IMG/VR virus record: IMGVR_UViG_3300028410_000746
Length of the DNA stretch: 64,000 bases
DNA from: a virus
Lineage: Duplodnaviria; Caudoviricetes
Direction: 5' to 3' (one strand)
Shown here: piece after piece, positions 1 to 64,000 of the stretch
Layout: the number at the start of each line of letters is the position of its first letter
How positions within the stretch are numbered: the first letter of the stretch is position 1
Position numbers and translations under genes: made by a program
Notes under the pieces: model-generated
The model's database searches: none
Told to the model about the DNA's origin: nothing
Seen by the model: only the letters and a program-made list of their open reading frames with translations

Positions 1-1917
1 GTTCGTGATCGCCAGACCTCCAGCTCGAAGATCAAGCACGAGGTCTCCCGCGACGTTCGTATCCCCCACGCCCAAGGTGACGGAGTACCAACCGGGAAGC
101 GCCGCGTCGTCCAGCTCCGTCAACGTCGTGTTGACCGTGTTGACCGCCGAAGCCCCCGCCTTGAACAGAAGGCTCGTGAGGGCGGACCCGCTTACGCCCG
201 TGTTCGGCTCCCCGTCTCGGGAGAGGTAGAGCGTAGACACGTGCTCAGTCTCAATATCCAGGACGTACCCAGGACGCTGACGAGACAGCTCCGCTCGGAG
301 CGTGCCGATCACCGTATCAAGGGCGCTTGCCGGCTCCAGCTCCACCCACAACCTCGCCGCGTCGAAGTCTGCCGCCTGCTTACCCAGCTCCAGCCTGTCA
401 CCTGTGTTCGCTTGCGGCAAGAAGACCGCCGAGTCTGCCACGTACGTGTCCTGAATCGTCAGGCCAATCGCGGCCGCCTCAGGAGGTACGCTAAAGGTCG
501 CGCCCGCGTCATTGGTGTAAATGAGCGTACCCGACTCGCCCACCACATACGCCTCAGTCGCGCTGACCATGTGCACGCCGGTCAAGGCCTGAACCGTGCC
601 CGTGTTGGCCGTCACGTCCGTCCAGTTGTCTCCAGTATCGGTCGTGTAGATCACCGTTCCGTTGTCGCCCACCGCGAATCCCGAACCCGAACCCGGAAAC
701 AGATGCACGGCTCGAAGGCCGTCAACAGCCGGGAGGACTGAGGGTGCAACCAGAGCGAACCCTCCCGTAGCGCGCCGGACATACGCTGCGCCGCCGCCCG
801 TCTCCCCAACCAGCACGATCGAGTTGGAGGTAGGCACGTCCACGTCATAGACCTCAATACCCACGTGCGTCGAGCTGGCGGACAAGATCGGGGAGAAGAA
901 CGCCCCCTGATAGAGAATCCCATCGCCCCCGGCAGTCTGGCCGATCACGAAGAAGGCCGTACCTCCCGGCTGAACCGCACAACGCCGCGTCGTCGTGAGG
1001 GTCGCGGGAGCAAAGAAATCAACAGCCTCCGTCCAGGTCTCCCCGCCGTCTTCCGTGTAGTACGCAAATCCCAGGTCGCCGTTTGACTCCCACGCCGCGA
1101 CCACGATGCGGTCCGGATCTTCTACGTCACCAGCTACACCAGAAGGCCTCTTCGTGAAGCCGCCACCCGATCGAAACTCGATGTTGGTGAAGGTATCCCC
1201 ACGGTCCGACGAGAAGGCCACCTGATCCGTATCAAAGAAGTCCGTCACCCAGACGTCCACGGCATTGCGCGTACGGGAAGCCGCCCACACCGACGTTGCC
1301 GAGGTCAACGAGTAGCCAAGGTCCACCAGATCACGTGGGATCGGGTTCAGTGGCCGCACCTGCGTCACGACCGTTCCCGGCTCCTGCGTGAAGGCATCCC
1401 CCAGGGTCACCGTGTAGAGACCCTGACCCACCTCAGTGAGCGAGTCGAACACCGTGTTGACCGCCGACGTGCCGTTGATTACGACGTCCGTTGACACGGA
1501 GGCCCCCGTAAGGCCCGTCACAGCCGTCCCATCTCTTACCAGGGGTACGAGCAAGGTCAGCTCGCTGCCGACCGTCTCCGAGCGAGTATAGAGGCTCTCA
1601 CCCCCTGCGACGGATGCCCCGATCTGAAGCGTTTGCGTGTACTGCGCCACACCGGAAGCGCCAACCTCCGTGATCACAAAGGTGAACTCCCCTCGCGTGT
1701 CGAACTCCAGAGCGGTAAACGCCACCTCATACACGCCGGGCATGTTGGTCGCGTCCAGCTCCGCGAAGTTGTCGGAGGTGAGCGTCTTTTCAACGGGCGA
1801 GCCCGCGTCTTTGCGGTAATAGAGGGCAACGTCTGCGGCCACCAATCCCGTCAAGGGGGCGCCCGCCGCGTCGACGAGTAGCATGGACACCGTGTCAGCG
1901 GAGTTGAGCGCGCGCAT
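1..1917 (-). CDS. Virion structural protein, 3'-truncated at the window edge; Ig-like repeats plus BNR/Asp-box beta-propeller
   Basis: Hand translation gives an open frame from ATG 1917 (RBS GAGGA) to the edge. Asp-boxes FSSDRGDTF, YTEDGGETW, YTTDTGDNW, YTNDAGATF. Absent from the ORF track because it has no stop in the window. Confidence 0.75.
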   Translation of the reverse strand, partial: MRALNSADTVSMLLVDAAGAPLTGLVAADVALYYRKDAGSPVEKTLTSDNFAELDATNMPGVYEVAFTALEFDTRGEFTFVITEVGASGVAQYTQTLQIGASVAGGESLYTRSETVGSELTLLVPLVRDGTAVTGLTGASVSTDVVINGTSAVNTVFDSLTEVGQGLYTVTLGDAFTQEPGTVVTQVRPLNPIPRDLVDLGYSLTSATSVWAASRTRNAVDVWVTDFFDTDQVAFSSDRGDTFTNIEFRSGGGFTKRPSGVAGDVEDPDRIVVAAWESNGDLGFAYYTEDGGETWTEAVDFFAPATLTTTRRCAVQPGGTAFFVIGQTAGGDGILYQGAFFSPILSASSTHVGIEVYDVDVPTSNSIVLVGETGGGAAYVRRATGGFALVAPSVLPAVDGLRAVHLFPGSGSGFAVGDNGTVIYTTDTGDNWTDVTANTGTVQALTGVHMVSATEAYVVGESGTLIYTNDAGATFSVPPEAAAIGLTIQDTYVADSAVFLPQANTGDRLELGKQAADFDAARLWVELEPASALDTVIGTLRAELSRQRPGYVLDIETEHVSTLYLSRDGEPNTGVSGSALTSLLFKAGASAVNTVNTTLTELDDAALPGWYSVTLGVGDTNVAGDLVLDLRAGGLAITN

Positions 1918-1994
1918 AGATGCGTTCCTCGTGGGGGGTGCAGAAAGAGGACCCGGAGGTCCTCACTCGCTTTCCCCCCGCTATAAGTGGATTC

Positions 1995-2453
1995 TCACCC
2001 CCAGCACACCGACTCCCAACCCTCCTTCTGGGCGCGGGCCACGTAATCTCGAATCTCGGAGACTCGACCGTGGAGGTAGCCCGCAGGCCGGAGCTGGCGA
2101 AGGACCGAAGCACCCCGCACGATCTCGCTCACGCCGTCCGAGCGGACCTCTACGCGGCGAGGACCCATCTCAACCGAACCCTGTATGGCCGGGTCCTGCT
2201 CACGGCTCAGAAACCGCATGCACGCTCTCCGGACGCGGGGGTAATCCTCCGGGCCCCAGGACCCGCCGTACTCGCTCGGCTCTCCGAGGCACTGGAGCAA
2301 CTCCAGTGCGTTGGAGTTGGACATCTGGATGTCCTCCTGAAACTCGATGCGGTCGACGCCGCTGCCGTCGCAGTGGCGGCAGGAAGGCCTGTCGCAACAC
2401 TCGAACTCCTCAATCTTAACCGGCGCATCGTTGGAAAAAAAGCTGATGGACAT
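1995..2453 (-). CDS. Hypothetical protein (CxxCxGxG motif)
   Basis: ORF behind its own promoter/leader module. Confidence 0.6.
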   Translation of the reverse strand: MSISFFSNDAPVKIEEFECCDRPSCRHCDGSGVDRIEFQEDIQMSNSNALELLQCLGEPSEYGGSWGPEDYPRVRRACMRFLSREQDPAIQGSVEMGPRRVEVRSDGVSEIVRGASVLRQLRPAGYLHGRVSEIRDYVARAQKEGWESVCWG

Positions 2454-2551
2454 GAGGTGCCTCGTGATCTGGTGCGCCGTTTCGGCGCGGTGTGTCGTTG
2501 TCTGTCTCGTCTCTCACCTCTCATGTACCACAAGGGGTGGAGAGCGTAAAA
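2454..2551 (-). promoter_or_regulatory. Repeated early-type promoter plus leader, module 1
   Basis: TTTACG-N17(ends TGTGG)-TACATG, then GAGAGGTGAGA..GACAC..hairpin..RBS. Confidence 0.7.
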
Positions 2552-2647
2552 AGAATCTCAGAAAGGCCGCAAAAAAGATCACGCAAGAACGAAGCGACCC
2601 CCTCCCCGCAATGGGTGAGGGGGTCGGTGAGTCAGCTCAAGAGAGGC

Positions 2648-3064
2648 TCAGGAGAAGTGGGTTCCGAGGACCTCAGGGTTGATGCGGACCCCGTTCGAGC
2701 CCTTACCCTTCAGGCTCTCATCGGCTCGGCACTCGCGGCACCAGCTCTGGAGGTAGGTCTTGCCCCGAGCCTTGTAGAACCGGAGTCCGAAGGTCTCCTT
2801 GATCCCCTGGAGACCTTGAGCCTCCAGTCCACAGCAAGGGCAAGCGTGGACGATGTTCTCCCAGGGCTGGAGCCTTCCGACGAGACCCCTGTGGTCTCCG
2901 CGCGTCACCTCCGGCCAGCGGCTCACCAGGAGGTCGTAGAGGCTGCTCACCGCCTCCTCAGGGATCTCAGGGTTGGCGTGGGTCCAGCAGGCGATGAAAT
3001 CTTTGCGGAGGTTGAGGCTCTTGGCGTTCTTGAGGCTCTTGGCGGCGGCGTTCTGGACTTTCAT
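2648..3064 (-). CDS. Hypothetical protein, putative Zn finger (CPCC...CREC)
   Basis: ORF behind promoter module 2. Confidence 0.6.
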   Translation of the reverse strand: MKVQNAAAKSLKNAKSLNLRKDFIACWTHANPEIPEEAVSSLYDLLVSRWPEVTRGDHRGLVGRLQPWENIVHACPCCGLEAQGLQGIKETFGLRFYKARGKTYLQSWCRECRADESLKGKGSNGVRINPEVLGTHFS

Positions 3065-3155
3065 GACTTCCTCTCTTTCGTGTTGCGCCGTGATCCGGCG
3101 CCGTGTCTCTCTTGTCTCTCACCTCTCATGTACCACAAGGAGTGGGGAGCGTAAA
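3065..3155 (-). promoter_or_regulatory. Repeated promoter plus leader, module 2
   Basis: Near-identical to module 1. Confidence 0.7.
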
Positions 3156-3182
3156 AAGAATCTCAGAAAGGCCGCCGAAATC

Positions 3183-3770
3183 TCAAACGTGGGGGTCCTG
3201 CTTGATGACCGCGCCGCTGAAGCCCAGGCCCGAGTAACGGATAGCCTTGATGCTATCACCCTTGGTGGCCCATCCACGCTGGCCGTTGCCCCGCTTCTGA
3301 CGTCGGGTCCAGCACTGAGCGGGGATGTCCTCAAGAGCGACGCCCTCCTCCAGGGCCTGACGCGCCGATCGGAGGTCCGCAACCCAGATCTTCTTCTGCG
3401 AGTCTACCTTGGTGATGATCGCTCCGTAGGAGTCCCCCTGGACGTAGCGGGAAATCTCCCGACCCGCCTTCAGGATCGGGACGATCCTGATGTCCCTCAG
3501 CGCCAGGAAGTTGGAGCCGACCGCTTCTGCCAGCTCCTGGAAGCCAACGTGCTTCCAGGAGCTGCTCATCCAGTCGAAGAGGACCGAGAACTCCGCCGTT
3601 CGGTGGTCCATCCCCTCTTTCTCAGCCAGGATGCGGCCAAACTCTTCAACGGCTATCTTTTGAAGGTCTCGGCTCTCAAGTTTTACCAGGAGGCCTCTGA
3701 AGGCGAAGTTCTCCCGGTCACCGGACCGGACGTCTGCGAGGAAGCTGCGCATCTCACCGTAATTCGACAT
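3183..3770 (-). CDS. Hypothetical protein
   Basis: ORF behind promoter module 3. Confidence 0.6.
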   Translation of the reverse strand: MSNYGEMRSFLADVRSGDRENFAFRGLLVKLESRDLQKIAVEEFGRILAEKEGMDHRTAEFSVLFDWMSSSWKHVGFQELAEAVGSNFLALRDIRIVPILKAGREISRYVQGDSYGAIITKVDSQKKIWVADLRSARQALEEGVALEDIPAQCWTRRQKRGNGQRGWATKGDSIKAIRYSGLGFSGAVIKQDPHV

Positions 3771-3888
3771 TGTTCTCTCCTGTATCGTGGTGCGCCGTTG
3801 GGGCGTGGTGCGCCGTGATCCGGCGCCGTAGTGTGTTGCTCTCTCTTACACACTCTATATACCACAAGGGGTAGGGGTCGTAAAAACT
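3771..3888 (-). promoter_or_regulatory. Repeated promoter plus leader, module 3
   Basis: TTTACG-N17-TATATA; leader with repeated CGGCGC motifs. Confidence 0.7.
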
Positions 3889-3924
3889 ATCTCAGAATAG
3901 TTACAGAACCGGGAAAGCACCTAC

Positions 3925-3956
3925 AAAAAAACCTCCTCGCAGGTGAGCGAGGAGGT
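3925..3956 (-). terminator. Intrinsic terminator
   Basis: 10-bp stem ACCTCCTCGC/GCGAGGAGGT followed by a U-run on the minus strand. Confidence 0.75.
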
Positions 3957-3980
3957 CGGGAGTGTTGAAGGAGAGGGCCG

Positions 3981-4370
3981 TCAGCGTGCGTGGTTCACGT
4001 TGACGTAGAAGTTAACGTGGAAGTAGTCGCTCGCCATGTCCGAGCCGTCGAAGTTGTAGGCCTTGGCGATCGCCTCCAAGGCGGCATCCACCGCTTTGCG
4101 CTGGTCGGAGTAGACACTCTCGACCCGGTACATGGCCTTCTCCATATCGGACGCCTCGCGGCGCAGCTCGTAGGCGTACTCCTTGACCTCGATGCTGAGG
4201 CTCTGACCCCCTGAGTAGCGCTTGATGCGCACGCTCGCCTTGATCTTGGGGAGGTCCCCCGCCTTGACGGCGGCCTTGATGTCCTGGCGGACCTTCTTGG
4301 CGATCTCGGAAATGTCAAGGCCCTGCTCGTACTTGGAACCGTAAGCGACGGAGTAATCAGGAGCGTGCAT
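3981..4370 (-). CDS. LPD29-like (large polyvalent protein-associated domain 29) protein
   Basis: AKKVRQDIK..SVRIKRYSGGQSLSIEV..SDMASDYFHVNFY matches the LPD29 pattern as recalled. Confidence 0.65.
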   Translation of the reverse strand: MHAPDYSVAYGSKYEQGLDISEIAKKVRQDIKAAVKAGDLPKIKASVRIKRYSGGQSLSIEVKEYAYELRREASDMEKAMYRVESVYSDQRKAVDAALEAIAKAYNFDGSDMASDYFHVNFYVNVNHAR

Positions 4371-4463
4371 CGTATCCTCTCTTTTCGTGTTGCCCCGTAT
4401 CGGGGCGGTGTGTCGTTCTGTCTCTCACCTCTCATGTACCACAAGGGGTGGAGAGCGTAAAAA
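4371..4463 (-). promoter_or_regulatory. Repeated promoter plus leader, module 4
   Basis: Promoter core identical to module 1. Confidence 0.7.
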
Positions 4464-4502
4464 CTATCTGAGTTCGTCACGAAAAAAAAAAGACCCCAGA
4501 CG

Positions 4503-4544
4503 CACGAAACATCCACACTTCTCAACAAGTGTGGATGTTTCGTG
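4503..4544. terminator. 17-bp perfect inverted repeat next to an A-run; probable terminator
   Basis: CACGAAACATCCACACT / AGTGTGGATGTTTCGTG. Confidence 0.5.
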
Positions 4545-4558
4545 ATGTCGAAGGGGTA

Positions 4559-4882
4559 TCAGGAGCGGGGGGTCGGACGCGGCCGCGCGAGGAGCCTCTC
4601 CATCACAGCATCGTTCTGAGCGGCCCGACATTGCGCCTCAACGCCCTGGAGGCCCCAGACTCGACCCAGGACCATGAGAGCCTCACACCACTCCTGAGGC
4701 GTCTCAGGAGCGCGACCACGGCCCTTCTCGAAGGCCACCCGCACCTGACGGTTTAGCCGGGGAGAGCCGACCCACTCCAACCGGGCGAGTAGACCCGCCT
4801 GAACCTTGTAGTAGGCCCGAGCCTCCGCGTCGTCGGCGGGCGCGGTGTAGTCGAGCTTGGCGAGCTGTGCGTCGTAATCCAT
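4559..4882 (-). CDS. Hypothetical protein
   Basis: ORF downstream of a promoter copy at about 4920-4953. Confidence 0.55.
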   Translation of the reverse strand: MDYDAQLAKLDYTAPADDAEARAYYKVQAGLLARLEWVGSPRLNRQVRVAFEKGRGRAPETPQEWCEALMVLGRVWGLQGVEAQCRAAQNDAVMERLLARPRPTPRS

Positions 4883-4960
4883 GTCCTGAGCCTTGCCGTT
4901 AGGTAATGAAGGTGACTACCTTCCATATACCACAACGCTGGCTAGACGTAAAAAGAAAGA

Positions 4961-5266
4961 TCAGGTAGGCAGAAGCTCGCGGCGCACAAGATCCTCTTCC
5001 TCATCCAGCGTCATGACGAATGCAAGGTAATCCTTGTACTGGGCGTCTGTGATCTCATAGCTACGAGTAGACCCACCCACGCCGATCACGTGCAGATGGT
5101 GTGACGGACTCCCAGGGACGTAGGTGACCACCACCCCCTTGGGAATGAGCACGAGGGTGGAGTGCGTGTCGCTCTCGACGAGCGTGATCACGATCACCTC
5201 CTCTCCCACGTTCTCCCAGACAGGGTGATCAAAGTTGGGCACTTGCGCCCATTGCAACGTGTTCAA
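4961..5266 (-). CDS. Hypothetical protein
   Basis: Tiles the minus-strand operon. Confidence 0.5.
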   Translation of the reverse strand: MNTLQWAQVPNFDHPVWENVGEEVIVITLVESDTHSTLVLIPKGVVVTYVPGSPSHHLHVIGVGGSTRSYEITDAQYKDYLAFVMTLDEEEDLVRRELLPT

Positions 5267-5463
5267 AGCTCAACCTCCTTCCAACTGGCGGTACGGCGTG
5301 GAGGGGTCTCAGGCTCCTCACAGGGACGAGCCCAGATGAAGTACGGACCAAAGCCCGTGACTACGCTCTCACGATCATTCACAAGCACAAGATCCCCCAC
5401 TACAAGGTCTGTGTTCGTGACGCGCTTCCAGTTCTCGGGAGTGTCAAGGTGGTCGAAGAGCAT
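5263..5463 (-). CDS. Hypothetical protein (start MLFDHL)
   Basis: RBS GGAG; stop overlaps the next start. Confidence 0.5.
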   Translation of the reverse strand: MLFDHLDTPENWKRVTNTDLVVGDLVLVNDRESVVTGFGPYFIWARPCEEPETPPRRTASWKEVEL

Positions 5464-5495
5464 GGATTCTCCTTTCGGATTGGGTAAATTCACAC

Positions 5496-6086
5496 CTACT
5501 CTATACCACACGACGGGCTCCTCGTAAGAAGTTCGCCGTCTTTTATCCGAGACATGGCCCAACCGCCCTTCGGCGCGCGCACGACCTGGAAGCGGTACGG
5601 CGTGTCCGGGAACGCAAGCTCAACCCCCTCGTCGAGGTCCCGGATGTGGATGTACAGATCGCCTGCCGCGTTGAACCACCGGCGCGTCTGGTCCCACCTT
5701 GGGTGAATCCGATCGTACTCCTTGAGGTTGCCTTCTTCGAGGAGCTGCTCCGGCTCTTCCATGATCGCGTACCACGGCCGGGAGTAGCGCACAGGGGGCG
5801 GGTACGGAAAGGGCTCCTTGCCCGACCGTAGACGCCTCAAGAGTGCCGAGTGTTGTGCGTCGGTCACCAGACGTCCAACGGTGTTCGGATACTTGCCCTC
5901 AGGCCCACCGGGTCGGCAGGCCTCAAAACGGACCCGAAGCCACGTCAAGACGTGCTCGACCTCTTGCCCCTCGTAAGGGCTGAAGAGGTCGCGCAAGAAA
6001 GCCTCACGTCTCGCCGGCGTCTCGGGGATGGCCGTGTGGCTGCCGACCTCATCCCGTATCTGACTGTAGTTCAAAGGAACCTTCAT
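5496..6086 (-). CDS. Hypothetical protein
   Basis: ATG immediately follows the TAG of the upstream gene, in frame. Confidence 0.55.
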   Translation of the reverse strand: MKVPLNYSQIRDEVGSHTAIPETPARREAFLRDLFSPYEGQEVEHVLTWLRVRFEACRPGGPEGKYPNTVGRLVTDAQHSALLRRLRSGKEPFPYPPPVRYSRPWYAIMEEPEQLLEEGNLKEYDRIHPRWDQTRRWFNAAGDLYIHIRDLDEGVELAFPDTPYRFQVVRAPKGGWAMSRIKDGELLTRSPSCGIE

Positions 6087-7097
6087 CTAATCCTCCGGGA
6101 CGTCTAAAGACCTCAAGTGTTCCACAGCCTCCGCCCTCTTGGCAAGCAGGTACTCATCCTTGAGCTGCTGGGTTCTCTTCTCCTGGCGAGACCACGCGTC
6201 GACATACTCGAAGTCCTGATCACTTACAGCCGGAAGCGCCTCGAACCGAGGGGACGCCTCAAGACCGGCGAGACGTTCTCCAAATCGCGCTGAGAAGGTC
6301 TCGAACAACTCACGCGCTTCCTGGCGCATGACCGCCTTGTGGCCACACGTGGAAGCCAAATACAGCGCCTCATGGGCCAGAAGAAGCCAGTCGTCTTGTA
6401 TGTCTTCGGGGATCAACTGAATGCTCCCACGAAGACTGCGCAAGGGGAGCGGCTGCCCTTCTCCGAGAGACCCTCGATCTGCTTCCAAGCGCTCCGCTGC
6501 CCAACGCCCAGCCTCCCGACGGGCTCGGCTATGAGCTACGATCTCTTCGCCCACCATAAAAGGCTCCAGCTCCTCCCAGGTCCCAGGTAGAGCGTTCTGT
6601 TGATACAAGGCTTCGCATACGAGGTCGATCTCCTGAAGCAGAGCCTCAGCAGCAGAAGGCTCCGATTCCCCGCCTCCAACATCCGGAAGGTCCGACCAGT
6701 GCAAGTCAGGCCACGTCACGATCTGACCATCCAGCCACGCGTATCCCGTACCCGAGCTAAAGAAACAGTCAGACAGAACGCTCCAGCGGGTGTGGTACAG
6801 ATCACCATACTCGCGGTAGCACCACTCAAAGAGGCGCTCTACAGTGCTGTCGTACAACCCCTGCTGGTGTTCCCGGACGAAACGTCTCCCCTTGGCCAAG
6901 GCGACCTCTTTCGTGGGAGACATGCGACATGCTGCCTGGACATGGGAGCCCTGACGTGGGATCTGCTCGATATACGAGGACATCCAATTGACACCCTGAG
7001 GGTAATCAATACGAATGCAACACTGCCACGCCTCACCAAACATCCAGCACGCGACCTCATATCGGCCCTGCGTGAATTCTTCCCGCTCCTCACTCAT
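6087..7097 (-). CDS. Hypothetical protein (start MSEERE)
   Basis: Start overlaps the upstream stop; ends in TAG. Confidence 0.6.
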   Translation of the reverse strand: MSEEREEFTQGRYEVACWMFGEAWQCCIRIDYPQGVNWMSSYIEQIPRQGSHVQAACRMSPTKEVALAKGRRFVREHQQGLYDSTVERLFEWCYREYGDLYHTRWSVLSDCFFSSGTGYAWLDGQIVTWPDLHWSDLPDVGGGESEPSAAEALLQEIDLVCEALYQQNALPGTWEELEPFMVGEEIVAHSRARREAGRWAAERLEADRGSLGEGQPLPLRSLRGSIQLIPEDIQDDWLLLAHEALYLASTCGHKAVMRQEARELFETFSARFGERLAGLEASPRFEALPAVSDQDFEYVDAWSRQEKRTQQLKDEYLLAKRAEAVEHLRSLDVPED

Positions 7098-7351
7098 CTC
7101 ATTATCCCGAGCTTGGCATAGGCCTTGAGGGCGCGTTGAAGGCCGTCGGCTCGGTTGGCCGTGCCGGGCTTGGACGTGTGCACCTCCATACCCCTCATGC
7201 AAATTGCGTAGAACGGAAGGCCCGACCAGGGGCTCTTGGACTCCTGGAGCAACTCACACCTCCAGACCTCCGCGCCATCATCGAGATCTCGAATCTTGAC
7301 CGCTTTGAGGTCCTCGCGCTGGTCGATACGCGACTCTATCTTGTCTGCCAT
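7094..7351 (-). CDS. Hypothetical protein
   Basis: Tiles operon. Confidence 0.5.
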   Translation of the reverse strand: MADKIESRIDQREDLKAVKIRDLDDGAEVWRCELLQESKSPWSGLPFYAICMRGMEVHTSKPGTANRADGLQRALKAYAKLGIMR

Positions 7352-7353
7352 GT

Positions 7354-7776
7354 TCAGCTCTCCTCGGTAGGGTCTACCTCCCTCAAGGATACAGCGCGTT
7401 GGGCCCGGAGGTCAAGCACCCTGCGGTGCTCTGCCTGGAGCTGCTCGAACGCAGACCCCACCTCCTCTGACTTGGATTTGCGACGTTGGTATTCCCCCTC
7501 ACGACGCGCCTTTTCAACCTCCACGTCTTCTACGGCGCGGTCGATGGGCTTGAGCCGAGTGGCTTGGGCCGGATTACTGCACGCATGCAGCGCCACGCAA
7601 AGCTCCCCAAGGAGTCTTCGATGGTGCGGCGAGACCTCCAGCTCTTTGGTTCCCAGGACGTTCAAGAGCATGTGGACGTAGTTGAGCGCCTCGTCGCCCC
7701 GGATGTAGACACCCGACCAGTCCTCTCCAAAGCGAATCGCTCCCGTCTCCGCGCGCCACAGCGTGTCGTCACTCAT
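7354..7776 (-). CDS. Hypothetical protein
   Basis: Tiles operon. Confidence 0.5.
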   Translation of the reverse strand: MSDDTLWRAETGAIRFGEDWSGVYIRGDEALNYVHMLLNVLGTKELEVSPHHRRLLGELCVALHACSNPAQATRLKPIDRAVEDVEVEKARREGEYQRRKSKSEEVGSAFEQLQAEHRRVLDLRAQRAVSLREVDPTEES

Positions 7777-8122
7777 TGGACGGACTCGTAAGGAGGTCGA
7801 GCGAGGCCGCATCACGCTCTCGACGCTGCTGCTCCTGATAAGTCTTGGACAGCCTCATCCAAACCCAGGCCGGGGTGCGTGTGGCCACTTCGATACGACT
7901 GGCGACCTCTTGAGTAAAAGGCTGCGCATCCGCCAGAAGCTCGCGCAGATACGCCAGATCAATCTTGGTCAGATCGGCCAGTGTCTCTTCTGCGGTACCG
8001 GAGGACTCCAGCCATATCCGAAGAGCCTCTCCAGGGGAGGTGAAGCCTCCCGGCGTGTAACTCCGCGACTCGTCACGATCTTCGTGCTGTACGAACCCAT
8101 TGGAGCTAATCTTCTTGGTCAT
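7769..8122 (-). CDS. HigA-like Xre-HTH antitoxin-family protein
   Basis: SPGEALRIWL..ETLADLTKID..LL....FTQEVASRIEVATRTPAWVWMRLSKTY fits the HigA pattern. Confidence 0.6.
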   Translation of the reverse strand: MTKKISSNGFVQHEDRDESRSYTPGGFTSPGEALRIWLESSGTAEETLADLTKIDLAYLRELLADAQPFTQEVASRIEVATRTPAWVWMRLSKTYQEQQRRERDAASLDLLTSPSNE

Positions 8123-8822
8123 GTCCGTCTCCTGATTCGGCCACGTCTTCACGTGTCCACATCCACTGCAACTGATAGAACCCGCCGTCGCTTTCGCGGC
8201 GCTCCGCTTCTGGCTCAACCCACGCGTCGGCGTGCTCTCGAACCTCGATCTCCAGGCCGGGAGCGTTGCGGTAGAACCAGGAGAACATCTCATGGCGCGT
8301 TGTCGTATCCGCCATCTCCAGACGTACCCCGTAGAGGGTCTCTCGGAGGCTCCTCAAAGGAGTACCATCCGGCACCACGACCGTCAAGATGAGTTCAGGT
8401 TCTCCATCCTCCGGGCCCACCTGGAAGGTTCGACGTATACCGAGAGCCAGGGAGCCAAAGGCGGCGAAAATGCGACGCGCGGCTTCAAGGTCCAGGCCTC
8501 CAAACCCTTCCTCAGCCCATCTGAGGTGCGCGTGCGAGGTCTGTGCTTTGAGGACCGCGAGGGCTCCCAGATCTACCGCGTAGCTCTTGCCCCCAGACTC
8601 GATGATCCAGAACTGATTGGTCGCCTCATCGTAGGTCCACGTCAGCTCCGGATTCAACTCGACATCACGCACAGAAAACCTCCCTTCAAGCAGCTCCTGC
8701 CGTCGAGGCGGCCCCGTGAGGGCGTGAGCCCTGGCGACACGGCGGCGCTTATAGACGTCAGCACAGGACAACAAAAAGATGAGCCCCACCCACACGATAC
8801 CGAGTAGATAGAGGCCCATCAT
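8106..8822 (-). CDS. Hypothetical protein with N-terminal TM helix
   Basis: Hydrophobic N-terminus. Confidence 0.5.
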   Translation of the reverse strand: MMGLYLLGIVWVGLIFLLSCADVYKRRRVARAHALTGPPRRQELLEGRFSVRDVELNPELTWTYDEATNQFWIIESGGKSYAVDLGALAVLKAQTSHAHLRWAEEGFGGLDLEAARRIFAAFGSLALGIRRTFQVGPEDGEPELILTVVVPDGTPLRSLRETLYGVRLEMADTTTRHEMFSWFYRNAPGLEIEVREHADAWVEPEAERRESDGGFYQLQWMWTREDVAESGDGHDQED

Positions 8823-8838
8823 GACAACACCCTACGAA

Positions 8839-9108
8839 TCAGCGCTCCAGGGAGTCGTTGACCTGCGGAAGAAACTTCGTGTGCAGGTCGCGCTCCACAA
8901 GGAGCCGCAAGACGTCCGCCGCACAGGAGATCACGGCATAGATGTCCTTGGTTTCGAGCTGCGGCATCTCGTACAGGATCTGGTCGACAGTCCACCCGCT
9001 CGACAGCAAAGAGAGCAAGAACTCCACGCTTATGCGAGTTCCTCGAACCGTCGGTCGCCCTCCCATGACTGCTTCGTTTGATACAATACGTGTCCGCCAG
9101 TCTATCAC
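8839..9108 (-). CDS. DUF433 domain protein
   Basis: RIVSNEAVMGGRPTVRGTRISVEFLLSLLSSGWTVDQILYEMPQLETKDI; GTG start with GAGGT RBS. Confidence 0.85.
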   Translation of the reverse strand: MIDWRTRIVSNEAVMGGRPTVRGTRISVEFLLSLLSSGWTVDQILYEMPQLETKDIYAVISCAADVLRLLVERDLHTKFLPQVNDSLER

Positions 9109-9226
9109 GGTACACCTCGGAGGCAAGAGTGAGCACGGCTCCTCCAGGTCTCCCATAACCCCCAGCTTGTATCCTCACTCTGACCCGCCCGCACGCGTAC
9201 GCGCATCACCAGAACACGACGTACAG

Positions 9227-9466
9227 CTAGAATACCGTCGGCGGGTCTCCACTCGCACGAAATCCGACACGAGCAGCCCCAAGTTCAGGCTCCCAAAGAC
9301 CACGGTAGCTGCCTGCGAGACGAAGGCGTCCTTGGTGTACACGTAGCTGGCTGACGTCGTACGACGTCCAAGAACACGCCGACGCAAAGACGAGCGCTTG
9401 AGCGTGTACCTCAAACGCTGACGCATCCATGCCGAAAGCGTAACCCCCCCCTTGCGCTCTTCCCAC
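9227..9466 (-). CDS. Hypothetical protein
   Basis: In frame directly after the TAG of the upstream gene; ends in TAG. Confidence 0.35.
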   Translation of the reverse strand: MGRAQGGGYAFGMDASAFEVHAQALVFASACSWTSYDVSQLRVHQGRLRLAGSYRGLWEPELGAARVGFRASGDPPTVF

Positions 9467-9961
9467 CTACTCATCGTCAGTCTCCGAGGGGGCATGTTCG
9501 GCACACCGTCGACTGAACCAGCTACCCTCATAGACACCCTCGGCGCCCATCTTACCACAGACCTGACAGGTGACGTGACTCACACGCTCCGCAAGGTCCA
9601 CGTAGTGGTCTACCTTGTTAGGCCCATTCATGGTGTAGAACCGCAGCTCGCCCCACTTCTCCTTGACCTGCATGACCACGAAGCCCTCGAAGGGATCGGT
9701 GGGGTACTGCGCAAAGTAGCGCTCAATCCACTCGCAGTCTGCAAGCTCTCCCACGGTGGTGACCCCTTGTTTGACGAAGAGATCGTCGCGGATGTCACAC
9801 ACCTCCGGCCACCTCTTGGCAGCGTGCGAGATCTGATCCAGCAAGGCCTCCACGAGAGGCTCCCAGCCCTCGGGGACGCTGAAGTCAAACGCATCTTTGA
9901 GAAAGGCATGTTTTGCGAACATGCGCTCCCACCACTTCTTCTCTTCTGAACTGTCACTCAT
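9467..9961 (-). CDS. Conserved phage hypothetical protein (QVKEKWGELRFY...CQVCG family)
   Basis: Family motif as recalled; RBS GGAG; true start MSDSSE, the longer track ORF reads through CRISPR array 1. Confidence 0.65.
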   Translation of the reverse strand: MSDSSEEKKWWERMFAKHAFLKDAFDFSVPEGWEPLVEALLDQISHAAKRWPEVCDIRDDLFVKQGVTTVGELADCEWIERYFAQYPTDPFEGFVVMQVKEKWGELRFYTMNGPNKVDHYVDLAERVSHVTCQVCGKMGAEGVYEGSWFSRRCAEHAPSETDDE

Positions 9962-9978
9962 GGTCAAACTCCAGGGTG

Positions 9979-10068
9979 GGGGACATCCCCGCTCGCGCGG
10001 GGAACACCGCAGGTAGTGGGCCTCGTCGCAGATGATGACCGGAACATCCCCGCTCGCGCGGGGAACAC
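9979..10068 (-). CRISPR. Type I-E mini-array 1 (2 repeats, 1 spacer)
   Basis: 29-nt repeats GTGTTCCCCGCGCGAGCGGGGATGT(T/C)CC(G/C) at 10040-10068 and 9979-10007; 32-nt spacer; AT-richer leader to the right. Confidence 0.9.
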
Positions 10069-10345
10069 TCTTCAAATGTTCAGTATACCTAACTCCTTGA
10101 TTCATAAGAGGAATCCTGTTGGCATAGGGTGCGTCGGTTTACTTTACCAAATCGTACCCTGTGGTACAAGCTCCCAAGAGCGACTAAGCGGACCTTACTA
10201 CAAGCTCTCTCCGGCTGTCAAGAGGTTTGCAGCTCTTTCCACATGCGGTACATGTGGGCGCGGATGCGGTCATAAGAGTCCGTGTCGCCTTTTTGAGCGA
10301 TGCCGCGACCCTGGAGCGTGAGGAACACCTCTCCAAAAGCCTCAT

Positions 10346-10498
10346 GGGGACATCCCCGCGTACACGGGGAAGGGGTCCAGGTCAGGCACACGGGCCGTAC
10401 GGGAGTGGGGACATCCCCGCGTACACGGGGAAGGGTGCTACTAGACTCCGGGGTGCATGGCGGTGCGCAGGGGACATCCCCGCGTACACGGGGAAGGG
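10346..10498 (-). CRISPR. Type I-E-like array 2 (3 repeats, 2 spacers)
   Basis: Repeat CCCTTCCCCGTGTACGCGGGGATGTCCCC at 10346, 10407 and 10470; spacers 32 and 34 nt. The G-U in the stem supports minus-strand transcription. Confidence 0.92.
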
Positions 10499-10640
10499 TC
10501 TGTGCCAAGAAGTCACAGGGTAGGGAACACGTAAGTATTCGGTTTTCAAAGACTTTCAGGGTTCAGTGTCAAAGAGCGTCACCCTTGGGCGACCTCTCCG
10601 ACGTCCTTATGGTAACCACACCTAAGAGGGCCTGTCAAGC
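10499..10640 (-). promoter_or_regulatory. CRISPR leader with sigma70 promoter (leader copy 1)
   Basis: TTGACA-N18-TACCAT; highly similar to 39984-40125 and 44025-44165. Confidence 0.8.
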
Positions 10641-11171
10641 GCCGCGCAACGGTCGAAACGTCAAGTTGATGCGAGGCTCAGAGACACGGGCACGCTTGGG
10701 GAGGCTGTGCTCCCACTCGCGCTGAGTCCCCGCAGGCATGACGAGAAGGCTGCCGTCCGTGAGCGCGAAGGAGAGCTTCTCCTTGTGGTCCACCTTGCGG
10801 CGCATCTTGAAGTCTCGGGCAGCTCCAAACGACAGGGAGGCGATCACCGGGTCATCCCCGAACAGCGGCTCATCGTCCGCGTGCCAGCCAATGCGGTCCG
10901 AGCCGTCCCGGTAGAGGTTGGCCAGCATCGTGGGGAGCTTGCAACCCACATGAGCCTCGACCTTCTCCTGGAGCGACTTGAGGAGAGCAGAAGGAAGCTC
11001 CCGAGCCCCCCACTGTAGGTTGGAGTACGTGTAAGAGACCGGACCGTACCACGCAGTCAAGCGAGGCTGTGGGTGCTCTTTGCCGTAGACCACAATCATG
11101 CGCTGTTCAAAGGCGAGCAGACTGCGCAGCTCCTCGAAATCCATCTCCACGAACTGCTCTATCAATTCCAT
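10635..11171 (-). CDS. alkB: 2OG-Fe(II) dioxygenase, AlkB (ALKBH2/3-like) family
   Basis: QPRLTAWYG, LANLYRDGSDRIGWHADDE, IASLSFG, WEHSLPK, RINLTFR. Confidence 0.92.
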   Translation of the reverse strand: MELIEQFVEMDFEELRSLLAFEQRMIVVYGKEHPQPRLTAWYGPVSYTYSNLQWGARELPSALLKSLQEKVEAHVGCKLPTMLANLYRDGSDRIGWHADDEPLFGDDPVIASLSFGAARDFKMRRKVDHKEKLSFALTDGSLLVMPAGTQREWEHSLPKRARVSEPRINLTFRPLRGA

Positions 11172-11227
11172 CACGGTGCTCCAGGGCAAAGGGTGATGAG
11201 CTACCCTAGCCCGAAGAGAGCGTAAAG

Positions 11228-11602
11228 TCAACCGGCAGACAGCACCAAGCGCCAGATCGTCCACGCACACAGGAGGTGGTACGTGTTGTCGACGATGATC
11301 ACGGACCACGGCCCCATGTTGTCACGGAACCCCGTCTGACCTGCCTTACCCATCCAGGCGGCGGCGAGACGGTAGCGGTCGACCGGGTAGTGCGTGGCCC
11401 AAATGGCAGCGTAGGCCCACCACGGCCAGACATCCCCCATGACCCAGGTGAAGCAGACAAACATCAACGTATAGAGCGTCACATGCACCAGACACGCTGC
11501 CGTGCCCTCCCAGGTACGTGCGCTCTTGTTCTGCGCCATCCAGTCGTTCTGGTAGACGTAATCACCCACGAGGTGAACCAGAATAAGAGTACCCATATCC
11601 AT
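11228..11602 (-). CDS. DUF3307-like membrane protein
   Basis: HLVGDYVYQNDWMAQNK..H..THYPVD..DNTYH. Confidence 0.75.
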   Translation of the reverse strand: MDMGTLILVHLVGDYVYQNDWMAQNKSARTWEGTAACLVHVTLYTLMFVCFTWVMGDVWPWWAYAAIWATHYPVDRYRLAAAWMGKAGQTGFRDNMGPWSVIIVDNTYHLLCAWTIWRLVLSAG

Positions 11603-11880
11603 TACCGAACCTTCGCTTTGGAGGTCTCAAGCACGTACAGCGCCTGAAACAGTGATGTCCCGCCCGCTGTCTCTGGCCCACCCAGAGGACCGGGGTATAC
11701 CACGTCACCACTCTTCGCGTCCAACACAGCGAAGAAATTCTTCCACTGGATGGGAGATACGGGACCCGGCTTCTTGGGAGTTCCCCACTCGCAACGGTAA
11801 TACGGGGTTCCATCCTGGAGGGTGCCTGCACGCGAGGCTGTGAAGCCGTCGTCGCGATGGAAGGTAAAGGGGTAGACCAT
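11602..11880 (-). CDS. Hypothetical protein
   Basis: Tiles operon. Confidence 0.5.
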   Translation of the reverse strand: MVYPFTFHRDDGFTASRAGTLQDGTPYYRCEWGTPKKPGPVSPIQWKNFFAVLDAKSGDVVYPGPLGGPETAGGTSLFQALYVLETSKAKVR

Positions 11881-11982
11881 CTAACTCTCGCAAGGTATGA
11901 GGTATGGGCGCTCGGGAGGCTTACTTCCCGCTCTTGGGCATGGTCACCTTGATCGTCCACACCGGAGGCTTGCCGTTACGAT

Positions 11983-12011
11983 AGGGACATCCCCGCGCGT
12001 GCGGGGAAGGG
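11983..12011 (-). CRISPR. Solitary type I-E repeat
   Basis: CCCTTCCCCGCACGCGCGGGGATGTCCCT; no second repeat one spacer away on either side. Confidence 0.8.
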
Positions 12012-12016
12012 CCGGG

Positions 12017-12055
12017 CGCATCGACAATGCTACCACACCCTGAAAGGGGCGTCAA
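12017..12055 (-). promoter_or_regulatory. Sigma70 promoter directly upstream of the solitary repeat
   Basis: TTGACG-N17(ends TGTGG)-TAGCAT, about 16 nt before the repeat. Confidence 0.7.
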
Positions 12056-12060
12056 GTCCC

Positions 12061-13647
12061 TCACTCCACGGGTCCCAGGATCTCCTGGACGGTACCGAAG
12101 TTGGTGACGAGGAAGCGCACGGGGGCTCCTACCGTGTACCGTTGGAACTCCCCGTAGTCAACGGTGAGGGTCTGCGAGTACGGCGTATCACCCTCCTGGA
12201 ACCCCAGAGTAAGCTCATAACGCGCCGTGCGGCGTTCGCGCTCCAGCGGCCCCAGTGACCCCTTGGGCCAGCGAGCCGGTCTCTTGGTTCCTGCGGAGTT
12301 ATGACGGTCGGAGTCGATCCAGCGTTGCGTGGCGTAGCTGCACCACTGCTGCGGGATGGAGCGCTCGCAGATCTTGTCCACGGTATCGGAGCTGTGAATG
12401 GCCACCTGCTTCGAGCGCGTACACGTGTCAGGCACGCTGTCATAGACCGTACGCGAGCAGGTTGAAGAGACACTACGGGAGCAGTATCTGGGGGAGCAGG
12501 AGCGCGACGCGCTGCCCTTGCTCGTGCGGGACGTAGAGCACGTCTCGCCGCACTGATAGGACTCCGACTTGGAGCATGAATAGCTCTCCTGTCGAGACAC
12601 CTTCTTGGTGCACGAGTAGCTCTCCGTCTCCGTCCTCATGTGCGTACACGACACCTGCTTGGTCCCACACACGTAGTCCTGGTAATGGTGGTGCTTCATG
12701 CGACAGGACTGCACGCGAACTCCCGCGCGCGCGCCTGAGCCGTTGACGGGCTTGACCTCTCTCCGCTCGCTCAGACTCATCTGCCAGTCTTCGTCGACTA
12801 CAGGCGTCCACCGCTGCTCCTGGATCACCCTCTCCCAATGCAGCGACTCCACCTCTCCCGTGACCTCATGGGTCTGGAAGCCCCAAACGGTCGTACCCAG
12901 GACAAGCCCGAGGACACTGATCGCAGCCCCGCCGCCCTTCTGCTTCGGGCTCATGGATGAAAGGCGGGCCAGCTTGGGGACCTTTGGCGGGGAGTCCTCG
13001 GACGGCATACCCGACGTATCCTCGGAGGCCTTCTTGACAGGCTCTTCCTCCTCCAGGAACGCGTTCTCGGAGATCACCGAGCTGGGAAGGTCCTCGTCGC
13101 TCCATTTTGGGCGCGCGACATGACCCTGTGACTGCATCTCTTCTTTGAACGCCGAACGGCCCTTGTTGGCCGCTTCGAGCTGGTCCTCGTGCTTCGCGTC
13201 CGCGTCAAAGGAGAGGCCGTGTGCTGCACGCATACCCGCGAAGGCGCCGAACTGCTCCACGAGGTCCGCTGCGACACCCTGTTCGCCGTCCATGTAGGCC
13301 TGGAATGTACGGTAGTCGAGAGCCTCACGAAGCTGCTCATCCGAAGCACCGCGAGGCGCTGCGCAGTGGTGACACTCCGTCTCATCCCCGTAGTTGTCCC
13401 CCGTGCAGTTCGTACAGAACCAGCTCGCGCCAACGTCTGCGAACCGTGCCGTGTCTTCTTGGGTCCACGCGCGCTCTTCATGACCATGACTGGCCCACGA
13501 CTCGTCATCGCCAGGGAGATACGCCCCATCAAACTCTTCAAAGGTCCGGGCATGCGCGCACTCGGGGCATGTGCGATGGCGAGGACTACACGGGATACCC
13601 ACATGTCCGCAATCCGAACAGTCCCACATCAACCAGTAGTCACTCAT
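12061..13647 (-). CDS. Membrane-anchored protein with N-terminal Zn ribbons and a Cys-rich C-terminal domain
   Basis: WDCSDC/CPEC/WFCTNC..CHHC; one TM segment; Cys-rich tract. Confidence 0.7.
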   Translation of the reverse strand: MSDYWLMWDCSDCGHVGIPCSPRHRTCPECAHARTFEEFDGAYLPGDDESWASHGHEERAWTQEDTARFADVGASWFCTNCTGDNYGDETECHHCAAPRGASDEQLREALDYRTFQAYMDGEQGVAADLVEQFGAFAGMRAAHGLSFDADAKHEDQLEAANKGRSAFKEEMQSQGHVARPKWSDEDLPSSVISENAFLEEEEPVKKASEDTSGMPSEDSPPKVPKLARLSSMSPKQKGGGAAISVLGLVLGTTVWGFQTHEVTGEVESLHWERVIQEQRWTPVVDEDWQMSLSERREVKPVNGSGARAGVRVQSCRMKHHHYQDYVCGTKQVSCTHMRTETESYSCTKKVSRQESYSCSKSESYQCGETCSTSRTSKGSASRSCSPRYCSRSVSSTCSRTVYDSVPDTCTRSKQVAIHSSDTVDKICERSIPQQWCSYATQRWIDSDRHNSAGTKRPARWPKGSLGPLERERRTARYELTLGFQEGDTPYSQTLTVDYGEFQRYTVGAPVRFLVTNFGTVQEILGPVE

Positions 13648-13674
13648 AGCTCTACTCCTATTCTTCAAGGGGCC

Positions 13675-13968
13675 TCAGCTCTCCTCAACGATCTCCAGGA
13701 GCCGCGAGACCACCATGTCTTGGTTAGCCTGGAGCCACTCGACGACCGCCTCATGGTTACGGTCCAGGCTCGGCAGATCGTTACTCACACGGCGCGCGTT
13801 GACCGCGTACTCCATCTCATATGTGAGGTCAGTGAGAGCGGAACCCTCCAGAGTTCCGTCGAGCTTCGTGGCAGCGTTGAGATCCTCCAGGGTCTCCAAC
13901 GCCGTGTCCCAAAAGCAGTGGTAGAAGTGGTCCGTGTTCGAGAAAAGAGCCTGCATCGCGTCGTACAT
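13675..13968 (-). CDS. Hypothetical protein
   Basis: Behind a promoter copy at about 14010-14045. Confidence 0.55.
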   Translation of the reverse strand: MYDAMQALFSNTDHFYHCFWDTALETLEDLNAATKLDGTLEGSALTDLTYEMEYAVNARRVSNDLPSLDRNHEAVVEWLQANQDMVVSRLLEIVEES

Positions 13969-14049
13969 GTTTTATACCTCTGTTCGGTGTGTCTGTGTTG
14001 TCTTACACACATCATATAACACAAGGAGTAGGGGGTCGTAAAAAGAAAG

Positions 14050-14754
14050 TTACCACGCGGCTTCCTCATGTGAGAGGACGATCTCCCACACCACGGACAC
14101 ATCCACACACCCAGGTACGAGCCTCCAACCCCCTGTGATCTGCTCCACGATGCCTTCCTCCTCAAAGACCTCCAGACAACACACCTGACCGTACAGCTCC
14201 GTGACGTCGAAGCACCACGCCAAACGAAAGGCCGCCAAAGCGTAGGGGACCCACACGGCACAATCAACGATCCCAGCCGTCAAGAGGTCGCGTACGCCGG
14301 TCCCCACGAGGATATGCCCGTCGTCGGTCTCCCAGGGGCCGTGATCGAGGTAGTGATCTCGGATGTTCTGTTTGATTTGTGCGTCGACCTCCAGCCCCTC
14401 GCGAGGCTGGGGAGGCAAGCGCTCGTAGCTATGGGAGAGCACGAAGACCGGCAAGAGCTGGGCGATGGGGTCCTGACGCGTGTTCAGAGCGGGGGGTCGA
14501 CATCCCCTCGCCAGGATATGCTCGGTGAGGGTGGGAGCATTGAGCCTGTACCACTCCTTTCCGCCTTGAGCGCTCCACGGGTCCAGGAGCTTGTGCATGC
14601 GCTGCTCTTGCTCGAAGCTACCCGGCCAGCTCCCCACCAAGTGAAGACGCTCCACGTTCGAGCCTTGCATCTCAAGGCGCCGGTGCTCCCCCGAGCGACG
14701 CGTGTACCCGACCTTGTAGCCGTCGGTGGTCCCCGCTCTCAACAGATATATCAT
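14050..14754 (-). CDS. GIY-YIG (T5orf172/MUG113-like) domain protein
   Basis: IYLLRAG..YKVGYT..RRLEMQGSN..EQRMHKLL..KEWYRL. Confidence 0.75.
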   Translation of the reverse strand: MIYLLRAGTTDGYKVGYTRRSGEHRRLEMQGSNVERLHLVGSWPGSFEQEQRMHKLLDPWSAQGGKEWYRLNAPTLTEHILARGCRPPALNTRQDPIAQLLPVFVLSHSYERLPPQPREGLEVDAQIKQNIRDHYLDHGPWETDDGHILVGTGVRDLLTAGIVDCAVWVPYALAAFRLAWCFDVTELYGQVCCLEVFEEEGIVEQITGGWRLVPGCVDVSVVWEIVLSHEEAAW

Positions 14755-14823
14755 GACACCGTTCGCTGCGTGTGATCTGGTAACAGACCACGATAACCCC
14801 CGCACCGTACCGTGTCAAAGGTC

Positions 14824-15594
14824 TCAGCGGTAGAGCTTGAGCTTCCCGGTGATAGGGTCAAGGTCCTCCGCGTACTCCGGACCTATCGCCAAGGCCGTCG
14901 TCTGCGCGCCCGCAAAGATCGTCCGACCCTCATCGACCACGAGAGCGGTACGCAGGCCTGCCTCCTGTGCGGCAGCGTACAGCGCGAGCATCTCCGACTC
15001 GCTGTCAACTCCCAACACGATCTTGACGTGAGAGCCCTTGCTCCACGCGAGGTCGAGCGGTCTCATCTTCAGCGTCAGGTCTCCAGGTCCCGATGTGAGG
15101 GCCTCGCCCATGAACGCCTTGAGGCTGGCATGAGCAGCCTGCGCCGCTGCCTTGCCTGCGGGCATCTTGAGGTCGGTCCGTAGAATGATCACTTGCTTGG
15201 GCTCTCTCATCTCCATCACCTTGGTCTGTAGGGGGTTGAGCTGTAGGAGGTAGCGTTCTGCCTCCCGCGTATGCGTACACACGGTGGCTACGATCTTGGC
15301 CGGACGAAGCAGCGAAGCGTAAGCCATACCGTCAGCCGGATCAGTCGTCTCCTCCCAGGAGGACTCCAACTCCACCGCGTAGACGCCCGAGCCCACCCAG
15401 ACACCACTCTCCGTCAAGAGCACCGCCCCGCCTGAGCGAATATAGAAGGACAGCACATCATAGAGAGTCTTCCAGACGGTCCCCTCCACGTCCTTGTAGA
15501 TCGAGACGTCTCTCCACTTCTCGTAGGTCTGGAGGTTCCCGACCGTGTATGCGCGCGTGCCGGGGAGAGTCGGCACATCTTTGGACCAGCTCAT
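14824..15594 (-). CDS. pth2: Peptidyl-tRNA hydrolase Pth2 with an N-terminal extension (or an internal start)
   Basis: KQVIILRTDLKMPAGKAAAQAAHAS..VKIVL..VVDEGRT..TALAIGP..LDPITGKLKL. Confidence 0.88.
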   Translation of the reverse strand: MSWSKDVPTLPGTRAYTVGNLQTYEKWRDVSIYKDVEGTVWKTLYDVLSFYIRSGGAVLLTESGVWVGSGVYAVELESSWEETTDPADGMAYASLLRPAKIVATVCTHTREAERYLLQLNPLQTKVMEMREPKQVIILRTDLKMPAGKAAAQAAHASLKAFMGEALTSGPGDLTLKMRPLDLAWSKGSHVKIVLGVDSESEMLALYAAAQEAGLRTALVVDEGRTIFAGAQTTALAIGPEYAEDLDPITGKLKLYR

Positions 15595-16301
15595 GATTCA
15601 CCCTTCGTCGACGCCCAGACGCCCCGACCCACCTTGGAGGCCTCACCCTCTTTCTCCAGCTCTCGGAGGATTCGACTCACGGAGCTGGAGACGTTCTTGT
15701 AGAGGGTGGCGTAGTGGGGTGCCTCCTTGGCCAGCTTCAAGGGCTTGACCTCTCCAGCCTCCAGGCTCGCGCGCACCCACGCACGCGTGAGCTTGTAGTG
15801 GGTGCAGTACGTATGGGCCCCGCTTGGATAACCCGCGAGCTGGTCACGGTTCTGCTCACACAACAAGAGCTTGTGCCGGTTGCGATGCTTCTTGGCATCG
15901 TCCAGACGCTCCGCTGCAACATGCTCCACGAAGTCCTTCGTCTCCGTGTCAAAGCTCATGAGGCCGTGCTTACTCCAGCGTCCGCCCTTGAACGCCGCCA
16001 CCCACTTGGCCACGGTCGCTTCTCGCGGGGTAGCCATCGTGAACCCCCACACCTCATCGGCCACGTGGTAGATGTCGAGCTTCCACACCTGGCGTCTAAG
16101 CGTCTTATCTGACCCACGCTTCATCTCGATCGCCACCACGTACTCGGGAGCGTCACAGGGCCCCGTATGCCCCACGTGGTCCACGAAGATTGATTTGCCA
16201 AACATCGCAACCTCCCCGTGCACGCATAACCCGCGCGCACGCAGGTGCGCGACCACGTACGGGGACAGCTCCAGCTCTGTTTTGGGACTCTCTTTACTCA
16301 T
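15591..16301 (-). CDS. PD-(D/E)xK-like nuclease-fold protein
   Basis: ELEL..EV..VDHV..VAIEMK motif order. Confidence 0.5.
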   Translation of the reverse strand: MSKESPKTELELSPYVVAHLRARGLCVHGEVAMFGKSIFVDHVGHTGPCDAPEYVVAIEMKRGSDKTLRRQVWKLDIYHVADEVWGFTMATPREATVAKWVAAFKGGRWSKHGLMSFDTETKDFVEHVAAERLDDAKKHRNRHKLLLCEQNRDQLAGYPSGAHTYCTHYKLTRAWVRASLEAGEVKPLKLAKEAPHYATLYKNVSSSVSRILRELEKEGEASKVGRGVWASTKGES

Positions 16302-16367
16302 GGCGACCCTCCAAGGTACTTATATCACGTGTAAGGTGGACAGGGACAGCCTAAAGGAGACCCCACC

Positions 16368-16685
16368 ATGTACCGCCGCACTTACGCATTCGCCGCTCTC
16401 CTCCTCCTCACGCTCACAGGATCGACCGCAGCCTCCGTGATCCCTCGTACCTTCGACCCCTTCGGCTGGCTGCGTCTGCAACCCGTCCAGGTCATCGAGC
16501 TACCCGAAGAGTTCATCCCCGCGAACCTCACGCCACGCTACTCCGACGTCTACCTCGAATACTGCGCGCTGCCTGCCGACTCCGAAGCCTCTTATGTGCT
16601 CACGCACACAGGAGACCTCATCCAGGGTGATCCGGACTCGTGCCCGCATGAACTCACCCCTGAAGTCATCTTCGGACCTCAGTGA
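16368..16685 (+). CDS. Hypothetical secreted protein
   Basis: Signal-peptide-like N-terminus. Confidence 0.5.
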   Translation: MYRRTYAFAALLLLTLTGSTAASVIPRTFDPFGWLRLQPVQVIELPEEFIPANLTPRYSDVYLEYCALPADSEASYVLTHTGDLIQGDPDSCPHELTPEVIFGPQ

Positions 16686-17494
16686 CATACGACCGGATCA
16701 CTGCCTTTAGGGTTGGGGCAGAACGTCTGCGCGAGCACGGGCTCCGGAGAGTATGAATCAAACCGAACGTGAAGCATCGCGCGCTCCGCCGCCGAGCGTG
16801 ATCCGTACTCTCCAAAGGCCAGATGGAAGATCTCGCCGCGCTTGAAGACGCGTGCTCCCGAGAGCATCGTCAGGCCCTCGCGCGTGGGTGCGCGCATGAG
16901 AATGAGGATCCACCATGCCGTAGCATAGTCGTCAACGGCCCTGGATTGAGCTGCAAGCGTCTTGGGCTTCCCGGACGGAGCGGTAGCCGCGCGAGCCACT
17001 TGAACCGCTCTCGCGGAATATTCGGGGGCCTCCTCGCCTCGATCTGCTCCAGGGTCCTCAGCCCGGTCCCCGGATGGGAGAGGAGGAGCCGACATCATGG
17101 GAGCATACTCAAAGATCTCGTGATCCAGAACATCCCCGTAGCTGTCCGCCTCAAGCGCAGCCACCTCGCTTTGCTTGGCAGACTTCGCTCGTTCGATCAC
17201 CCAGGCGGCTTCGTCCGGGTAGAGGACCGTGAGCATGGTCACCGCATAGGTCACCCGCGCCGGGTCTTCATCGAGCAAGGGGGGGATGTAGGCCTTGAAG
17301 TCCGCGTTGCGGTCCGCCATGCGCGCGTTGTCGAACTCCTGTCTCTTCAGCTCGGCTTGCCGCTCCGCCTTGATCGTCTCCTGCTGCACCGCGTAAACGT
17401 GGGCCGCGTAGCTCGTGACCAAAGGTAGCAGCATGGACAGGACACCCACGAGAGCTGTCTTTGCCCGACTCCAGCCTGTTGTACTCTCCGCCAT
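16679..17494 (-). CDS. Membrane protein with a possible C-terminal SPOR-like domain
   Basis: TM helix, coiled coil, FHLAFGEYGSRSAAERAM. Confidence 0.5.
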   Translation of the reverse strand: MAESTTGWSRAKTALVGVLSMLLPLVTSYAAHVYAVQQETIKAERQAELKRQEFDNARMADRNADFKAYIPPLLDEDPARVTYAVTMLTVLYPDEAAWVIERAKSAKQSEVAALEADSYGDVLDHEIFEYAPMMSAPPLPSGDRAEDPGADRGEEAPEYSARAVQVARAATAPSGKPKTLAAQSRAVDDYATAWWILILMRAPTREGLTMLSGARVFKRGEIFHLAFGEYGSRSAAERAMLHVRFDSYSPEPVLAQTFCPNPKGSDPVVCH

Positions 17495-17542
17495 CGTGAT
17501 CCTCGTCTCGTATTGGTAGTACCCATACACGAGAACAAAACA

Positions 17543-18091
17543 TCATCGCGTCCACAACCGCTCAAGCAACGCCGCCATGTCCGCATCGTTCATACTCCCC
17601 TCACCTGGACCCCTCTCACCCGGTAGAGCCCAATCTCTTGTAGGGTCACCCGGCATAGAGCCGTACATCTGGGCCAGCGCGTCCGCCACGACATTCACAG
17701 AAGACGGTGTAAGTGAAGGATCACGACTCCTGCGTTGTGCAGGGGCATCCCGTCCGGTAGAGGCATCGTCATCTTGCAGGAGCCTTCGATCCAAGGCCTG
17801 GAAATGGGAAAGCCAATGTGCTGATACGACCGCCCCAAAGAGCGCCCAATCGGCCTGCTCCAGAGCCCACCTCATCTGACCACCGGAGCGACGTAGCCCG
17901 AGGATACCGTTGGCACGCTCAAGGGTGGTGCACATTCTGAGTAAGGGGTCTCGTAGGAGAGGGTTCAACCCCCTCAATGGCTCAAGCTCAATACACTCCA
18001 GGCCCCCCATCAACGCCATCACCTGTTGGGGCAGAGACGGGTGGCGTTGTACGAAGCGCATAGCCACCAAGGCATTAGACTGTTGCAGCAT
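17543..18091 (-). CDS. Hypothetical protein
   Basis: Tiles operon. Confidence 0.5.
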   Translation of the reverse strand: MLQQSNALVAMRFVQRHPSLPQQVMALMGGLECIELEPLRGLNPLLRDPLLRMCTTLERANGILGLRRSGGQMRWALEQADWALFGAVVSAHWLSHFQALDRRLLQDDDASTGRDAPAQRRSRDPSLTPSSVNVVADALAQMYGSMPGDPTRDWALPGERGPGEGSMNDADMAALLERLWTR

Positions 18092-18093
18092 GC

Positions 18094-18987
18094 TCAGCTC
18101 TCCAAAGACTCTTTGACGAAGGAGACGACCCTATTCACACCCAAGCTATGCAGCTCCTGGACCGAGACATCCGAAGACAGCTCCTCGATCTTCGGCATAC
18201 CCGACCAGCGCTCGGACGCCGCCGCTACTGCCGCGCGTCCGCTCTCCCACCAGCGAGCCTCCGACTCAGCCTCTCCTGTGGCCACGGTGACGCGTTCGTA
18301 GTCAGCCCGGAGGCCCAGCACCAGATCATACGAAGGAGGCACGCCGTTGTCGTAGCGGGTCATGCTTGCGTGCATATCATCGGAAGCCACGCTCAGCAGA
18401 AGCGGCAAGGGAGACGGGTAGAGCAGGACGCTTGGCCCCACTCGTAGATCCGCCGTCTCCCTGGCGATACGATCTAACATGGCCTGGAGCTTCCACGTAT
18501 GGACCGCCCGGATCTGGTCATCCTCCAGGATCGTGTCCTGGTCCCACAGGTCTCTCCCTCCATAGATACCCATATCACGCTGCGACAGCACGTGCAGCGC
18601 AGACGGGACCACCAAGGGGTTACAGCCAATGGAACGCAGATGCGATGCCAAGCCCTCCGTGAACTTGGGTATCCGAGACCCCGGAGCGCCCCACAAGGCA
18701 ATGGAGACCACTGACGGCTTCGTGGCGCGCGAATGCGCCTCATATTCGACCAGATTATCTCGCAGGATCGAGAACGTCTTCGCACCCGATACCCGCTCGC
18801 CGTCTACAAAGGGGGCGAGATCCCAGTAGGGTACGAGAGAATCGCAACCGCGTACATTCGTCTCACCTCTGTGGACGACTACATACAGGGAGCCCTCCTC
18901 GTACTTGCGAACAGGGTTCAAGAGGATGAACGACCGCAACAGCCGTAAGATTAGCCCTGGAGCCGGGTTCAAGAGTCGATGTGTCAT
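18094..18987 (-). CDS. Hypothetical protein
   Basis: Tiles operon. Confidence 0.55.
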   Translation of the reverse strand: MTHRLLNPAPGLILRLLRSFILLNPVRKYEEGSLYVVVHRGETNVRGCDSLVPYWDLAPFVDGERVSGAKTFSILRDNLVEYEAHSRATKPSVVSIALWGAPGSRIPKFTEGLASHLRSIGCNPLVVPSALHVLSQRDMGIYGGRDLWDQDTILEDDQIRAVHTWKLQAMLDRIARETADLRVGPSVLLYPSPLPLLLSVASDDMHASMTRYDNGVPPSYDLVLGLRADYERVTVATGEAESEARWWESGRAAVAAASERWSGMPKIEELSSDVSVQELHSLGVNRVVSFVKESLES

Positions 18988-19071
18988 TCGTCTTCCCGAG
19001 GTAATACGATGCCCAAGAGATGGGGAGGTGCGTTTAGCGCCCTGGCGATGCGCTCCGCCGTGTAGGCCACG

Positions 19072-19563
19072 TTAGACGAGGTGGCCCGCCTCCAGCCTTG
19101 AGTGTCGCGCAGCTCCCGCGTCTGTGTGCGTAGTTGAAGGTTCAGAGTAGCGCCCCAAAACAGGCCCCGCAGGGACGGGCTGTGGTCGCTGCTCAAGTGT
19201 GCTCATCACGCTCGGACTCACCACCAAGGTAGACGGTGCATAATCCCCACTCAAAGACCTACGCGCCTCAAATAGGGCGTCAAGGACAGACCCTCGCCGT
19301 GCCGGGGCCACCGGTGGGTACGTAGGTACGAACGTAGCGGGGGATATCTCCGCGCGCATGCGCGCGATCCTCCCCATTAGCGACGGGAGCGTCGGTGGAG
19401 TACCAAACTCCCCGGTAAAGGGAGAGCGGCCACTATACGAGGTGGAAGCATACACCTCCCACTCCCGAGGCATTGAGTTTGTGAGCAAAGAACCGTAGAA
19501 GGCCCAATCGGCACGTGAGCTTGGCCAAAACTCACGGCCCGTATCGTCAGAGCACCACGCCAT
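19072..19563 (-). CDS. Hypothetical protein
   Basis: ORF track; boundaries uncertain. Confidence 0.35.
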   Translation of the reverse strand: MAWCSDDTGREFWPSSRADWAFYGSLLTNSMPREWEVYASTSYSGRSPFTGEFGTPPTLPSLMGRIARMRAEISPATFVPTYPPVAPARRGSVLDALFEARRSLSGDYAPSTLVVSPSVMSTLEQRPQPVPAGPVLGRYSEPSTTHTDAGAARHSRLEAGHLV

Positions 19564-19720
19564 TTCGAGGGTACGCGTTGCCGTTAAACGGGAAGGAGGC
19601 TACCGTCCCGCTGACTTTGCGCCTCTTGCGACCTCGTACCTCCTTCAAGTAGGGCTCGATGAGGCGCTGATTCTCGTGCGCAAACTTCATAGCCTTGAGC
19701 GCTGGGTGTCGGATCAACAT
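19547..19720 (-). CDS. Small basic hypothetical protein (57 aa)
   Basis: RBS AAGGAG then ATG TTG ATC; below the track cutoff. Confidence 0.45.
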   Translation of the reverse strand: MLIRHPALKAMKFAHENQRLIEPYLKEVRGRKRRKVSGTVASFPFNGNAYPRNGVVL

Positions 19721-19741
19721 GAGAGGGCTCCTTGAGAGGTA

Positions 19742-19814
19742 TAGTCACGATGGGACTCGAACCCATACACGGGGATTTAGAATCCCCTGCTCTAACCCGT
19801 TGAGCTACACGACT
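19742..19814 (-). tRNA. tRNA-Sup(CUA), amber suppressor, copy 1
   Basis: Cloverleaf; anticodon arm GGGGA-TT CTA AA-TCCCC; A73; no encoded CCA. Confidence 0.9.
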
Positions 19815-19929
19815 GGAATGGAGAGGTAGGCACGTACTTGGTTTTTGCCGGACCAAAGCAGGCTCTTGGTTAGAAGACCCTGTACCCCCTCTCCATGCCG
19901 GGTACTATGCCACACCCCATGCGTAGGGG

Positions 19930-20880
19930 TCAAGACAAATAGGCACCCTCGGGACCACAAAGATCCAGGCGATCGCCAATGAGACCTCGCACGCGCGCAC
20001 GCTCGTCCGCATCCATGCGCGCCCACTGAGCCGCCACCTGCTCCCGGACCTCGGCAGGAACCTTATCCTTTGGAGAGGGTACCCACTCACGCAGGTACTG
20101 AATCATCTGGGCTGCGCGGTCCATGTCTGACGGCCGCCAGACGCACACACGCTCTCGCTCCTCCGTCACCGCCTTGACGGACTTGAAGGCCTCCTCAGAG
20201 TCGACGTCATTGTCCAGGTAGTCCTCCCAGCAGGCGCTGTTGAGGGCATTGAACGCAAGGTCCTGCTCTCCCTTCAGGTCGAGCACGAAGGCTTCGTACT
20301 CCTTGTGGTAGATCGCGTCTTCTTCTTTCCAGGTGAAGCTGCCGTCTTCCTGCCAGGACCCCTCAGTCGGGTCCAACCCTGACTCGAAGATCACGGGCCA
20401 CGGAACGTTGAGAGGCTCGCTGACGTCATACATCCGCACCTGATAGGGACACCCCCAGTAGCAGCCCTCCATGACCAGGAACTGCTTGCACGGCGACAGT
20501 TGCATCAACGCAATGCAGAACCCATGTCCGTCATTGGCCGCCTCGGAGAGGAAGTCGACCTGTTCGCCGTCGCTCAGGCGCACCACCGTATACCCCTGGT
20601 AGTCAAACCCACAGATCAAGTAGTCCTCGCCGTCCTCCGCGCCCACGAGGAACTCGTAAGGAAAAGACCCGAAGTTGCGGTCGACCCGCGCCACCTCGTC
20701 ATCTCCCCGATACACAATCCCACGAGAGTAGCCCCACGCCTCCTTTTCCGGATTATTCAGGTTGCCGATCACGAGTTGGTAGGTCTCGCAAGGGCTCATC
20801 CGGGGTGTGTCCCGCACCGTGAAATCCCAGTCGGACATGTCAGGGCGGTCGTAGGCTTCGGTCGTCGTCTCAGCACTCAT
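19930..20880 (-). CDS. Hypothetical acidic protein
   Basis: RBS GGAG; start MSAETT. Confidence 0.6.
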   Translation of the reverse strand: MSAETTTEAYDRPDMSDWDFTVRDTPRMSPCETYQLVIGNLNNPEKEAWGYSRGIVYRGDDEVARVDRNFGSFPYEFLVGAEDGEDYLICGFDYQGYTVVRLSDGEQVDFLSEAANDGHGFCIALMQLSPCKQFLVMEGCYWGCPYQVRMYDVSEPLNVPWPVIFESGLDPTEGSWQEDGSFTWKEEDAIYHKEYEAFVLDLKGEQDLAFNALNSACWEDYLDNDVDSEEAFKSVKAVTEERERVCVWRPSDMDRAAQMIQYLREWVPSPKDKVPAEVREQVAAQWARMDADERARVRGLIGDRLDLCGPEGAYLS

Positions 20881-20945
20881 TGTCTTCTCCAGTATTAAAG
20901 GCGAAGGGCCCACGCATCCAATGATGCGCGAGCCCTTCAGGTTGT

Positions 20946-21542
20946 TCACGTGTTGTACGTGTCTCGCCGCTGCCGGCTCTCCTCGGCGTACTCCTCCGTG
21001 GAGCGATACTGCCGGCGCGTCCGTCGCTTGGAGGCGCGCTGGCGCCTCTCCTCCTTACGAATCTCGAAGGTGGTCCGCTCGTAGGCTTTCGCCGTTGCCT
21101 CCCACTCCTCCCACGCCAGCTCGTAGCGCTCGCGCTCGGCCGCCATCACGCCCTTCGTCGTCGAGTACGGGAGACCCTGCACGTAGGAGACGACACGCGG
21201 GCCATGCTCCATCACGAGGGCCCTCACCTTGGAGAGGTCGCCCGAGAACCGATAGCGGGAGTTGCCCACCATCCTCTCGAAGCTCACGCCACGCATGAAG
21301 CCATACGCCAGCAACAGGTTTCTCAGCTTGCCCCCGTACGGACCCGCACCCGCACCGCACCGGCGACGGTACATCTTCTGGCACGCCTCCGTCTCCAGGA
21401 GGTTCCAACGCAAGGCGTCGATGGTGGTGTTGTAGTAGCGGCACTTGTGAGGACGCAGGCCCTTGGTGTTGGCGAAGGGGTTGACCTCCTCGATTGCGGG
21501 GATCTCAAGGCTCGGGGTCATTGGCTCGATAGTCATCGTCAT
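20946..21542 (-). CDS. Hypothetical basic protein
   Basis: Tiles the operon downstream of the Pth2-like gene. Confidence 0.55.
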   Translation of the reverse strand: MTMTIEPMTPSLEIPAIEEVNPFANTKGLRPHKCRYYNTTIDALRWNLLETEACQKMYRRRCGAGAGPYGGKLRNLLLAYGFMRGVSFERMVGNSRYRFSGDLSKVRALVMEHGPRVVSYVQGLPYSTTKGVMAAERERYELAWEEWEATAKAYERTTFEIRKEERRQRASKRRTRRQYRSTEEYAEESRQRRDTYNT

Positions 21543-21594
21543 CTCTCTTTGTTTGATCGGCCACAGCACAGCGAAGGGTGAGAGGTCACGTCCG

Positions 21595-21963
21595 CTATGG
21601 TGGAGGTCGAGAGGAGAGCGCCAAGGGCAAGCCACGGGTCACATGCAAGCACACGTAGTCATCCATCCCGTCGGGATCACCCAGGGGGCGGATCGCCACG
21701 GCGGTCACCGCGTCGCCGTAATACGGCTCACGGAAGACAGTGTGTGAGATGTGATGGGCTTGGAGCTTGGCGACGAGACTCACGAGGTGGTCTTCATCGC
21801 GGGCCGCCAGCATGACGATTCGGTTGGACACTGCGCGCCACGTAGCTACCCCATCCGAGGAGTCTAACGTGTGCTCAATGGCCGCATGAAGCGACTGAGC
21901 GGCCTGTTGCCCGGCAGATAGGTCTGCTCGGGTGACGACATAGAATTTAGCGTTCTACGACAT
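21595..21963 (-). CDS. Pth2-like protein with an in-frame amber codon at codon 3
   Basis: GGAG-N9-ATG TCG TAG AAC GCT AAA TTC TAT GTC = M-S-*-NAKFYVVTRADLSAGQQAAQSLHAA..RIVML..VFREP..TAVAIRP; 122 aa with readthrough. Confidence 0.8.
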
Positions 21964-22060
21964 GTCTTAAGGCTCCAGTAGATCGAGGCACCCAGTGCGC
22001 CTCGGGTTCGTTAGAAAGAGAATGGACACATCGCGACCTTGTGTCAAGGTCTTTTCGCAG

Positions 22061-22252
22061 TCAAGCGATACGCTCGACCTCGAACTCATCGGAAGCCCCA
22101 CCACCAACGGTCACTCGATCGCCCGGTTTTTCCAGGCTCTCCAAGCTCTTGACATCGAAGTCGTCGTTGCTGGTGACCAGCTCGTTGACCGAGCCGGTCC
22201 AGATCAGGGTTCCGCTGTCGTAGAGATTCACATCGTAGTCCAACATGGTCAC
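22061..22252 (-). CDS. Hypothetical protein
   Basis: RBS AAGGAG; behind a promoter copy at about 22280-22310. Confidence 0.55.
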   Translation of the reverse strand: MTMLDYDVNLYDSGTLIWTGSVNELVTSNDDFDVKSLESLEKPGDRVTVGGGASDEFEVERIA

Positions 22253-22322
22253 GCTCCTTGTGCGTTAGGTTGCACGAGGTATGTACCACAAGGAGATTAG
22301 GCTGTAAAAGAAAACTACGAAG

Positions 22323-22395
22323 TGGACGATGCGAGGATCGAACTCGCTACCTCCGCTGTGCAAAAGCGGCGCTCTCCCAGATGAGCTAATCGCCC
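22323..22395 (-). tRNA. tRNA-Ala(UGC)
   Basis: Cloverleaf, G3:U70, A73. Confidence 0.95.
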
Positions 22396-22459
22396 GGAAA
22401 CGGGAGGGGGGTTGCAAACGAGCCTCCGTAGAGGGCATCGCCTGCAACCCCGATATGAG

Positions 22460-22590
22460 CTGTACGAACAAGGGACTGGAAACGGAAGTTTAGCGTGCTA
22501 CCCATACACTACCCCCCGAAGGGGGCCGGGACTCGAACCCGGTCTGCCTCATTAACAGTGAGATAACCGTTTGCCATTCAGATCGTACAG
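22460..22590 (-). ncRNA. Circularly permuted tRNA-Asn(GUU)-like domain (core 22494-22563) in a conserved scaffold
   Basis: Order: anticodon arm (loop CT GTT AA), T arm, CCCCC-TTCG-GGGGG, D arm. Flanks pair. Confidence 0.75.
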
Positions 22591-22610
22591 AACATCACCC
22601 GTAAGGGTTG

Positions 22611-22740
22611 TGCGGTCAAGAGGTTAGAAGTGCTTATATATCAGATGCCTCTACCAGTTGGGCTACGTCGCTATAGGCGCGACGGCGGGGCTCGAACCCG
22701 CAACACTCCGATTCCGTTAAAGCTCTTCAAGCAGACCGCA
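22611..22740 (-). ncRNA. Circularly permuted tRNA-like domain opened in the anticodon loop (core 22641-22713)
   Basis: AA-TCGGA, variable loop, T arm, CGTCGC-GCCTATA-GCGACG, D arm, TCTGA. Flanks pair. Confidence 0.7.
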
Positions 22741-22742
22741 CA

Positions 22743-22882
22743 TACGGACCGAGGGAGTCGAACCCTCGCGTTTAGACCTCGCCAGGAGTTTTTTAGTACC
22801 TTGGGGTCGCCCGTATCTCGTCTTTCCGAGATGTCACCGCAAGAATTTTGGTCTGAGTACCTACCAACCTTGCGGAATCCGT
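22743..22882 (-). ncRNA. tRNA-like RNA with a large structured insert
   Basis: Acceptor ACGGATT/GGTCCGT plus A73; T arm GAGGG-TTCGACT-CCCTC; internal hairpins. Confidence 0.45.
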
Positions 22883-22899
22883 AGGTACCCCCCAGCGTC

Positions 22900-23717
22900 T
22901 GGTCTTGCTGGACCTCTCCAGGAGGTGCGAGGAACTCCCTGAGCATCCCGTCTCCCAACAACAATGGCAAGAGGGTTCCTCATCCTGGAGGGTGGTGTTT
23001 GAAGCTGGGTCAAGTTTGCGTAGCCAGGGTGCAAGCCACGTCTCTCAACGGGGCAAGTTTTGGATAACCCGAGCTACATCAGACCCAGCTTCAAGCTGGT
23101 CCGGCCGGAGCCGGTAGAAAGCTTCCCGGTCAAGGTAGCGTAGGAGGGTATCCCCCAGCCCAACCCAGACCCACTCTCGCAGGTAGGGCTCGACATGGGG
23201 GTTTCCAGTAACCCTGCCTACATCAGACCGGAAAGAGGTGTCGCAGATGCGGTGTGGTCGCGAAGGGAACGGAAGGGAAGGGACCATCCCCATGTGCGTG
23301 GGGAATCGATCGAGTTACCATCTCTCCCACCCGCTAGAAGCCCCCTCGGTGAAGCCCGAGACCTCCCTCCGGGTATGAACCGGAGGGTGTGCTGATTACA
23401 CCAGAGGCACCGTGTCACCTCAAGGGTAACTTCGGCAGGACCTCTCCACGCACTTTGCAGTGCCTACCTTTGCTGATATCCGCGACAGGTAGTAATCCAG
23501 TGCTCCGTTCTGGACTTGCACCAGACCTTCCCGCAGACCTCTCCACCAAAGAAGAGAGATGAGGGGCGTGCCTCTAAAGGTACTCGGCGCTTCATCGGAG
23601 GATCTAAAGACCCGTCCATTTCCGTCGCCTCGTACGCCAACACTTTCGGAACAGAACGTTCGATCAAGAGAGCGACGAGGAAGATTTTTGCGGTAATCCT
23701 CGTCAGCAGATCGAACG
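22900..23717 (-). ncRNA. Highly structured non-coding region in the tRNA operon (several scaffold copies)
   Basis: No credible ORF; many nested stems and repeated motifs. Confidence 0.55.
23280..23308 (-). repeat. Degenerate solitary type I-E-like repeat
   Basis: CGATTCCCCACGCACATGGGGATGGTCCC. Confidence 0.45.
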
Positions 23718-23720
23718 TAG

Positions 23721-23792
23721 TAGGGTCGGTGGGGATTGAACCCACGACCATCTCGGTGTAAACGAGGCGCTCTCCCACTGAGCTACGACCCT
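23721..23792 (-). tRNA. tRNA-Val(UAC)
   Basis: Cloverleaf, loop TT TAC AC, A73. Confidence 0.92.
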
Positions 23793-23877
23793 AAGAGTCT
23801 TTCGAGCAAAGAATGTGCAGTTGCCGGGGGGTATCGTTTGGGGATAACCCAGCGTTCGCGGGCAGCTCGGAAGACAG

Positions 23878-23950
23878 CAGGACGCCGGGGAATCGAACCC
23901 CGATACTCGGATTTGGAAACCAAGCGGATCAGCCATTACCTCAACGTCCC
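23878..23950 (-). tRNA. tRNA-Trp(CCA)
   Basis: Loop TT CCA AA closed by U-U; G73 and G2-C71 favour Trp over Gly. Confidence 0.75.
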
Positions 23951-23953
23951 ATC

Positions 23954-23995
23954 CGGAGTGGAGCTGGGTGCCCTGAGGGTCCCAGCTCCACTCCG
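23954..23995. repeat. 15-bp perfect inverted repeat
   Basis: CGGAGTGGAGCTGGG / CCCAGCTCCACTCCG just 5' of tRNA-Trp. Confidence 0.8.
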
Positions 23996-24164
23996 TATGC
24001 AGTGTGCCTCCTCCTGAGGGGGGAAGCCACACCGCGTGATGTGTTCATTCTCTTTACTTGTCAAAGACTCTGGGTCTGCGTCGGGCTTCCCCGTGCTGAC
24101 GTCTTCCTTTATAGGGGAGGCCCTGGGAGGCTGTCAAGCACATTCTGCAAGAGCGGACCAGAAA

Positions 24165-24237
24165 AGCGACTGGCGAGACTCGAACTCGCTATCTCCTCGT
24201 TGGAAGCGAGGTGCCCTGCCGGTTGAGCTACAGTCGC
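24165..24237 (-). tRNA. tRNA-Gly(UCC)
   Basis: Cloverleaf, C2-G71, U73. Confidence 0.95.
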
Positions 24238-24312
24238 GTTGTGTCCCGGCCTGGACGGGAAGCACAACTGAGGAAGAGGTTCGAGCTATTCCAGGAAGGA
24301 CCTCGAAGAAGG

Positions 24313-25542
24313 TCAGGAGACCCTTCGGAACGGCACGTGAGCGGTATTGCACGCCGCTTCAACGTTGGCAATGAAGTCCGACCGTTGCTTGTTCTCCGTT
24401 CCGTTTCCGCGTCTCGGATACTCCAGGGGGCCGTTCAAGAGATACTTCGCGTTCTTGCGGCACGCGTAGTGGTTGTACGCCGCCCACAGGCCCGCGTACT
24501 TCTTCGACCGGTCCGACGTGCGACGGGAGAGGAGAGCCAGACGGCCGGGGTTCGCAGGAGGATTCTGAAGCTCCAACCGGAGTGCGTACTTGAGAGCCTC
24601 AAACGAGAAGTTGTCGTGGCCGCGCACGTGCACGTACGCGTAGACGCCCCCGCGATTACAAAAGAAGGACTGCAAGATGTCCCGCCCCTCTTCCAGGATC
24701 TCCTCAATCTCGCTGAAGATGGTGAGGATCTCCTCCTCGCTGCGGCGAGGAGGTCCGAAACCGGTCTTCGCATGACTGGTCTCGTAGCCGGAGATGTCCA
24801 ACGCCGTCATGTACGTCACCCACGTAGGGGCCCCCTCGAAGTACCCCAGCTCTTCGCGAAGCTCCGGAGTGTAGAGGGCCAAGAGACGTTGCGCATTCTT
24901 ACGCCTCTCCGGATCGCCGCCCACCATCCCTGCCTCGTACGCAATGAAGTCCATAGTGGTCCAGACAGAGCCCGTCTCGTTGAGAATTCGCAGCGACTCG
25001 ACGGGGTTTTGACCCGTCTCCAGGAAGGAGACGTACGCGTCCAGAGGCTCTCCCCGCTCCTCCAGGACCTGGAGCCTCGCATGGATGCGATGCTGGCCGT
25101 CGATCACCACGAAGGGAGCGTCGGGGTTGGGGTCCCCCTTGTAGTCCACGAGGGTGTCCTCAGGGGACAAGCCCTGCGGGTAGGGCTTCACGCACACTGA
25201 CGCGGGGACCGACGCCGACAGATCACACGTCTTCATCTTGGCGGTCAGGTTGTTGACAAGCTTCTCGTCAAGGTCCCGATTGTGTGAGGAGAACCCAAGG
25301 AGCATCGGGTCGGTGATCCGATAAGAGACCTTGTAGGGCTCCAGATCCGGGTGAGCCACCTGTGCGGGCGACACCGTAGGCGTGATCACCGTCGAAGGAA
25401 TCACTCCAGACTTGACCTTGGCCGAAGGCTTGGCGTTTTGGGCGAGCTTGGCGGACTTGGCGAGCTTGGACTCCGGACCGAGTAGCGCATCAAGGGCGAG
25501 CTGCGTGCGGCTGCCCGAAGAGTCGGACGTAGAAGACGACAT
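24313..25542 (-). CDS. ParB/Srx-like (DGQHR) domain protein
   Basis: FVVIDGQHRIHARL. Confidence 0.6.
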   Translation of the reverse strand: MSSSTSDSSGSRTQLALDALLGPESKLAKSAKLAQNAKPSAKVKSGVIPSTVITPTVSPAQVAHPDLEPYKVSYRITDPMLLGFSSHNRDLDEKLVNNLTAKMKTCDLSASVPASVCVKPYPQGLSPEDTLVDYKGDPNPDAPFVVIDGQHRIHARLQVLEERGEPLDAYVSFLETGQNPVESLRILNETGSVWTTMDFIAYEAGMVGGDPERRKNAQRLLALYTPELREELGYFEGAPTWVTYMTALDISGYETSHAKTGFGPPRRSEEEILTIFSEIEEILEEGRDILQSFFCNRGGVYAYVHVRGHDNFSFEALKYALRLELQNPPANPGRLALLSRRTSDRSKKYAGLWAAYNHYACRKNAKYLLNGPLEYPRRGNGTENKQRSDFIANVEAACNTAHVPFRRVS

Positions 25543-25621
25543 AGGAACTCCTGTACTAGTTCACGTGAGCGACGACTCTACCACACACAGAGTGAACGGG
25601 TCAAGCATATCAGACCTCAGA

Positions 25622-26056
25622 TCACGTAAGGTGTGCCGACACTGCGAAGATGTCATTACCGAAGCGGTCGACGAGCTGACGGGTGAAGGCCTCCAGCTCC
25701 ATCCGAACACCTCGAAGGGTCGCCTGAGAAGGGGAGGGGAAAGGAACCTGGAGGTGGATGTGGATATGGGGCATGAGGAGAACATCATCCCACTCGAACT
25801 CCGTGACGTAGGGTAGCCCACGCTCCAGGAAGTCCGACACGTGACAGAACGCGCGCAGCGTCTGCTCCAGCTCCAACAGCGTGATCGTGGTCTCCCAGTA
25901 CACCGGAGTCGTCGAGTGCTCATCCAGGTGACAGGAGGCTCGACGATCCGAGACCGGAGCGACCGCTGCGGGGAGGTCCATGTACGGCGTGTAAAAGGGA
26001 ACCGGGAGGAGAGCTGTAACCGCTTCTGGGAGGTCTTCGTAATCATCGGAGGGCAT
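25622..26056 (-). CDS. Hypothetical protein
   Basis: Tiles operon. Confidence 0.5.
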   Translation of the reverse strand: MPSDDYEDLPEAVTALLPVPFYTPYMDLPAAVAPVSDRRASCHLDEHSTTPVYWETTITLLELEQTLRAFCHVSDFLERGLPYVTEFEWDDVLLMPHIHIHLQVPFPSPSQATLRGVRMELEAFTRQLVDRFGNDIFAVSAHLT

Positions 26057-26071
26057 ATCAAGGCCGGGGCT

Positions 26072-26398
26072 TTAAGGGAGCCCCTCGCCTCCGTCAGGAG
26101 CCTGGAGCACTTTGTCCGCGTGTTTAACGATGTCCTGCCGTACTGAAGAAGGAACTGCCACATTCTCACGCTGCCACAGGCGTAACCGCTGAGCAGGGGT
26201 CAAAGAGTCCTCGAAGCCTTGAGGGGTAGCCAACACCGACATCATGGCGTCGAGCTGACGCGCAAAGCGGCCGTGCTCTGCGCTAAGGTCTTCCAACGTC
26301 GCGGCGCCGAAGAGATCCTTGAGGGCCTCCTCGTGTGTCTGTGACATGCGCGCGCGCCATTGAAGGTACAGGGTCTCAAACTGCGTAGTCATCCTCAA
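26072..26398 (-). CDS. Hypothetical protein
   Basis: Tiles operon. Confidence 0.5.
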   Translation of the reverse strand: MRMTTQFETLYLQWRARMSQTHEEALKDLFGAATLEDLSAEHGRFARQLDAMMSVLATPQGFEDSLTPAQRLRLWQRENVAVPSSVRQDIVKHADKVLQAPDGGEGLP

Positions 26399-26417
26399 CT
26401 CCAGCTACTCAAGTACA

Positions 26418-27395
26418 TCAGGGCATCGAAGGGTCGCCCAGATTGGAGGCCCATGGTAGCAGAAGCCCCCGGTTGAGAAACACAAAGACTTCTCCGGGAT
26501 CTCCCAGGTACCGCTTCCCGTACCCCGCAGGCACATCCGGGAACTGTCGGAGCGTCCGACGGTCGTAGTTGATGTAAGTCCCATAGTCTTCAGAAGGCAA
26601 CAAGATCGAGCGCGGCACACGACGTGACAGGTACGTCCCGTCAATGGGGAACGGTTCCGACGTCGAAGGCGAGATGGAGTCGGAAAAGCCCGGATAGAGC
26701 GACTCGTAGTAGGGCGTAGGGTAATCATCCGAAAACAGCACCTGAAAATGCCGGTTCGAGTTGACCATACCCGAGGTGCTGCTTCCGGGGTCAAACCCAT
26801 ACACACCCTCGGTTGCCCATGTGAAGCGAGGATCAACCGGGACCCTGGAGCTGTCGAACATCTGAGAGGAGAAGCCCCACATCGCAGGGATCAGGTTGGT
26901 CAGTGACGTCACGTAGAAGAGCAGCTCAGGGTAGTCGTCATTCTCGATGAGGTAGAGCGAAAACGTCAAGCCTGCATTGGATGTGTTGTAGTTGTCGATC
27001 GTCTTGACGTGCGTGGAGAGCGTGGGCCAAAACGACGCGTCGCTGTATGGCAAGTCTCCCGTGACAAATGCCGCCGTGAAGCCTCCCCCACGCGCGTAGC
27101 TGAAGCCTAGCGCGCCATCCGCCACGTTATCATTGGTCGTACGTCGTGAGATCTCCACCTGCTCGGTGTAGCTGATGCTCTCCCCGTTCGGGCAGCTCAC
27201 GAGGACCTCATGCGTCCCATTCGTACACACGAAGTACGACCTCTCAGTCGTACCTGAACCATACGACTGGAGCGCGCCTACGGACCATGTAGTGAGGTTG
27301 GTGGCGAAGAAGTTCTGCATGAACGTCCCCTCGCCGTTGGTCGTACCCGAGGCACCATACGGATCACGAGCTATGGTGTAGCCAACGCGAGGCAT
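26418..27395 (-). CDS. Putative virion/tail protein
   Basis: S/T/G/aromatic-rich; lies in the structural cluster. Confidence 0.55.
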   Translation of the reverse strand: MPRVGYTIARDPYGASGTTNGEGTFMQNFFATNLTTWSVGALQSYGSGTTERSYFVCTNGTHEVLVSCPNGESISYTEQVEISRRTTNDNVADGALGFSYARGGGFTAAFVTGDLPYSDASFWPTLSTHVKTIDNYNTSNAGLTFSLYLIENDDYPELLFYVTSLTNLIPAMWGFSSQMFDSSRVPVDPRFTWATEGVYGFDPGSSTSGMVNSNRHFQVLFSDDYPTPYYESLYPGFSDSISPSTSEPFPIDGTYLSRRVPRSILLPSEDYGTYINYDRRTLRQFPDVPAGYGKRYLGDPGEVFVFLNRGLLLPWASNLGDPSMP

Positions 27396-28471
27396 CAGGG
27401 CATACCGGTAGGGTCAGGGTAGGGGAAGGAGGGGTTACCCGGCACGTAGGCCATGCACAGGTCTGCGTGGAACTTGATGAGGCTGCCTCCATCGAACTGC
27501 GTGAGCTGCTGACGCCCCGAGGCACCCATGACACGTACGACATCCGGGTCAATGTACCCCTTGTAAAAGGTGCCAGTGCTCAAGACACATACATCCCAGG
27601 GGTAGCGGCCATCCCCAAACGGAACGTTGTCCGGGTTGAACCCACCCGCCTCAAACTGATCCTCCAGCAAGACTTGAACGCCTCCATCATCAAAGACCCA
27701 GTGGGAATCCGCTACGATAGAGCCCCCACTAGCGCTGTCCAACATGTACACGAACGTTCCAGACGTTTGTGTATCCGTGCTGCGGTACGGGATCACTATT
27801 TCACCCAGGAACCAACACCCTCGAATCGTCATCGACGACGCAAAGCCGTGGTACAGGGCCACGAAGGGCTTATCCGGGTCGAACACGAACACTGCGCGTG
27901 TCCCTGTTGTCGAATACGCCGTCATCCCATCCGACGCACGAGAGGCGAGGCCATACAACGTGCCTGCGGGCATGAACGTCTCAATCGACGTGTACGGGCT
28001 AATCGCAGGGGCATCAAAGTCCCCGCCTACCAGAGCGCCGCTCGCATCCAGGCCCGTGCCGTAACCCCCCGAAGGTGCGTAGTGCATGGCAAACTGACCA
28101 TCATCGCCAAAGCTTACGCCGCCGCGAACGTCCTGGAAGAAGGTGCCGCGTTGCGCAGACGTAACCTGATCAAACTCGGCCGGGAAGAAGGAACCCTGAG
28201 AACCGCTCCAGAAGAAGATCCACTCGGGACCCAACTTGGCCGACGGCGCGCCGCCATCCATGAGGGCCACGACGAATGCGTAACCTTCAATAGTCGAGAG
28301 ACCGGGCCACTTGAAGATGTCCGAGACCTGCCACGTCGTCTGGAGGCTGTCAGGGTCCAGAGCCGCACGGAACGCATCACGGATGCGAGTGACCTCCGCA
28401 TCCGCGCGCACCTTGGTCTGGTAGCGAAGGTAGGGGTCCCAGATTCCGATGTCTACAAAGCTGCGTGCCAT
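27395..28471 (-). CDS. Putative virion/tail protein
   Basis: Similar composition and size to its neighbour; likely paralog. Confidence 0.55.
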   Translation of the reverse strand: MARSFVDIGIWDPYLRYQTKVRADAEVTRIRDAFRAALDPDSLQTTWQVSDIFKWPGLSTIEGYAFVVALMDGGAPSAKLGPEWIFFWSGSQGSFFPAEFDQVTSAQRGTFFQDVRGGVSFGDDGQFAMHYAPSGGYGTGLDASGALVGGDFDAPAISPYTSIETFMPAGTLYGLASRASDGMTAYSTTGTRAVFVFDPDKPFVALYHGFASSMTIRGCWFLGEIVIPYRSTDTQTSGTFVYMLDSASGGSIVADSHWVFDDGGVQVLLEDQFEAGGFNPDNVPFGDGRYPWDVCVLSTGTFYKGYIDPDVVRVMGASGRQQLTQFDGGSLIKFHADLCMAYVPGNPSFPYPDPTGMP

Positions 28472-28520
28472 GTCGCCTCCAAGCTAGTCCAATACACTTA
28501 GAAGCGCTACAAGCCGATTA

Positions 28521-29030
28521 TCAGACGATCTGCGTCACGCGCAGCTCATCCGTGAGTTCGGTCGGATTGGACGTCAGCGTCCCCTTTGGAGTCATCCGCA
28601 CCGGCTCATACCGTTCCAGTAGGTCGAGTGCGAGGGCCGATCGAGGATGTGCCGCGTAGGTCTCAGGAAGCACATCCAGCGCGATGGTAGCGGTCGTATT
28701 GAAGGAGGAAGCCAGGGTCACCGTGTTGGTGACCGTGATCGGACCCTCCGGGGAGTTGTCCGCCGTGAACGACAAGACCGGGTTGGCCGTATCCTGGACC
28801 AGGAACGTCGCCTCCCCATTGCTCAGCGTCTTGGAGTTGTCGAGCACGGTGAACGTGCCGTCCGAGTTCGCATCAAAGAGAATGCCGAGGTCGGTACTCG
28901 TTAGAGTGACCACGGTAGTGCTGTCATCGGAAATGAAGCTCCCTGAAGCATCAAGGGCGCGCACCAGGACCTCGAAGGTGCTACCCACCTGAATGGTCGA
29001 GGGGACCAGAATCTCAAAGCTGTCAATCAT
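28521..29030 (-). CDS. Ig-like domain virion protein
   Basis: FEVLVRALD..DSTTVVTLTS..FDANSDGTF..KTLSNGEATF. Confidence 0.6.
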   Translation of the reverse strand: MIDSFEILVPSTIQVGSTFEVLVRALDASGSFISDDSTTVVTLTSTDLGILFDANSDGTFTVLDNSKTLSNGEATFLVQDTANPVLSFTADNSPEGPITVTNTVTLASSFNTTATIALDVLPETYAAHPRSALALDLLERYEPVRMTPKGTLTSNPTELTDELRVTQIV

Positions 29031-29048
29031 GTGAGCTGCTCCTGTACA

Positions 29049-30041
29049 TCACGCCCCTACCGTAAGGAGGCTGCGAATCTCCGCCACGTCATCAAAGCCA
29101 TACTCCGCACCCGCGTTGTAGAACACCCCCTCCATCGCACCGATGTGGTAGAGGGCGCCGTTGGTCAGCTTGCCAAACTCTGCGATCTGGGCATGAACGC
29201 CTGCATCGGCTGCGATCGTGCCCGTGGTGCCTACTTGCACACCGTTGAGGTACATTCGCATGTCCACACCGTCGCCAATGACGACGACATCGAGAGCGTC
29301 TCCCAGGGTGTATGAGCCATTGAAGCTCACAAAGTCGCATCTGTGCGTGATCCCACCCCCCCCATTCCAGGTCACAAACGACATGCTGGAGCCACCCGCA
29401 TAGATGAACAGGTTGACCCCTCGACCGCTCGATGCGCGCGTGTGGAGGATGCTCATGTCGATAGTGAAGACGGGGCTGTCGTACGCATCAATGCGCCCCC
29501 TCCAACCAAACGCGAAGATGCCTGTTTGGGTCATCGCCTGGAAGGTGCTGGTGTCTCCCCCACGGAAGAAGTTGGTTTGAGTGGCGGCGTTGTCCATCTC
29601 GACGAGGTTGGCTAGATTTTGCGGCCGGTTAGCGCCCTGAGCCGTCAGCGTAAGACCCGAAGCCGTTTGCGTATCCCAGGTGTCGACATCCGTACCGGTC
29701 CCCGTGATCCCCACGTCGGAACGAACAAGCACGTCCGACGTGGGGAAGATGATGATAGGGGCATCACCGGACACCAAAACACCCTCGGAGGTAACAAAGA
29801 CGACTCCCTGGCGCAGCAGCTCATCGCGCGCGAGGCCCTCGAACTTCGGATGCACTGCCAGGGTCTCCGGCGTGCTGTCCAGATAGAGGATGTCTCCGCC
29901 TGAGACGCGCTGGATCACACGTGACTCGTTGGAGGGGACACCTCCCGGACCCTCTGCCACGAGCGTGAGGTCTCCGGAGGTCAGATCACGGACCCGAATC
30001 ACGAACTGACCGCCTGTCAATGTCTTGACGTCATCTGCCAT
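29049..30041 (-). CDS. LamG/ConA-like lectin domain virion protein
   Basis: C-terminal LamG pattern (MRMYLNGVQV..IGAMEGVFYN); start MADDVK. Confidence 0.65.
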   Translation of the reverse strand: MADDVKTLTGGQFVIRVRDLTSGDLTLVAEGPGGVPSNESRVIQRVSGGDILYLDSTPETLAVHPKFEGLARDELLRQGVVFVTSEGVLVSGDAPIIIFPTSDVLVRSDVGITGTGTDVDTWDTQTASGLTLTAQGANRPQNLANLVEMDNAATQTNFFRGGDTSTFQAMTQTGIFAFGWRGRIDAYDSPVFTIDMSILHTRASSGRGVNLFIYAGGSSMSFVTWNGGGGITHRCDFVSFNGSYTLGDALDVVVIGDGVDMRMYLNGVQVGTTGTIAADAGVHAQIAEFGKLTNGALYHIGAMEGVFYNAGAEYGFDDVAEIRSLLTVGA

Positions 30042-30042
30042 C

Positions 30043-33000
30043 TCAAACCTCTCCGAAGGTGCCGTCGCCGTCGCTGTCGAACTCAACATCCTGATCCGAC
30101 GACATCAGCACCTGCGTGGTCGAGTCCGTCGTGACCAGCTTCCCCGTCACATCGCGCGCGCGCACACGAAGGTCAAAGTCTCCGCCCGAAACGATCCCAT
30201 TGGGAGCCGTGATCTCGTACTCCGTGACCGGACCCAGAGCCTCCAGGTAATGGGCGAGAACGTCCGTGACCAGGAGAGCCCGATCGTAGACTGCAAAGTC
30301 CGAGACGATGCCTTGCATGCCCCTACCCAGATCCCACGTCGTAGGAAGCAACGCAGCTCCCCCCGAGTACGGCGTAGAAGCCTCCTGAGAGCCGTCAATG
30401 TAGATCCGCATCCAGCTACCGTCGTAAGTCAGGACGAGGTGGTAGGGCTCGCCTACCTCCCGGCCCGAGACCTGGAGCGACTTGGTGCCCCCCGTCGTGG
30501 TCAGGGTCCACGAGTACGTCCCATCCTCCAGGAGCTGTATCTCGTCTCCCAGAATGGCAGAAGCGCCCGGCGCTCGAACGTTGACCCACATCTCGATCGT
30601 CAGGGGGCCCGTGATGAGATTCCGGTACGCCAGCGTGGGAAGCGACACGTAACCCGAGTCCACGCGCGCAGCGTTCTCCAAATCCTTGGCGAGGTAGCCC
30701 AACGTATCCCTTGGGACTCCGTTGATGTAGCTGCCATGTGCCTGGAGTGGTCGGACGTCGTACGCGCGCGCGCCTGAGGCCTCATTGAGGGGGTAGTAGG
30801 CCAGCGGCTCATCCCCAAACACCAACGCAGGGTAGAACTGGCCGAAGATGCTCACGCTGGCCTGAGACGTATCCCGGTTGCCGAACGTATCCTCAATGGT
30901 GAAGTCGAACGTGGCGACTCCAAGGAACCCCGTGGCAGGTGTGAACAGGATCGTGTTGTTGATGCCGGTACCAATCAAGCTCGTGTTGCCCTCCACGCCC
31001 ACGCTGTCCACGCTCACGATCTTGAGCGGATCACCCTCAGGGTCTGAGGCCAATGCGATAGGGTTGAGGACCGCCGCCTGCTGGAAGATCACAGGCTGGA
31101 AGATCGGCAAGGCCACCGGAGCTTGGTTGGCCTCAATAGTCACCGTGATCGTCGCCGTATCCGTGAGCCCAAACTCGTCCGTGATCTCATAGTCGAACGA
31201 GTCCACGAACGGGGTCGCCAACAGGGGATGCACGTAGGAGATGAAGTCGTCGTACACACTCCCCACGTTACCGCCCACGTTGATCGACACGGTGCCGCCC
31301 TGAGCGCTTACAGGATCAGCGTTCGACACGAAGAACAGGTCGCCGTCCGGGTCGAAGTCGTTGGAGCGAGGGTCTACGTTGAGCACCTCACCCTCAGCTA
31401 CCGTGACGCTCAAGTCCGAGGCCACTGGTGCTTGGTTCGCGCCAACCTGGACCGTCACCTGAGCCGACTCAATCTGTCCGTAGGAGTCACGCGTCGTACA
31501 CGTCACGACATACGTACCCACCCCAGGGAACTGGAAGCTACCGGAGCGTGCCGTAGACGTCCCCGCCCCACCGAAATCCCAGAAGTAGGTGTAGCTCTTG
31601 TCAAAGCCCGTGGCTCCCGTCACCGACGCGCTGAAGGTGATCACCTCCGTAACAGGCAAGGACAGCGGAGAGACCGAGATGTTGAGCGTGTAGCTGATCA
31701 CCACCTGGACCGTACGGACCGTCGAGTTACCGAACGTGTCCGAGATCGTATAGGTGTAGCTGTCCAGACCCACGAAGCCGGGGTTTGGAGTGTAGAGAAG
31801 GCGATCGTCGCTCAGGTCTCCAGGGGTACCCCCCTCCACGCGCGTCACCACACCCGCTGAAGGCTGCGTGAAGCCCGTCAAGGTGATCACCTCACCCTCA
31901 GGGTCCGTGGCAGTCGCCAGGGGATCTACCTCACGCGGCGTGTCCAGAGGAGCCGATACGCGGAAGTTGACCGCTGACGGCGAGAAGTTGTTGACCCTCA
32001 CACTAACCGCACCCACATCCGTGCGGGTCCCATCATCCAACGTATAGGTGAAGCTGGTCGTACCTGCGAAGCCCGCAGGAGCCGTATACGTGATCGTGTC
32101 ATCCACGTTGAGCACCGCCGCGCCTTCCCCAACAGGGGGCTGCGTGATCGCGCTCACCGAGAGCGGGTCCGGGAACGGGGTCGTATCGTTCCCCAGGACG
32201 CCAAACGTCACTGAACCTTCAAATGGACACACGGCCGAGTCCGAGATCGCCTCGAACTGGATCACCTTGACCGTGATGATGATCGTCCCGTCTCCAAGCA
32301 GCCCATCCTCGTCCTGGACTTGGTAGACAAACGTATCGGTACCCAGGAAGCCCGGAGCCGGCGTGTACTGGACTTGATTGCCTACCACGACGGCTGACCC
32401 ACCTTCGGGCGTGGGCGTCTGCACATCGACCACAGTGAGCGTCTGAGAGGGCGGGTCCGGACGGTCATTGGACTGAGGGGAGAAGGTAACAGTCGTATCC
32501 GGCGAAATGGTCCTACGGTCCGTGGCAGTCTGGATTGGCTTCTTGGCCGCCACGGAGACCGTCACCACCGCTTGCGAGAGGGCGCCAGAGCCGTTGGTGA
32601 TCTCGTAGGTGAACGTGTCGTCCGCGTCCTGGAAAGTGTCATCAGGCGTATAGAGGAACGATGCCGACTCTCCGCTGCCTTGAAGCGCCACGGTACCATT
32701 GGCAGGCTGCGTGAATGAGTTGATGGACCCCAGGCCACCCGGAGGAAACGAATCGTTCGACAGGACGTTCAACGTCCTCGGCTGTCTGTAACCCGTGCCG
32801 AAGAAGTCACTGAAGGCGTTGAGGTCCGGGACCGGATCGACGTTGATCGTGGGGAACGCGCGCGAGCGGTTTGCCTGTCCATCGGTGACGAAACCCACCG
32901 GCGAATACACGCCCGTCTCCAGGTACTGGACGACCGTGGTGTTGGACGCCTGAGGTCCAACAGAGGGCGTGAACCCGTCCGGACTGAACGAGTACGTCAA

Positions 33001-33858
33001 GGGGTCCTCGTCCGGATCGGTCGCGGAGAGCACGAACGTCACCGACTCCCCCTCAAAAATGTTGACCGTCCCCGAGTTGAACCCATTCGCCGTGGAAGAC
33101 GAGATCACCGGAGCGGAGTTGGCGTCGTTGTTAAAATCGGTACGCTGGCCCGCGTCGATGTCGATCCCATCTCCGTAGAGTGCGACCTCATCAATCACCC
33201 CGTCGAAGCGCTGGCCGTTGTTGTAGGCACCGATCTGGACGTTCTCCGTCCCAAGAGCCGGCGCGGGCACGTTGGCCACCAAGTCTCCGCGTACGCCGTT
33301 GAGGAACACTGCGTTGGTCGTGCCGTCCCAGTTCGCCAAGATGTAGACGAACTCACCCGGCGAGATCACCGAAGGGCTCGTCGCGATCTTGGCCGACGCA
33401 GAGTCGTTGTACCAAAACTTGATCCGGCCGTCCGGGAGAAGAGAGAGCTGGAAATTGTTCGTGCCCACATTAGTGCCGCGAGACACGAGGACCTCCTCGG
33501 AGGCCGGCAAGGCGTCTACCTTGATCCAGCAGTCCACCGCAAACTGCGTGAACGCTTGGTTCAACGCTGCGTTGGAGGTCACCGTGATGAAGCCATCCAC
33601 CCCGTCCAGCTCGATGGCCGTATCACGCGCGTCGCGCGTCAGCGGGCTAGCCACCCCCCGAGTGATCCCGGTAGAAGTGAGCGTCCCATTGGTCCCATTG
33701 GTCGACGTATCAAACGCAGTCAGCCCTGCCGACTCCTGGAACCTCAGGTACATCAAAGGGTTCTGCCGCAACACAAACGAAGCGTAGTTGAGCCCACCCG
33801 GCACGAGCCGGTTGAAGTCAAAGATCAGGTTTGGGTTGAGGTTGTTGAAATCTGCCAT
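30043..33858 (-). CDS. Large tail/adhesin-like protein: LamG, tandem cadherin/Big_9-like repeats, PKD, LamG
   Basis: Two LamG domains (FDGVIDEVALY, SDFAVYDRAL); repeated DP(D/E)GD..FTY.I.D units; PKD motif YFWDFGG. Confidence 0.85.
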   Translation of the reverse strand: MADFNNLNPNLIFDFNRLVPGGLNYASFVLRQNPLMYLRFQESAGLTAFDTSTNGTNGTLTSTGITRGVASPLTRDARDTAIELDGVDGFITVTSNAALNQAFTQFAVDCWIKVDALPASEEVLVSRGTNVGTNNFQLSLLPDGRIKFWYNDSASAKIATSPSVISPGEFVYILANWDGTTNAVFLNGVRGDLVANVPAPALGTENVQIGAYNNGQRFDGVIDEVALYGDGIDIDAGQRTDFNNDANSAPVISSSTANGFNSGTVNIFEGESVTFVLSATDPDEDPLTYSFSPDGFTPSVGPQASNTTVVQYLETGVYSPVGFVTDGQANRSRAFPTINVDPVPDLNAFSDFFGTGYRQPRTLNVLSNDSFPPGGLGSINSFTQPANGTVALQGSGESASFLYTPDDTFQDADDTFTYEITNGSGALSQAVVTVSVAAKKPIQTATDRRTISPDTTVTFSPQSNDRPDPPSQTLTVVDVQTPTPEGGSAVVVGNQVQYTPAPGFLGTDTFVYQVQDEDGLLGDGTIIITVKVIQFEAISDSAVCPFEGSVTFGVLGNDTTPFPDPLSVSAITQPPVGEGAAVLNVDDTITYTAPAGFAGTTSFTYTLDDGTRTDVGAVSVRVNNFSPSAVNFRVSAPLDTPREVDPLATATDPEGEVITLTGFTQPSAGVVTRVEGGTPGDLSDDRLLYTPNPGFVGLDSYTYTISDTFGNSTVRTVQVVISYTLNISVSPLSLPVTEVITFSASVTGATGFDKSYTYFWDFGGAGTSTARSGSFQFPGVGTYVVTCTTRDSYGQIESAQVTVQVGANQAPVASDLSVTVAEGEVLNVDPRSNDFDPDGDLFFVSNADPVSAQGGTVSINVGGNVGSVYDDFISYVHPLLATPFVDSFDYEITDEFGLTDTATITVTIEANQAPVALPIFQPVIFQQAAVLNPIALASDPEGDPLKIVSVDSVGVEGNTSLIGTGINNTILFTPATGFLGVATFDFTIEDTFGNRDTSQASVSIFGQFYPALVFGDEPLAYYPLNEASGARAYDVRPLQAHGSYINGVPRDTLGYLAKDLENAARVDSGYVSLPTLAYRNLITGPLTIEMWVNVRAPGASAILGDEIQLLEDGTYSWTLTTTGGTKSLQVSGREVGEPYHLVLTYDGSWMRIYIDGSQEASTPYSGGAALLPTTWDLGRGMQGIVSDFAVYDRALLVTDVLAHYLEALGPVTEYEITAPNGIVSGGDFDLRVRARDVTGKLVTTDSTTQVLMSSDQDVEFDSDGDGTFGEV

Positions 33859-33902
33859 GAGACCCGCCGCGAGAGTGCTTGAACACTCCCGCTATAGACA
33901 GA

Positions 33903-34397
33903 CTACCAAAGGCCCGCGACCAGCGCACCAACAGAGGCCACCACGAAGGCCATGCCTCCGACACGGTAGATCCACGGGCTCGTCCCCGAAGCCTCCGCCG
34001 CCTTGCGCAGATCCGTCTTGGGGTGCAGGCCCAGCGAGTTGGTGAACATGTCCACGACGCCTCCCCCCCACAGCACCACCCACGCCAGAAGGACCCAGCC
34101 ACCCCAACCCCACCACGCAGCCAAAGGCATCAGCGTTAGGGCTACCAAGCTCGGAAGACGTGGTGCCATCGAGATCCAGAACTCCTCTCGGGGCTCCGGA
34201 GACCTCACCATGTAGTAGGAGACGCTCGCCCAACGGATGCCTCCCTCGTAGCGGCGAGGCCATGGGTTGATCGTGTAGCGCAGAACGCCGACCAGACGGT
34301 CCGCCATCCACACGTGGGAATGCTCATGAAGCTGCACCCAGATCACATGAGTCAGAGGGATGAGGTAGAGCAGGTGCAGGTAGGTCCAGGGGGACAT
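33903..34397 (-). CDS. Membrane protein with an HExxH motif (zincin-like)
   Basis: LHEHSH, SMAP, TM helices. Confidence 0.5.
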   Translation of the reverse strand: MSPWTYLHLLYLIPLTHVIWVQLHEHSHVWMADRLVGVLRYTINPWPRRYEGGIRWASVSYYMVRSPEPREEFWISMAPRLPSLVALTLMPLAAWWGWGGWVLLAWVVLWGGGVVDMFTNSLGLHPKTDLRKAAEASGTSPWIYRVGGMAFVVASVGALVAGLW

Positions 34398-34455
34398 GAG
34401 ACGCCTCGCGTGTCAGGTAGTGTGGACCACCTGACATACAAGGACGATATCCACA

Positions 34456-34956
34456 TCAGAGACGGCAGACCTGCCACTCCCGCGAGGAGGCCTCGAAGAT
34501 GTCCTGAACGAAACCGGAAGGCTTGACGCTCCAGTCAGGATCACTCTCGGACCAGCACAGGCCTCCCAGGCCACACCCCACCGGGACCGTAACGTAGTAG
34601 TCGTAAGCCACGTAACCCTCCAGCTCTCGCACCACCTTCTCCACCGCGTCGTAGTCGGCATAGGCGTGCCCTGGCATGGTCCGACGGCCGTAGTCGAGCT
34701 GCGTGATTGCGTTGACCACCGACAGCTCGGGCGACATGTGCACGATCTGGTGTGTCCCGAGAATGAGCGGCCGGGGTACCGTAGCACAGTGCCGGAGGTA
34801 CGCGTGAAACGCAGCCGGCCACCGCTGCTTAACCACGCGCGCGACGCCCGCGCCCATGACCCCCCGAGAGTTGCAGCCGTGTAGGAAGAGGACGCGCCCG
34901 TTGAGGCCTTCCAGGAAGGCGAAGGCGTCTGTCTTGTCGTGCATCGTGACGGACAT
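34456..34956 (-). CDS. Macrodomain (ADP-ribosyl hydrolase, TARG1/DarG-like)
   Basis: HGCNSRGVMGAGVA..VVNAITQ..VGCGLGGLCW. Confidence 0.85.
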   Translation of the reverse strand: MSVTMHDKTDAFAFLEGLNGRVLFLHGCNSRGVMGAGVARVVKQRWPAAFHAYLRHCATVPRPLILGTHQIVHMSPELSVVNAITQLDYGRRTMPGHAYADYDAVEKVVRELEGYVAYDYYVTVPVGCGLGGLCWSESDPDWSVKPSGFVQDIFEASSREWQVCRL

Positions 34957-34966
34957 CAGCCGTACC

Positions 34967-35476
34967 TCACTTGAGCTGCTTGAGGCGCTTCACCAGGGAC
35001 CCGTAAGACCCCCAAAGCTCCCTGGACGCGACGTAGAAATCGGTCTCGAAGCCCCGAACGTGGTCGTAGCGACGTTCCCGCTCCCACTTGGGTTGAGTGC
35101 CGGCCGGCAGCACCATCACACTGTGGGTGACCTGACTGACGCATATCACTCCCACGGGGCGAGGCTCCTTTGCATCCCACCCGCTGACCGTATCCACGAA
35201 CACGTCGTCGTAAGGGAAGTCTGCGGGAGACTTGAACTTGACACGACGAGACTTGACCTCAAAGACCAGCTCTCGTCCGGACCCCACCTCCACCACCACG
35301 TCCGAATCCTGGAGGTACTGGTGCGCCTGAGAGACGTGATCTCGAAGAGTCTGCTTGGGGCACGAGGCCTTGAGACCGTCTCGTGTGAGCAAGCCCACCA
35401 CGTAACGCTCCCACTTGTGGCCCTCAGCACACTCGCGCAAGAACAACGCGTCGTTCTGGAACCAGTCCGTGGTCAT
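34967..35476 (-). CDS. PD-(D/E)xK-fold nuclease-like protein
   Basis: GHKWE..DSDV..FEVKSR. Confidence 0.55.
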   Translation of the reverse strand: MTTDWFQNDALFLRECAEGHKWERYVVGLLTRDGLKASCPKQTLRDHVSQAHQYLQDSDVVVEVGSGRELVFEVKSRRVKFKSPADFPYDDVFVDTVSGWDAKEPRPVGVICVSQVTHSVMVLPAGTQPKWERERRYDHVRGFETDFYVASRELWGSYGSLVKRLKQLK

Positions 35477-35835
35477 GACGCCTCCGAAGGCTCCTCGATA
35501 CCCAGAAGTTCTCCTTCGCGAACAAGGAAGAACTCCTGACCTTCCGACTTCACCACGGTCGCGCTACGCGGACGGAAGAGGACGCGATCACCAACACGTA
35601 CGCGAAGGGGGATACACTCCATCTGACGAGGACCGCCCACCAAGTGACCGTTGTGTTCGATCGACGGACCGTCCACCGCGCGGTCGGTACGGTAGCCTTC
35701 CCCCACCGCGACCACATTCGAGTACCGAGCCTCGTTGGGGTCGTCTGTGGTGGAAAGGACGAGCCCCGAAGCGGTCGTCTTGGGGGCCTCTTCTTTACGG
35801 AGGAGGATCAGGTCATACAGAGGTCGAAAAGCCAT
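35473..35835 (-). CDS. groES: Co-chaperonin GroES with an internal insertion
   Basis: FRPLYDLILL..KTTASGLVL..VVAVGEG..VRVGDRVLF..LVREGELLGI. Confidence 0.92.
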   Translation of the reverse strand: MAFRPLYDLILLRKEEAPKTTASGLVLSTTDDPNEARYSNVVAVGEGYRTDRAVDGPSIEHNGHLVGGPRQMECIPLRVRVGDRVLFRPRSATVVKSEGQEFFLVREGELLGIEEPSEAS

Positions 35836-35896
35836 AGCGGTATCCTTTTGATGATTGCACCGGGATTGTAACACCAAGAAGCGCGAACAGTAAATC

Positions 35897-36196
35897 TCAA
35901 TTTAGCGACGCACTCCGAAGCTCAACCTCCGAGTCGCACAGCGTCGCCGTACCGCTGTGGTCAAACCTCACCGTCGGAAAGACGGCCCCATCCGCATACC
36001 GATCAACCGACACCACCCAGCCCTCATCGCCAGCGCGACAGTGAACCCACCCAGGCTCTCCGGGAACCGCCTCCAGGAGAGACTCTCGGTCCCCCTCTAC
36101 CAGGGTCTGCGTTGCCGCCACTCGCTGTCCTACTTTCCAACACATACTCTCTCCGCTATACGACCTCAACTCACGTCGAGTCCGGTTTGGTTTCAA
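35897..36196 (-). CDS. Hypothetical protein
   Basis: Tiles operon. Confidence 0.45.
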   Translation of the reverse strand: MKPNRTRRELRSYSGESMCWKVGQRVAATQTLVEGDRESLLEAVPGEPGWVHCRAGDEGWVVSVDRYADGAVFPTVRFDHSGTATLCDSEVELRSASLN

Positions 36197-36459
36197 TTGA
36201 ACTGAACGTGTAGGCCCGCACTACCCGAGACCCCATAGGCCTTGGCGAAGGGCTGCCACACCGTCTTTATCCAGGTCTCGACATTCGGGAAGTGAACCTG
36301 GGGATTGTACGGACTCACCTTGAAGGGCTTATGACCCAGGCAGAGATAGTTAACATTCTCCCTGTCATTCTGGAGTAGGACGAGATGTATCCCCGGATGG
36401 GCCTCGGGGTCAATCTCAGCATCGCTCCACTGAAGCTCTTGCCACACCTCCAATCTCAT
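36193..36459 (-). CDS. Hypothetical protein
   Basis: Tiles operon. Confidence 0.45.
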   Translation of the reverse strand: MRLEVWQELQWSDAEIDPEAHPGIHLVLLQNDRENVNYLCLGHKPFKVSPYNPQVHFPNVETWIKTVWQPFAKAYGVSGSAGLHVQFN

Positions 36460-36531
36460 GAGTCACTGAACGCAAGAAGCCTACCTCAATGGGGAGGCAG
36501 GCGTCAAGCGAAAGCGTGCTGAAACTGCAAG

Positions 36532-36999
36532 TCAGTCGATGTCGGCTTCTTTGAGCAAGGGGAGGAGGTCCGCGCGAAGTTCCGGCTTGGTGTACGCCAA
36601 CTTCACCAGGGCGGCCCGCAGATTGCTCTCAGAGGCACGCACGAAGCGTCGGTTGAGGTCACGCATCTGCGCAATCGAGGGGTCCTTGATGTAGTAAAGC
36701 TTGCCCTTGCCGTCCCTGAAGTACAGGTTCTCTTCACCCTGCTCCTGATAGCGAAAGGGGCCACGCATACGGTCCAGCTCCGAAGGGTCCTCAATGGCCT
36801 CAGGCCGCGCGTCTCGCTCCACGAAGAGCCTTCGCAGGATGCGCATCTGAGCATCCGAAGGCTCCTTGATGAAGTAACGCTGACCGCTGCGGTCGGTGAA
36901 GTAGGTGTTCTCTTCACCCTGACTCTCAATCCGGAAAGGCTTCCAGGACATGTCCAGCTCAGAGGGGTCTTCGATTTGGATCAGTTTGCTACGCGGCAT
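36532..36999 (-). CDS. Protein with two internal ~58-aa repeats
   Basis: IEDPSELD..PFR...QGEEN.YF.D..G..Y.IK.PS.AQMR.L.R.FV twice. Confidence 0.7.
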   Translation of the reverse strand: MPRSKLIQIEDPSELDMSWKPFRIESQGEENTYFTDRSGQRYFIKEPSDAQMRILRRLFVERDARPEAIEDPSELDRMRGPFRYQEQGEENLYFRDGKGKLYYIKDPSIAQMRDLNRRFVRASESNLRAALVKLAYTKPELRADLLPLLKEADID

Positions 37000-37112
37000 G
37001 AGAGCACCTCTATCTTGGATGTGTTGACGGGTTACATGGGGGGGCCCTATATCAACGTATTATCATCCCTCGAACGAAAGACGCCTACCCCAAAGATGAG
37101 GTAGGCGTCCAG

Positions 37113-37187
37113 GGCGACTGACGGGACTTGAACCCGCGACTTCCGGTGTCACAGACTGGCGCTCTAACCAACTGAGCTACAGCCGCC
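37113..37187 (-). tRNA. tRNA-His(GUG)
   Basis: G-1:C73; loop CT GTG AC. Confidence 0.93.
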
Positions 37188-37208
37188 ATGATCTCCCCCG
37201 AGGGAGAG

Positions 37209-37281
37209 AGGTAAGAGTGGGAGTCGAACCCACTGCGACTCGTGTTGCAGACGAGCGCCCCGCCACCAGGGCCTTCTTACC
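37209..37281 (-). tRNA. tRNA-Cys(GCA)
   Basis: Cloverleaf, U73. Confidence 0.9.
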
Positions 37282-37447
37282 GAACATCACCACCGGGACT
37301 CGAACTCGGATCTACACTGGAGGACGACGGCGACATCACGAACCCCAACCGCTGCCGGTTGAGAGGCTATTCCACGTCAGGAGTATTTACCCTCGTCAAC
37401 CTCTGTGGTACAAAGAAGCTTCAACCAAACTCTAAAGCAGAGCGGAC

Positions 37448-37948
37448 ATGGGCCAATATTACCGACCAGTCATCCTGAATGCTGACGATGAGGTTACCGC
37501 CTGGGTGCGGTGCTACGACTACCAGAACGGCGCCAAGCTCATGGAGCATAGCTACCTCGGCAACAACTTCGTGATGGCCGTGGACATGCTCCTGCTAGAG
37601 AACGCTCAACGTCTCGTCTGGGCGGGCGACTACGCCGAGGAAGACTACTACCTGCGGTGCACTGAAGAGTCTAAGAAGACACCTCTCGCAGGCGCGCGGC
37701 AGCCCCCTTACGTTATCAACCAGGACAAGAAGACGTACTTCAACCGCGATGAGGTCCGAAAAGACCTGGAAGGACACGTGCTGGACCCGCTCCCCCTGCT
37801 CACTGCTCTGGGGAACGGGAGAGGGGGCAGAGACTACCGAGGCGCCGATACCGAGGACGTGGGCATCTGGGCAGGTGACCGCATTCGAGTGAGCTTCACC
37901 AAGCCCTCCGAGGAGTACGCGCGGGATTATTTCTTCTTCGCTATGTGA
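37448..37948 (+). CDS. Conserved phage hypothetical protein (MGQYY...KLMEHSY)
   Basis: Plus-strand promoter copy TTTACC-N17-TACAAA at about 37387-37415. Confidence 0.65.
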   Translation: MGQYYRPVILNADDEVTAWVRCYDYQNGAKLMEHSYLGNNFVMAVDMLLLENAQRLVWAGDYAEEDYYLRCTEESKKTPLAGARQPPYVINQDKKTYFNRDEVRKDLEGHVLDPLPLLTALGNGRGGRDYRGADTEDVGIWAGDRIRVSFTKPSEEYARDYFFFAM

Positions 37949-38240
37949 GAAGCGCGCTCTTGAGCTTGAGCCGGTCCGCGTACCACAGGACACGGACGTC
38001 TCCGATCACGCTCTCCAGCCTATGAGACTTGCAGTGCTCAGGTAACCCTACCTGAGCCCGCGTGATCGAGTGACGCTCAGAGTCTGAAAGCCGATAGAGG
38101 CCTCCCGAAGTCTCACCCTGAGCTGCGAGGGCGTCCCGAACATACGAGAGCCTTGAGAGCACCAGATCCTCAAGAGAGGTAAACGCACATTCGAGCTGCG
38201 GCCCGTGCGGACCTTCCCTACGCAACACCCAGACCTTCAC
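37941..38240 (-). CDS. Hypothetical protein
   Basis: RBS GGAG. Confidence 0.45.
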   Translation of the reverse strand: MKVWVLRREGPHGPQLECAFTSLEDLVLSRLSYVRDALAAQGETSGGLYRLSDSERHSITRAQVGLPEHCKSHRLESVIGDVRVLWYADRLKLKSALLT

Positions 38241-38388
38241 TCCAGACCTCCGCCCTCATGCCACCGACCACACCGCACGCATATTTGATAGTACCGTACA
38301 GGGTGACGTGAGCCCGAACGTACAAGCGGCCTCATGCCAAAGGGCACCCACCAATGGAAGCCCAGACGACATCTCCAGGGTACCTTCG

Positions 38389-38769
38389 TCACGATGAATT
38401 TCCTCGCGCAGCCAAGTCCGCCTGCATTTGAGCGTGCTCAACGCGAACCTTCTGGACCGCTTCAGGCACATCGGTGGGGGGCACCTCACCGGGTGCATTC
38501 GGCAACAGGTACCACTGAGTGGCGTCATCCTGGGGAACCGAAGAGAACCCCCAAAACGATCCATGTCCGTCAGGCACGGCAGGGACATACCACCCCAAGC
38601 TTCCCCCTTCCTCCAGAGGAACACTCGAAGGCAAGAGATCACGCCCTACCTCATCATGCACGCACGCAACGCACCTGAGCATGTCATCTACCAAAAACAC
38701 GGCGGACTTTCGGTAGAGCTTACAGTCACATGCTCCACATAGACCGCACCGATACGGGTATTCACTCAC
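38389..38769 (-). CDS. Hypothetical Zn-binding protein
   Basis: CGLCGACDC..CVAC. Confidence 0.5.
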   Translation of the reverse strand: MSEYPYRCGLCGACDCKLYRKSAVFLVDDMLRCVACVHDEVGRDLLPSSVPLEEGGSLGWYVPAVPDGHGSFWGFSSVPQDDATQWYLLPNAPGEVPPTDVPEAVQKVRVEHAQMQADLAARGNSS

Positions 38770-38989
38770 TGTCAGTCTCCTCTAGATGCTTTTGAACTTC
38801 TGCCAACGTGGACGGAGCACGGCCCGTGTCCTCCATGTTGATCTCGTCAAGAGACGTCACCGTGCTCCCCAGGAGACGAGCGATCTCTTCCCACGTCACG
38901 GTGTGACCCTCGACCAGGAGGCGCCCGGTGTCGCCATCATAGACCGCCTCCCAATCGCCACTCTCCGCACACACGCGCACGAGGTTCAT
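38762..38989 (-). CDS. Hypothetical protein
   Basis: Tiles operon. Confidence 0.5.
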   Translation of the reverse strand: MNLVRVCAESGDWEAVYDGDTGRLLVEGHTVTWEEIARLLGSTVTSLDEINMEDTGRAPSTLAEVQKHLEETDSE

Positions 38990-39192
38990 AGGACCCCCTC
39001 TTGGTTACGGGTATAGGCCCCGTGTGCGAAGTACGAGGCCACCAGCAGCACGAGGCTACAAGGAATCAGCAGAATCAAACCTGCGGTGACCTCATCAATG
39101 AAGTAGTCAAGGCGGTGAAACGTTACAGCCTTGGATACCTCACCTGCACCCGAAAAGACCTGCTGGATATAGCCCACGGCGCGAACGCACAC
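38986..39192 (-). CDS. Small membrane protein
   Basis: One TM helix. Confidence 0.4.
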   Translation of the reverse strand: MCVRAVGYIQQVFSGAGEVSKAVTFHRLDYFIDEVTAGLILLIPCSLVLLVASYFAHGAYTRNQEGVL

Positions 39193-39466
39193 AGGTTATT
39201 GAGGAAAGGTTGCCCACGACGTGGGGGCTCAAAACCGCGAATCATACACCACCCTCGGACTGGACAGACTCCCACAGCGCCACACTTAGCACCGCAGGAG
39301 CTGCCATGCCCATGTAACATACCATAGACATCGCACCCCCGACAAGCGAGATGCCCATGGAGACGACATCTGAATACGGCCGAGGGAGGGGGCGCGATAC
39401 ACGCTCCGAGATGTGACCCGCCACCGTGCTTACGAGCTGACTCGGAAGGGGCGCCACGTGTGTCAA

Positions 39467-39983
39467 GGGGACATCCCCGCGTGTGCGGGGAGGGGTTGAC
39501 CGAGCACTGCTTCAGGTTGTCGATGTGGGGGACATCCCCGCGTACACGGGGAGGGGAAAACTTCTCCTGGGGGGTCTCTGCGGGCGCGGGGGACATCCCC
39601 GCGTGTGCGGGGAGGGGTTCCATCACTGCGCAGGAGCCGATGGCGGCGACGGGACATCCCCGCGTGTGCGGGGAGGGGTGCGCGACACAAGTCGTACATA
39701 AGCTCATTGCGGGGACATCCCCGCGTGTGCGGGGAGGGGTGACTCCGAGACCTCCGAGAGTGAGTCGCCGAGGGGACATCCCCGCGTGTGCGGGGAGGGG
39801 AAGCACGTCCGCGTCGGGCTGGTCAAAGCCAAGGGGACATCCCCGCGTGTGCGGGGAGGGGCCCGTCGTCTGGACCGCCGCTGACCTTATGGAGGGGACA
39901 TCCCCGCGTGTGCGGGGAGGGGAACTCATGGCGAGATGGTCTCCCAGGTCATACGGGGACATCCCCGCGTGTGCGGGGAGGGG
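39467..39983 (-). CRISPR. Type I-E-like array 3 (9 repeats, 8 spacers)
   Basis: 29-nt repeat CCCCTCCCCGCACACGCGGGGATGTCCCC every 61 nt (39467, 39528, 39589, 39650, 39711, 39772, 39833, 39894, 39955); all spacers 32 nt. Confidence 0.97.
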
Positions 39984-40125
39984 TCTGTGCCAAGAAGTCA
40001 CATGCGTTAGATCGCGTAAGTATTCGGTTTTCAAAGACTTTCAGGGTTCAGTGTCAAAGAGCGTCACTCTTGGGCGACCCTCTTGACGTCCTTACGGTAA
40101 CCTTGGTGAGGGAGACATGTCAAGC
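39984..40125 (-). promoter_or_regulatory. CRISPR leader with promoter (leader copy 2)
   Basis: TTGACA-N18-TACCGT; homologous to 10499-10640. Confidence 0.8.
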
Positions 40126-40190
40126 TGTATTTGACACGACGGTATCCAGTACGCTATTAACAGGGCACACCGTAACCAAGAGGCACCCCT

Positions 40191-40982
40191 ATGAGCACAC
40201 GTGAAGGTCTCCGAGCCAAGCTCTCCACACTCCCCCTGAAGCTCAAGCCCTACGCAGAGGTTGACCTCGAACGGGACTGCAAGCTCATGACGGGCTCCGG
40301 CTGGATGTTCGAGATGATGTCTCGCATGGAGAACGCGATGTGGGGGAGGTGGGGCTACTGGCTCAACGCATGGGCGACCATGCAGCCTCCGACCGAGGCC
40401 ATCCCTCAGATCGAATTCGAGAACGCGCCCAACCCCTTCGTGCTCAAGATGCTCGACCACACCCTTGAGTGCTGCACCCAGGGACGCATCCACCGCTACC
40501 GCGCCATGGAGTGGCTGGTGGACTGGATCAGGTGGTCACTGGGAGGGCTCAAGGACAAGCCCGAGAACCCGGTCCCGGAGATCCCGAGCGACGTGATCGC
40601 CTATCAGGTGTTCCAGCTCGACCCCATGGTCCTCTACCCCTACGACTACTTCGGGCACTGGTACGCGGAAGCCGGGCACGGGAAGAATGGAGCTGCGTTT
40701 TACCCTACCCCAATGGGCCTCACCAACCTCATGGAGCGTATCCTCTACGGAAATGACCCCCTCCCCACATCCTCCTCCGCATGTGACCCCGCCGTGGGCA
40801 CAGGAAGGACCCTCCTGGCGGCCAGCAACAGCTCCTTACGCCTCTACGGTCAGGACATCGACGCGCGCGTCCTCGCCTGTCTGGAGGTCAATTTCGCGCT
40901 CTACGCCCCGTGGGGCTATCGACCTCTGCCAGACGCCGTGTGGACCGCTCACTCCTCCTCGAAAATGACCTCCTCTCCATAG
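40191..40982 (+). CDS. N6-DNA-methylase-like SAM-binding protein
   Basis: FYPTP..CDPAVGTGRTLL..LYGQDID; no NPPY/DPPY motif seen; promoter TTGACA-N18-TATTAA. Confidence 0.7.
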   Translation: MSTREGLRAKLSTLPLKLKPYAEVDLERDCKLMTGSGWMFEMMSRMENAMWGRWGYWLNAWATMQPPTEAIPQIEFENAPNPFVLKMLDHTLECCTQGRIHRYRAMEWLVDWIRWSLGGLKDKPENPVPEIPSDVIAYQVFQLDPMVLYPYDYFGHWYAEAGHGKNGAAFYPTPMGLTNLMERILYGNDPLPTSSSACDPAVGTGRTLLAASNSSLRLYGQDIDARVLACLEVNFALYAPWGYRPLPDAVWTAHSSSKMTSSP

Positions 40983-41167
40983 AGCCGCACATTGGACACC
41001 GAGAGGCTCATGGAACCACGTGAGGGGTAGAGCGTTACCGGAGGACCCTCCAACGACGCGATGAGGGGGAGGTTGTCCGGGAACGGTACCTCCGGCGTCT
41101 CCAGCACACCCACCTCACGAGCGGCGAGCAGTCTCAAACCCTCCAACCTCTTCTGATCGTCGCTCAT
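40949..41167 (-). CDS. Hypothetical protein
   Basis: Tiles operon. Confidence 0.45.
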   Translation of the reverse strand: MSDDQKRLEGLRLLAAREVGVLETPEVPFPDNLPLIASLEGPPVTLYPSRGSMSLSVSNVRLYGEEVIFEEE

Positions 41168-41477
41168 ACCACTGCTCCAGGAAAGCGGGGACAGGCTCTT
41201 CGACCATCCCGAGTTCTACCAAGTATAGACGCAGGGCCTCGTGGGCCTCGTGCGTCCAAGGCGTAAACAAGAGGCCCTCGCCGCCGCCCTCTACCCAAGG
41301 CATGTCTACAAACGCATCCACACCGAACACGTCTTCAATGCGATCCAAGAGCTGGTCATCCCGGCACGTCTCGTCACCATCCCACAGCTCAGGAGCTACG
41401 AGCGTGAAGAGCGTCCCCGACGGGCGAAGCTCCAGCACCACGAATCGCCACGTTCCCGGACCGGTTTGATCACACAT
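41115..41477 (-). CDS. Hypothetical protein
   Basis: RBS GGAG. Confidence 0.5.
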   Translation of the reverse strand: MCDQTGPGTWRFVVLELRPSGTLFTLVAPELWDGDETCRDDQLLDRIEDVFGVDAFVDMPWVEGGGEGLLFTPWTHEAHEALRLYLVELGMVEEPVPAFLEQWYERRSEEVGGFETARRS

Positions 41478-41567
41478 ACACATCTCCAAAAAAGCGGAGG
41501 GGGAGTCGAACCCCCGGCGCCGCACTCCGCTAAGACACTACTCAAAGAGGGATGGACGCTGCCAGGA

Positions 41568-41747
41568 TCAAGCACCTTTATGTGCGTCTCCATACACTTC
41601 CTGGTAAAGCCCCAGGAGCTGCCGCGCCCCGTGGAGGACCACCGGATAGAAGAGCACGGCGAGGCTGATCACGACACCCGCACGCATGAACTGGAAAAGC
41701 TCCACATCCCTTACGGTGCCCGCCCACGTATACAGCCCGTGTGTCAT
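41568..41747 (-). CDS. Small membrane protein (59 aa)
   Basis: Hand translation MTHGLYTW..VVISLAVLFYPVVL; start overlaps the upstream stop. Confidence 0.45.
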   Translation of the reverse strand: MTHGLYTWAGTVRDVELFQFMRAGVVISLAVLFYPVVLHGARQLLGLYQEVYGDAHKGA

Positions 41748-42190
41748 CCAGTCGGCTCCGAGCTGTCGTGCAGGTTCTCGAAGATGAAGCCCGCCTCAAG
41801 GAAACGCGCCTTGACCTCCGACCACCCCGAGCCCGTCACCTCAAAGAGACTCTCCTGGCATTGCCCCTGGAGACCCAAACGCGCGTAACGCGCACCCAGC
41901 TCCTCTCGAATCTCCGCGTTCGTATCCCAATCAGGGTAGGGACCATCCGCACGATCTCGAAGAGCCTGTGAACAGATGTACACCAGAACCAAACCCTCCT
42001 CATCCTCATACCCGTCGTCAGAGAACGTGAAGTACCACGTCCCCTCAACAGTAGTCGGCAAGACCAGAAGGCTTTGAGCCTCTCTCAGAACCGCTTTGGC
42101 CTGCTTCAAGGTGAGTCCCGCCTTCTCCGGGTCCAGCTCGTGCGCTACGAGGAGCGTCAAGTCTCTCAGGACCTCTTCTCGCGTCTTCAT
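41744..42190 (-). CDS. Hypothetical protein
   Basis: Tiles operon. Confidence 0.5.
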   Translation of the reverse strand: MKTREEVLRDLTLLVAHELDPEKAGLTLKQAKAVLREAQSLLVLPTTVEGTWYFTFSDDGYEDEEGLVLVYICSQALRDRADGPYPDWDTNAEIREELGARYARLGLQGQCQESLFEVTGSGWSEVKARFLEAGFIFENLHDSSEPTG

Positions 42191-42375
42191 CAGGAGGTAT
42201 CTCGCTGCCGCACGTGAATGCTACATGCCACCAAGAAGATCGTGGCGTGAATCCAGCACCTCATGTTGAAGTCTTCGAGGGACTCCGCTTCCAGAGCCGC
42301 GAGCTGTTTCGCGAAGCTCTTTGACTTGAGTAGCACTGCACGGGAGACCCGCCGCTTTCCAATCACATAACTCAT
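42190..42375 (-). CDS. Hypothetical protein
   Basis: RBS GGAG. Confidence 0.45.
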   Translation of the reverse strand: MSYVIGKRRVSRAVLLKSKSFAKQLAALEAESLEDFNMRCWIHATIFLVACSIHVRQRDTS

Positions 42376-42396
42376 ACTCTACTCCCTCTTCTCGGC

Positions 42397-42696
42397 TCAC
42401 GAGAGCCAGTTATTAACGTCCGCCTCGAACTCCGGGTACTCCTTGAGCACCGCGTCAAGGGTGCGACCCGTCCCGGTGACCTCCACCAGGACGTCAGCCC
42501 CATGTTCGGTGAAGAGCACCTCCAGGATATCCCGACCCGTTGCCAGGGCGGTCTGGACAGGCTCCGCGTACACCTCGCGCATGGCTCCGAGGACCCACTC
42601 GCGGCACGAGTGTCGAAGCTCCTCTTCGCGTTCCGCACAGTCCTCAGAACTCGCGATCGCGTGGCGCTCATCGTACTCGCTGTAACCGTATCCCAT
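42397..42696 (-). CDS. Hypothetical protein
   Basis: Behind a promoter/leader copy at about 42700-42762. Confidence 0.55.
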   Translation of the reverse strand: MGYGYSEYDERHAIASSEDCAEREEELRHSCREWVLGAMREVYAEPVQTALATGRDILEVLFTEHGADVLVEVTGTGRTLDAVLKEYPEFEADVNNWLS

Positions 42697-42789
42697 GACC
42701 AGCTCCGTGTGTGTCTGTGTTGTCTTACACACCCTATATACCACAAGGGGGGGCCGTAAAAACTCATTCAGATTTTCGAGAGCAGTCCA

Positions 42790-42863
42790 TGCGCCGAGTG
42801 GGGCTCGAACCCACAACACGGGGATTTAGAATCCCCTGCTCTAACCCGTTGAGCTATCGGCGC
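42790..42863 (-). tRNA. tRNA-Sup(CUA), amber suppressor, copy 2
   Basis: Perfect 7-bp acceptor GCGCCGA/TCGGCGC; same D and anticodon arms as copy 1; A73. Confidence 0.92.
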
Positions 42864-42871
42864 TAAAACCT

Positions 42872-43127
42872 CGCAGAAGACTCCGGTTGTACGGCCGGAG
42901 TCCTCCTGTAGCCCTTATTAGGAGCGTCGTGTCAGGCAGCGGTATCACCCGCGTTCCGTCACCGAGGTGCTTGCCTTGAGTCAGTGTTTCCAGAAGCTGT
43001 GTGCTCCGCAGAACTGTCCGGTTATACGGCCGGAGTTCTTTGTAACCCTTACTAGGGGCGTCGTGCTAGACAGCGGTTTCATCCGCGTTCCGGCACCGGA
43101 GCTGCTCTGTCCTCACTGACTGAAGAC
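42872..43127 (-). ncRNA. Tandem pair of a ~125-nt structured RNA motif
   Basis: Two diverged copies with compensatory stem changes, between a promoter (about 43132-43163) and the CUA tRNA. Confidence 0.6.
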
Positions 43128-43170
43128 ACCCCCTATATACCACAAGAAAGAGACCCTGTAAAACTACTTC

Positions 43171-43422
43171 TCACTCTTCTTCCGAGGAGTCGTGTTCGGG
43201 ACGGGCGGCGGAAAACGCGTTCAGGAAACGCTCCCGTCGCGCCGCACCCTCGGAGGGCTTCCCGAGCTGAGCTTGGAGGTACGGGATAATAGCCGAAGAG
43301 GCGGCGGGACGGCCTGACCCCCTTGAGAGTGCCTCCAGGATTTGATTGCTGCGCGAGGTACGCCCCACGGAGCCGTTATCTTCATTCGACACGGGGACCT
43401 CCACGTTCATCCAAGGCATCAC
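43171..43422 (-). CDS. Hypothetical protein
   Basis: Tiles operon. Confidence 0.4.
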   Translation of the reverse strand: MMPWMNVEVPVSNEDNGSVGRTSRSNQILEALSRGSGRPAASSAIIPYLQAQLGKPSEGAARRERFLNAFSAARPEHDSSEEE

Positions 43423-43930
43423 GGCCCTTCTGAGTAAGGGTCATCGTCGGGCCGCTCAACTTCACCTGCTCCCAGGTCGCCAACTCGCCTATGGCATAGC
43501 TCAAGGGCTTGAGATCCGGGGCGGCCACGCGAGCCTGAGCCGAATCCATCACAAGCACGTGCCAACGCTCCCCCGTCTTGTCTACGAGACGACACAAGCT
43601 CTTCGCATCCAGGGCTCCGTGTATCCACAGGAGCGACAAGATCGTGAGATGCACATCTTCCAGGGGATAGGTCACCACACTCAGATCACCCTCTCCCGCA
43701 GGGTCACTTGGATCACGAGGGGGAGGCGGCTCAAACTCCGTGAGAGCGCCCTCCTGGGATGTAAGACCCCATTTACGACGCAACGACACCCGCGTGTCCC
43801 GTATCAGGCGGCCTATTCGCACCGTCTTGACGTACTTCCAGCAGGTGATGCTCCAGATGAGCACAAGCAACACGAACACGCTCACGAGAGCATACGATAC
43901 CCACAGAGCGGACGATTCCCACCCCATCAC
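43382..43930 (-). CDS. Membrane protein with a possible C-terminal winged helix
   Basis: N-terminal TM helix; RBS GGAGG. Confidence 0.55.
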   Translation of the reverse strand: MMGWESSALWVSYALVSVFVLLVLIWSITCWKYVKTVRIGRLIRDTRVSLRRKWGLTSQEGALTEFEPPPPRDPSDPAGEGDLSVVTYPLEDVHLTILSLLWIHGALDAKSLCRLVDKTGERWHVLVMDSAQARVAAPDLKPLSYAIGELATWEQVKLSGPTMTLTQKGRDALDERGGPRVE

Positions 43931-43995
43931 AAACCTCCAGTCACGTCAAAGGAGCGTGCCCGTTGTACGAACTGCGCGGCATCAAAGTGCATCCA

Positions 43996-44024
43996 CGGAA
44001 CATCCCCGCGTGTGCGGGGAAGGG
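43996..44024 (-). CRISPR. Solitary type I-E repeat with a full leader
   Basis: CCCTTCCCCGCACACGCGGGGATGTTCCG; no neighbouring repeat. Confidence 0.85.
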
Positions 44025-44165
44025 TCTGTGCCAAGAAGTCACATGAGCGGAATCACGTAAGTACTCAGTTTTCAAAGACTTCTCAGGTTCAGCGCCGTTC
44101 GGTGTCACCCTTGGGCGACCCTCTTGACGTCCGTATGGTAACCCTGAGGAGGGAAACCTGTCAAC
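44025..44165 (-). promoter_or_regulatory. CRISPR leader with promoter (leader copy 3)
   Basis: TTGACA-N18-TACCAT; homologous to the other two leaders. Confidence 0.8.
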
Positions 44166-44279
44166 ATGAGCAAGCTTCGCTTCCGCCAATTGCTTCAAAT
44201 GCGCATCCCTCAACCCGAACCTCCTGTCACAGTGTGAGTCCGAAGAGAGAGGATACCTCGAAGTCACACACCTGTCAAG

Positions 44280-44350
44280 CTCTGGGACCGGGACTTGAAC
44301 CCGGAAAGATTGGTTAACAGCCAATTATGATACCATTTCATCATCCCAGA
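44280..44350 (-). tRNA. tRNA-Asn(GUU)
   Basis: Cloverleaf, G73. Confidence 0.9.
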
Positions 44351-44377
44351 AGACGATCACGTTACCGCGACCGACAG

Positions 44378-44462
44378 GGTGTCGGGAAGGAGTCGAACCT
44401 TCATACCTCCGAAGAGGAACTGGGCCACACGGAGGCGAGCCTGCCAATGCTCAACCGGACGC
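44378..44462 (-). ncRNA. Tyr-like tRNA paralog C (loop GT GTG GC); its own acceptor and anticodon stems do not pair
   Basis: D arm, long variable arm and T arm intact; halves complement paralog B. Confidence 0.6.
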
Positions 44463-44467
44463 CCAAA

Positions 44468-44551
44468 TGCGCCGGGTAGGAGTCGAACCTACAGGTCTCC
44501 GAAGAGAACCCTCGCTACAACCAGCCGAGCTTACCAATGCTCAACCGACAC
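44468..44551 (-). ncRNA. Tyr-like tRNA paralog B (loop TT GTA GC); its own anticodon stem does not pair
   Basis: D arm, long variable arm and T arm intact; halves complement paralog C. Confidence 0.65.
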
Positions 44552-44555
44552 GCAA

Positions 44556-44636
44556 TGCGTTGGGCAGGACTCGAACCTGCACGCCCGAAGGACCGGGGCT
44601 ACAACCCGGCGAGCCAGCCAATTGCTCAACCAACGC
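44556..44636 (-). tRNA. tRNA-Tyr(GUA)
   Basis: Complete type II cloverleaf, A73. Confidence 0.9.
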
Positions 44637-44662
44637 AGATCACGAGCCTCACACGCTCGCGA

Positions 44663-44749
44663 CAATGACCTCTCACGGAATCGAACCGTGACCCGCAGGG
44701 GGAGACACCCCCACGTAGGTGAGGAAAAGTCTGCGACAAGAAGTCATTG
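44663..44749 (-). ncRNA. tRNA-like element with an 11-bp acceptor-like stem and T arm, no D arm
   Basis: CAATGACTTCT/AGAGGTCATTG; CACGG-TTCGATT-CCGTG. Confidence 0.45.
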
Positions 44750-44792
44750 CACGTGTGTAATCGAGAGACGTAGTGCTCTCATTCCCAAAAGA

Positions 44793-45362
44793 TTACTCCT
44801 CTCCGTCGTCCATATACACATCATCAGGCCCGCGAGCATTCAACAGGAGCAACTGAGCACCCAGGACGTCCAGCGCGCCGTAGAGCGACGACGCGGCGCC
44901 GTGAGCGTCCTCCAGACATGCTTGGTAGCACGGCTCACCATCTCGCATCTCGACAGACAACAAAACGTCCTCTCTCGCCGTACGTAGTACCGAAGGGGGG
45001 AGCACCGTCGAGGAGGGGCCCTTGAAGCCCATGAGCAGGACCCCAGCGCTCTTTGCGTGGCGCTTGAAGCCGTTGTAGCGCTGAATCAGTTCCCGATGCG
45101 AGGATTCGCGTTCAGGGTACTCGACCGCGTGGGTACGAGTAGGGCCGACGTAGCTGAAGCGAGGGCCTTCATAGCCGTACTCCGGCTTGTCCACGTGCTC
45201 CAGGAACATCTCAACAGGACGTGCCCACAACTCCCCAGAACGATCAGGCCGATGGTACACGGCTACAGGAGAGTCGCCTTCCGAATGCCTAGCGACCCCT
45301 ACCAGAAAGTAGAGGTCACCCTTGAAGTGGCGGTAGTAACCGGGCACCGGTTCAGTAGTCAT
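44793..45362 (-). CDS. DUF1653 domain protein
   Basis: GYYRHFKGDLY..VARHSE..VYH..LWARPVEMFLE..PRF. Confidence 0.85.
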   Translation of the reverse strand: MTTEPVPGYYRHFKGDLYFLVGVARHSEGDSPVAVYHRPDRSGELWARPVEMFLEHVDKPEYGYEGPRFSYVGPTRTHAVEYPERESSHRELIQRYNGFKRHAKSAGVLLMGFKGPSSTVLPPSVLRTAREDVLLSVEMRDGEPCYQACLEDAHGAASSLYGALDVLGAQLLLLNARGPDDVYMDDGEE

Positions 45363-45943
45363 CTAGATGCCTTGGTCAGGTACGCCATGATATCAGTCAG
45401 CGTGCCGAAGTTGTCCAACGTGTCCGACTCCAGGATCTCCCCCTCTTGGGTGACCTTCATCTCCACGCACCCCCAAGGGTTCTTTGCCGTGGGTGGGTAC
45501 GACCTCAACACGATGGCGAGGTTGCCCCGCACCAGAAGCTCCTCACGAGGCTTACCGGGAGCGTTAAGGTCTCGCCACATCTTCAAAGGCTCCGAGACTC
45601 CCCACTCTGCGAAGTCCACCGACTTGGCCTTCGAGGTGACGTACCGATCACTGTCGTTCTCGTGACCCCAGGGTCCCAGATTCGGCATCGCCATGATCTG
45701 GAACATAGAAGCGAGTGCTGCCACGACCTCATCCAGGGAGACCATGAACAGGCCTTCGCTCTCCGCGTACTCAGCATCCTCGCTCAATGCGAAGACGTTG
45801 TAGTCCCCGTAAGGGACGCAGGGTGAGACCAGAACAGGACACTCCATGTCCCGAAGGACGGCCTGAAGGTTCTCGGAGGGGATGTCCTCCGAAATGGCGA
45901 CGTGGCCGAGGAGCTTCGCGTTGGGGGCCCAGTTGTTCATCAT
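45359..45943 (-). CDS. Hypothetical protein
   Basis: Behind a promoter/leader copy at about 45945-46020. Confidence 0.55.
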   Translation of the reverse strand: MMNNWAPNAKLLGHVAISEDIPSENLQAVLRDMECPVLVSPCVPYGDYNVFALSEDAEYAESEGLFMVSLDEVVAALASMFQIMAMPNLGPWGHENDSDRYVTSKAKSVDFAEWGVSEPLKMWRDLNAPGKPREELLVRGNLAIVLRSYPPTAKNPWGCVEMKVTQEGEILESDTLDNFGTLTDIMAYLTKASR

Positions 45944-46025
45944 GATCGCGCTCCGTCAGAAGGGGTGTGTCGTTTCGTCTCTCACCTCTCATATACCACA
46001 ACAGGTATGGGGCGTAAAAAAAGAC

Positions 46026-46457
46026 TTACCAGCGCACGTCCTGGATGATGTACGTGATCCACACCTGACGCTCTCCGTTACGAGCATCAAGACCCACAAC
46101 GGTATGACACCACGGGTTCTCCTTCGGATCTGCCGAGATACCCTCCCAGGTGACCACGGGGTTGGCGAAGCTGCCCCCAAACCCAGGCGCTGCTATGATT
46201 TGGTTGAGCATTGTACGGACCTCAACCGGATCGTGAGCGGCAACCACACCCTCCCACACGTCCCCAGACAACTGACACTCTGCGAATCGACGCAGGGGGT
46301 CACTGTGCGGAGTGTACTCGGCCTCCCAAACCTCCGCCGTAATGGCCTCGAAAGCGTCATGCGAGAAGATGTAGAGGTGGAAGATCTCCACACCATCCTC
46401 ATGATACAGGTACTCGACCGGCTCAACTGAATTCGTTGGTGCAGAACTCATATCCAT
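46026..46457 (-). CDS. Hypothetical protein
   Basis: Tiles operon. Confidence 0.45.
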   Translation of the reverse strand: MDMSSAPTNSVEPVEYLYHEDGVEIFHLYIFSHDAFEAITAEVWEAEYTPHSDPLRRFAECQLSGDVWEGVVAAHDPVEVRTMLNQIIAAPGFGGSFANPVVTWEGISADPKENPWCHTVVGLDARNGERQVWITYIIQDVRW

Positions 46458-46731
46458 CCTCAGTGAGGTATCCGTACGTGCGCAGAACGGCTAGGTGAGG
46501 TCGAAGCTCTTGCTTCATCTCCACCAGGGCCCAGAAGCGTTCCAGGGACACCTCGCGTCCGTACTCGTCGACTACCCTCTCATGTCGATTGAGGAGGGCG
46601 CGAACGCTGTCCACGGTCTCAAGCCCAGTGTGGCTCCGGAACAGAAATCTCCAGCCAATCGACGACTTGCCGACGTGGAGACCCTCTTCCGGGTCCTCCG
46701 CGTCCGTGGGTAGGTAGTAATTGGTGCTCAT
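46423..46731 (-). CDS. Conserved phage hypothetical protein (MSTNYY..HVGKSSIGWRF)
   Basis: Family pattern as recalled. Confidence 0.55.
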   Translation of the reverse strand: MSTNYYLPTDAEDPEEGLHVGKSSIGWRFLFRSHTGLETVDSVRALLNRHERVVDEYGREVSLERFWALVEMKQELRPHLAVLRTYGYLTEDGYEFCTNEFS

Positions 46732-46742
46732 GAGACAGCCTC

Positions 46743-47039
46743 TCAAAGGTAGAACGCGACTTGACGAAGCCCGGAGATGAGGTCCTTGAACCCCTTGAAG
46801 GTGCGAACCGGGAACTGGATCTCCGAGACGACGCGTGCCCTCTCCAGATCCTGAACCTCGAAGCTGAGGCCGTAGAGGACGTGCACGACGGTCTTCGAGC
46901 CCGACTCGAAGACGTCTTCAGGAGCCGAGAACAACCGTCCGTCCTCGCTCATGTAGTAGTCCGCCTCTCCTGCGTACGCTCCCGTGAGACCGTAAAGAGC
47001 CTCATCACTGTACCTGCTCATGTCAACCTTGGTGAACAT
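46743..47039 (-). CDS. Hypothetical protein
   Basis: RBS GAGGA; promoter copy at about 47077-47104. Confidence 0.5.
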   Translation of the reverse strand: MFTKVDMSRYSDEALYGLTGAYAGEADYYMSEDGRLFSAPEDVFESGSKTVVHVLYGLSFEVQDLERARVVSEIQFPVRTFKGFKDLISGLRQVAFYL

Positions 47040-47163
47040 CTTGTCCTCTCCTCAGTGGGTTGGTGTATGACTCGTTTGTACCACTGCGACACTGCTCCGT
47101 AAAACAAAACCTCCCGGAACCTCAAGAAAGGTGCCGGGAGGCGAGTGATCGCGAAAGCGGAGG

Positions 47164-47514
47164 TCAGTCCCCCATCAAGCTCAAGTCAAAGATCTCGTCG
47201 TCCTCCACGGGACCGATTCGGCGCCATCCGAGACCAGGAACCGACGTCTCCGGCAAGCTGGCGTCTCCAGGCCACATGACGACGTGACGGTAGGGAGAAG
47301 CGGCGAATCCGATCTCATCTACCTCCACGTACACACCTGGAAGCTTGGGAACCATCCCAGGCTGGAGGACGAGCCAGTGGTTCTCTTCGGTAAGGACCGA
47401 CTGGTAAGAGGCGTTCCTACGGTAAGACAGCCACGCGCGGATCGCCACGGTTACCAGGAACACGCTCAGGGCAAGGATCGCGAAGAGGTGAAGGGAAGTC
47501 ATGGGAGGGTTCAC
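47164..47514 (-). CDS. Membrane protein
   Basis: N-terminal TM helix. Confidence 0.5.
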   Translation of the reverse strand: MNPPMTSLHLFAILALSVFLVTVAIRAWLSYRRNASYQSVLTEENHWLVLQPGMVPKLPGVYVEVDEIGFAASPYRHVVMWPGDASLPETSVPGLGWRRIGPVEDDEIFDLSLMGD

Positions 47515-47581
47515 AGCAGCACCTCGGGGGTAGCAGGATCACGGACAGTCGCAAGTACCAAGCACCCCTTGAACCTCCAGA

Positions 47582-47923
47582 TCACTCCTGCTCATCCTCG
47601 GAAGCGGCCGGTTGAGGGGCCGCAGAGAGGACACAGCGAAGAACCGCCGCCCAGTCAAACGTGATCTCCAGGCCCTTATCGGTCTCCTCGGCTGCCGTCA
47701 CGATCTCCGGGAAGTAGGGGACCATGCTCATGGCCATCTCCCATTGCCACGACGAGTCAGCACCTCCGCGAAACTCTCCGTCTTTGGTGAGCTGGTAGCG
47801 AGACAAGCGCGTCTGGTCAAAGCCCTCCGTGATCATGCTCAGGAGCCAGTCCGTGCCCGTTCGGCCGCCATCCTCTCGGCATAGCAGCCATCCTTGAACG
47901 TCTCTCTCCGGATCTTGCGACAT
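47582..47923 (-). CDS. Hypothetical protein
   Basis: RBS GGAGG; start overlaps the upstream stop. Confidence 0.5.
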   Translation of the reverse strand: MSQDPERDVQGWLLCREDGGRTGTDWLLSMITEGFDQTRLSRYQLTKDGEFRGGADSSWQWEMAMSMVPYFPEIVTAAEETDKGLEITFDWAAVLRCVLSAAPQPAASEDEQE

Positions 47924-48255
47924 CACATACCTCCAGCTCGATTGAGCAGCGCTATGGCCGCAGCAGCGGCCTCTTTCCATCGGACCTTGGGGTCCTGATG
48001 AGTCGCCAGAAGCGTCTCATCCTCGTCCTCGAATCTCCAGGCCCAGACTGACAGGCCCTTGCTGCGGAGCTGGTACCCCTGATTGGACAGGAGCGTGCCC
48101 AGTTCGAGCTGCATGCGCCACACCCAGGTAGAGACCTCAGGCCACGCAAGATCCTTGACTCCAGCTCGCCACGCACGCACACCCAACCAGGAGAGCGGGC
48201 ACGCGAGCACGTAATAAACCAACCGCCACTTCCACACTGCCAGTCGGTACGCCAT
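47923..48255 (-). CDS. Hypothetical protein
   Basis: Tiles operon. Confidence 0.5.
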   Translation of the reverse strand: MAYRLAVWKWRLVYYVLACPLSWLGVRAWRAGVKDLAWPEVSTWVWRMQLELGTLLSNQGYQLRSKGLSVWAWRFEDEDETLLATHQDPKVRWKEAAAAAIALLNRAGGM

Positions 48256-48314
48256 GGCATCCTCCAGGGTGTGTGTAACACTTACCCCGAAGTATCGACA
48301 GAGTATTCACCCCG

Positions 48315-48578
48315 TCAGAGCCCCTTGGTGTCACCGTCTTGCGGCATCTCGGACAAGAGAAGGTACTCCTCGCCCACCCTCATCTCCTCGCCGATCTCGT
48401 AGACCTTGGCAGGCTCTCCGTCCTGCTCGACCCGTCGTGAGTGTGCTCCCAGGAGCGCCTTCGCCATCCGGATCTTGAATCGTCGCAGCGCCTGATCTTC
48501 ATCGTGTGTCATCGTATGCCTCATGGTGTTCGTAGGAATCGTAGACCTACGATAGCCGGGCACACGAAAGAGCGTCAA
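48315..48578 (-). CDS. Hypothetical protein
   Basis: Tiles operon; start uncertain. Confidence 0.4.
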   Translation of the reverse strand: MTLFRVPGYRRSTIPTNTMRHTMTHDEDQALRRFKIRMAKALLGAHSRRVEQDGEPAKVYEIGEEMRVGEEYLLLSEMPQDGDTKGL

Positions 48579-49147
48579 GGGTCGGTGATGTGGCTTTCGC
48601 GGTAAAAGGCCAACTCATTGATCGTACTACGAAGGTCTCCCAAAACCCTGTGATCTGCGGAGACCTCGCGGGGCAGCATCTCGTGGCCCCAGACCTCGAA
48701 TGCGCCGCGAAAGCTGGACACGTCAATGTTCCGGTAGTGGAACAGGGCGTTGAAGTCGGGCATCTGCGTCTGGACGAACTCACGGTCGAAGTGCACGGAG
48801 GACCCGCACATGGGCAAGGTGCCGTAGCGACCGTTCTTGCCCTCGCGCGTGATCTCTTCCGGGAGCATGATCGGGCGGTAGTAGGCGAGCATCTCCTGCT
48901 CCACCTCCGCGAGCGTCTTGGTAGCCTCCAGGGACTCCTGAGTCAGACCGCTCTCGCCGTGTACGCGTACGCACCACGGATCCATCGCATCCAGAACCTC
49001 TTGCGAGTGGTGGACCACCCAGGCGTGGGCATCCAGCTCGACGAGGTTCGCATCGGTGATGATCACGCCCACCTCCAGGATGGGGATCTCGGCGCATGGG
49101 CGGTTCGTGGGAAGGTCTCCCGTCTCCAGGTCAAGAAAAACAAACAT
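48575..49147 (-). CDS. orn: Oligoribonuclease (DEDDh)
   Basis: FLDLETG..ILEVGVIITD..MDPWC..HGESGL..CGSSVHFDREF..HYRNIDVSS..HRVLGDL. Confidence 0.92.
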   Translation of the reverse strand: MFVFLDLETGDLPTNRPCAEIPILEVGVIITDANLVELDAHAWVVHHSQEVLDAMDPWCVRVHGESGLTQESLEATKTLAEVEQEMLAYYRPIMLPEEITREGKNGRYGTLPMCGSSVHFDREFVQTQMPDFNALFHYRNIDVSSFRGAFEVWGHEMLPREVSADHRVLGDLRSTINELAFYRESHITDP

Positions 49148-49779
49148 CACTCCTCCTCCATAAGCTGTGAAAACTCCGCCAAAGACTTGAGCGCCTCCCA
49201 ACGCTTCCGCTCTCGCAGGGACCCGTAAAGGCCCTGGAGCTGCATGAAGGTCGGAGTGAGCTGGTCGTTCACCAGGACGGTCTCAAAGTCGCCCCAGTCC
49301 TCGTACATCTCTCCAACAGCAGACCCAAGCCTCTTTCGGGCATCGGCTTCTCCGCGTCCATCCGACTTCAACCGGTGCACCAGAGCGTCCACTGACGGTG
49401 GGAGAAGAAGCACTGCGAAGATCTCGACCTCATCGTCCTCCGCGAAGTGCTCCCGGAGCTGCTCCAGGCCATGCCTCTCGATCACGACGAGGACGTTCTT
49501 GCCGCGCCCAAAGGGATCTCGAAACGCATCCTCACGGTAACCGTAGTAGTGATCATGGTACTTGACGTGCTCGATGTACTCCCCCCGCTCGATCTCCTCC
49601 AGAACCTGCTCCCGGCCCCTGAAGTCGTAGTCGACCCCCTGCACCTCTACAGGACGTGGAGGCCGTGTGGTGACCGATACGGCGACCTGAGCCGTATCCT
49701 CGCACGAGGCCGCCAACAGCCGGCATAGGGTGGTCTTTCCGACCCCTGAGGGGCCTACCAGAGCTAAGATGGTATTCAT
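49147..49779 (-). CDS. gmk: Guanylate kinase
   Basis: GPSGVGKTT, SVTTRPPRPVEVQGVDYDF, HYYG. Confidence 0.92.
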   Translation of the reverse strand: MNTILALVGPSGVGKTTLCRLLAASCEDTAQVAVSVTTRPPRPVEVQGVDYDFRGREQVLEEIERGEYIEHVKYHDHYYGYREDAFRDPFGRGKNVLVVIERHGLEQLREHFAEDDEVEIFAVLLLPPSVDALVHRLKSDGRGEADARKRLGSAVGEMYEDWGDFETVLVNDQLTPTFMQLQGLYGSLRERKRWEALKSLAEFSQLMEEE

Positions 49780-49862
49780 TTGCGTTCTCACAGGGGGTAA
49801 TCAAGTGCTCGTAGCCCAAAGTAAGAGAGGACGTCTGATCTGTCAAGTCAGACGCCCTCAGA

Positions 49863-49944
49863 TGCGCGAGGAGGGGATCGAACCCTCACGGCCATTGCCA
49901 CCGAATTCTTAGCCCGGCCTGTCTACCAGTTCCAGCACCCGCGC
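49863..49944 (-). tRNA. tRNA-Leu(AAG)
   Basis: Type II Leu body (GGAACTGGTAGAC), loop CT AAG AA, A73. Confidence 0.88.
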
Positions 49945-50004
49945 TCACGAAAGGTACTACCCTGAGAGACCACTCAACATTCCGAGAGGCCCCACTCGCG
50001 ATCA

Positions 50005-50092
50005 CGGAGGGTAGGGGGCTCGAACCCCTGTACCGGAAGACCCGATGTCTCAGATTAGCAATCTGGCCGCTTACCAACTCGCGCAACCCTCC
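50005..50092 (-). tRNA. tRNA-Ser(GCU)
   Basis: Type II, G73. Confidence 0.92.
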
Positions 50093-50132
50093 AGCTCTCC
50101 GAACCTCAAACCCAGGCCCTCGTATTTCAAGC

Positions 50133-50492
50133 TCAGAGCACCAGACGGTGCAGGAGGTCATTGAGCACCGTGCTGAAGGCTTGCGAGTTCATGGGGACGT
50201 AGAGAGGCTCCGTACAACGCAGCAGACCTTTGGGCTTGAGGCAGAAGTCCGTCAGATCGTCCAGGCAGTCGAACTGCTCGGCCATCACCCTGTTGTAGAA
50301 CCGCACGTGCGCCGGCACGATGTCCACAACGCTCATCTGTCTGAACAGGCATTGAATGCGGCGGATGGGCCGAGTCAAGATGAAGTTGAACTGACGCGTG
50401 GAGGGCTCCAGCAGCATGACTCCCACGTTCACGCCCTCCTGCCGGTCAGGGTCAGGCACGAACTGGATAATCGAATAGAAGGCGCTGCTCAT
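50133..50492 (-). CDS. DUF3037 domain protein
   Basis: YSIIQFVPDPDRQEGVNVGVML. Confidence 0.75.
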   Translation of the reverse strand: MSSAFYSIIQFVPDPDRQEGVNVGVMLLEPSTRQFNFILTRPIRRIQCLFRQMSVVDIVPAHVRFYNRVMAEQFDCLDDLTDFCLKPKGLLRCTEPLYVPMNSQAFSTVLNDLLHRLVL

Positions 50493-50504
50493 CCTAGCCT
50501 CTCG

Positions 50505-50786
50505 TTAGTGAGGGCTCCAGGAAGCCTCCCCGGAGTCCTTGTCCTGTGACCTCAACCTCCACGCCAGACAAATCATGACCACGACCGCTACCGCGCCGTA
50601 CACCCAGGAGAACTCCAGGATCTGATCCAGGAACGAAACGTCCGGATCAATCGAACCCCACATCACCGCCAGGGTTACTACGAACAGGAGCCCAAACGCA
50701 TCCTTGAACGTCGCCATCACTGCATGCCACATCTCTCCAACCTCTTGCTTCATACCCTGGAACGCAAAAAAACGCCACCCCGACAT
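50505..50786 (-). CDS. Small membrane protein
   Basis: Two TM helices. Confidence 0.45.
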   Translation of the reverse strand: MSGWRFFAFQGMKQEVGEMWHAVMATFKDAFGLLFVVTLAVMWGSIDPDVSFLDQILEFSWVYGAVAVVVMICLAWRLRSQDKDSGEASWSPH

Positions 50787-50891
50787 GACCCCCTGGAGGG
50801 CGCAAGCCGCTGACGTTACAGGACATAGACGGATTACAGAGAAACCCCCGAGACTGACTCGTGATCACGAGCCCGCCTCGGGGGTCAAGAG

Positions 50892-50975
50892 AAGAGCGGG
50901 GGAGAGTCGAACTCCCAGGCCCCGAAGGACTACACCGGGTTCAAACCGGGCTGGCGTGCCCATGCCTACCACTCC
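50892..50975 (-). tRNA. tRNA-Ser(UGA)
   Basis: Type II, loop TT TGA AC; atypical U73. Confidence 0.8.
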
Positions 50976-51020
50976 ATAGCACTTGAAGTACCAACCCTGA
51001 GTGGTCAAACATTCCCGCGC

Positions 51021-51578
51021 TCAGTAGTAACCGCGACGCTGCAACCTATAACGCAGCGCCAACGCGAGCGCATCCGGGCTTGCGTTCATATCAAGGCACC
51101 ACACAGACTCCGCCCACTCCTCGAAACCTGCTCCATCTCCCGGCGCCTCATCAGGGATCAGGTCGGTGACGTCCACCGCGAAGAGATGCGTGCGGCTCTC
51201 CAGCACCTTGGAAAGATGCACAGTACCCAAGGACAGCATATCATCGGAGGTCACGCGATAGCCGGACTCCTCGTACACCTCGCGAACAGCGGTATCAACC
51301 GGGTTCTCACCCTCGTGATCCATCATGCCCGTCAACGACGACAAGATACGCTCCTCCGGGTCTCCCGAGTCGACGAGCCACGGCGGGACAATCTCCCGAC
51401 GCAAGAGCACCTCGATCACAGGATCACGCAGGCTACGCTTCACGTAGCGAAAGGGCATCACGGCGACAGACGCGCCCGTCCCGTCCTTGACCGACGTGTA
51501 CGGGTTGACCGAACCATCAGGCATCACATGCGACAGCTCATGCACCTCAACCCACCGGTTCTTGTACAGCACCTTCAT
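51021..51578 (-). CDS. NUDIX hydrolase
   Basis: GMMDHEGENPVDTAVREVYEESGY Nudix box. Confidence 0.9.
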   Translation of the reverse strand: MKVLYKNRWVEVHELSHVMPDGSVNPYTSVKDGTGASVAVMPFRYVKRSLRDPVIEVLLRREIVPPWLVDSGDPEERILSSLTGMMDHEGENPVDTAVREVYEESGYRVTSDDMLSLGTVHLSKVLESRTHLFAVDVTDLIPDEAPGDGAGFEEWAESVWCLDMNASPDALALALRYRLQRRGYY

Positions 51579-51579
51579 C

Positions 51580-51813
51580 TCAAACCTCCGTTCTCATCCA
51601 AGCAAAAGGAACATGCAACACATAGCGATCACAGTAGACTCGATGCAAGCGACGGTCAAGGAGGCCACAGCGACGCCTTCGACGCTCCACAAACAAAAAC
51701 CCCGGCTGATTGAGCCGGGGGGCGTGGTGCGTAATGTGCCACAGGTGCCAAGCTCCCCACAGGAAGATCACGGAGCACAGGAACGCGAGCAGGCCGTGCA
51801 GGAAACGGGTCAT
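51580..51813 (-). CDS. Small membrane protein
   Basis: N-terminal TM helix. Confidence 0.4.
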   Translation of the reverse strand: MTRFLHGLLAFLCSVIFLWGAWHLWHITHHAPRLNQPGFLFVERRRRRCGLLDRRLHRVYCDRYVLHVPFAWMRTEV

Positions 51814-51869
51814 GTGTCGAGGGGGGCAAGGGGGTTAGCCGACGCCCACCTCCTCCATAAGCGAATCAC

Positions 51870-53060
51870 TCAAAAGAGCAGGGACTCGCCCTTGGAGCCG
51901 GTGAGACGGAGGGTGTACCACGTGTAGCCCTCGAACGACTCTTGCGCCTCCCACAGCTCGCGGATCTTGGGCCTGAGATAAGGCACACTCGATTGGTAGC
52001 CACTATAGTAACTGTGGTAGTGGGACCTCGGACGTGGATTGGCGACATGCTTGAAGGGCAGCTCACTGTAGGTGGCTTCAGGGTCTATGGTCATGTCCAG
52101 TGTGTAGAGTTCCGGATCGTGCCCGTGGTACGAAACCAGAAGCCACTCTCCCTTGGGAGTCTTGACCACAAAAAAACGACCCCCCTCCATCCACCCACGC
52201 CACCGGCCATACGACTCAACGTCTTCCGGGAACGGCACCGTGGTTGGCTCCAGCGTGAGCTGGGCATCTTCCGGCGCCATCTTGGCCTTCAAGAACATGT
52301 TCGGCTTGTAGTACAACCTCAGCCCCCCGTCGTCGTCGATCAACGTACGAACGTCCTCCCACGTCAAGGCTTCATCCGACTCCTCGATAAGGCTGCTCAC
52401 CTTCAAGGACGCGCGCGAGTCCAGATCAAAGCTCGTGTTATCCGACTTCTTGGGGTCCGAGAGGACCTGCACGTAATGGCGACGCTTGAGCGCAGACAGG
52501 ATCAGGGAGTGCCTCGCCTCCAGCTCCAACTCGTAATGCCCCCCCAGGTAGATCACCTCACGGTTGTCCTTGAGACGCACCCGGTCTCCCGGTTTGATGT
52601 CGCGCAGGCTCACCTTGGAGAGACGGGTCTGCGTGTACAGCTCCGCCGCCGCATAGGCCTCAGTACCCTCAACCAGGAGCCAGTTCTGACCGTCCGAACC
52701 TCGCGCCCACCGACACGCAGCTTGTATGACGCCACAGTCAATGAGGCTGTGGCGTAGGATAAGCTCCAGGTTGGCGCTGGGGACTTCGAGATCGAACCCT
52801 CTTGGGTCGGAGATTCGCCACACCTTGTTCGACGTGCGATAGCGCGAAATCACGTCCCCGATCTCAAAGCCCGTCACCCCCGTGTTCTCAAGGACGAACC
52901 CGGTTCCCGACCCCCAGGACTCCACAGACGCCTGCGACTGCGCGAAGGACGTAGCCTCCTTGTGCTCGCTCTCCTGGTAGGGAGTCGCGTACCCAAGAAG
53001 CGTATCTCCACGCTCCTGGAACTGGAGGTAGTAGGAGAGCGGGAAGTAGTGCTGTGTCAT
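51870..53060 (-). CDS. Hypothetical protein
   Basis: Long ORF, no family recognised. Confidence 0.6.
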   Translation of the reverse strand: MTQHYFPLSYYLQFQERGDTLLGYATPYQESEHKEATSFAQSQASVESWGSGTGFVLENTGVTGFEIGDVISRYRTSNKVWRISDPRGFDLEVPSANLELILRHSLIDCGVIQAACRWARGSDGQNWLLVEGTEAYAAAELYTQTRLSKVSLRDIKPGDRVRLKDNREVIYLGGHYELELEARHSLILSALKRRHYVQVLSDPKKSDNTSFDLDSRASLKVSSLIEESDEALTWEDVRTLIDDDGGLRLYYKPNMFLKAKMAPEDAQLTLEPTTVPFPEDVESYGRWRGWMEGGRFFVVKTPKGEWLLVSYHGHDPELYTLDMTIDPEATYSELPFKHVANPRPRSHYHSYYSGYQSSVPYLRPKIRELWEAQESFEGYTWYTLRLTGSKGESLLF

Positions 53061-53069
53061 GACGAACCC

Positions 53070-53291
53070 TTAGAGGTAACGAAGGCCTTGCCACTGCCGT
53101 GACGCATCCTTTTCGACGTAGAGAATCAAGGCGTTTAGAGACGACCCATGAACCTTTTCATAGGCCCTCAAGCTCGGATACACCTCGGCCAACTGGAGCC
53201 CGGCTGTCCAGCCAGAACCATCCCAGTACCGAGGACCCTCCGCGCCTTGAGACACCCGCACGAAGCCGTGGTCAAGCATCGAATCGCTCAT
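53070..53291 (-). CDS. Hypothetical protein
   Basis: Tiles operon. Confidence 0.45.
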   Translation of the reverse strand: MSDSMLDHGFVRVSQGAEGPRYWDGSGWTAGLQLAEVYPSLRAYEKVHGSSLNALILYVEKDASRQWQGLRYL

Positions 53292-54247
53292 GACGTGAAG
53301 AGCTGGTTGCCCTGGCGTACCTTGTTCGCTTCCACAATCGTAGCGAAGGCCTCCGCCTCTTCCTCGTAGGGAATGAACGCCTCATGCCGACGAGTCGGTC
53401 GAGATTGCGTCGAGAGCAGGAACGACAGCTTTGCATCCTCGAACTTCTTCCGGTCGTAGCTCCGGTTAGTCGCCAGAAGGTCCATCTCCTCCATATGCTT
53501 CTCGACCTCACGCCAGCGCCTGGACCACACGTTCGCCCACTGAACGTTCTGCTGGGCGTAGTAGTGGATCTGGAGCGCGCAGAGGTCGAAGGGAGACGGG
53601 TTACGCATCGTCTGCACACGCTCGTGCATGAGACGATGCAGGAGGTTACTAAGATCCGTCTCAACCGCGAACGTTCCAAGCGCCTCGGGACACATGGGAG
53701 GCTGATTGTCGTCGTACAACCCCGAAGCGCGAGCCGTCACCGTCGCCTCCGTGACCGAATCCATCATTTCCAGGGTGGGCATGTATTTGAACTCGCGCTG
53801 CTTCTCCTGGAAACGATCCACCCACAGCTCGAACTCAAACGACTGCTCTCGCAAGCCGTCAAGCATGAAGTACACGAACGCTTCCGAGTGAAGGCTCGCA
53901 TACATCTCGTTCTCGGTCATCTTGCGAAACCACTTCGCGAAGCTCAAGGTCGAGTCGTACGTCATGGTCCCCATGTGTACGAACTCGTGGAGGTAGTAGA
54001 GGTCGTGGACCACATCCGACTCGTACTCACGAAGCGCGATGCACCCCATCCAGGTCGTGAAGTGGGACCACTCCAGCTTCGAGTCCGTCATCTCAAACGC
54101 CACCAGGGGCTTCTTGGCGGGCGCATCCACCACCCCCGCGATGTAGCCGCCCTCTTGCTCATGCGAGGCTTTGAACAGCTCGAAGCGCCACAGGCTCCCC
54201 ACCCACTCTCGAACATCTTCCGAATGTACAAACTTCAACTTCTTCAT
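53288..54247 (-). CDS. Hypothetical protein with an HExxH motif
   Basis: YLHEFVHMG; promoter copy at about 54280-54308. Confidence 0.55.
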   Translation of the reverse strand: MKKLKFVHSEDVREWVGSLWRFELFKASHEQEGGYIAGVVDAPAKKPLVAFEMTDSKLEWSHFTTWMGCIALREYESDVVHDLYYLHEFVHMGTMTYDSTLSFAKWFRKMTENEMYASLHSEAFVYFMLDGLREQSFEFELWVDRFQEKQREFKYMPTLEMMDSVTEATVTARASGLYDDNQPPMCPEALGTFAVETDLSNLLHRLMHERVQTMRNPSPFDLCALQIHYYAQQNVQWANVWSRRWREVEKHMEEMDLLATNRSYDRKKFEDAKLSFLLSTQSRPTRRHEAFIPYEEEAEAFATIVEANKVRQGNQLFTS

Positions 54248-54309
54248 GCACTACCTCTCTGTGTCGATGTACGGACCGTGTATACCACACAGAATCGTAA
54301 GCGTAAAGC

Positions 54310-54540
54310 TCAATCAGCACCGAACGGCCAAGGGGGCCACGACGAGTTTACCCAGGAGTCGTAGTCGCTGGCCACATCATCGCAAGCCTGCTGCTGGGCC
54401 TGGACGCACTTGGCCTCCAGGTCCACCTCGGAATCCGACACGTCGGGAACCTCTCCAGACCCTCCACAGGTACAGCAAGGGTCCTCGTAGCTCACGAAGA
54501 GGGGGATACGTCCTTTGCCTTTGCAGTCAGGGCACCTCAT
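54310..54540 (-). CDS. Small CxxCxGxG Zn-finger protein
   Basis: CPDCKGKG..CCTCGGSG. Confidence 0.55.
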   Translation of the reverse strand: MRCPDCKGKGRIPLFVSYEDPCCTCGGSGEVPDVSDSEVDLEAKCVQAQQQACDDVASDYDSWVNSSWPPWPFGAD

Positions 54541-54904
54541 AGAGCCCACGCGCCTGAGCCTCTTCGTAGAGAAGCTGAGTCAGGCAGTAGCGGTAACGAC
54601 CCGCACGATTGTAGGCAGGGAGGCCCCCTAGTGACGACGTTGCCAGAAGTGTCACATGCGACGTTTGACATGCCACATACGAGTCAGAGAGATCCAGTGA
54701 TAAGGCCTTCACCACATCGCGCTGAAGCTCCCGGTAACGCAACGGCAGCTCGGCCATCTCCGCCAGCATGGCCTCCGTCTCAGGCATCACCCACGAGTAG
54801 ACGGTCGTGCTCAGTTTGGTATCCAACGTATCCTCCATACAAGCCTCACCGAGAGGCGGGGTCTTTTCCCCGAGAAGGTACCTTGACATACCATGAATCG
54901 TCAA
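54527..54904 (-). CDS. Hypothetical protein
   Basis: Tiles operon; start uncertain. Confidence 0.4.
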   Translation of the reverse strand: MTIHGMSRYLLGEKTPPLGEACMEDTLDTKLSTTVYSWVMPETEAMLAEMAELPLRYRELQRDVVKALSLDLSDSYVACQTSHVTLLATSSLGGLPAYNRAGRYRYCLTQLLYEEAQARGLYEVP

Positions 54905-54969
54905 CCCCCAAGGTCAATACTTCTTTTGTGCTCCGAGTAGTCGTATGCTTTCGCCCCCTCGGAGACTCG

Positions 54970-55584
54970 ATGAACCTGGACAGCTTGAAATACGGCGCGT
55001 TGAACCGTCAACAGGTCCTCTCCCTGTCCAGGCCGACCCCATTCTTCGCGTGCGACGTCGGTGATCTGCCTCTGGTCGCCCCCATGAAGAACAGCGACCC
55101 TCGCGTACGGCGAGAGATCGAGTTCGTGAACCACGTCATGAAGCGTAAGCCCCTCCCAGACGACTTCATGAAGCTGTGTGATCGGGACCTCCTCGCACCC
55201 TTCCACATGAGGCTTGCCAAGATCGGCGCGCCTCCGCCCCTCTGGTTGGAGCCTCTTGCCGGCCAAGTCGAGAGCTTCGTCGTCTACCTCAAGGAGCACT
55301 ACCAACGGGCCCGACCCTCACAGCTTGCCCCCTACATTGAGATGAACTTCATGCCTGAGGCGACCCTGAGCGGACACTCGCCAGCCTACCCCTCCGGCCA
55401 CTCCGCGCAAGCCATCGTGGTCGCGCTCGCGCTGCAAAAGGCCTACGGCAAGCACGGCTTCCTGGAGCTGGCCAAGGCGATCTCGCTTTCCCGGCTCCAG
55501 CTAGGCGTACACTACCCATCCGACAAGAAGTACGGGGAGTACCTCGGGTACTGGCTCTTCAAGCGCTGCACCTTTCGGCTCTAA
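54970..55584 (+). CDS. PAP2/vanadium-haloperoxidase-type phosphatase
   Basis: KEHYQRARP, AYPSGHS, SRLQLGVHYPSD; RBS GGAG. Confidence 0.88.
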   Translation: MNLDSLKYGALNRQQVLSLSRPTPFFACDVGDLPLVAPMKNSDPRVRREIEFVNHVMKRKPLPDDFMKLCDRDLLAPFHMRLAKIGAPPPLWLEPLAGQVESFVVYLKEHYQRARPSQLAPYIEMNFMPEATLSGHSPAYPSGHSAQAIVVALALQKAYGKHGFLELAKAISLSRLQLGVHYPSDKKYGEYLGYWLFKRCTFRL

Positions 55585-55787
55585 GGCCGACAGCCTCCCA
55601 CCTCGGATACCGAACCATCACAGCCTGAAACAAGACGACCCCGGCGAGGAGGAAGCGGCGCGTTCATCGCGCGCTGCAACCGACCCATGCCGGGGCGTCC
55701 GTGTACCCAGGACCATCCCACTGCCGCAAGGCTGAGGCCTCCGTAGAAACAGGCGCTCATCCAAATCAGGGCAACCAGGGCAGTCAT
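55581..55787 (-). CDS. Small membrane protein
   Basis: Hydrophobic N-terminus. Confidence 0.35.
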   Translation of the reverse strand: MTALVALIWMSACFYGGLSLAAVGWSWVHGRPGMGRLQRAMNAPLPPRRGRLVSGCDGSVSEVGGCRP

Positions 55788-55807
55788 GGGAAGCTCTCAG
55801 GTGCGGT

Positions 55808-57403
55808 TCAGCTCACCTCATCGGGGCTGAACGTGTAGGTAACCGTGCGGGTGCCGTCAGCGCTCACCTGCATGGAGATGAGGCCCTCCTGCGTCGTCTG
55901 CTGAATCAGCGCGGCGAGCGCGGGGTCCACCTCGCGGGAGACCTGGAGGTTGTGTGCCGTTGTACCCTCACTGGCAGTCGTTGACAAGGACTTATTGAAC
56001 TCCGACGGCTTCCTGCGGCGCATCGCCTTGGGACCCGAAACGCCCATGGCAACCTCCGCCCACTTCGCGCTGGTGTCGTCCAACGGGAGGCTGTTGGGAG
56101 TGTTGGATACGTTCGGAGCAGCGGACGAGGCGCGCTTCGTAGTCACGACCTCCTCCGTATCCAAGATCGAAGCCTGCTCCAGAAGCCAGGACGGCTCAGG
56201 CATCGAGCAGCTCCCCTCGCGGGTGAGCACCTGACGCAGCAAAGGCCTCGCATCCTCGGAGACATCCTCGAACAGCGCCGTCAGGTCCGGGGCTCCCAGG
56301 ATCTGGTACTGATAGGGACGGACATCGCGAGCCACCGTCACGAGGCCCTCCTTCTCCAGACGGCGAAGGGGGAGATCCACGAGCGCACCCGACGTATCGC
56401 TGTAGATACCGCGAAAGGCCGACACCACGAACTCAGACTGACGCACCGGGACCGCAGCCTCAGACGCTCCGAGATCGTTCAGGACCGCCAGAATCAACCT
56501 GGACTGGGCCTCGACCTCACCTCCATCTGATTCTCCCGAGAGGTTCGCCTGGACGTACGCCTTGGCCATCGCCGGAGTCACATGCTCGAAGGCCGGAGTC
56601 ACCGAAGAGTAGCTGGTGTTCTGACGGCTCAGGAACCCCAGGTTCACCAGATCCTGAACGCGGCGGCTGATCTGAGCGAAGGGCTGACCCGTGAGCTGGT
56701 GGATAAGACGTGAAGACACGTCACCACCGATCGCCACGTAGTGCGTGAAGAGGTTCACGAGGTCCTTGCTCGGGGTCGGGAGGTCCTCGTAGAACTGAGC
56801 CTCCTTGAGCGCCTTGACCTTCTTGTACGTACGGTAGGACTTCCAGTCCTGTTGCAAGCGCTCCTGCAACAGGGAGTTGAAGGCAAAACGGAAGGTCTCC
56901 ACGTCGAAGCGGTCCGACACGTGGCGAGTGCCGAAGCTCGACAGGATGTCCGTCAAGCGAAGGAAGGTCTCCTGCATGGCCGCCAGCTCATCGCTGCGAA
57001 CGGTCTGCCTGCGAATCTTGAGCGTCTCATCCTGGAGAATCCCATACAGGTCGCTCATCTGGAAGACGCCCGGTGCAACCTCCAGGGGGATCACGTACTG
57101 AAGGTCCGCCTCCGACGACTGGTTGCGGTCGTGGTCCCACCCAAAGATGCGGGCTCCCAGGACCGGAACCTTGGTCCGAGAGAAATACATCATCTCGAAG
57201 TGGTGCAGGAGCAGCGCGGCGTAACCGATCAGGGACGATACATTGCCGATGTAAATCGACTCGTCGAGAAGGTCCAGAGCGGCCTTGCCATAGCGCGCCT
57301 CAAACGCGCTCTGGTTCGTGTGTGGGGTGACCTTGAACATCTGGCTCAGGTCGTGGGTCGGGACGTATCCCTCTTCGGGAGAGGGGGTCGTTTGCGTGTC
57401 CAT
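55808..57403 (-). CDS. Hypothetical protein, possible winged-helix repeats
   Basis: RBS GGAGG; HTH-like ISRRVQDLVNLGFL and LRRLEKEGLV. Confidence 0.6.
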   Translation of the reverse strand: MDTQTTPSPEEGYVPTHDLSQMFKVTPHTNQSAFEARYGKAALDLLDESIYIGNVSSLIGYAALLLHHFEMMYFSRTKVPVLGARIFGWDHDRNQSSEADLQYVIPLEVAPGVFQMSDLYGILQDETLKIRRQTVRSDELAAMQETFLRLTDILSSFGTRHVSDRFDVETFRFAFNSLLQERLQQDWKSYRTYKKVKALKEAQFYEDLPTPSKDLVNLFTHYVAIGGDVSSRLIHQLTGQPFAQISRRVQDLVNLGFLSRQNTSYSSVTPAFEHVTPAMAKAYVQANLSGESDGGEVEAQSRLILAVLNDLGASEAAVPVRQSEFVVSAFRGIYSDTSGALVDLPLRRLEKEGLVTVARDVRPYQYQILGAPDLTALFEDVSEDARPLLRQVLTREGSCSMPEPSWLLEQASILDTEEVVTTKRASSAAPNVSNTPNSLPLDDTSAKWAEVAMGVSGPKAMRRRKPSEFNKSLSTTASEGTTAHNLQVSREVDPALAALIQQTTQEGLISMQVSADGTRTVTYTFSPDEVS

Positions 57404-57509
57404 TCTATCCTCCAATGGTTGAAGCAATCATCACCAGGAGAATGACACAAGAAACCCGCTCTCGTCAAATGAAAGCGGGTTTCTGAGTGGTCGTATGACG
57501 AGCGTTAAG

Positions 57510-57591
57510 TACGGGGGGAGGGGATCGAACCCTCACGGCCGAAGCCACAGAATTTTGAATCCTGCGTGTCTACCAGTTCCACCACACCCGC
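57510..57591 (-). tRNA. tRNA-Leu(CAA)
   Basis: Type II Leu body, loop TT CAA AA. Confidence 0.9.
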
Positions 57592-57594
57592 ATA

Positions 57595-57667
57595 TGCCGC
57601 TGAGAGGACTCGAACCCCTTTCTCCTCCATACCACAGAGGTATCCTAGCCGGTTGGACTACAGCGGC
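57595..57667 (-). tRNA. tRNA-Thr(GGU)
   Basis: C2-G71, A73; atypical G32. Confidence 0.8.
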
Positions 57668-57670
57668 GAG

Positions 57671-57742
57671 AGCCTCACGAGGGACTTGAACCCTCCTCTC
57701 GGCATTACAAAAGCCGCGCGGCGCCGTCTCCGCTTGGGTGGC
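57671..57742 (-). tRNA. tRNA-Thr(UGU), degenerate acceptor stem
   Basis: Loop TT TGT AA; two acceptor mismatches. Confidence 0.6.
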
Positions 57743-57779
57743 ATGGTGATAAGTGCCACCCAAGCGAAGGCTATTCCAC

Positions 57780-58322
57780 TCACAGGTGCCTCAACCGCGC
57801 GGTAAAGACCAGGACCCGCTCGGCCCCCACGCGAGTGAGTCGGATCAGATCACGGTGCCCCATACGAGACAGGCACGCCGAGAACGCAGACGTGTTCACA
57901 CCCTCCAACTGATCGCTCAGAGCTGTCAGGAGGTCGGAGTTGGAGCCCTGAAGAGTCAAAACTCGGCACGTGCGCGGCTTGGAAGTCCCCGACTCTCGCA
58001 GACGCCTCTCCGCCTCTCCTTGAAGCGCACGCAGGAGCAAAAGCTCTCGGGCGGGGAGACTACTCGGGTCGACCCAGGAGATGCCTCCTGACTCCTCGAC
58101 GTCTGGCATGGTGTACCGGGTAGACGTGTCAGCTCGCAGCATGTCAGCCTTGAGCAAACGAAGCTCGGAGAAGAACGCTTGGGCCTCCTTCTCACGTTGT
58201 GTGACCCGAGCTTCCCGGACATCCAACTCGTGGGCGCGCTCGCGTAGGAGCGTGATCAGGGGCGCGAGCGCGCCCGCGAGGACAGAACGGGCCAGATCAT
58301 CAAAGGTATCAGACGTCTTCAT
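57780..58322 (-). CDS. Hypothetical coiled-coil/winged-helix protein
   Basis: Start overlaps the upstream stop. Confidence 0.5.
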   Translation of the reverse strand: MKTSDTFDDLARSVLAGALAPLITLLRERAHELDVREARVTQREKEAQAFFSELRLLKADMLRADTSTRYTMPDVEESGGISWVDPSSLPARELLLLRALQGEAERRLRESGTSKPRTCRVLTLQGSNSDLLTALSDQLEGVNTSAFSACLSRMGHRDLIRLTRVGAERVLVFTARLRHL

Positions 58323-58633
58323 TGCGCAAACCATGGGTGTGCCGTGACTCCCCGACCGCCGCAGTCGTCACATGGAGGATGAGAATAGAGAACCCCCTCG
58401 CCGCCACACGCGCCACACTCAAGGTCGTAGAGGACCCCTTGGTAGTCACACCTCGCGCAGCCGTCCGGATCTTCCCCGTCTCCTTCCCCTCCGCAGGCCG
58501 GACACGGAATCTCTTCCAGGAAGCCATCCCCCCGACAGACCTCGCACTCGGTCTCCAGGAGGAGATCCTTTCGGACCCCCTCCATCATACAGACCTCGCA
58601 CTCGACGAGCATTGTGGGAGGCATGGGACTCAT
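58319..58633 (-). CDS. DnaJ-type CxxCxGxG Zn-finger protein
   Basis: Multiple CxxCxGxG repeats. Confidence 0.7.
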   Translation of the reverse strand: MSPMPPTMLVECEVCMMEGVRKDLLLETECEVCRGDGFLEEIPCPACGGEGDGEDPDGCARCDYQGVLYDLECGACGGEGVLYSHPPCDDCGGRGVTAHPWFAQ

Positions 58634-61600
58634 ACAGACGGCTCCTGGACGAAGGGCTCGGTCACCGGGAGAGCCTTGGTCCAGTCACGAAGAACGTCTC
58701 GGAACACCAGCGGCGGAATCTGCTCCACGCGGTCCACCGGGTAGAACGTCATTTCGCTGAGCACCAGGGCGTCCACGTCACGCAGGTCCTTGGTACACTG
58801 CGAGGGCATGATGACCTCACGGATGCCCGCGCGATGCGCGGCGATGACCTTCTCCTTGATGCCGCCGACCGGGAGCACCTGACCCGTGAGCGTAATCTCA
58901 CCGGTCATGGCCACCTCTCGGCGCAGCTTGAGCCCCGCGAAGCGAGAGAGCAAGGCGCTGAACATCGTGATGCCTGCGGAGGGACCATCCTTGGGGATGG
59001 CGCCAGCCGGCACGTGGATGTGAAGGTCGTGCGACTTGATCATGTTGGTGTCTACTCCATACAGATCGCCATGCGCACGCAGGTAGCTCAGGGCAGCCCG
59101 GACAGACTCCTTCATGACGTCTCCGAGCTGGCCCGTCAGCGTCACCTCACCCTTACCCCCTTTCATCGCCTGCACCTCAATGAAGAGGATGTCTCCACCT
59201 ACCGCCGTCCAGGCCAAGCCCGTTGCCACGCCCTCCTGATCCTCACGCTGCGACACCTCCGAGATGTACCGAACGGGACCCAGCGCCTTCTCGACCCGCC
59301 CCATGTCCAGGGGGAACACCGCACCGAGACGCTCAGCCTCCGGAAGCTTGACGACATCCACAGCGATAGAGCGGCACAGGTCTCCCAGCCTACGGTTCAG
59401 GCTACGGACGCCCGCCTCACGGGTGTACTTGTCCACCACGTGGTGGACCACCCCATCCGCGACCTCGATCTGGTCGGGCCCCAGACCGTGGGCGGCTACC
59501 TGCTTGGGGAAGAGATAGCGAGTCGCGATCTCATTCTTCTCGAACATCGTGTAGCTGGGGACCTCCAGGATCTCCATACGGTCACGCAGCGGAGCCGAGA
59601 TCGTATCCAACCGGTTGGCCGTGGCGATGAAGAGGACCTTGGACAGGTCAAGGTCTATCTCCAGGTAGTGGTCGTTGAACGTCGAGTTCTGAGCCGGATC
59701 AAGAACCTCCAGGAACGCGGCGGCGGGGTCGCCTCGGAAGTCCGAGCCCACCTTGTCGATCTCGTCCAGGAGGATGACCGGGTTCATCGTGCCGGCCTTC
59801 TGAAGCGCTCGAACGATGCGGCCCGGCATGGCGCCCACATAGGTACGACGGTGACCACGGATCTCGGACTCGTCGTGCATACCTCCAAGGGAGATGCGCG
59901 CGAACTTGCGGCCCATCGTCCGGGCAATGGACTTGGCGATGGACGTGTTATGCGTCACAATCACGTCATCAGTGATGTAAAGAGAATCAGGAGCAGAGAC
60001 CTTGATGCACTGAGTCTCCTTGACACCTACCGCTACGATATCAGAGATGAACCTCTTGGGAGCGTACTTACTCTTGGAGACCCACCGCTGAGCTTTGGCG
60101 TCACACCAGAAGGGACACTGACCCGCCGACATTGAGACCGTCACGTTGTACGCCAGACGACCCGAACGCCTCTCCCCATCAACCGTATATGACGGCTTTT
60201 TCATCGTCACCCGTGTCACCCCCCCAAGCGACCGGACCAACCACTGCACGTCATCACACAATCGCGTCGACGTCGTACAAAAAGAAACCCTACAACCCGT
60301 CGCGTCTACAGTACCGCCAGTGTCCATCAAGCCCTGCAAAAGAGCGAGCCTCTGCTCTACCGAGCCGTAAAGGTACACATAAGGTACATGCTTTTCGTAC
60401 GAGTAGAGCCCCGTAAGTTCCAGAGCATCCAGCTCCACCTGCAACGCGTCCCGTACAGACCCCTTTCGCCCTGCGGTCAAACGATAGTCACAGGTCTCCG
60501 ACGCTTGCTTGCGCATCCGAACCTCCCCCGGCAAGGCGGCAGCTACGCGTGCGCAAATATCACCCTCTGGGTTTGAAAAACCAACGGAAGCTCCCGTAAG
60601 GCCTCCATCTCCCAAGAGCGCCCCCAAGAGGTACGGGTCAAGGGGTACGGACTTTTCCGCAAACTCCAAGGGCTGGGTCAGAGGGATAGAATGGTTGCGG
60701 CGAGCGTCCGAGCCGTACCGAAGCGTCTCTCGGATTTGCTCCAGAGACTTCACCGACCCCTCACGGGAAGCCTTCCGATCGAGGTCGGTATGCGTGTACC
60801 ACAAGTGCTCGTCGCAACACTCTGTTGATGAGCCGTCTTGAAACTCCACACGATACACCGGCCGCGTGCCTTGAGGGAACGCGCCCTCCACGTGATGAAC
60901 GCCCCCGTCCGCACCCATGACCGCATCACCTACCGCAAGCGTACCCATCGCAACCCAACCCTTCGGGGTCAACACCCGCGCATCCAAAGGCTGCGCCTTG
61001 CCCACACCGGGAGGGCCCACGAAGCACAGGATCGGGCCGTTCATGTCCTGCTTGAGCGCCTGAACAGCCAGATGCTCGACCACCCTTCGCTTCACCTTCT
61101 CCAGGCCGTAGTGGTCCGCGTCGAGCACATCCTCCGCGCGGACGACATCCAGGTTGTCCTCGCTCTCGACGCCCCACGGCACATCGAGCATCTGCTGGAT
61201 GTAGTTGAGCGTCACCGAATACTCGGAGCTGGCCGGCTGCATCGCGTCGAGTCGACGATGCTGCTTCAGGACCGCAGCCTCCACCTCCTCAGGCATGTCT
61301 GCCTCCTGAATACGCTCAAGCAGCTCCTCCGTCTCGGAGATGTCCTCACCGAGCTGGTCCTTGATGACCTTGAGCTGCTGGCGAAGGATGTACTCACGCT
61401 GAATAGACTTGCTGCGCTCCTGGAGCGACTGGTTGATCTCACCCGCCAGCTCCTGGCGCGCGATACGCTCCCCCAGGATGCGCAGACACCGAGACGCGCG
61501 CTCCGTGATGTTCGGCTCCAGGTAGAGAGCCAACAGGTCCTCATCCTCGAAGCGGGGCGCGAGCATGTCTGTAAGGTCTGAGAGGGAGCCCACAGCACGC

Positions 61601-62079
61601 ACGCGCTCGAACTCCTGCTCGGGAGCGTCCGGATCGTCTCCCAGGACCTGAAGCGTCTTCTCCTGAAGCGCCTCGAACAGCGCTTCATTGTACTCCGCCT
61701 CCTTGTCGAACTCCGGTCCAATGACCTCGAAGTGACCCATCAACGGCGCGGAGGCATCCTCCGGAATCTCAAGATCCAGGAGCCTCAGCCTCACCTCCCC
61801 GGAAGAAATGACCGTATAGTCGTTCGCGTTCGGGTTCGGGATGATCTTGATGCAGGACACCAGGGTCGCGATCTCGTGGACCTCATCCATCGAGGACAGC
61901 GTGAGCACGTCCGGAGACTTCTGAAGCACGACCGCGATCTTGAAAGGCGCCGGCGAGTCTGCACCCTCAATGACCGCCAGGGAGCGTGCTCGACCGACCC
62001 GAACAGGGATCATCTGTAGCGGGAAAAGAGGGTTCTCGCGCATGGCGATCACGGGAAGGTACAGGGTGTCAGCGCTCAT
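58630..62079 (-). CDS. lon: ATP-dependent Lon protease containing an intein
   Basis: LON N-domain, GPPGVGK|T, LLDEIDK, DGPSAG catalytic Ser, IGGIKEK-type VGGIKEK. Confidence 0.97.
59947..60996 (-). mobile_element. Class-3 intein (350 aa) with a LAGLIDADG domain in the Lon P-loop
   Basis: Starts AQPLD, ends VTHN before Thr+1; WCT signature (HLW, TQC, VTHN). Confidence 0.92.
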
Positions 62080-62128
62080 CGTGGTCCTCGGTAGTGCATT
62101 TGTGTAGTATCATGTTGTCCCCCACCGT

Positions 62129-62674
62129 GTGAGGTGCCTCGTGGCTTTGATCGTTCTCGACCTTGAGTACAACCAACCCTCACGACGTATCATCCAGATT
62201 GGGGCAGTCGAAGTGCGAGCCCATGAGGGTGAGATTGAACCAGTTTTCTGTGAGCACGTCAACCCCGGAGAGCCGCTTGACGCCTACATCCAGAAGCTGA
62301 CGGGGATCACTCAAGAGCAGGCTTCGCGCGCGCAAACCCTGGATCACGTCGCCGCTCGCTTCTGGCGTACCATCGGCCACCACGAGCACATAGTCCTCGG
62401 AGGTTGGGGCGACGACGCGAGAAAGCTCGTGCGAGACTCCCACCGCGCGAAGGTACTCACACCTGAAGCACACGCGCTCGACCTGACGACGCTGTGGAAG
62501 CTCTTGCAGACGCTTGGAGAAGCTCCCACGCCCAAGAATCACGGCCTCAAGAGGCTCATGCGCTACTACGGCGTCCGCTTCGAGGGTCAACAGCACGACG
62601 CCCTCACGGACGCGCGCGCTACGGGTGAGGTCCTCATGAAGATGGCTCAAGCGGCTCGGGATATTCTTGGCTGA
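62129..62674 (+). CDS. DEDDh 3'-5' exonuclease
   Basis: VLDLEY..IIQIGAV..LTGIT..WGDD..QHDALTDA. Confidence 0.85.
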   Translation: MRCLVALIVLDLEYNQPSRRIIQIGAVEVRAHEGEIEPVFCEHVNPGEPLDAYIQKLTGITQEQASRAQTLDHVAARFWRTIGHHEHIVLGGWGDDARKLVRDSHRAKVLTPEAHALDLTTLWKLLQTLGEAPTPKNHGLKRLMRYYGVRFEGQQHDALTDARATGEVLMKMAQAARDILG

Positions 62675-63146
62675 CCGCGAGCTGCGAGTTGAAGTAGCGA
62701 GTATCGTCCGAGACCTCCACACCAACCCAGTCCGGCAAGACCAACTCCTGAGCCTCACTCTCCAGCTCGACCTCGGCCACGACCAACGGGCTAAACGGCT
62801 CCTCGAACGTGTCGATCTCCCAAAGCACACCTGAGTGGTCCACGGTATGCCTCGTCTTACAAACGAGGTTCCCACAGTCCTTCAACAGACGCGTGGCCTC
62901 AGGGTACTTGATGCCCACCTCATGCTCCACCCTCGTGATACCCGTCGTGGGCCCCTTGATGGTCAGAAAGGCAAGGGGCCGCGACATCGGACGCCGACAT
63001 ACACGCACCCGAACCGTGGTCTCCGGGCCGATGCCCCGCAAGTAACCCTGTTCGATCTCCACCACGTCCTTGAGAATACCAGAAGCGACGGCCGCAGCCC
63101 TTCGTCCCGGAAGCACCAGGAACTTTCGCTCGATCTCAACACCCAC
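62634..63146 (-). CDS. CYTH-domain triphosphatase/adenylate cyclase-like protein
   Basis: EIERKFLV, IEQGYL, VRVR, LTIKG, KTRH, WEID, AEVEL. Confidence 0.92.
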   Translation of the reverse strand: MGVEIERKFLVLPGRRAAAVASGILKDVVEIEQGYLRGIGPETTVRVRVCRRPMSRPLAFLTIKGPTTGITRVEHEVGIKYPEATRLLKDCGNLVCKTRHTVDHSGVLWEIDTFEEPFSPLVVAEVELESEAQELVLPDWVGVEVSDDTRYFNSQLAVSQEYPEPLEPSS

Positions 63147-64000
63147 TCACTCCTCTCCTGCCCTCATGAGGGCCATGTAGTTCACGATCATCTCCTTGCG
63201 CACCTCGGCAGACTTGCCCATCACGTCCGAGAGCACCGTATCCAGCTCACCCTCATCTGGCACGGTCACCGGGAGAAGCGTTCGGGAAGAGGGCGACAGC
63301 GCCGTGTAGCGCAGCTCCTCCTTCATCATCTCACCCAACCCCTTGAAGCGGGCGATCTCGGGAGGACGACTCAAGGTCTTGAGGTACACCGCCAGGGCCC
63401 GGTCGTCTTCGATCCACCGAGACGTTGAACCCACGGTGACCTTGTAGAGAGGAGGCTTGGCCAAGTAAACGTGGCCTCCCCTCACCAAGTCAGGCATGTA
63501 CCGCCACAGGAAGGTCAGCAACAGCGTCGCGATGTGCGAACCGTCCGAATCCGCATCCATGAGCAGGATGACCTTATGGTAGCGCAAGGAGTCCGCATCG
63601 TAAAGCTCCTTTACGCCACAGCCCAACGCCTCTACCAAGTCTCCCAGCTCTCGGTTCTTGAGCACCTGAGAGGTGGTAGCGGATTCCGCGTTGAGGACCT
63701 TCCCCCTCAAAGGGAGGATCGCCTGTGTGCGACGCTCGCGAGCCTGCTTGGCGTTGCCACCAGCGGAGTCTCCCTCCACCACGAACAGCTCACACTCCGA
63801 CGGGTTCTTGGAGGTACAGTCTGCCAGCTTGCCCGGAAGAGCGAGGGCCCGGTTGGCGGGCTTCTTTCGCTTGACCAGCTTCGTAGCGGATCGCGAGGCC
63901 TTGCGTGCTCGCGCTGCCTGTATGATGCGCTGGGAGATGTCGGAGGCGGTCTCGGGGTTTCCCAGCAGGAAGCTCTCCAGCTCCGTACGCACGAGCTGCG
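63147..64000 (-). CDS. gyrB: Type IIA topoisomerase subunit B (GyrB/ParE), 5'-truncated at the window edge
   Basis: EGDSAGG, PLRGKVLN, MDADSDGSHI, RFKGLGEM. Confidence 0.93.
   Translation of the reverse strand, partial: QLVRTELESFLLGNPETASDISQRIIQAARARKASRSATKLVKRKKPANRALALPGKLADCTSKNPSECELFVVEGDSAGGNAKQARERRTQAILPLRGKVLNAESATTSQVLKNRELGDLVEALGCGVKELYDADSLRYHKVILLMDADSDGSHIATLLLTFLWRYMPDLVRGGHVYLAKPPLYKVTVGSTSRWIEDDRALAVYLKTLSRPPEIARFKGLGEMMKEELRYTALSPSSRTLLPVTVPDEGELDTVLSDVMGKSAEVRKEMIVNYMALMRAGEE

Follow-up and report, generated by a model that had tools for sequence, protein, structure and literature searches.

Compact CRISPR arrays have been described in huge phages, in most cases without adaptation genes and in some with repeats like those of hosts; their spacers are directed at other phages (Al-Shayeb et al. 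2020, Nature 578:425, PMC7162821). Archaeal viruses carry mini-arrays, each made of a leader and 1-2 spacers against other viruses, which have been read as a device for superinfection exclusion (Medvedeva et al. 2019, Nat Commun 10:5204, PMC6858448); for mini-arrays in phages, that paper cites Faure et al. 2019. Here we describe a mini-array in a 64-kb stretch of DNA (the window, meaning the whole stretch that was analysed) from a ~373-kb lake-water phage, the carrier, whose contig is 373,477 bp long. It is probably a type I-E unit in working format that supplies this phage with a guide against the helicase gene of a separate ~43-kb tailed phage.

Like the arrays of the huge phages described by Al-Shayeb et al. 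(PMC7162821), those of the carrier are compact, sit on a phage of >200 kb and target another phage. They differ in their subtype (I-E), in being many small scattered units with two repeat classes and hybrids between them, and in that five spacers can be assigned to one ~43-kb rival with an AAN PAM. With the mini-arrays of Medvedeva et al. (PMC6858448), the locus shares the low number of spacers (1-2), a promoter-bearing leader (here putative), cell-like repeats and another virus as the target. Those mini-arrays, however, are found in archaeal viruses without cas genes and are aimed at close relatives of their own carriers, whereas the carrier here is a huge bacteriophage and its target an unrelated small phage that shares only spacer DNA with it. 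Compared with canonical type I-E systems (the E. coli K-12 type, and those of Pseudoclavibacter, Gordonia and Corynebacterium vitaeruminis), the mini-array has the same 28+1-nt repeat, hairpin and 32-nt spacer, an AAG PAM, a PAM-derived last repeat base and a similar leader-repeat junction; unlike them, it is phage-borne, carries only one spacer, lacks cas genes within 64 kb and lies in the 5' region of an unrelated operon. The principle of phage-versus-phage CRISPR is already published and we claim no new mechanism. What is new is a defined carrier-target pair, with five spacers, an AAN PAM and mixed repeat classes.

Anatomy of the mini-array

The first-pass annotation had placed a mini-array at 9979-10068, with a 32-nt spacer reading VIICDEAHYL. 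The coordinates were exact, and the translation is that of frame 1 (Table 1). The layout of 29 + 32 + 29 nt is the repeat/spacer geometry of type I-E. Both repeats start with GTGTTCCCCGCGCGAGCGGGGATGT, and they differ from each other at 2 positions. Their core occurs at exactly 2 sites in the 64 kb, where 0.00 were expected (none in 100 shuffles). Both repeats form a type I-E hairpin (-15.1 kcal/mol each), in which a GC stem of 7 bp is closed by a tetraloop and followed by an 8-nt tail, and the fold string ....(((((((....)))))))....... has the register found in all other repeats of the window. Repeat 2 is a hybrid, joining the body of repeat 1 to a 3' end that is typical of the window's other arrays. 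Repeat 1 would supply the 8-nt 5' handle (AUGUUCCG) of the predicted crRNA, and its last base, G, is also the third PAM base of the A1 protospacer, so that the match extends to 33 nt. Rfam reported no CRISPR repeat family.

The putative promoter ahead of the leader (10221-10192) has a TTGACA-N18-TAnnnT form like that of the promoter of the neighbouring array (10638-10609), and was rejected by a strict consensus scan. The leader-repeat junction (GAAGA/GTGTTCC, with the slash at the boundary) is common to the mini-array and the type I-E arrays of Gordonia and Pseudoclavibacter; beyond the junction, we found no longer homology between the mini-array leader and the leaders of these two. On the other side of the array, the start codon of a 164-aa gene lies 17 nt past the terminal repeat, on the same strand and with no terminator between them, so the mini-array sits in the 5' untranslated region of this gene. 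The gene has no relatives in IMG/VR, and its only protein relative (31% identity), encoded by an unrelated ~43-kb phage, is uninformative on the array.

Table 1. Features of the carrier discussed here, with positions in the 64-kb window.
Feature	Position	Strand	Remarks
Mini-array (repeat, 32-nt spacer, repeat)	9979-10068	minus	Type I-E form
Repeat 1, leader-proximal, 29 nt	10040-10068	minus	GTGTTCCCCGCGCGAGCGGGGATGTTCCG; ends TCCG
Spacer A1, 32 nt	10008-10039	minus	Guide against helicase DEAH box of target phage; frame 1 = VIICDEAHYL
Repeat 2, terminal, 29 nt	9979-10007	minus	Body of repeat 1, 3' end ATGTCCCC; ends CCCC
Leader of mini-array	10069-10191	minus	48% GC vs about 60% in window; GAAGA abuts repeat 1
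Probable promoter of mini-array	10192-10221	minus	TTGACA (10221-10216), 18 nt, TAAGGT (10197-10192); read by eye, inferred
164-aa orphan gene	9467-9961	minus	Function unassigned; no Pfam family; called in three other assemblies
3-repeat array	10346-10498	minus	Repeat CCCTTCCCCGTGTACGCGGGGATGTCCCC; two spacers; promoter 10638-10609
Solitary repeat	11983-12011	minus	Heads AlkB-like operon
9-repeat array	39467-39983	minus	Repeat CCCCTCCCCGCACACGCGGGGATGTCCCC; 8 spacers of 32 nt
Spacer C8, 9-repeat array	39496-39527	minus	301-aa HNH/HTH gene of target; PAM AAT
Spacer C3, 9-repeat array	39801-39832	minus	59-aa early gene of target; PAM AAC
Spacer C2, 9-repeat array	39862-39893	minus	DUF5906 primase-like gene of target; PAM AAC
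Solitary repeat	43996-44024	minus	Large-array body, 3' end ATGTTCCG of mini-array repeat 1 (reciprocal hybrid)
Fifth spacer			Source run only, outside window; polA gene of target; PAM AAT; 0 mismatches in 7 contigs

The mini-array and its spacer were found letter for letter in three assemblies (JGI 3300012271, JGI 3300039191 and Logan SRR6185438). The last of these is the probable source run and hence not independent, which leaves two other samples. Every copy of the mini-array that we saw has the one unchanged spacer, so nothing indicates that this site is still acquiring spacers. Among GenBank phages, nothing matched the 3.1-kb region around the mini-array.

The surrounding window holds 15 tRNA genes, mostly orphan genes and no cas gene. 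Two of the tRNA genes (19742-19814 and 42790-42863) have the anticodon CUA and would be amber readers. Directly after the 3-repeat array, a start-less frame on the minus strand (10218-10345) resembles the C-terminal ~40 residues of a protein (…GRGIAQKGDTDSYDRIRAHMYRMWKELQTS, stop), which gives the impression that the array was inserted into a gene or arrived there by recombination. In the 3-repeat array, the spacer next to the leader (10436-10469) is 34 nt long, while all other spacers in the window have 32 nt. Within the 9-repeat array, two repeats are variants (39650-39678, 39528-39556): one ends in G instead of C, and another has a GTGTAC loop, which is the loop of the 3-repeat array, instead of GCACAC. 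Given such variants, the arrays look like mosaics.

The spacer matches the helicase gene of another phage

A helicase gene of a competing phage or mobile element had been proposed as the likely target of A1, and this was borne out. We scanned metagenome contigs for the spacer with a pattern that left free the five positions not read by Cascade, and found two contigs, both matching at 32/32 with AAG directly ahead. In all 10 distinct metagenome contigs of one tailed phage of ~43 kb, the protospacer matches at 32/32 beside a 5'-AAG PAM, which answers the suggestion that the PAM be inspected. The search of IMG/VR that had also been suggested gave no match, exact or wobble-degenerate; it was the metagenome contigs that held the 32/32 match in a helicase gene. 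Against GenBank phages there was no full match, only partial similarities of 24-28 nt to the DEAH boxes of unrelated phage helicases. A1 has no self-match within the window, where the best other site has 11 mismatches.

The protospacer lies inside a helicase ORF that reads ...RPKVIICDEAHYLRSSD... at this point, and it covers the DEAH-box (motif II) codons. The ORF encodes an 859-aa SF2 helicase, in which the DEAH box is followed by SGT and QxxGRxxR motifs, and lies at 5709-8288 of contig L001; the called gene is one residue shorter than the ORF from the first ATG. A LAGLIDADG intein interrupts the Walker A motif (GxGK, intein, T). The description of the spacer as motif II of an SF2 helicase therefore stands, while the label "SNF2-like" applies only loosely: among intein-free relatives of the helicase, ResIII was the sole Pfam helicase family over the cut-off, with DEAD and SNF2-rel_dom sub-threshold. 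The closest homologue among GenBank phages carries the annotation chromatin-remodelling ATPase, and solved structures include no sequence relative. The helicase protein is identical on at least 24 contigs. The intein itself appears to begin with Ala, and it is 33% identical over 386 aa to an intein (59935-61086) in the Lon protease gene of the carrier (58630-62079).

The longest record of the target phage has 42,904 bp (~42.9 kb) and 68.9% GC; the target record was inspected from 4,648 to 42,904. It encodes a terminase, Portal_Mu and a cement-like protein, has a block of large genes of tail type, and further encodes polA, a primase-like DUF5906 protein, a PD-(D/E)XK nuclease and an HNH/HTH protein. 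Its closest GenBank relative, an uncultured Caudoviricetes genome of 48.5 kb, shares the helicase-polA order and about 29% amino-acid identity. The phage was seen in dozens of assemblies. Nucleotide similarity between target and window is confined to the spacers. Judged from its sequence, the target is an autonomous tailed phage that is unrelated to the carrier.

Reach of the A1 guide

The peptide PKVIICDEAHYLR is kept in helicase relatives down to 47% identity. Two related phages, whose helicases are 70% and 63% identical to that of the target, retain the AAG PAM of the protospacer and show 6 and 5 differences in it, respectively, all at synonymous third positions. The A1 protospacer begins on a codon boundary, and its positions 6, 12, 18, 24 and 30 are all wobble bases. 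These same five positions are not read by E. coli Cascade. Only positions 9 and 21 would count in the 63% relative, both of them outside the seed. Such codon phasing would arise by accident one time in three, and so we give it as an observation only.

Further spacers of the carrier converge on the same phage

All 11 spacers of the window were compared with the contigs of the target phage, and three spacers of the 9-repeat array (C2, C3 and C8) also matched it. C2 matches 2 target contigs without mismatch and 4 others with 3 mismatches (positions 5, 9 and 12). C3 has 2 mismatches (positions 3 and 6) in 5 contigs, and C8 has 2 (positions 8 and 29) in 4 contigs. These mismatches mostly include a seed position (5, 3 and 8, respectively), and the mismatched sites indicate that the rival population holds alleles that differ there. 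Of the three changes in the C2 protospacer, two are non-synonymous. The two alleles of this protospacer (L022:8100-8131 and L021:5314-5345) read AADLMEF, which is the perfect match, and AAELLEF, which differs at 5, 9 and 12. The protospacer of A1, in the helicase motif, is invariant in every target copy seen. The two spacers of the 3-repeat array found no target among the target-phage contigs tested. C6 shares an 18-nt run with the target and has 10 mismatches overall; it was not counted.

A fifth spacer against this phage came from the source run. It lies on a repeat-spacer-repeat piece flanked by the carrier's repeats, at a depth of 17.2 as against 17.4 for the mini-array contig. The repeat after this spacer combines the body of the other repeat class with the 3' end of the mini-array type.

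The five protospacers all fall within 29.6-42.2 kb of the target, in its replication/early region. PAM positions -3 and -2 are AA in 5/5 (AAG, AAC, AAC, AAT and AAT), which gives a PAM of AAN; in a 69%-GC target, we put the chance of this shared AA at about 1e-8, a rough estimate from base composition. In 3/5 cases, the third PAM base recurs as the final base of the upstream repeat, a feature of type I-E acquisition. That one phage is hit by five independent spacers implies that the two met repeatedly. The sample identifiers found for the carrier and for the target phage do not overlap. Contigs of four lake-water runs aligned to the target only at the spacers and in short mismatched scraps, and are uninformative on its presence.

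Two repeat classes, one set of arrays

It had been noted that the arrays at 10346-10498 and 39467-39983 have a repeat and leader unlike those of the mini-array, and we agree: these two arrays share one leader, which also precedes the solitary repeat at 43996, and the mini-array has another. Comparing the mini-array repeat with host-type arrays, another check suggested by the first-pass annotation, was informative as well. Its first 28 nt are identical to the type I-E repeats of two MAGs (Pseudoclavibacter and Gordonia), and 27/28 are shared with the repeat of Corynebacterium vitaeruminis. All three bacterial loci encode Cas6e (PF08798, E 1e-56 to 1e-63) no more than about 1.4 kb from the array. 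A search of 401 genomes of that actinobacterial order did not recover the core of the other repeat class, and neither repeat core had a match in IMG/VR. We found no match to either phage among the spacers of the Corynebacterium, Pseudoclavibacter and Gordonia arrays.

Hybrid repeats were found in both directions: the terminal repeat of the mini-array (9979-10007) on one side, and the solitary repeat at 43996-44024 and the repeat after the polA spacer on the other. The same 7-bp stem and tetraloop occur in both classes and in all of their variants. A 437-kb relative of the carrier has a GTGTT-type array of 5-6 repeats at the position that matches the solitary repeat at 11983-12011, and the leader ahead of these GTGTT-type repeats is of the TGTGAC...CAGA kind, the type of the carrier's other arrays. 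In this relative (Ga0232646_1000001, L042:711-1033), the array is flanked by a 566-aa gene and the AlkB-like operon and comprises five repeats of the type GTGTTCCCCGCG(C/T)ATGCGGGGATGG plus a decayed sixth, with a TTGACA promoter of its own. Its spacers gave no match to the 43-kb target phage.

It had been suggested that the differing repeats and leaders reflect two borrowed host I-E systems. The evidence does not favour this: both classes target one phage, obey one PAM rule (AAN) and form the same hairpin, hybrids join them, and the 437-kb relative mixes the types. We conclude from these sequence comparisons that the classes are probably variant forms in a single set carried by the phage, and that the same Cas proteins most likely serve both. 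Since both classes behave as one set, the carrier's own Cas proteins would be the most likely effectors.

Discussion

We propose that the mini-array would be transcribed from the minus strand and that Cas6e would then cut at its two repeat hairpins, releasing one 61-nt crRNA. Loaded into a type I-E Cascade, this crRNA would pair with the DEAH-box codons of the helicase gene beside the 5'-AAG PAM, and Cas3 would degrade the ~43-kb, 69%-GC phage genome, leaving the cell that the huge phage has infected closed to the smaller one. The mini-array would belong to a set of dispersed arrays, in which at least four other spacers appear to be aimed at the replication/early region of the same rival.

The main question on the Cas proteins is whether those of a host might serve the mini-array. 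It would then be a host-format unit, captured by recombination or kept as a landing site for Cas1-Cas2, and the other arrays would use the carrier's divergent Cascade. This would account for a repeat 1 whose first 28 nt are those of Pseudoclavibacter and Gordonia (and, at 27/28, of Corynebacterium vitaeruminis), for the leader-repeat junction in common with bacterial arrays, and for the absence of the other class's core from the 401 genomes of the order and from IMG/VR; the canonical AAG PAM and the PAM-derived last repeat base are also as in bacterial I-E acquisition. It fits poorly, however, with two repeat classes that target the same phage through the same AAN PAM, with hybrid repeats in both directions, with one hairpin in all repeat variants, and with the 437-kb relative, in which GTGTT-type repeats stand behind the phage's own leader type. 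Moreover, the three bacterial arrays have no spacer against the carrier or its target, and these species are candidate hosts at best. We therefore consider service by host proteins unlikely.

Other readings would give the mini-array a role apart from its guide, or no present role. It might be mainly an RNA-processing or regulatory element, where cuts by Cas6e trim or stabilise the 5' end of the mRNA of the 164-aa gene and the spacer is incidental. The position of the terminal repeat, 17 nt ahead of the start codon on the same strand and without a terminator, is suggestive of this, as is the fact that the repeats at 11983-12011 and 43996-44024 also head operons. A mere processing site would not be expected to hold a 32-nt spacer of full length whose target in a rival is perfect and flanked by a PAM, and we think it quite unlikely that processing is the main role, although the two roles are compatible with each other. 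Alternatively, the repeats could act as an RNA anti-CRISPR (a Racr-like decoy) that soaks up Cas6e or Cascade subunits of the host and thereby protects the huge phage. In favour of this, the repeat is identical to bacterial I-E repeats; solitary repeats and mini-arrays of phages have also reportedly been put forward as candidate RNA anti-CRISPRs, in work said to be that of Camara-Wilpert et al. 2023. Such a decoy would be a repeat mimic without a functional guide; what we found is normal geometry (29-nt repeats around a full-length 32-nt spacer), an exact target with the correct PAM, and membership of a five-spacer set against one phage, all of which make a decoy highly improbable. As for an inert relic, a fragment of an array no longer in use, one could point to the single spacer, unchanged in all copies seen, and to the altered terminal repeat. 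Both hairpins are nevertheless intact, a leader and a promoter-like site are present, and A1 still matches all sampled copies of the target perfectly, in contrast to other spacers, for which mismatched alleles already exist, so we rate disuse as very unlikely. The reading that we prefer is still a guide-bearing unit of the huge phage.

One tentative idea, which we put forward with low confidence, concerns where the guides come from. A carrier with its own Cascade and Cas3, and without Cas1-Cas2, may keep one leader-repeat unit in host format as an entry point for the adaptation enzymes of its host, and recombination between repeats may then spread guides among its divergent arrays. The reciprocal hybrids (9979-10007, 43996-44024 and the repeat after the polA spacer) would be traces of such exchange, and a codon-phased guide would reach phages with helicases only 63% identical.

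The two phages are both uncultured, and are linked by five independent spacers, some of which meet mismatched alleles of the rival, whereas the spacer against the helicase motif does not. This ~373-kb/~43-kb pair is a concrete test case for phage-versus-phage CRISPR warfare, and can show how a phage without adaptation genes gets and keeps its guides.

Follow-up and report, generated by a model that had tools for sequence, protein, structure and literature searches.

The phage to which this stretch of DNA belongs is not Cas-less: it carries its own type I-E machinery about 65 kb away from the arrays described here, and only the genes for adding spacers were not found, so that only spacer acquisition could still depend on the host. 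The leader that heads array 2 of the stretch, together with the first repeat, is probably (at a probability of roughly 0.7) a cassette that acts as an early promoter unit, whose RNA would be cut by the phage Cas6e for the phage Cascade and whose transcription would read through into the downstream genes. What is new here, at the level of sequence, is a pair of motifs specific to first repeats in this phage and in a relative, J1 and CTGRACATTTGAAGAG (the general form of J2), and the presence of the heptamer TGAAAAC within an invariant block of the leader.

The window, by which we mean the whole stretch of 64,000 nucleotides that was analyzed, comes from a 373-kb lake-water phage with a G+C content of ~60%. 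An exact-protein match placed it on the contig ena:ERZ27315555:k141_181878 (373,477 bp), a circular assembly with a 118-nt end overlap that is rotated relative to the window, its start corresponding to window position 3282 and its ends lying at window 3282-3399. The two sequences differ by one mismatch in ~30 kb of overlap (C versus A at window 2935). For copy counts, 142 kb of the contig was assembled, from window-relative position -70,416 to +72,079. The window contains 15 tRNA genes, including two with CUA anticodons, and encodes a Lon protease that bears an intein; most of its proteins belong to no known family.

The repeats are 29 nt long and type I-E-like, and those of the window lie on the minus strand. 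They run from CCCTTCCCCG to GCGGGGATGTCCCC and follow the form TTCCCCG-N5-CGGGGATG, a pattern with 0 matches in shuffled sequence. As in I-E arrays, they contain a CCCCGC..GCGGGG hairpin and an ATG-type 3' handle and recur with a period of 61. The coordinates of the arrays, solitary repeats, and leader elements are collected in Table 1. Spacer length is 32 nt for 24 of the 27 spacers on the contig; the leader-proximal spacer of array 2 has 34 nt (10436-10469) and its other spacer 32 nt, and two 31-nt spacers are found in other arrays of the contig. All 27 spacers are unique, as are all 66 across this phage and its relative, with none common to two arrays. Searched against all loci in the analysis, each spacer matched only its own position, and the array 1 spacer was absent from the viral contigs searched. 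One repeat variant is altered on both sides of the stem (CCCCAC..GTGGGG) so that the hairpin is kept, a compensated change that fits selection for Cas6e processing or hairpin recognition. Among the nine repeats of array 3, one with a GTGTAC loop stands among eight with a GCACAC loop. A degenerate lone repeat-like sequence, TTCCCCACGCACATGGGGATGG, is present on the minus strand at window 23283-23311, without the shared leader.

Table 1. Positions of the repeat units, leader copies, and leader elements of the phage. Coordinates are those of the window; numbers in parentheses with a minus sign count back from the first repeat, and positions in kb are relative to the window.
Feature	Position	Strand	Description
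Array 1	9979..10084 including junction J2	-	two GTGTTCCCC-type repeats (repeats 9979-10068), one spacer
J2 of array 1, CTGAACATTTGAAGAG	10068-10083	-	final G is the first base of the repeat
Array 2	10346..10498	-	three identical 29-nt I-E repeats (10346-10374, 10407-10435, 10470-10498), two spacers
Array 2 leader copy	10499..10640	-	
J1, TGTGACTTCTTGGCACAGA	10499..10517 (-19..-1)	-	invariant in 6/6 leader copies
Hypervariable block, 12 nt	10518..10529 (-31..-20)	-	three alleles among six copies
Near-invariant block, AAGTCTTTGAAAAC.GA.TACTTACG	10530..10555 (-57..-32)	-	contains TGAAAAC; can fold as an 8-bp hairpin
Promoter-like site, array 2 leader, TTGACA-18-TACCAT	10609..10638	-	consensus match 10/12
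Second solitary repeat	11983..12055 (repeat 11983-12011)	-	own promoter TTGACG-17-TAGCAT; without J1 or J2
Array 3	39467..39983	-	nine repeats, eight 32-nt spacers
Array 3 leader copy	39984..40125	-	J1 39984-40002; near-invariant block 40015-40040; TTGACA-18-TACCGT 40123-40094
Solitary repeat	43996..44024	-	zero spacers
Solitary-repeat leader copy	44025..44166	-	J1 44025-44043; near-invariant block 44056-44081; TTGACA-18-TACCAT 44164-44135
Leader copy 4	-8.6 kb		heads a seven-repeat array
Leader copy 5	-64.4 kb		heads a five-repeat array upstream of the cas operon
Leader copy 6 (partial)	-62.3 kb	opposite strand	only the repeat-proximal 90 nt shared

An earlier note, made from the letters of the window, had proposed that one leader of ~140 nt was copied to array 2, array 3, and the solitary repeat at 43996, with 2, 8, and 0 complete spacers, respectively. 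Both the leader, which measures ~141 nt and is 73-82% identical between these three units, and the spacer counts were borne out. The figure of three loci was an undercount of a duplication that is itself real: the same leader heads six units, three in the window and three outside it, so that the genome holds at least six copies, as counted in 142 kb of the 373,477-bp contig. The five full-length copies are 73-84% identical over 141 columns, of which 88 are invariant. These are grouped far beyond chance expectation, in runs that include one of 19 and one of 14 (permutation p = 1e-5). Alleles of the 12-nt hypervariable block reassort with those of a block farther upstream, and the copies are thus mosaics. 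The leader is AT-enriched, with a G+C content of 49-52% (51% for the array 2 leader) against 60% for the window. It lies directly upstream of the first repeat and contains a promoter predicted by consensus match, as well as conserved motifs by the junction, as a CRISPR leader does. The noted promoter, TTGACA-N18-TACCRT, was recovered as TACCAT twice (array 2 and 43996) and as TACCGT in array 3, and a promoter scan found TTGACA-18-TACCAT in the window at 10638-10609 and 44164-44135, each matching the consensus at 10/12 positions. Two further elements of the note, the AAGTCTTTGAAAAC block and the inverted repeat TGTGAC-N5-GGCACA by the repeat, are invariant in every copy; the arms of the latter, however, pair at only 5/6 positions, and the likeness of the former to an IHF site is weak. 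Compared with the IHF consensus WATCAANNNNTTR, the shared leader agrees at only 7/9 specified positions (TTTCAAAGACTTY), and we do not regard it as an IHF site. The leader of array 1, which carries J2 (window 10069-10110), has AATCAAGGAGTTA at a distance of 21 nt from the repeat, and this agrees with WATCAANNNNTTR at every position. To our knowledge, E. coli-type IHF is lacking in Actinomycetota.

Searches for the leader elsewhere gave little. The pattern of leader block plus repeat had 0 matches in viral contigs and in genome contigs, and in metagenome contigs it matched one chance terminator hairpin and one true cas2-leader-array (L018). There was no match of the leader to cultured phages, nor any match to the relative G001 beyond the repeat. 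The only other contig with array 2 (JGI 3300012271) is 100% identical there and breaks inside the leader, as expected because the leader is a repeated element. In the leader of the inverted array (-62.3 to -62.5 kb; L040:12127-12316), three tandem copies of GGTGGAGAGC replace the segment of the shared leader just downstream of the second hexamer of the promoter.

The relative, G001, is IMGVR_UViG_3300021978_000001, a complete genome of 437,490 bp with direct terminal repeats; its link to the phage is a 2OG-oxygenase gene adjoining array 2, whose homolog in G001 is 70% identical. It contains 47 repeats in ~15 dispersed arrays, on one strand throughout. J1, in the general form GTGAC-N5-GKCWCAG, adjoins first repeats only, never internal repeats. 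On the phage's own contig, all six occurrences of J1 are at junctions and the single occurrence of J2 is before array 1; in G001, all five occurrences of J1 and all five of J2 are directly before first repeats, and the reversed-pattern controls for both gave 0. Some of the J1 arrays of G001 are set between cas genes, where they follow immediately on the preceding stop codon and have no promoter; J1 is therefore not a promoter element. An IMG/VR scan for J1 plus repeat found no phage besides G001, the other matches being due to chance in coding DNA. No host, and no host leader with J1 or J2, was found among genome contigs or in a repeat-core scan of genomes, and we know of no counterpart of J1.

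The absence of cas genes from the window, also claimed in the earlier note, was confirmed by tblastn with Cas3, Cas7, and Cas6e of the phage, Cas5 and Cse1-Cse2 of the relative, and Streptomyces Cas1 and Cas2, none of which matched at 1-64000. The note had gone on to suppose that the module relies on host Cas1/2, Cas6, and Cascade. Following the contig upstream refuted this dependence for Cas6 and Cascade, on the terms that the note itself had set (cas genes elsewhere in the genome): genes for Cas3 (876 aa; Cas3_HD and Cas3-like_C_2, PF18019 and PF22590), Cas7 (448 aa; Cas_CT1975, PF09344), and Cas6e (243 aa; CRISPR_assoc, PF08798) were found within contig positions 299,662-319,928, at ~-65.4 to -70.3 kb. 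They belong to a gene run, Zn-ribbon, 88-aa protein, cas3, cas7, cas6e, that begins 53 nt after the end of the -64.4 kb array (110 nt from its last intact repeat). The full interference set is present in G001, in the operon cas3-cas7-cas6e-cas5-cse1/cse2, with Cse1 and Cse2 fused; Cas5 and Cas8e/Cas11 are known from G001, the phage's own contig having been read down to position 299,662. The part of the supposition that stands concerns adaptation. G001 gave no match to Cas1 (PF01867) or type I-E Cas2 (PF09707), and neither Cas1 nor Cas2 was detected in 142 kb of the phage's contig by tblastn or among the Pfam labels of the called genes; a host-supplied integrase is therefore the simplest route to new spacers.

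The order cas3-cas7-cas6e is common to both phages, with identities of 49%, 34%, and 39%, and a search with G001 Cas7 missed the Cas7 of this phage (34% identity). These values compare with 70% for the neighboring housekeeping-type 2OG oxygenase, and the cas genes appear either to evolve fast or to have been replaced between the two phages. That J1 was kept while Cas7 and Cas6e diverged to about one-third identity is the strongest sign that the junction is functional. The arrays amid the cas genes of G001 (16685-17018 and 17788-18125) give the order cas7, array, cas6e, array, cas5, and each starts with J1 right after the upstream stop codon; a 111-aa ORF in this region is a translated array only.

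We propose that the cassette, of which the genome holds at least six copies, consists of a sigma-70-type promoter, a transcribed leader of ~110 nt, and the first repeat. Each copy would be an independent early transcription unit whose promoter a host-type sigma factor would recognize. The phage Cas6e would cut the cassette RNA at the repeats, and the guides would be loaded onto the phage Cascade and serve Cas3. Transcription would run on into the downstream genes, whose messenger would be left attached or released, and a one-repeat, spacer-less cassette would thereby be a promoter with a processing site as well as an empty array. The model of transcription and processing is drawn from the anatomy of the cassette and from what is known of the type I-E family, with transcription starts ~7 nt past TACCAT and Cas6e cleavage being predicted. 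Every copy of the cassette points in the same direction as its downstream genes, and one precedes the cas operon, for which reason we read the cassettes as promoter units. Downstream of the solitary repeat at 43996, gene 43382-43930 starts after 66 nt on the same strand. Array 1 has its own promoter at ~10222, and its last repeat is followed after 18 nt by the start codon of gene 9467-9960.

Within this explanation, the junction motif and the TGAAAAC block might in addition be docking signals at which the I-E Cas1-Cas2 of an actinobacterial host could act on any copy; this is a tentative proposition, with the odds against it. To a similarly limited degree, the constant blocks may act at the RNA or operator level. 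The exact repeat core was found by a genome scan mostly in Actinomycetota (Streptomyces, Nocardiopsis, Streptosporangium, and others), and in actinobacterial I-E leaders TGAAAAC is fixed at -43..-37 (-42 at one site) at ten sites in four genomes. The TGAAAAC searches, one of which covered a 401-genome sample of the phylum, had reversed-pattern controls of 0. Saccharomonospora phage PIS 136 (JX006077.1) has the heptamer in its leader as well, in the form TGAAAAACCGGTTACTT compared with TGAAAACCGAATACTT in this phage, and the repeats of PIS 136 and of actinobacteria are alike to those of this phage. In L018, the metagenomic array next to cas2, GTCTTTGAAAAC is present and ends at -31. The phage heptamer, however, is at -50..-44, 7 nt farther from the repeat than in the actinobacterial leaders, and the actinobacterial junction-proximal consensus (CAGGTC-N4-AGT) is absent from the phage leader, where J1 takes its place. 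This offset, the absent host junction consensus, the interleaving of repeat variants, the lack of any host found with J1 or J2, and the lack of leader-end polymorphism in the one other contig with array 2 all count against the explanation that we prefer.

A more far-reaching version of docking, which we consider rather unlikely, is that the 19-nt J1 and TGAAAAC form a portable landing pad that recruits the I-E integrase of the host, so that new spacers would enter any copy during infection, including single-repeat seeds and intra-operon arrays, and would be used by the phage's own interference complex. If so, the J1 and J2 types would reflect the specificities of host integrases rather than the Cas proteins of the phage. 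Conversely, the module might be a promoter and 5'-UTR and nothing else, its invariant blocks being RNA hairpins or operator sites and its spacers changing by recombination with phage arrays or host arrays of similar repeat, never by integration; this too is unlikely, if less so. Mosaic leaders and interleaved repeat variants do speak for recombination, and the one-repeat site at 11983, a five-repeat array in G001, is what recombination between repeats would yield. Cas1 and Cas2 were found neither in G001 nor in 142 kb of the contig, and the long leaders of G001 have another palindrome, GGATTC-N6-GAATCC, in a comparable position. In RNA consensus folding, the two invariant blocks, each an imperfect palindrome, form hairpins in all copies. 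The folding gave no informative covariation, however, because the hairpin pairs never vary, and the hairpins are to that extent unsupported. It also sits poorly with such a module that J1 is retained beside first repeats only, in phages whose Cas sets differ greatly and also in arrays within operons, that 66 of 66 spacers are unique and none is common to two arrays, and that TGAAAAC is also present in bona fide leaders.

Two further readings give the host a different part. That the arrays are those of a Cas-less phage, for which the host supplies Cas6, Cascade, and Cas3 as well as Cas1-Cas2, accords with a 64-kb window without cas genes and with repeats of the Actinomycetota kind, but it is barely credible now that Cas3, Cas7, and Cas6e are located on the same contig ~65-70 kb upstream and that G001 carries a full interference set, which refute its interference and processing part. 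It is also very improbable that the short and spacer-less units are decoys whose repeat RNAs soak up host I-E Cas6e or Cascade in the manner of RNA anti-CRISPRs. Strong predicted promoters do precede the lone repeats at 43996 and 11983, and the repeats resemble actinobacterial I-E repeats; yet the cognate Cas6e and Cascade of the phage would be titrated too, the same leader heads arrays that hold spacers, and G001 has a real array at the site that corresponds to the lone repeat at 11983.

J1 provides a concrete sequence element for the question of how phage arrays without Cas1-Cas2 gain spacers. It is short, occurs at first repeats only, is conserved where nearly everything else including the Cas proteins has diverged, and is linked to a host-type heptamer. 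If host integrases act on it, a virus would here clearly be borrowing the adaptation step and nothing else; otherwise, the cassette would still illustrate neatly how CRISPR arrays can serve phage operons as modular 5' units.

Phage CRISPR systems without Cas1-Cas2 are already known, and we regard the present system as a variant of the huge-phage CRISPR-Cas kind. The huge-phage systems have their own interference genes, no Cas1/Cas2/Cas4, and compact arrays whose median repeat number is six (Al-Shayeb et al. 2020, PMC7162821). Our phage is like them in its own interference genes, short arrays, huge genome, many tRNA genes, and lack of detected Cas1/Cas2/Cas4. It differs in being of type I-E, a subtype unmentioned in the main text of that paper (PMC7162821), in its many dispersed arrays, each headed by a copy of the cassette or a short junction motif, and in having some cassette copies that are spacer-less. 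The lone repeats and the one- and two-spacer arrays with their own promoters are also reminiscent of viral repeat units and mini-arrays. Those units have been described for viruses without cognate cas genes, whereas the cognate cas genes are present in this phage, which sets it apart from Cas-less mini-arrays. Solitary viral repeat units, mini-arrays, and RNA anti-CRISPRs are reportedly covered in the work of Faure et al. 2019, Medvedeva et al. 2019, and Camara-Wilpert et al. 2023.

The E. coli I-E leader ends in AGA, as does the phage leader. The two are further alike in AT enrichment, a promoter, 29-nt repeats, and 32-nt spacers, and unlike in that the phage leader has no adjacent cas1-cas2. 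In E. coli, the I-E leader contains an IHF site and an upstream integrase anchoring site at -46..-57 (Yoganand et al. 2017, PMC5224486), and the phage block at -57..-32 overlaps the position of that anchoring site, a likeness of position only.

Arrays are gained and lost at fixed sites. Gene 12061-13647 has the lone repeat at 11983 directly downstream of it, and the G001 ortholog of this gene (48% identical) has a five-repeat J1 array at the same place. Below its oxygenase gene, G001 has nothing that corresponds to arrays 1 and 2, and array 3 has no counterpart in a 16-kb relative that carries the neighboring gene. Repeat variants are interleaved within arrays, which is impossible by copying of the first repeat at integration and therefore points to exchange; from the order of the variants, recombination between arrays has certainly occurred.

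The array of PIS 136 (JX006077.1 at ~15.7-15.95 kb; L046:1400-1720) consists of four type I-E repeats, ATCCGCCCCGCRCACGCGGGGATGAACC, and three 32-nt spacers behind an actinobacterial-type leader. The array is not annotated as CRISPR in the record, where the CDS PIS_013 (hypothetical protein) begins within the last repeat. In the window itself, an 18-nt string, TTTTACGCTCTCCACCCC, occurs twice on the minus strand (2534-2551 and 4445-4462), in both cases intergenic and after T-runs, and could represent a recurring terminator or promoter element.

Follow-up and report, generated by a model that had tools for sequence, protein, structure and literature searches.

A promoter-driven, intact and solitary type I-E CRISPR repeat at the predicted head of an operon mRNA in a phage with CRISPR arrays of its own

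Solitary CRISPR repeats carried by viruses are usually read as decoys against the CRISPR systems of their hosts. As the work of Faure et al. 2019 is cited by Camara-Wilpert et al. 2023 (PMC10651486), viral solitary repeat units have a predicted promoter immediately upstream and are described without an association with cas genes. For one RNA anti-CRISPR (Racr), RacrIF1, the active species is the 70-76 nt that lie upstream of the Cas6f cut and carry a Cas7f filament, while the downstream piece that bears the handle is not inhibitory (PMC10651486). The same study validated two type I-E Racrs, RacrIE1 and RacrIE2, experimentally, noted that Racr candidates often adjoin acr genes and found that 5'-OH ends cut by Cas6 are more stable than primary 5' ends (PMC10651486). 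Regulatory mini-arrays and crRNA-like RNAs are built from two repeat-like sequences around a spacer that is in part complementary to the promoter of cas or cargo genes, and their place is inside cas loci (Shmakov et al. 2023, PMC10120712). Those parts of Al-Shayeb et al. 2020 (PMC7162821) on which we draw describe the arrays and effectors of huge phages, not solitary repeats that head operons.

We report here the analysis of a lone repeat in a phage that carries several arrays of the same repeat family, on a stretch of 64,000 nucleotides that we call the window. Judged from its sequence, the element fits the description of a promoter-driven, intact, solitary type I-E repeat that would head an operon mRNA, and it falls within the known class of viral solitary repeat units. 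A preliminary description of the locus had offered two readings for it, a solitary repeat unit of the Racr kind and a crRNA-like regulator; in the present work we weigh both against further explanations and arrive, tentatively, at a third, in which the repeat serves as a processing site for the phage's own messages.

The GC content of the 64-kb window is about 0.60, and its minus strand carries nearly all of the long open reading frames and all 15 tRNA genes, two of which have CUA anticodons. Among the genes that can be assigned are those for a Lon protease with an intein, an Ig-repeat protein of 1271 aa, an AlkB-type oxygenase and a DUF3307 membrane protein. A blastn search of INPHARED returned no match, and tblastn with the type I-E Cas proteins of Streptomyces found no type I-E cas homologue in the 64 kb. 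One repeat family accounts for 16 repeat copies in five loci, every copy being oriented along the minus strand:

44024-43997, minus strand: single-repeat unit of the window's CRISPR repeat family
43997-44186, minus strand: that same unit with its leader of about 140 nt, common to ArrA and ArrB by leader alignment, plus one repeat
39983-39468, minus strand: ArrA, a CRISPR array of nine repeats
12011-11984, minus strand: the solitary repeat reported here, of the same family
10638-10347, minus strand: ArrB, a CRISPR array with a promoter (10638-10609), a leader of about 110 nt and three repeats (10498-10347)
10068-9980, minus strand: ArrC, a CRISPR array of two repeats

With a leader and one repeat, the unit at 44024-43997 is an array that is empty or has collapsed, and a gene on the same strand lies about 67 nt downstream of its single repeat. 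The eighth repeat of ArrA (39529-39556, minus strand) has the loop variant of ArrB, with GTGTAC in place of GCACAC, which points to exchange between arrays that are 29 kb apart. The last repeat of ArrC (region 9947-10007, minus strand) stops 18 nt short of an ATG with GGAG as its ribosome-binding site, and the last repeat of ArrB (region 10314-10374, minus strand) ends 1 nt before the ATG of a 53-aa open reading frame; no terminators were seen downstream of either array. Most of the real spacers in the arrays (9980-10498 and 39468-39983, minus strand) are coding-like in one of the six frames and follow the codon usage of the phage itself, so that their targets are probably genes of phages of similar composition. 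A candidate for a third, diverged solitary repeat lies at 23281-23308 (minus strand) in a non-coding stretch of the tRNA cluster. It matches at 21 of 28 positions, one G:C pair of the stem having become A:U through changes in both strands of the stem; the ATGG-TCC handle is kept, and the fold is weak (-10.2 kcal/mol, z -1.4). At 41498-41515 (minus strand) there is a terminator-like match, GGGGGTTCGACTCCCCC, that resembles a tRNA T-arm; ARAGORN calls no tRNA there, and by its sequence the element may be a tRNA fragment or a tRNA-like element.

The solitary repeat itself sits in a gap of 180 nt between two genes, for 535-aa and 92-aa proteins, and the features of the locus, in the direction of the minus strand, are as follows:

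12061-13668, minus strand: gene for a Cys-rich, zinc-ribbon-like protein of 535 aa, upstream of the repeat (homologue alignment)
12027-12055, minus strand: sigma-70-like promoter TTGACG-N17-TAGCAT, with GTGTGG directly before the -10 box (consensus match)
11984-12011, minus strand: solitary type I-E CRISPR repeat of 28 nt, with its hairpin at 12007-11990 (sequence and fold)
11921-11983, minus strand: spacer-like and coding-like tract of 20 codons plus TAA (codon statistics)
11913-11930, minus strand: small hairpin with a 5-bp stem and an 8-nt loop, neither significant nor a terminator
11602-11880, minus strand: gene for a 92-aa ORFan, which opens the operon 103 nt past the repeat
11602-11228, minus strand: DUF3307 membrane protein, the operon gene that follows the ORFan
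about 11309-10635, minus strand: AlkB-type 2OG-Fe(II) oxygenase, the last gene of the operon

From its nearest relatives in the window the repeat at 12011-11984 differs by one base, which lies in the loop. All positions that are invariant in the window's 15 other repeats are kept, and the fold, a stem of 7 bp with a loop of 4 nt at -14.3 kcal/mol, is that of the other copies. Sequence and fold agree with what marks a type I-E repeat, namely a length of about 28-29 nt, a CCCCGC/GCGGGG stem, a 4-nt loop and a 3' handle of 7-8 nt, in arrays beside cas8e-cse2-cas7e-cas5e-cas6e. A core of 24 nt is identical to the repeat of an array in Streptomyces toxytricini, which lies directly after a complete cse1-cse2-cas7e-cas5e-cas6e-cas1-cas2 operon and in the same orientation; the identical core and the shared orientation fix both the subtype, type I-E, and the transcribed strand. 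The preliminary description of one intact I-E repeat is thereby upheld, the invariant positions, the fold and the Streptomyces core all agreeing with it. It had also stated that no second repeat is present, and so we find: within 100 or 200 nt on either side the best local alignment scores below the mean of shuffled flanks, and the nearest true repeat is 1.5 kb distant. A repeat-like stretch inside the 92-aa open reading frame (11803-11776, 20 of 28 positions) was discarded as chance-level, being without a hairpin and of a quality expected 0.63 times per window. Homology of the 49 nt upstream of the repeat to an array leader was likewise rejected, on alignment with the leaders of ArrA, ArrB and the 44-kb unit.

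Contigs from three further samples carry the locus with 100% identity, which rules out an assembly artefact; with all other copies 100% identical, there is no variation from which selection could be read. Among the contigs with this locus, a JGI contig of 997 nt (L129) has an AT-rich stretch at 1-161 that is unrelated to the window, the remainder being 100% identical, and this contig is probably a chimeric assembly. Rfam gave nothing relevant, and a scan of viral contigs for the solitary repeat gave no match. In metagenome and genome scans all matches to the repeat were generic type I-E arrays, with no relative of the phage among them, and because they are spread over many phyla they assign no host.

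The sigma70 promoter TTGACG-N17-TAGCAT that was initially recognised here holds good as a consensus match. Lying at 12055-12027, it has a TG-extended -10 box and begins 5 nt past the stop codon of the upstream gene, and within 5 kb the only other match of its kind is the promoter of the ArrB leader. Across the window, the minus strand has 14 matches of that quality and the plus strand a single one, and four of the minus-strand matches have in common the GTGTGG directly before the -10 box. The combined motif TTGAC-N(9-15)-GTGTGG occurs five times in the window (10616-10638, 12033-12055, 19910-19933, 25581-25604 and 1285-1308), always on the minus strand, against 0.28 occurrences expected, and none of 100 shuffles reaches five. 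Four of these sites stand ahead of ArrB, the solitary repeat, an amber-suppressor tRNA and a 409-aa gene, respectively, and the fifth lies inside an open reading frame at the left end of the window. This count strengthens the assignment considerably, and we accept the putative promoter at 12055-12027 as a member of a real, recurrent and strand-specific promoter class of this phage. The position of the transcription start, in contrast, has to be moved from the 16 nt or so before the repeat that had been suggested: it is the -10 box that ends 15 nt upstream of the repeat, and this spacing makes A12021 or G12019, some 8-10 nt before the repeat, the likely start.

The stretch that follows the repeat had been said to read as coding, and codon statistics agree. 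Under a codon model trained on the genes of the window, the tract 11983-11921 has a log-likelihood of 0.457 per codon. None of the off-frame windows scores as high; in antisense 1.9% of windows do, and of the shuffles 0.6%. Both halves of the tract score about 0.56, and for the coding signal in the 60 nt after the repeat P is about 0.01. Taken alone, the first 33 nt of the tract prove little, as the real spacers of the arrays, too, are often coding-like in one of the six frames. The further proposal, that the tract is a captured piece of a gene, fares less evenly, since the codon statistics fit it but no source gene was found in the loci, contigs and window searched. There is no counterpart of the tract in the loci of the relatives of the 535-aa protein, and a codon-degenerate scan of viral contigs came back empty. 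Two particular origins were considered and dismissed. The tract is not the lost C-terminus of the 535-aa protein, whose homologues end at the same place, and its resemblance to the C-terminus of the open reading frame at 46026-46457, as a paralogue, is at the level of chance (22 of 26 nt, E 4.5; blastp E 0.028 for a pair chosen post hoc).

A small hairpin had also been pointed out beyond the repeat. It is present, at 11930-11913, but is no better than chance, as 17 of 200 shuffles fold equally well, and it is missing from the minimum-energy fold of the predicted RNA of 144 nt, the fold of which has a z-score of -0.57. No terminator-like site was found between the solitary repeat and the next genes and arrays; in consequence any RNA made here probably forms the start of an mRNA instead of a separate small RNA. 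The arrangement of the genes downstream is of a kind with this. The 92-aa open reading frame is coding-like (codon score 0.218) and its end overlaps the start of the DUF3307 gene by one base; the stop codon of alkB falls within the -35 box of the promoter of the ArrB leader, such that the operon runs straight into the ArrB leader. On its sequence context, then, the repeat would form the 5' end of an operon transcript rather than a free-standing small-RNA gene. For the 92-aa protein, only identical copies were found among 5.8 billion proteins, and a structure search in the Atlas was uninformative.

On the other side of the repeat, the C-terminus of the 535-aa protein aligns with those of its homologues, so the gene has not been truncated by the repeat. 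The protein has N-terminal, zinc-ribbon-like CxxC pairs and a region rich in Cys, Ser and Thr with invariant cysteines. Its homologues (L001, L002, L003 and L005-L008) share 45-58% identity with it and come from huge-phage contigs of 351-456 kb and from bacterial-looking contigs; by the names given at the source, one homologue is from Myxococcota and one that is more distant is from Deltaproteobacteria. In the homologue loci at 45-58% identity there is neither a CRISPR repeat beside the gene nor any sharing of downstream genes, which makes the element specific to this phage lineage. Scans of viral contigs and of metagenome contigs with the 535-aa protein found nothing, and no relative near enough to gauge conservation came to light.

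What, then, might such a repeat be for? Were the tract behind it a spacer, the element would yield a one-guide or regulatory crRNA-like RNA, directing Cascade to a full or partial target, for example a cas promoter or a rival phage. The first 33 nt beyond the repeat do stand in the position of a spacer and have the gene-derived look of the real spacers, and regulatory crRNA-like elements and viral mini-arrays are both known. No second repeat-like element and no Cas6e-type hairpin closes the unit, however, so that the pair of repeats which marks a regulatory mini-array is here a single one. Seed-plus-PAM and full-length searches of the 64-kb window with the pseudo-spacer, the seed search ignoring its every sixth position, stayed at the level of chance: there were 3 seed hits, none with an extended match, against 2.7 expected, and the best alignment covered 22 of 26 nt with an E of 4.5. 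In the fetched loci neither the pseudo-spacer nor eleven real spacers had a meaningful match, and the codon-degenerate scan of viral contigs, as noted above, was empty. With neither a second repeat-like element nor an above-chance target in the window, the crRNA-like regulator of the preliminary description gains no support, and we regard a guide as very improbable. Less probable still is that the 47-aa open reading frame at 12064-11921 is a real protein gene, translationally coupled to the upstream gene by a GTGA overlap, with the repeat as mere coding sequence. Its GTG start does overlap the upstream TGA stop and its last 20 codons have strong coding statistics, but the first 27, which hold the promoter and the repeat, are not coding-like (about -0.1 per codon); no convincing ribosome-binding site is seen, and there is no homologue in the loci of the relatives or in the window beyond translated CRISPR repeats. 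The identity of the repeat, moreover, far exceeds what a peptide would require.

As an RNA anti-CRISPR the repeat would be a highly expressed decoy that soaks up Cas6e, and perhaps Cas7, of the type I-E system of the host or of a rival phage. In the manner of SRUFinder, the locus has a full-length repeat match and no complete or partial repeat in flanks of 100 bp, and because the 47-aa frame that overlaps it is unlikely to be a gene we count it as intergenic; it has besides a promoter directly upstream, a small ORFan immediately downstream, where Racr candidates often have acr genes beside them, a core identical to bacterial type I-E repeats, and the precedent of two type I-E Racrs validated by experiment. 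In its formal aspect, therefore, the first assignment to the solitary repeat units stands. The mechanism of a Racr is a poor fit, since the piece upstream of the cut would be about 30 nt and essentially the hairpin alone: about 14 unpaired nt precede the stem, against a product of 70-76 nt upstream of the cut in RacrIF1, the one Racr for which such a stretch has been demonstrated. Nor is there a terminator that would make a discrete small RNA, the repeat matches are spread over many phyla, and the neighbours, alkB and DUF3307, are not anti-defence genes. We hold this decoy to be unlikely, and give slightly more credence, though still little, to an inert relic: a repeat left by the turnover or recombination of arrays, with no selected role, behind a promoter that serves the downstream genes only. 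Five CRISPR loci in one window with signs of exchange between arrays (the ArrB loop in the eighth repeat of ArrA) speak for it, the element is absent next to the homologues of the flanking 535-aa gene, and neither a target nor a second repeat was found. Against it, the repeat is perfect at every invariant position, with its sole difference in the loop; it lacks the shared leader and hence is not a simple collapsed copy of an array cassette; and no more than 15 nt separate it from a promoter that belongs to a specific class. Even a relic, if transcribed, would still be a substrate of Cas6e.

The explanation that we prefer, although we put it at somewhat below an even chance, is that a stray, intact type I-E repeat behind a genuine promoter forms part of the operon transcript and is cleaved there by Cas6e, mRNA maturation being the outcome. 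In this model the element would be a stray member of the type I-E repeat family that the phage itself carries, intact throughout. Transcription of the operon of the 92-aa ORFan, DUF3307 and alkB would start some 8-10 nt upstream of the repeat, and the RNA would run through all three genes and into the ArrB leader, there being no terminator on the way. Cas6e, the host's or one that the phage may itself encode, would then bind the repeat hairpin and cut at its 3' base; by analogy with the Cas6e of E. coli the cut is predicted between 11991 and 11990, giving the handle AUGUCCC plus U. One product would be a hairpin of about 30 nt with one Cas6e bound to it, the other an operon mRNA that starts with a crRNA-type handle with a 5'-OH. 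The first repeat of ArrB, about 1.5 kb downstream, would provide a second cut, so that the operon RNA would be bracketed by two Cas6e sites. From these products and the second site in ArrB we infer that the main effect would be Cas6e-dependent maturation of the mRNA, with a minor titration of Cas6e and no guided targeting.

Several observations lend support to this processing model: the repeat is intact and folds as the others do, its promoter is of the class found before ArrB, the suppressor tRNA and the 409-aa gene as well, no terminator intervenes, the 92-aa frame is coding-like and adjoins the DUF3307 gene, and other CRISPR units of the window, ArrC and that at 44024-43997, likewise lie directly ahead of genes on the same strand. 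The greater stability of 5'-OH ends cut by Cas6 in the Racr study (PMC10651486) also speaks for it. The lack of a second repeat, of a shared leader and of a target, by the same token, costs the array and guide readings ground. While the anatomy of the locus can be read off directly, its transcription, its cleavage by Cas6e and any effect on the mRNA are what the model would add, and we consider transcription with the operon followed by cleavage, the first repeat of ArrB being the next cut, the most economical mechanism that our analysis suggests. A transcribed relic would be cut likewise, and an adaptive role is accordingly unproven; the model also leaves the coding-like tract after the repeat unexplained. 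A bolder version, to which we attach only a low probability, would make solitary repeats and the end repeats of arrays a form of punctuation for accessory operons. A first cut by Cas6e at the repeat behind the promoter and a second at the next array would release an mRNA with a crRNA-type 5'-OH handle at one end and a Cas6e-capped hairpin at the 3' end, and the stability or translation of genes such as alkB would thereby be coupled to the expression of the phage's CRISPR-Cas.

Such a unit, at the 5' end of an operon in a phage that has CRISPR arrays of its own, suggests a use different from that of a decoy, namely the Cas6e-dependent processing of the phage's own messages or a titration by the phage of its own CRISPR machinery. 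If this is true, CRISPR repeats in huge phages would also be signals for RNA processing; if it is not, the element would be one more by-product of a rapid turnover of arrays. In either event the analysis speaks clearly against a guide with a target in the window, and it defines a class of promoters in this phage.

Set beside the systems with which we began, the locus shares something with each. With the huge phages of Al-Shayeb et al. 2020 (PMC7162821), so far as that account is drawn on here, it has in common the huge-phage setting and compact arrays. Like the regulatory mini-arrays (PMC10120712), it derives from a repeat, stands apart from a normal array and could load Cas proteins, but it has one repeat, and no target in the window. 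It resembles the minimal or empty array at 44024-43997 in being one repeat of the same family, on the same strand, followed by a gene; that unit has the leader cassette of about 140 nt of ArrA and ArrB, whereas the solitary repeat has an unrelated upstream region of 49 nt that holds a promoter only. As in RacrIF1 and in RacrIE1 and RacrIE2, with the latter two of which it shares the type I-E subtype, a promoter would drive a mimic of the repeat hairpin that Cas6 recognises; unlike RacrIF1, it has only some 8-10 nt before the repeat in place of the RNA of 70-76 nt with its Cas7 filament, no discrete 3' end of a small RNA and no known acr gene beside it. The unit at 44024-43997, with about 100 nt of transcribed leader before its single repeat, is closer to the layout of RacrIF1 than is the element reported here. 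In form it resembles the viral solitary repeat units as outlined from Faure et al. 2019, in that one full, intergenic repeat in a phage has a promoter upstream and flanks free of repeats; it departs from that outline in its carrier, a phage with many arrays of the same repeat family.

Follow-up and report, generated by a model that had tools for sequence, protein, structure and literature searches.

The question raised by the locus considered here is why the genome of a phage that uses the standard genetic code should carry two tRNA genes with the anticodon CUA, complementary to the amber codon, and which amino acid the corresponding tRNAs would deliver. The whole stretch of DNA analysed, 64,000 nucleotides long and hereafter called the window, could be placed by exact protein matches on the ENA contig ERZ27315555:k141_181878 (373,477 bp), the ends of which it crosses through a 118-nt terminal overlap, so that the genome is circularly assembled. 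The phage has a GC content of 60% and encodes proteins of the huge-phage type (GyrB, Cpn60, a sigma factor, dUTPase, Ig-repeat proteins and a Lon protease with a probable intein). Most of the proteins of the phage have no assigned family, among them large ones of 1,100-1,500 aa. No near match to it was found among 50,697 phage records. The phage sequence is contained in four lake-water metagenome runs (DNA). The Logan contigs break at the 41-nt core shared by the two tRNA genes, and the depth of this core is about twice that of its flanks, as expected for two genuine copies; the contigs of the four runs yielded no informative variants in the tRNA. The features discussed below are collected in table 1.

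Table 1. Coordinates of the features discussed, in the window unless another locus is named.
Feature	Position	Strand	Basis or remark
tRNA(CUA) gene, copy A (73 nt)	19742-19814	minus	ARAGORN and Rfam RF00005
Structured 89-nt leader, from promoter candidate to copy A	19815-19903	minus	-35.5 kcal/mol, z = -3.3
Sigma-70-like promoter candidate upstream of copy A, TTGACC-18-CATAGT, TG before the -10	19904-19933	minus	consensus match only
tRNA(CUA) gene, copy B (74 nt)	42790-42863	minus	ARAGORN and Rfam RF00005
Tandem pair of structured RNA units, each about 130 nt, adjoining copy B on its upstream side	42864-43123	minus	z = -4.4
Promoter candidate upstream of copy B, TTTACA-17-TATATA	43134-43162	minus	within motif TGTGGTATATAGGG
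Sites of motif TGTGGTATATAGGG	3853-3866; 42732-42745; 43131-43144; 54276-54289	minus	up to 2 mismatches
PTH2-like gene, starting ATG TCG TAG AAC	21595-21963 (TAG, 21955-21957)	minus	Pfam
Second, canonical PTH2 gene	14824-15594	minus	Pfam 102.6 bits, domain at residues 133-255, no TAG
AlkB-type 2OG-Fe(II) oxygenase gene	10635-11309	minus	99 bits
Additional tRNA call	57671-57742	minus	Rfam 38.4 bits, not in ARAGORN output
Lon protease gene (1149 aa)	58630-62079	minus	AAA domain interrupted by a LAGLIDADG-type insertion, a probable intein
Mycobacterium phage Bxz1, ATG TAG GTG	3974-3982 of the locus examined		
Mycobacterium phage Bxz1, tRNA-like gene gt155	4660-4733 of the locus examined		
Aeromonas phage Akh-2 (MK318083.1), tRNA-Sup-CTA	2994-3068 of the locus examined		

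Fifteen tRNA genes were identified in the window by ARAGORN, all on the minus strand, and two of them (copies A and B) have the anticodon CUA. Their Rfam RF00005 scores (65.7 bits for copy A and 68.1 bits for copy B, E about 1e-12) are near the top of those found in the window, and no non-standard pair was flagged in either, all 21 pairs being standard in each copy. Both adopt the canonical elongator cloverleaf, with 7/4/5/5-bp stems, U8, A14, G18-G19, U33, a UUCGA T loop and a 7-nt anticodon loop (UU-CUA-AA) in which C34-U35-A36 is in the canonical register according to both programs. The D loop is of 9 nt, with one base extra; A73 is present in both copies and CCA is encoded in neither. The anticodon loop, U33-CUA-A37-A38 on an A31-U39 closing pair, presents a context common to tRNAs reading U-initial codons, and should be a MiaA substrate.

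The original prediction had pointed to a 27-mer that includes the anticodon and is common to the two genes. It is indeed present in both, and the identity in fact extends over 41 of 41 nucleotides from U8 to U47, namely the D arm, A26, the anticodon arm (GGGGA/UCCCC and its loop) and G44-U45-G46-U47. Outside this core 15 of 32 positions differ, in addition to one indel, the differences being found at six of the seven positions of each acceptor strand, at one T-stem pair and at position 60. The acceptor stem is AGUCGUG/CGUGACU, including two G-U pairs, in copy A, which has a 4-nt variable loop, and GCGCCGA/UCGGCGC in copy B, with a 5-nt variable loop. With about half of the non-core positions diverged, an uninterrupted run of 41 identical nucleotides points to a strong constraint, or to gene conversion, acting on the Phe-specific and decoding part of the molecule. 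Pairing was also analysed in an alignment of three CUA tRNAs (copies A and B and that of the viral contig IMGVR_UViG_3300033143_002422, discussed below) with two tRNA-Phe. Standard pairs are formed in 105 of 105 stem cells; nine pairs have both partners replaced, of which six are in the acceptor stem and the other three in the T stem, there is no variation in the D and anticodon stems, and none of the shuffles and slid registers approached the observed pairing. The acceptor stems of the two copies, which had been proposed to imply maintained function by being different yet paired, are fully compensated. Copies A and B most likely encode functional amber-suppressor tRNAs, as far as can be judged from their sequences.

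The label given by ARAGORN to both genes is tRNA-Pyl, an assignment that follows from the anticodon alone. It is contradicted by the presence of U8 A9 between the acceptor and D stems and by the 9-nt D loop with G18-G19, and further by the UUCGA T loop, the 5-bp anticodon stem, the variable loop of 4 or 5 nt and A73, some of the features that set tRNA-Pyl apart being given in PMC11122139. No pyl genes were found in the Pfam results for the region covered. Separately, the additional tRNA call of table 1, which adjoins genes for tRNA-Thr and tRNA-Leu, has two acceptor-stem mismatches and a seemingly oversized anticodon loop, and probably represents either a tRNA-like element or a tRNA undergoing decay.

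The likeness of the core to E. coli tRNA-Phe, as initially proposed, was confirmed by database searches. When copy B was compared by blastn with 5,426 complete E. coli genomes, it matched tRNA-Phe genes only, at two places per genome, with no match to other isotypes even at E = 10. At least 120 bacterial genomes contain an exact match to the 27-mer with GAA in place of CTA, and all of the 125 tRNAs carrying it among the matches listed were identified as tRNA-Phe(GAA) by ARAGORN. The commonest carrier among the matches listed is the enterobacterial tRNA-Phe, with the same sequence in the Salmonella locus that was aligned, and the genomes, again among the matches listed, belong for the most part to Gammaproteobacteria and also include Alphaproteobacteria, Myxococcota and Verrucomicrobiota. 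By comparison with all 67 tRNAs of one complete Pseudomonas genome, with the anticodon masked, Phe was found to be the nearest isotype for copy A, copy B and the tRNA of IMGVR_UViG_3300033143_002422. For the core, scores of 0.85-0.90 were obtained with Phe, followed by Met (0.74), and of 0.63-0.68 with Lys. Over the full length the values are 0.72-0.79 for Phe and 0.70-0.72 for His, so that the Phe margin over His is only 0.01-0.06. Neither the acceptor arm nor the T arm is Phe-like, and the resemblance is limited to the D and anticodon arms and the variable loop; the T arm of copy B matches that of a phage tRNA-Lys. From these comparisons, the three Phe-like elements most likely derive from a tRNA-Phe of the proteobacterial type.

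The CTA version of the 27-mer was not recovered from a collection of genomes of 185,579 species, nor from JGI metagenome contigs, and it occurs only once elsewhere in IMG/VR, in IMGVR_UViG_3300033143_002422, an unrelated viral contig of 42% GC. The GAA version has 28 occurrences in IMG/VR, mostly at contig ends, which are read as host tRNA-Phe genes at prophage borders. Searches with the 17-mer of the anticodon arm gave, besides the same contig, IMG/VR matches that were rejected, since they are tRNA-Leu(UAG) genes read in antisense, apart from one simple hairpin. The tRNA(CUA) of IMGVR_UViG_3300033143_002422 is the sole other natural member found. It has the exact 27-mer, the variable loop GUGUC, the T stem GUGGG/CCCAC and A73, and differs from the copies studied here by encoding CCA, by having U1-A72 as the first pair and by a D loop without the GG pair.

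Recognition by PheRS is a different matter. The Phe elements retained, some of which lie outside the published identity set, are A36, A73, A26, G27-C43, G28-C42, G44 and U45. The published set comprises G34, A35, A36 and A73, to which U20 and U59 are added for E. coli (PMC9976931). Of the G34-A35-A36 anticodon of tRNA-Phe only A36 is kept, the CUA anticodon necessarily entailing the loss of G34 and A35 and with them of two out of three PheRS determinants in the anticodon, and position 59, U as a determinant of E. coli PheRS, is G in both copies. Of U20 and A73, both initially listed as present, A73 stands for the two copies, and U20 only under one numbering of the 9-nt D loop (G18 G19 U20 U20a A21). 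E. coli tRNA-Phe(CUA), which had been called a known working suppressor, is listed as an established one in PMC11122139, and the plant tRNA-Phe(CUA) has been described as a poor PheRS substrate (PMC9976931).

The chance that the inserted residue is Phe is estimated, from the sequence features just described, as about even, because mischarging by LysRS or GlnRS is common among engineered CUA tRNAs that have A73. Insertion of Lys, Gln or a mixture of residues is about half as probable, and would correspond to working suppressors with the same role and charged mainly by these two enzymes, the alternative that survives best; the amino acid might even not be the same for both copies, as their acceptor stems differ. 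Recognition by LysRS and GlnRS centres on U35, and many engineered E. coli CUA tRNAs are charged in this way; the loss of G34 and A35 and the U59 to G replacement also speak for this alternative. A weak first pair A1-U72 and a G2-C71 pair, both found in copy A, are tolerated by GlnRS. The likeness of the T arm of copy B to that of a phage tRNA-Lys has been mentioned, and blastn against the phage records gives many matches to tRNA-Lys. Published recoded phages also read TAG as Gln (preprint 10.1101/2021.08.26.457843). However, the 41-nt core apparently held identical by selection is Phe-specific and is neither Lys- nor Gln-like, G73 and other acceptor elements of GlnRS are absent, and the tRNA-Lys matches reflect generic D- and T-arm similarity, the score of the core with Lys being as low as 0.63. 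Moreover, E. coli tRNA-Phe(CUA) is said, from work by Normanly in 1986, to insert Phe efficiently. No synthetase domains are present in the Pfam results for the about 110 kb described in the following.

The genetic code was analysed over about 110 kb, corresponding to about 29% of the 373-kb genome, that is, the window, an extension of 37.6 kb with 37 genes that reaches record position 98,303, and the 8 kb preceding the window. The 78 genes called in the window by codon usage end with TGA (63), TAG (7) or TAA (7), and those of the extension, where a gene of 1,520 aa and a portion of the virion module are located, with TGA (28), TAA (5) or TAG (4), giving 91 TGA, 12 TAA and 11 TAG stops for the 115 genes called in total. 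The 8 kb before the window contain intact genes for proteins of 1,157, 362 and 1,276 aa in the assembly's own gene calls. A first scan of the window and the 37.6-kb extension, for TAG codons with a coding signal on both flanks, returned a single match, a TAG-ATG junction between two adjacent genes. The TAG of this junction, in frame at 6087-6089, was considered as a recoding site joining the ORFs at 6087-7202 and 5496-6086, and was rejected in favour of ordinary adjacent genes because ATG directly follows TAG and GGAGGA is found upstream. A second scan, for TAG codons soon after a start codon, also covered the 8 kb before the window and returned one credible case, the PTH2-like gene. The TAG-terminated genes have no special tandem stops and no special extension lengths, and release-factor domains are absent from the Pfam results for the about 110 kb. 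In this region TAG is an ordinary stop and the standard code is used. With respect to the initial observation that the long genes have no in-frame TAG, this holds for the ORFs of 1271, 1149 and over 639 codons, which are open under table 11, and fails for the PTH2-like gene of the window, where TAG is codon 3. The genome-wide count of in-frame TAG codons that had been suggested as a check, run over the about 110 kb, identified this gene as the only one that needs UAG read-through.

The two genes at 5496-7202 (minus strand) deserve a comment of their own. They encode 371 and 196 aa in the same frame and are parted only by TAG-ATG, with A as the base after TAG, so that an active suppressor could possibly fuse them into a 568-aa product; the 196-aa gene also stops at TAG, which is followed by TGA one codon on.

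The PTH2-like gene reads ATG TCG TAG AAC GCT AAA TTC, and it also ends with TAG. The Pfam PTH2 match (35.4 bits, with a cut-off of 23) starts from residue 6, and the next canonical start is 41 codons past the TAG. In two homologues from other samples, 68-71% identical, the 14-mer CATGTCGTAGAACG is conserved, being invariant in the three genes, with flanking and following codons that vary at third positions and divergent 5' UTRs. The gene lies 1.8 kb upstream of copy A. The truncated product is not on record, nor is that of the neighbouring 339-aa gene, homologues of which are found in unrelated phages without a CUA tRNA. No loci related by the two neighbouring proteins were found in IMG/VR or among the JGI metagenome contigs, and the 11.7 kb of IMGVR_UViG_3300033143_002422 contain no PTH2-like gene. 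The UAG of this client is at a non-conserved N-terminal codon and thus carries no information on the residue inserted, the identity of which may matter little at such a position; what counts is that the tRNA can be charged when its anticodon is CUA, which Phe-type bodies are known to allow. The standard code in the about 110 kb, along with a single conserved amber client, agrees with the original prediction of conditional suppression rather than reassignment. As to the surroundings, two PTH2-family genes are present within 7 kb of phage DNA, the second, canonical one with a 130-aa N-terminal extension of no known family. The same neighbourhood of tRNA and PTH2 genes also includes the gene for an AlkB-type oxygenase, which could act on nucleic-acid methylation damage.

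Each copy appears, from the sequence motifs and predicted folds of table 1, to have its own promoter and structured leader. The promoter candidate of copy B is within the motif TGTGGTATATAGGG, another site of which lies a short distance past the downstream end of the same tRNA gene. Four matches with up to two mismatches are found where 0.13 would be expected, and the motif likely corresponds to the -10 region in a class of phage promoters. Each of the two units preceding copy B is predicted to fold as a closed multi-hairpin, cloverleaf-like, and the differences between the units keep the stems paired. The leader of copy A is unrelated to these tandem units, and neither leader has Rfam matches at E values up to 10. 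A ribosome-binding site and the start of a small ORF are found 21 nt past copy A. The presence of different promoters may be the reason why two copies are kept.

By combining these observations, a mechanism can be proposed, and is somewhat favoured, in which suppressors with a Phe core, charged with Phe by the host, would provide conditional read-through for a few clients rather than reassignment. The two tRNAs would be transcribed from separate promoters with structured leaders and, as CCA is not encoded, would depend on the cellular RNase P and CCA-adding enzyme. Host PheRS would most likely charge both with phenylalanine, and the charged tRNAs would compete with host RF1 at UAG. Since TAG is the ordinary stop of about one-tenth of the genes, read-through should be partial and conditional, and the PTH2-like gene, with UAG as its third codon, would be made only while the suppressor is active. 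A more specific version is tentative and rather doubtful. It proposes a natural device for decoding UAG as phenylalanine, built on a tRNA-Phe core, in which two suppressors with unrelated acceptor stems and different promoters provide staged gating. The one behind the tandem structured RNAs would contribute to a staged switch-on of read-through, which would gate the PTH2-like gene and perhaps other clients. Against a Phe reading count the absence of G34 and A35, G59, the extra D-loop base, the non-Phe acceptor and T arms and the slim margin over His; against gating counts the finding of one client for two tRNA genes in the about 110 kb.

The small number of clients may be explained in a different way if the tRNAs were directed to the host, by causing UAG read-through or titrating RF1 for takeover or anti-defence purposes, with the PTH2-like gene reporting or limiting the effect. 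Two copies with separate promoter candidates and a single small client found would be in line with this explanation, as would the second canonical PTH2 gene nearby, which would imply that this part of the genome handles translation by-products. However, such suppression would also lengthen the products of the phage genes that end in TAG, and the conservation of the amber start in the client speaks for a use dedicated to the phage itself, making a host-directed role improbable. Slightly less probable still is a reassignment of TAG in late or structural genes elsewhere in the 373 kb, as in crAss-like and Lak phages, with the window belonging to a standard-code part of the genome. Known recoded phages do keep their early regions standard (preprint 10.1101/2021.08.26.457843), about 263 kb lie outside the region covered, and there are two copies of the suppressor. 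Against it, very large genes that probably encode virion or surface proteins (1520, 1276, 1271 and 1157 aa) are without TAG, TAG terminates 11 of 115 genes, genes for release factors or synthetases were not seen in the about 110 kb, and the 60% GC content is unlike that of the low-GC recoded lineages. Finally, that the two genes are non-suppressors (decaying tRNA-Phe duplicates, decoys for tRNA-targeting enzymes or true tRNA-Pyl, as the ARAGORN label would have it) is very unlikely, given perfect cloverleaves with every pair compensated, a CUA core common to two diverged copies and an unrelated phage, and neither tRNA-Pyl marks nor a pyl gene in the region covered.

Among known systems, the closest to the Phe-core suppressors favoured here is the engineered E. 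coli tRNA-Phe(CUA) (Normanly et al. 1986, PNAS 83:6548, ref 183 in PMC11122139), which has the same D stem, A26, whole anticodon stem, U32-U33, A37-A38, G44-U47 and A73, and the same replacement of GAA with CUA. In contrast to it, the genes studied here occur naturally, as two copies in a phage genome, their acceptor and T arms are unrelated, and they have G59 instead of U59, a 9-nt D loop and no encoded CCA. Phage suppressor tRNAs are known mainly from recoded phages, their presence in standard-code phages having been left unexplained. The TAG-recoded phages (code 15; crAss-like and Lak, among others) also combine a phage tRNA reading UAG with a standard-code host, and their use of stop codons has been proposed to control timing (10.1101/2021.08.26.457843; PMC9523058). 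Their genomes tend to be low in GC, and TAG, decoded as Gln, is spread over many structural and lysis genes (10.1101/2021.08.26.457843; PMC9523058), in agreement with the initial statement that recoded phages usually employ Gln(CUA) and with the TAG to Gln assignment of the survey (10.1101/2021.08.26.457843). The phage studied here differs by its 60% GC, by TAG being a normal stop, by the one client found and by the Phe-type scaffold; in the about 110 kb an in-frame TAG is found in one gene, and TAG still terminates 11 of 115.

Cultured phages with the standard code and an orphan tRNA-Sup(CTA) are also known, namely Aeromonas phage Akh-2 and its relatives, Rhizobium phage RHph_I1_18 and the Bxz1-like mycobacteriophages. 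As in the present case, their CUA tRNA is within a phage tRNA region, but the scaffolds are different and none contains the 27-mer. The tRNA-Sup-CTA of Akh-2 has the G3-U70 mark of alanine tRNAs and a core that is not Phe-like, and its body is also unlike that of Akh-2's own tRNA-Phe; the CUA tRNA of RHph_I1_18 has a different anticodon stem. Homologues of the PTH2-like gene are found not only in Bxz1-like mycobacteriophages (206 records) but also in Xanthomonas phage XacN1 and in records of Stenotrophomonas and Tenacibaculum phages. The XacN1 gene has no early TAG. In Mycobacterium phage Bxz1, the PTH2-like gp154 has an in-frame ATG TAG directly before its annotated GTG start, and the tRNA-like gene gt155 is 300 nt downstream of it.

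Literature searches found no report of a natural suppressor of the Phe type or of amber-gated PTH2 genes, and what is new here is the occurrence of natural, duplicated and probably functional amber suppressors on a Phe scaffold in a huge phage with the standard code. The system is simple to test, and bears both on the amino acids that phages place at stop codons and on the purpose of 'orphan' suppressors. It also calls for caution in annotation pipelines, in which a CUA tRNA may be labelled Pyl, or assumed to be Gln, by default, and natural CUA tRNAs that are still accepted by host synthetases may be of interest for genetic-code engineering. The phages with a code differing from that of their host have been found to use only TAG to Gln and TGA to Trp (10.1101/2021.08.26.457843); if the phenylalanine reading is true, Phe would join Gln and Trp as the amino acids that phages assign to a stop codon.
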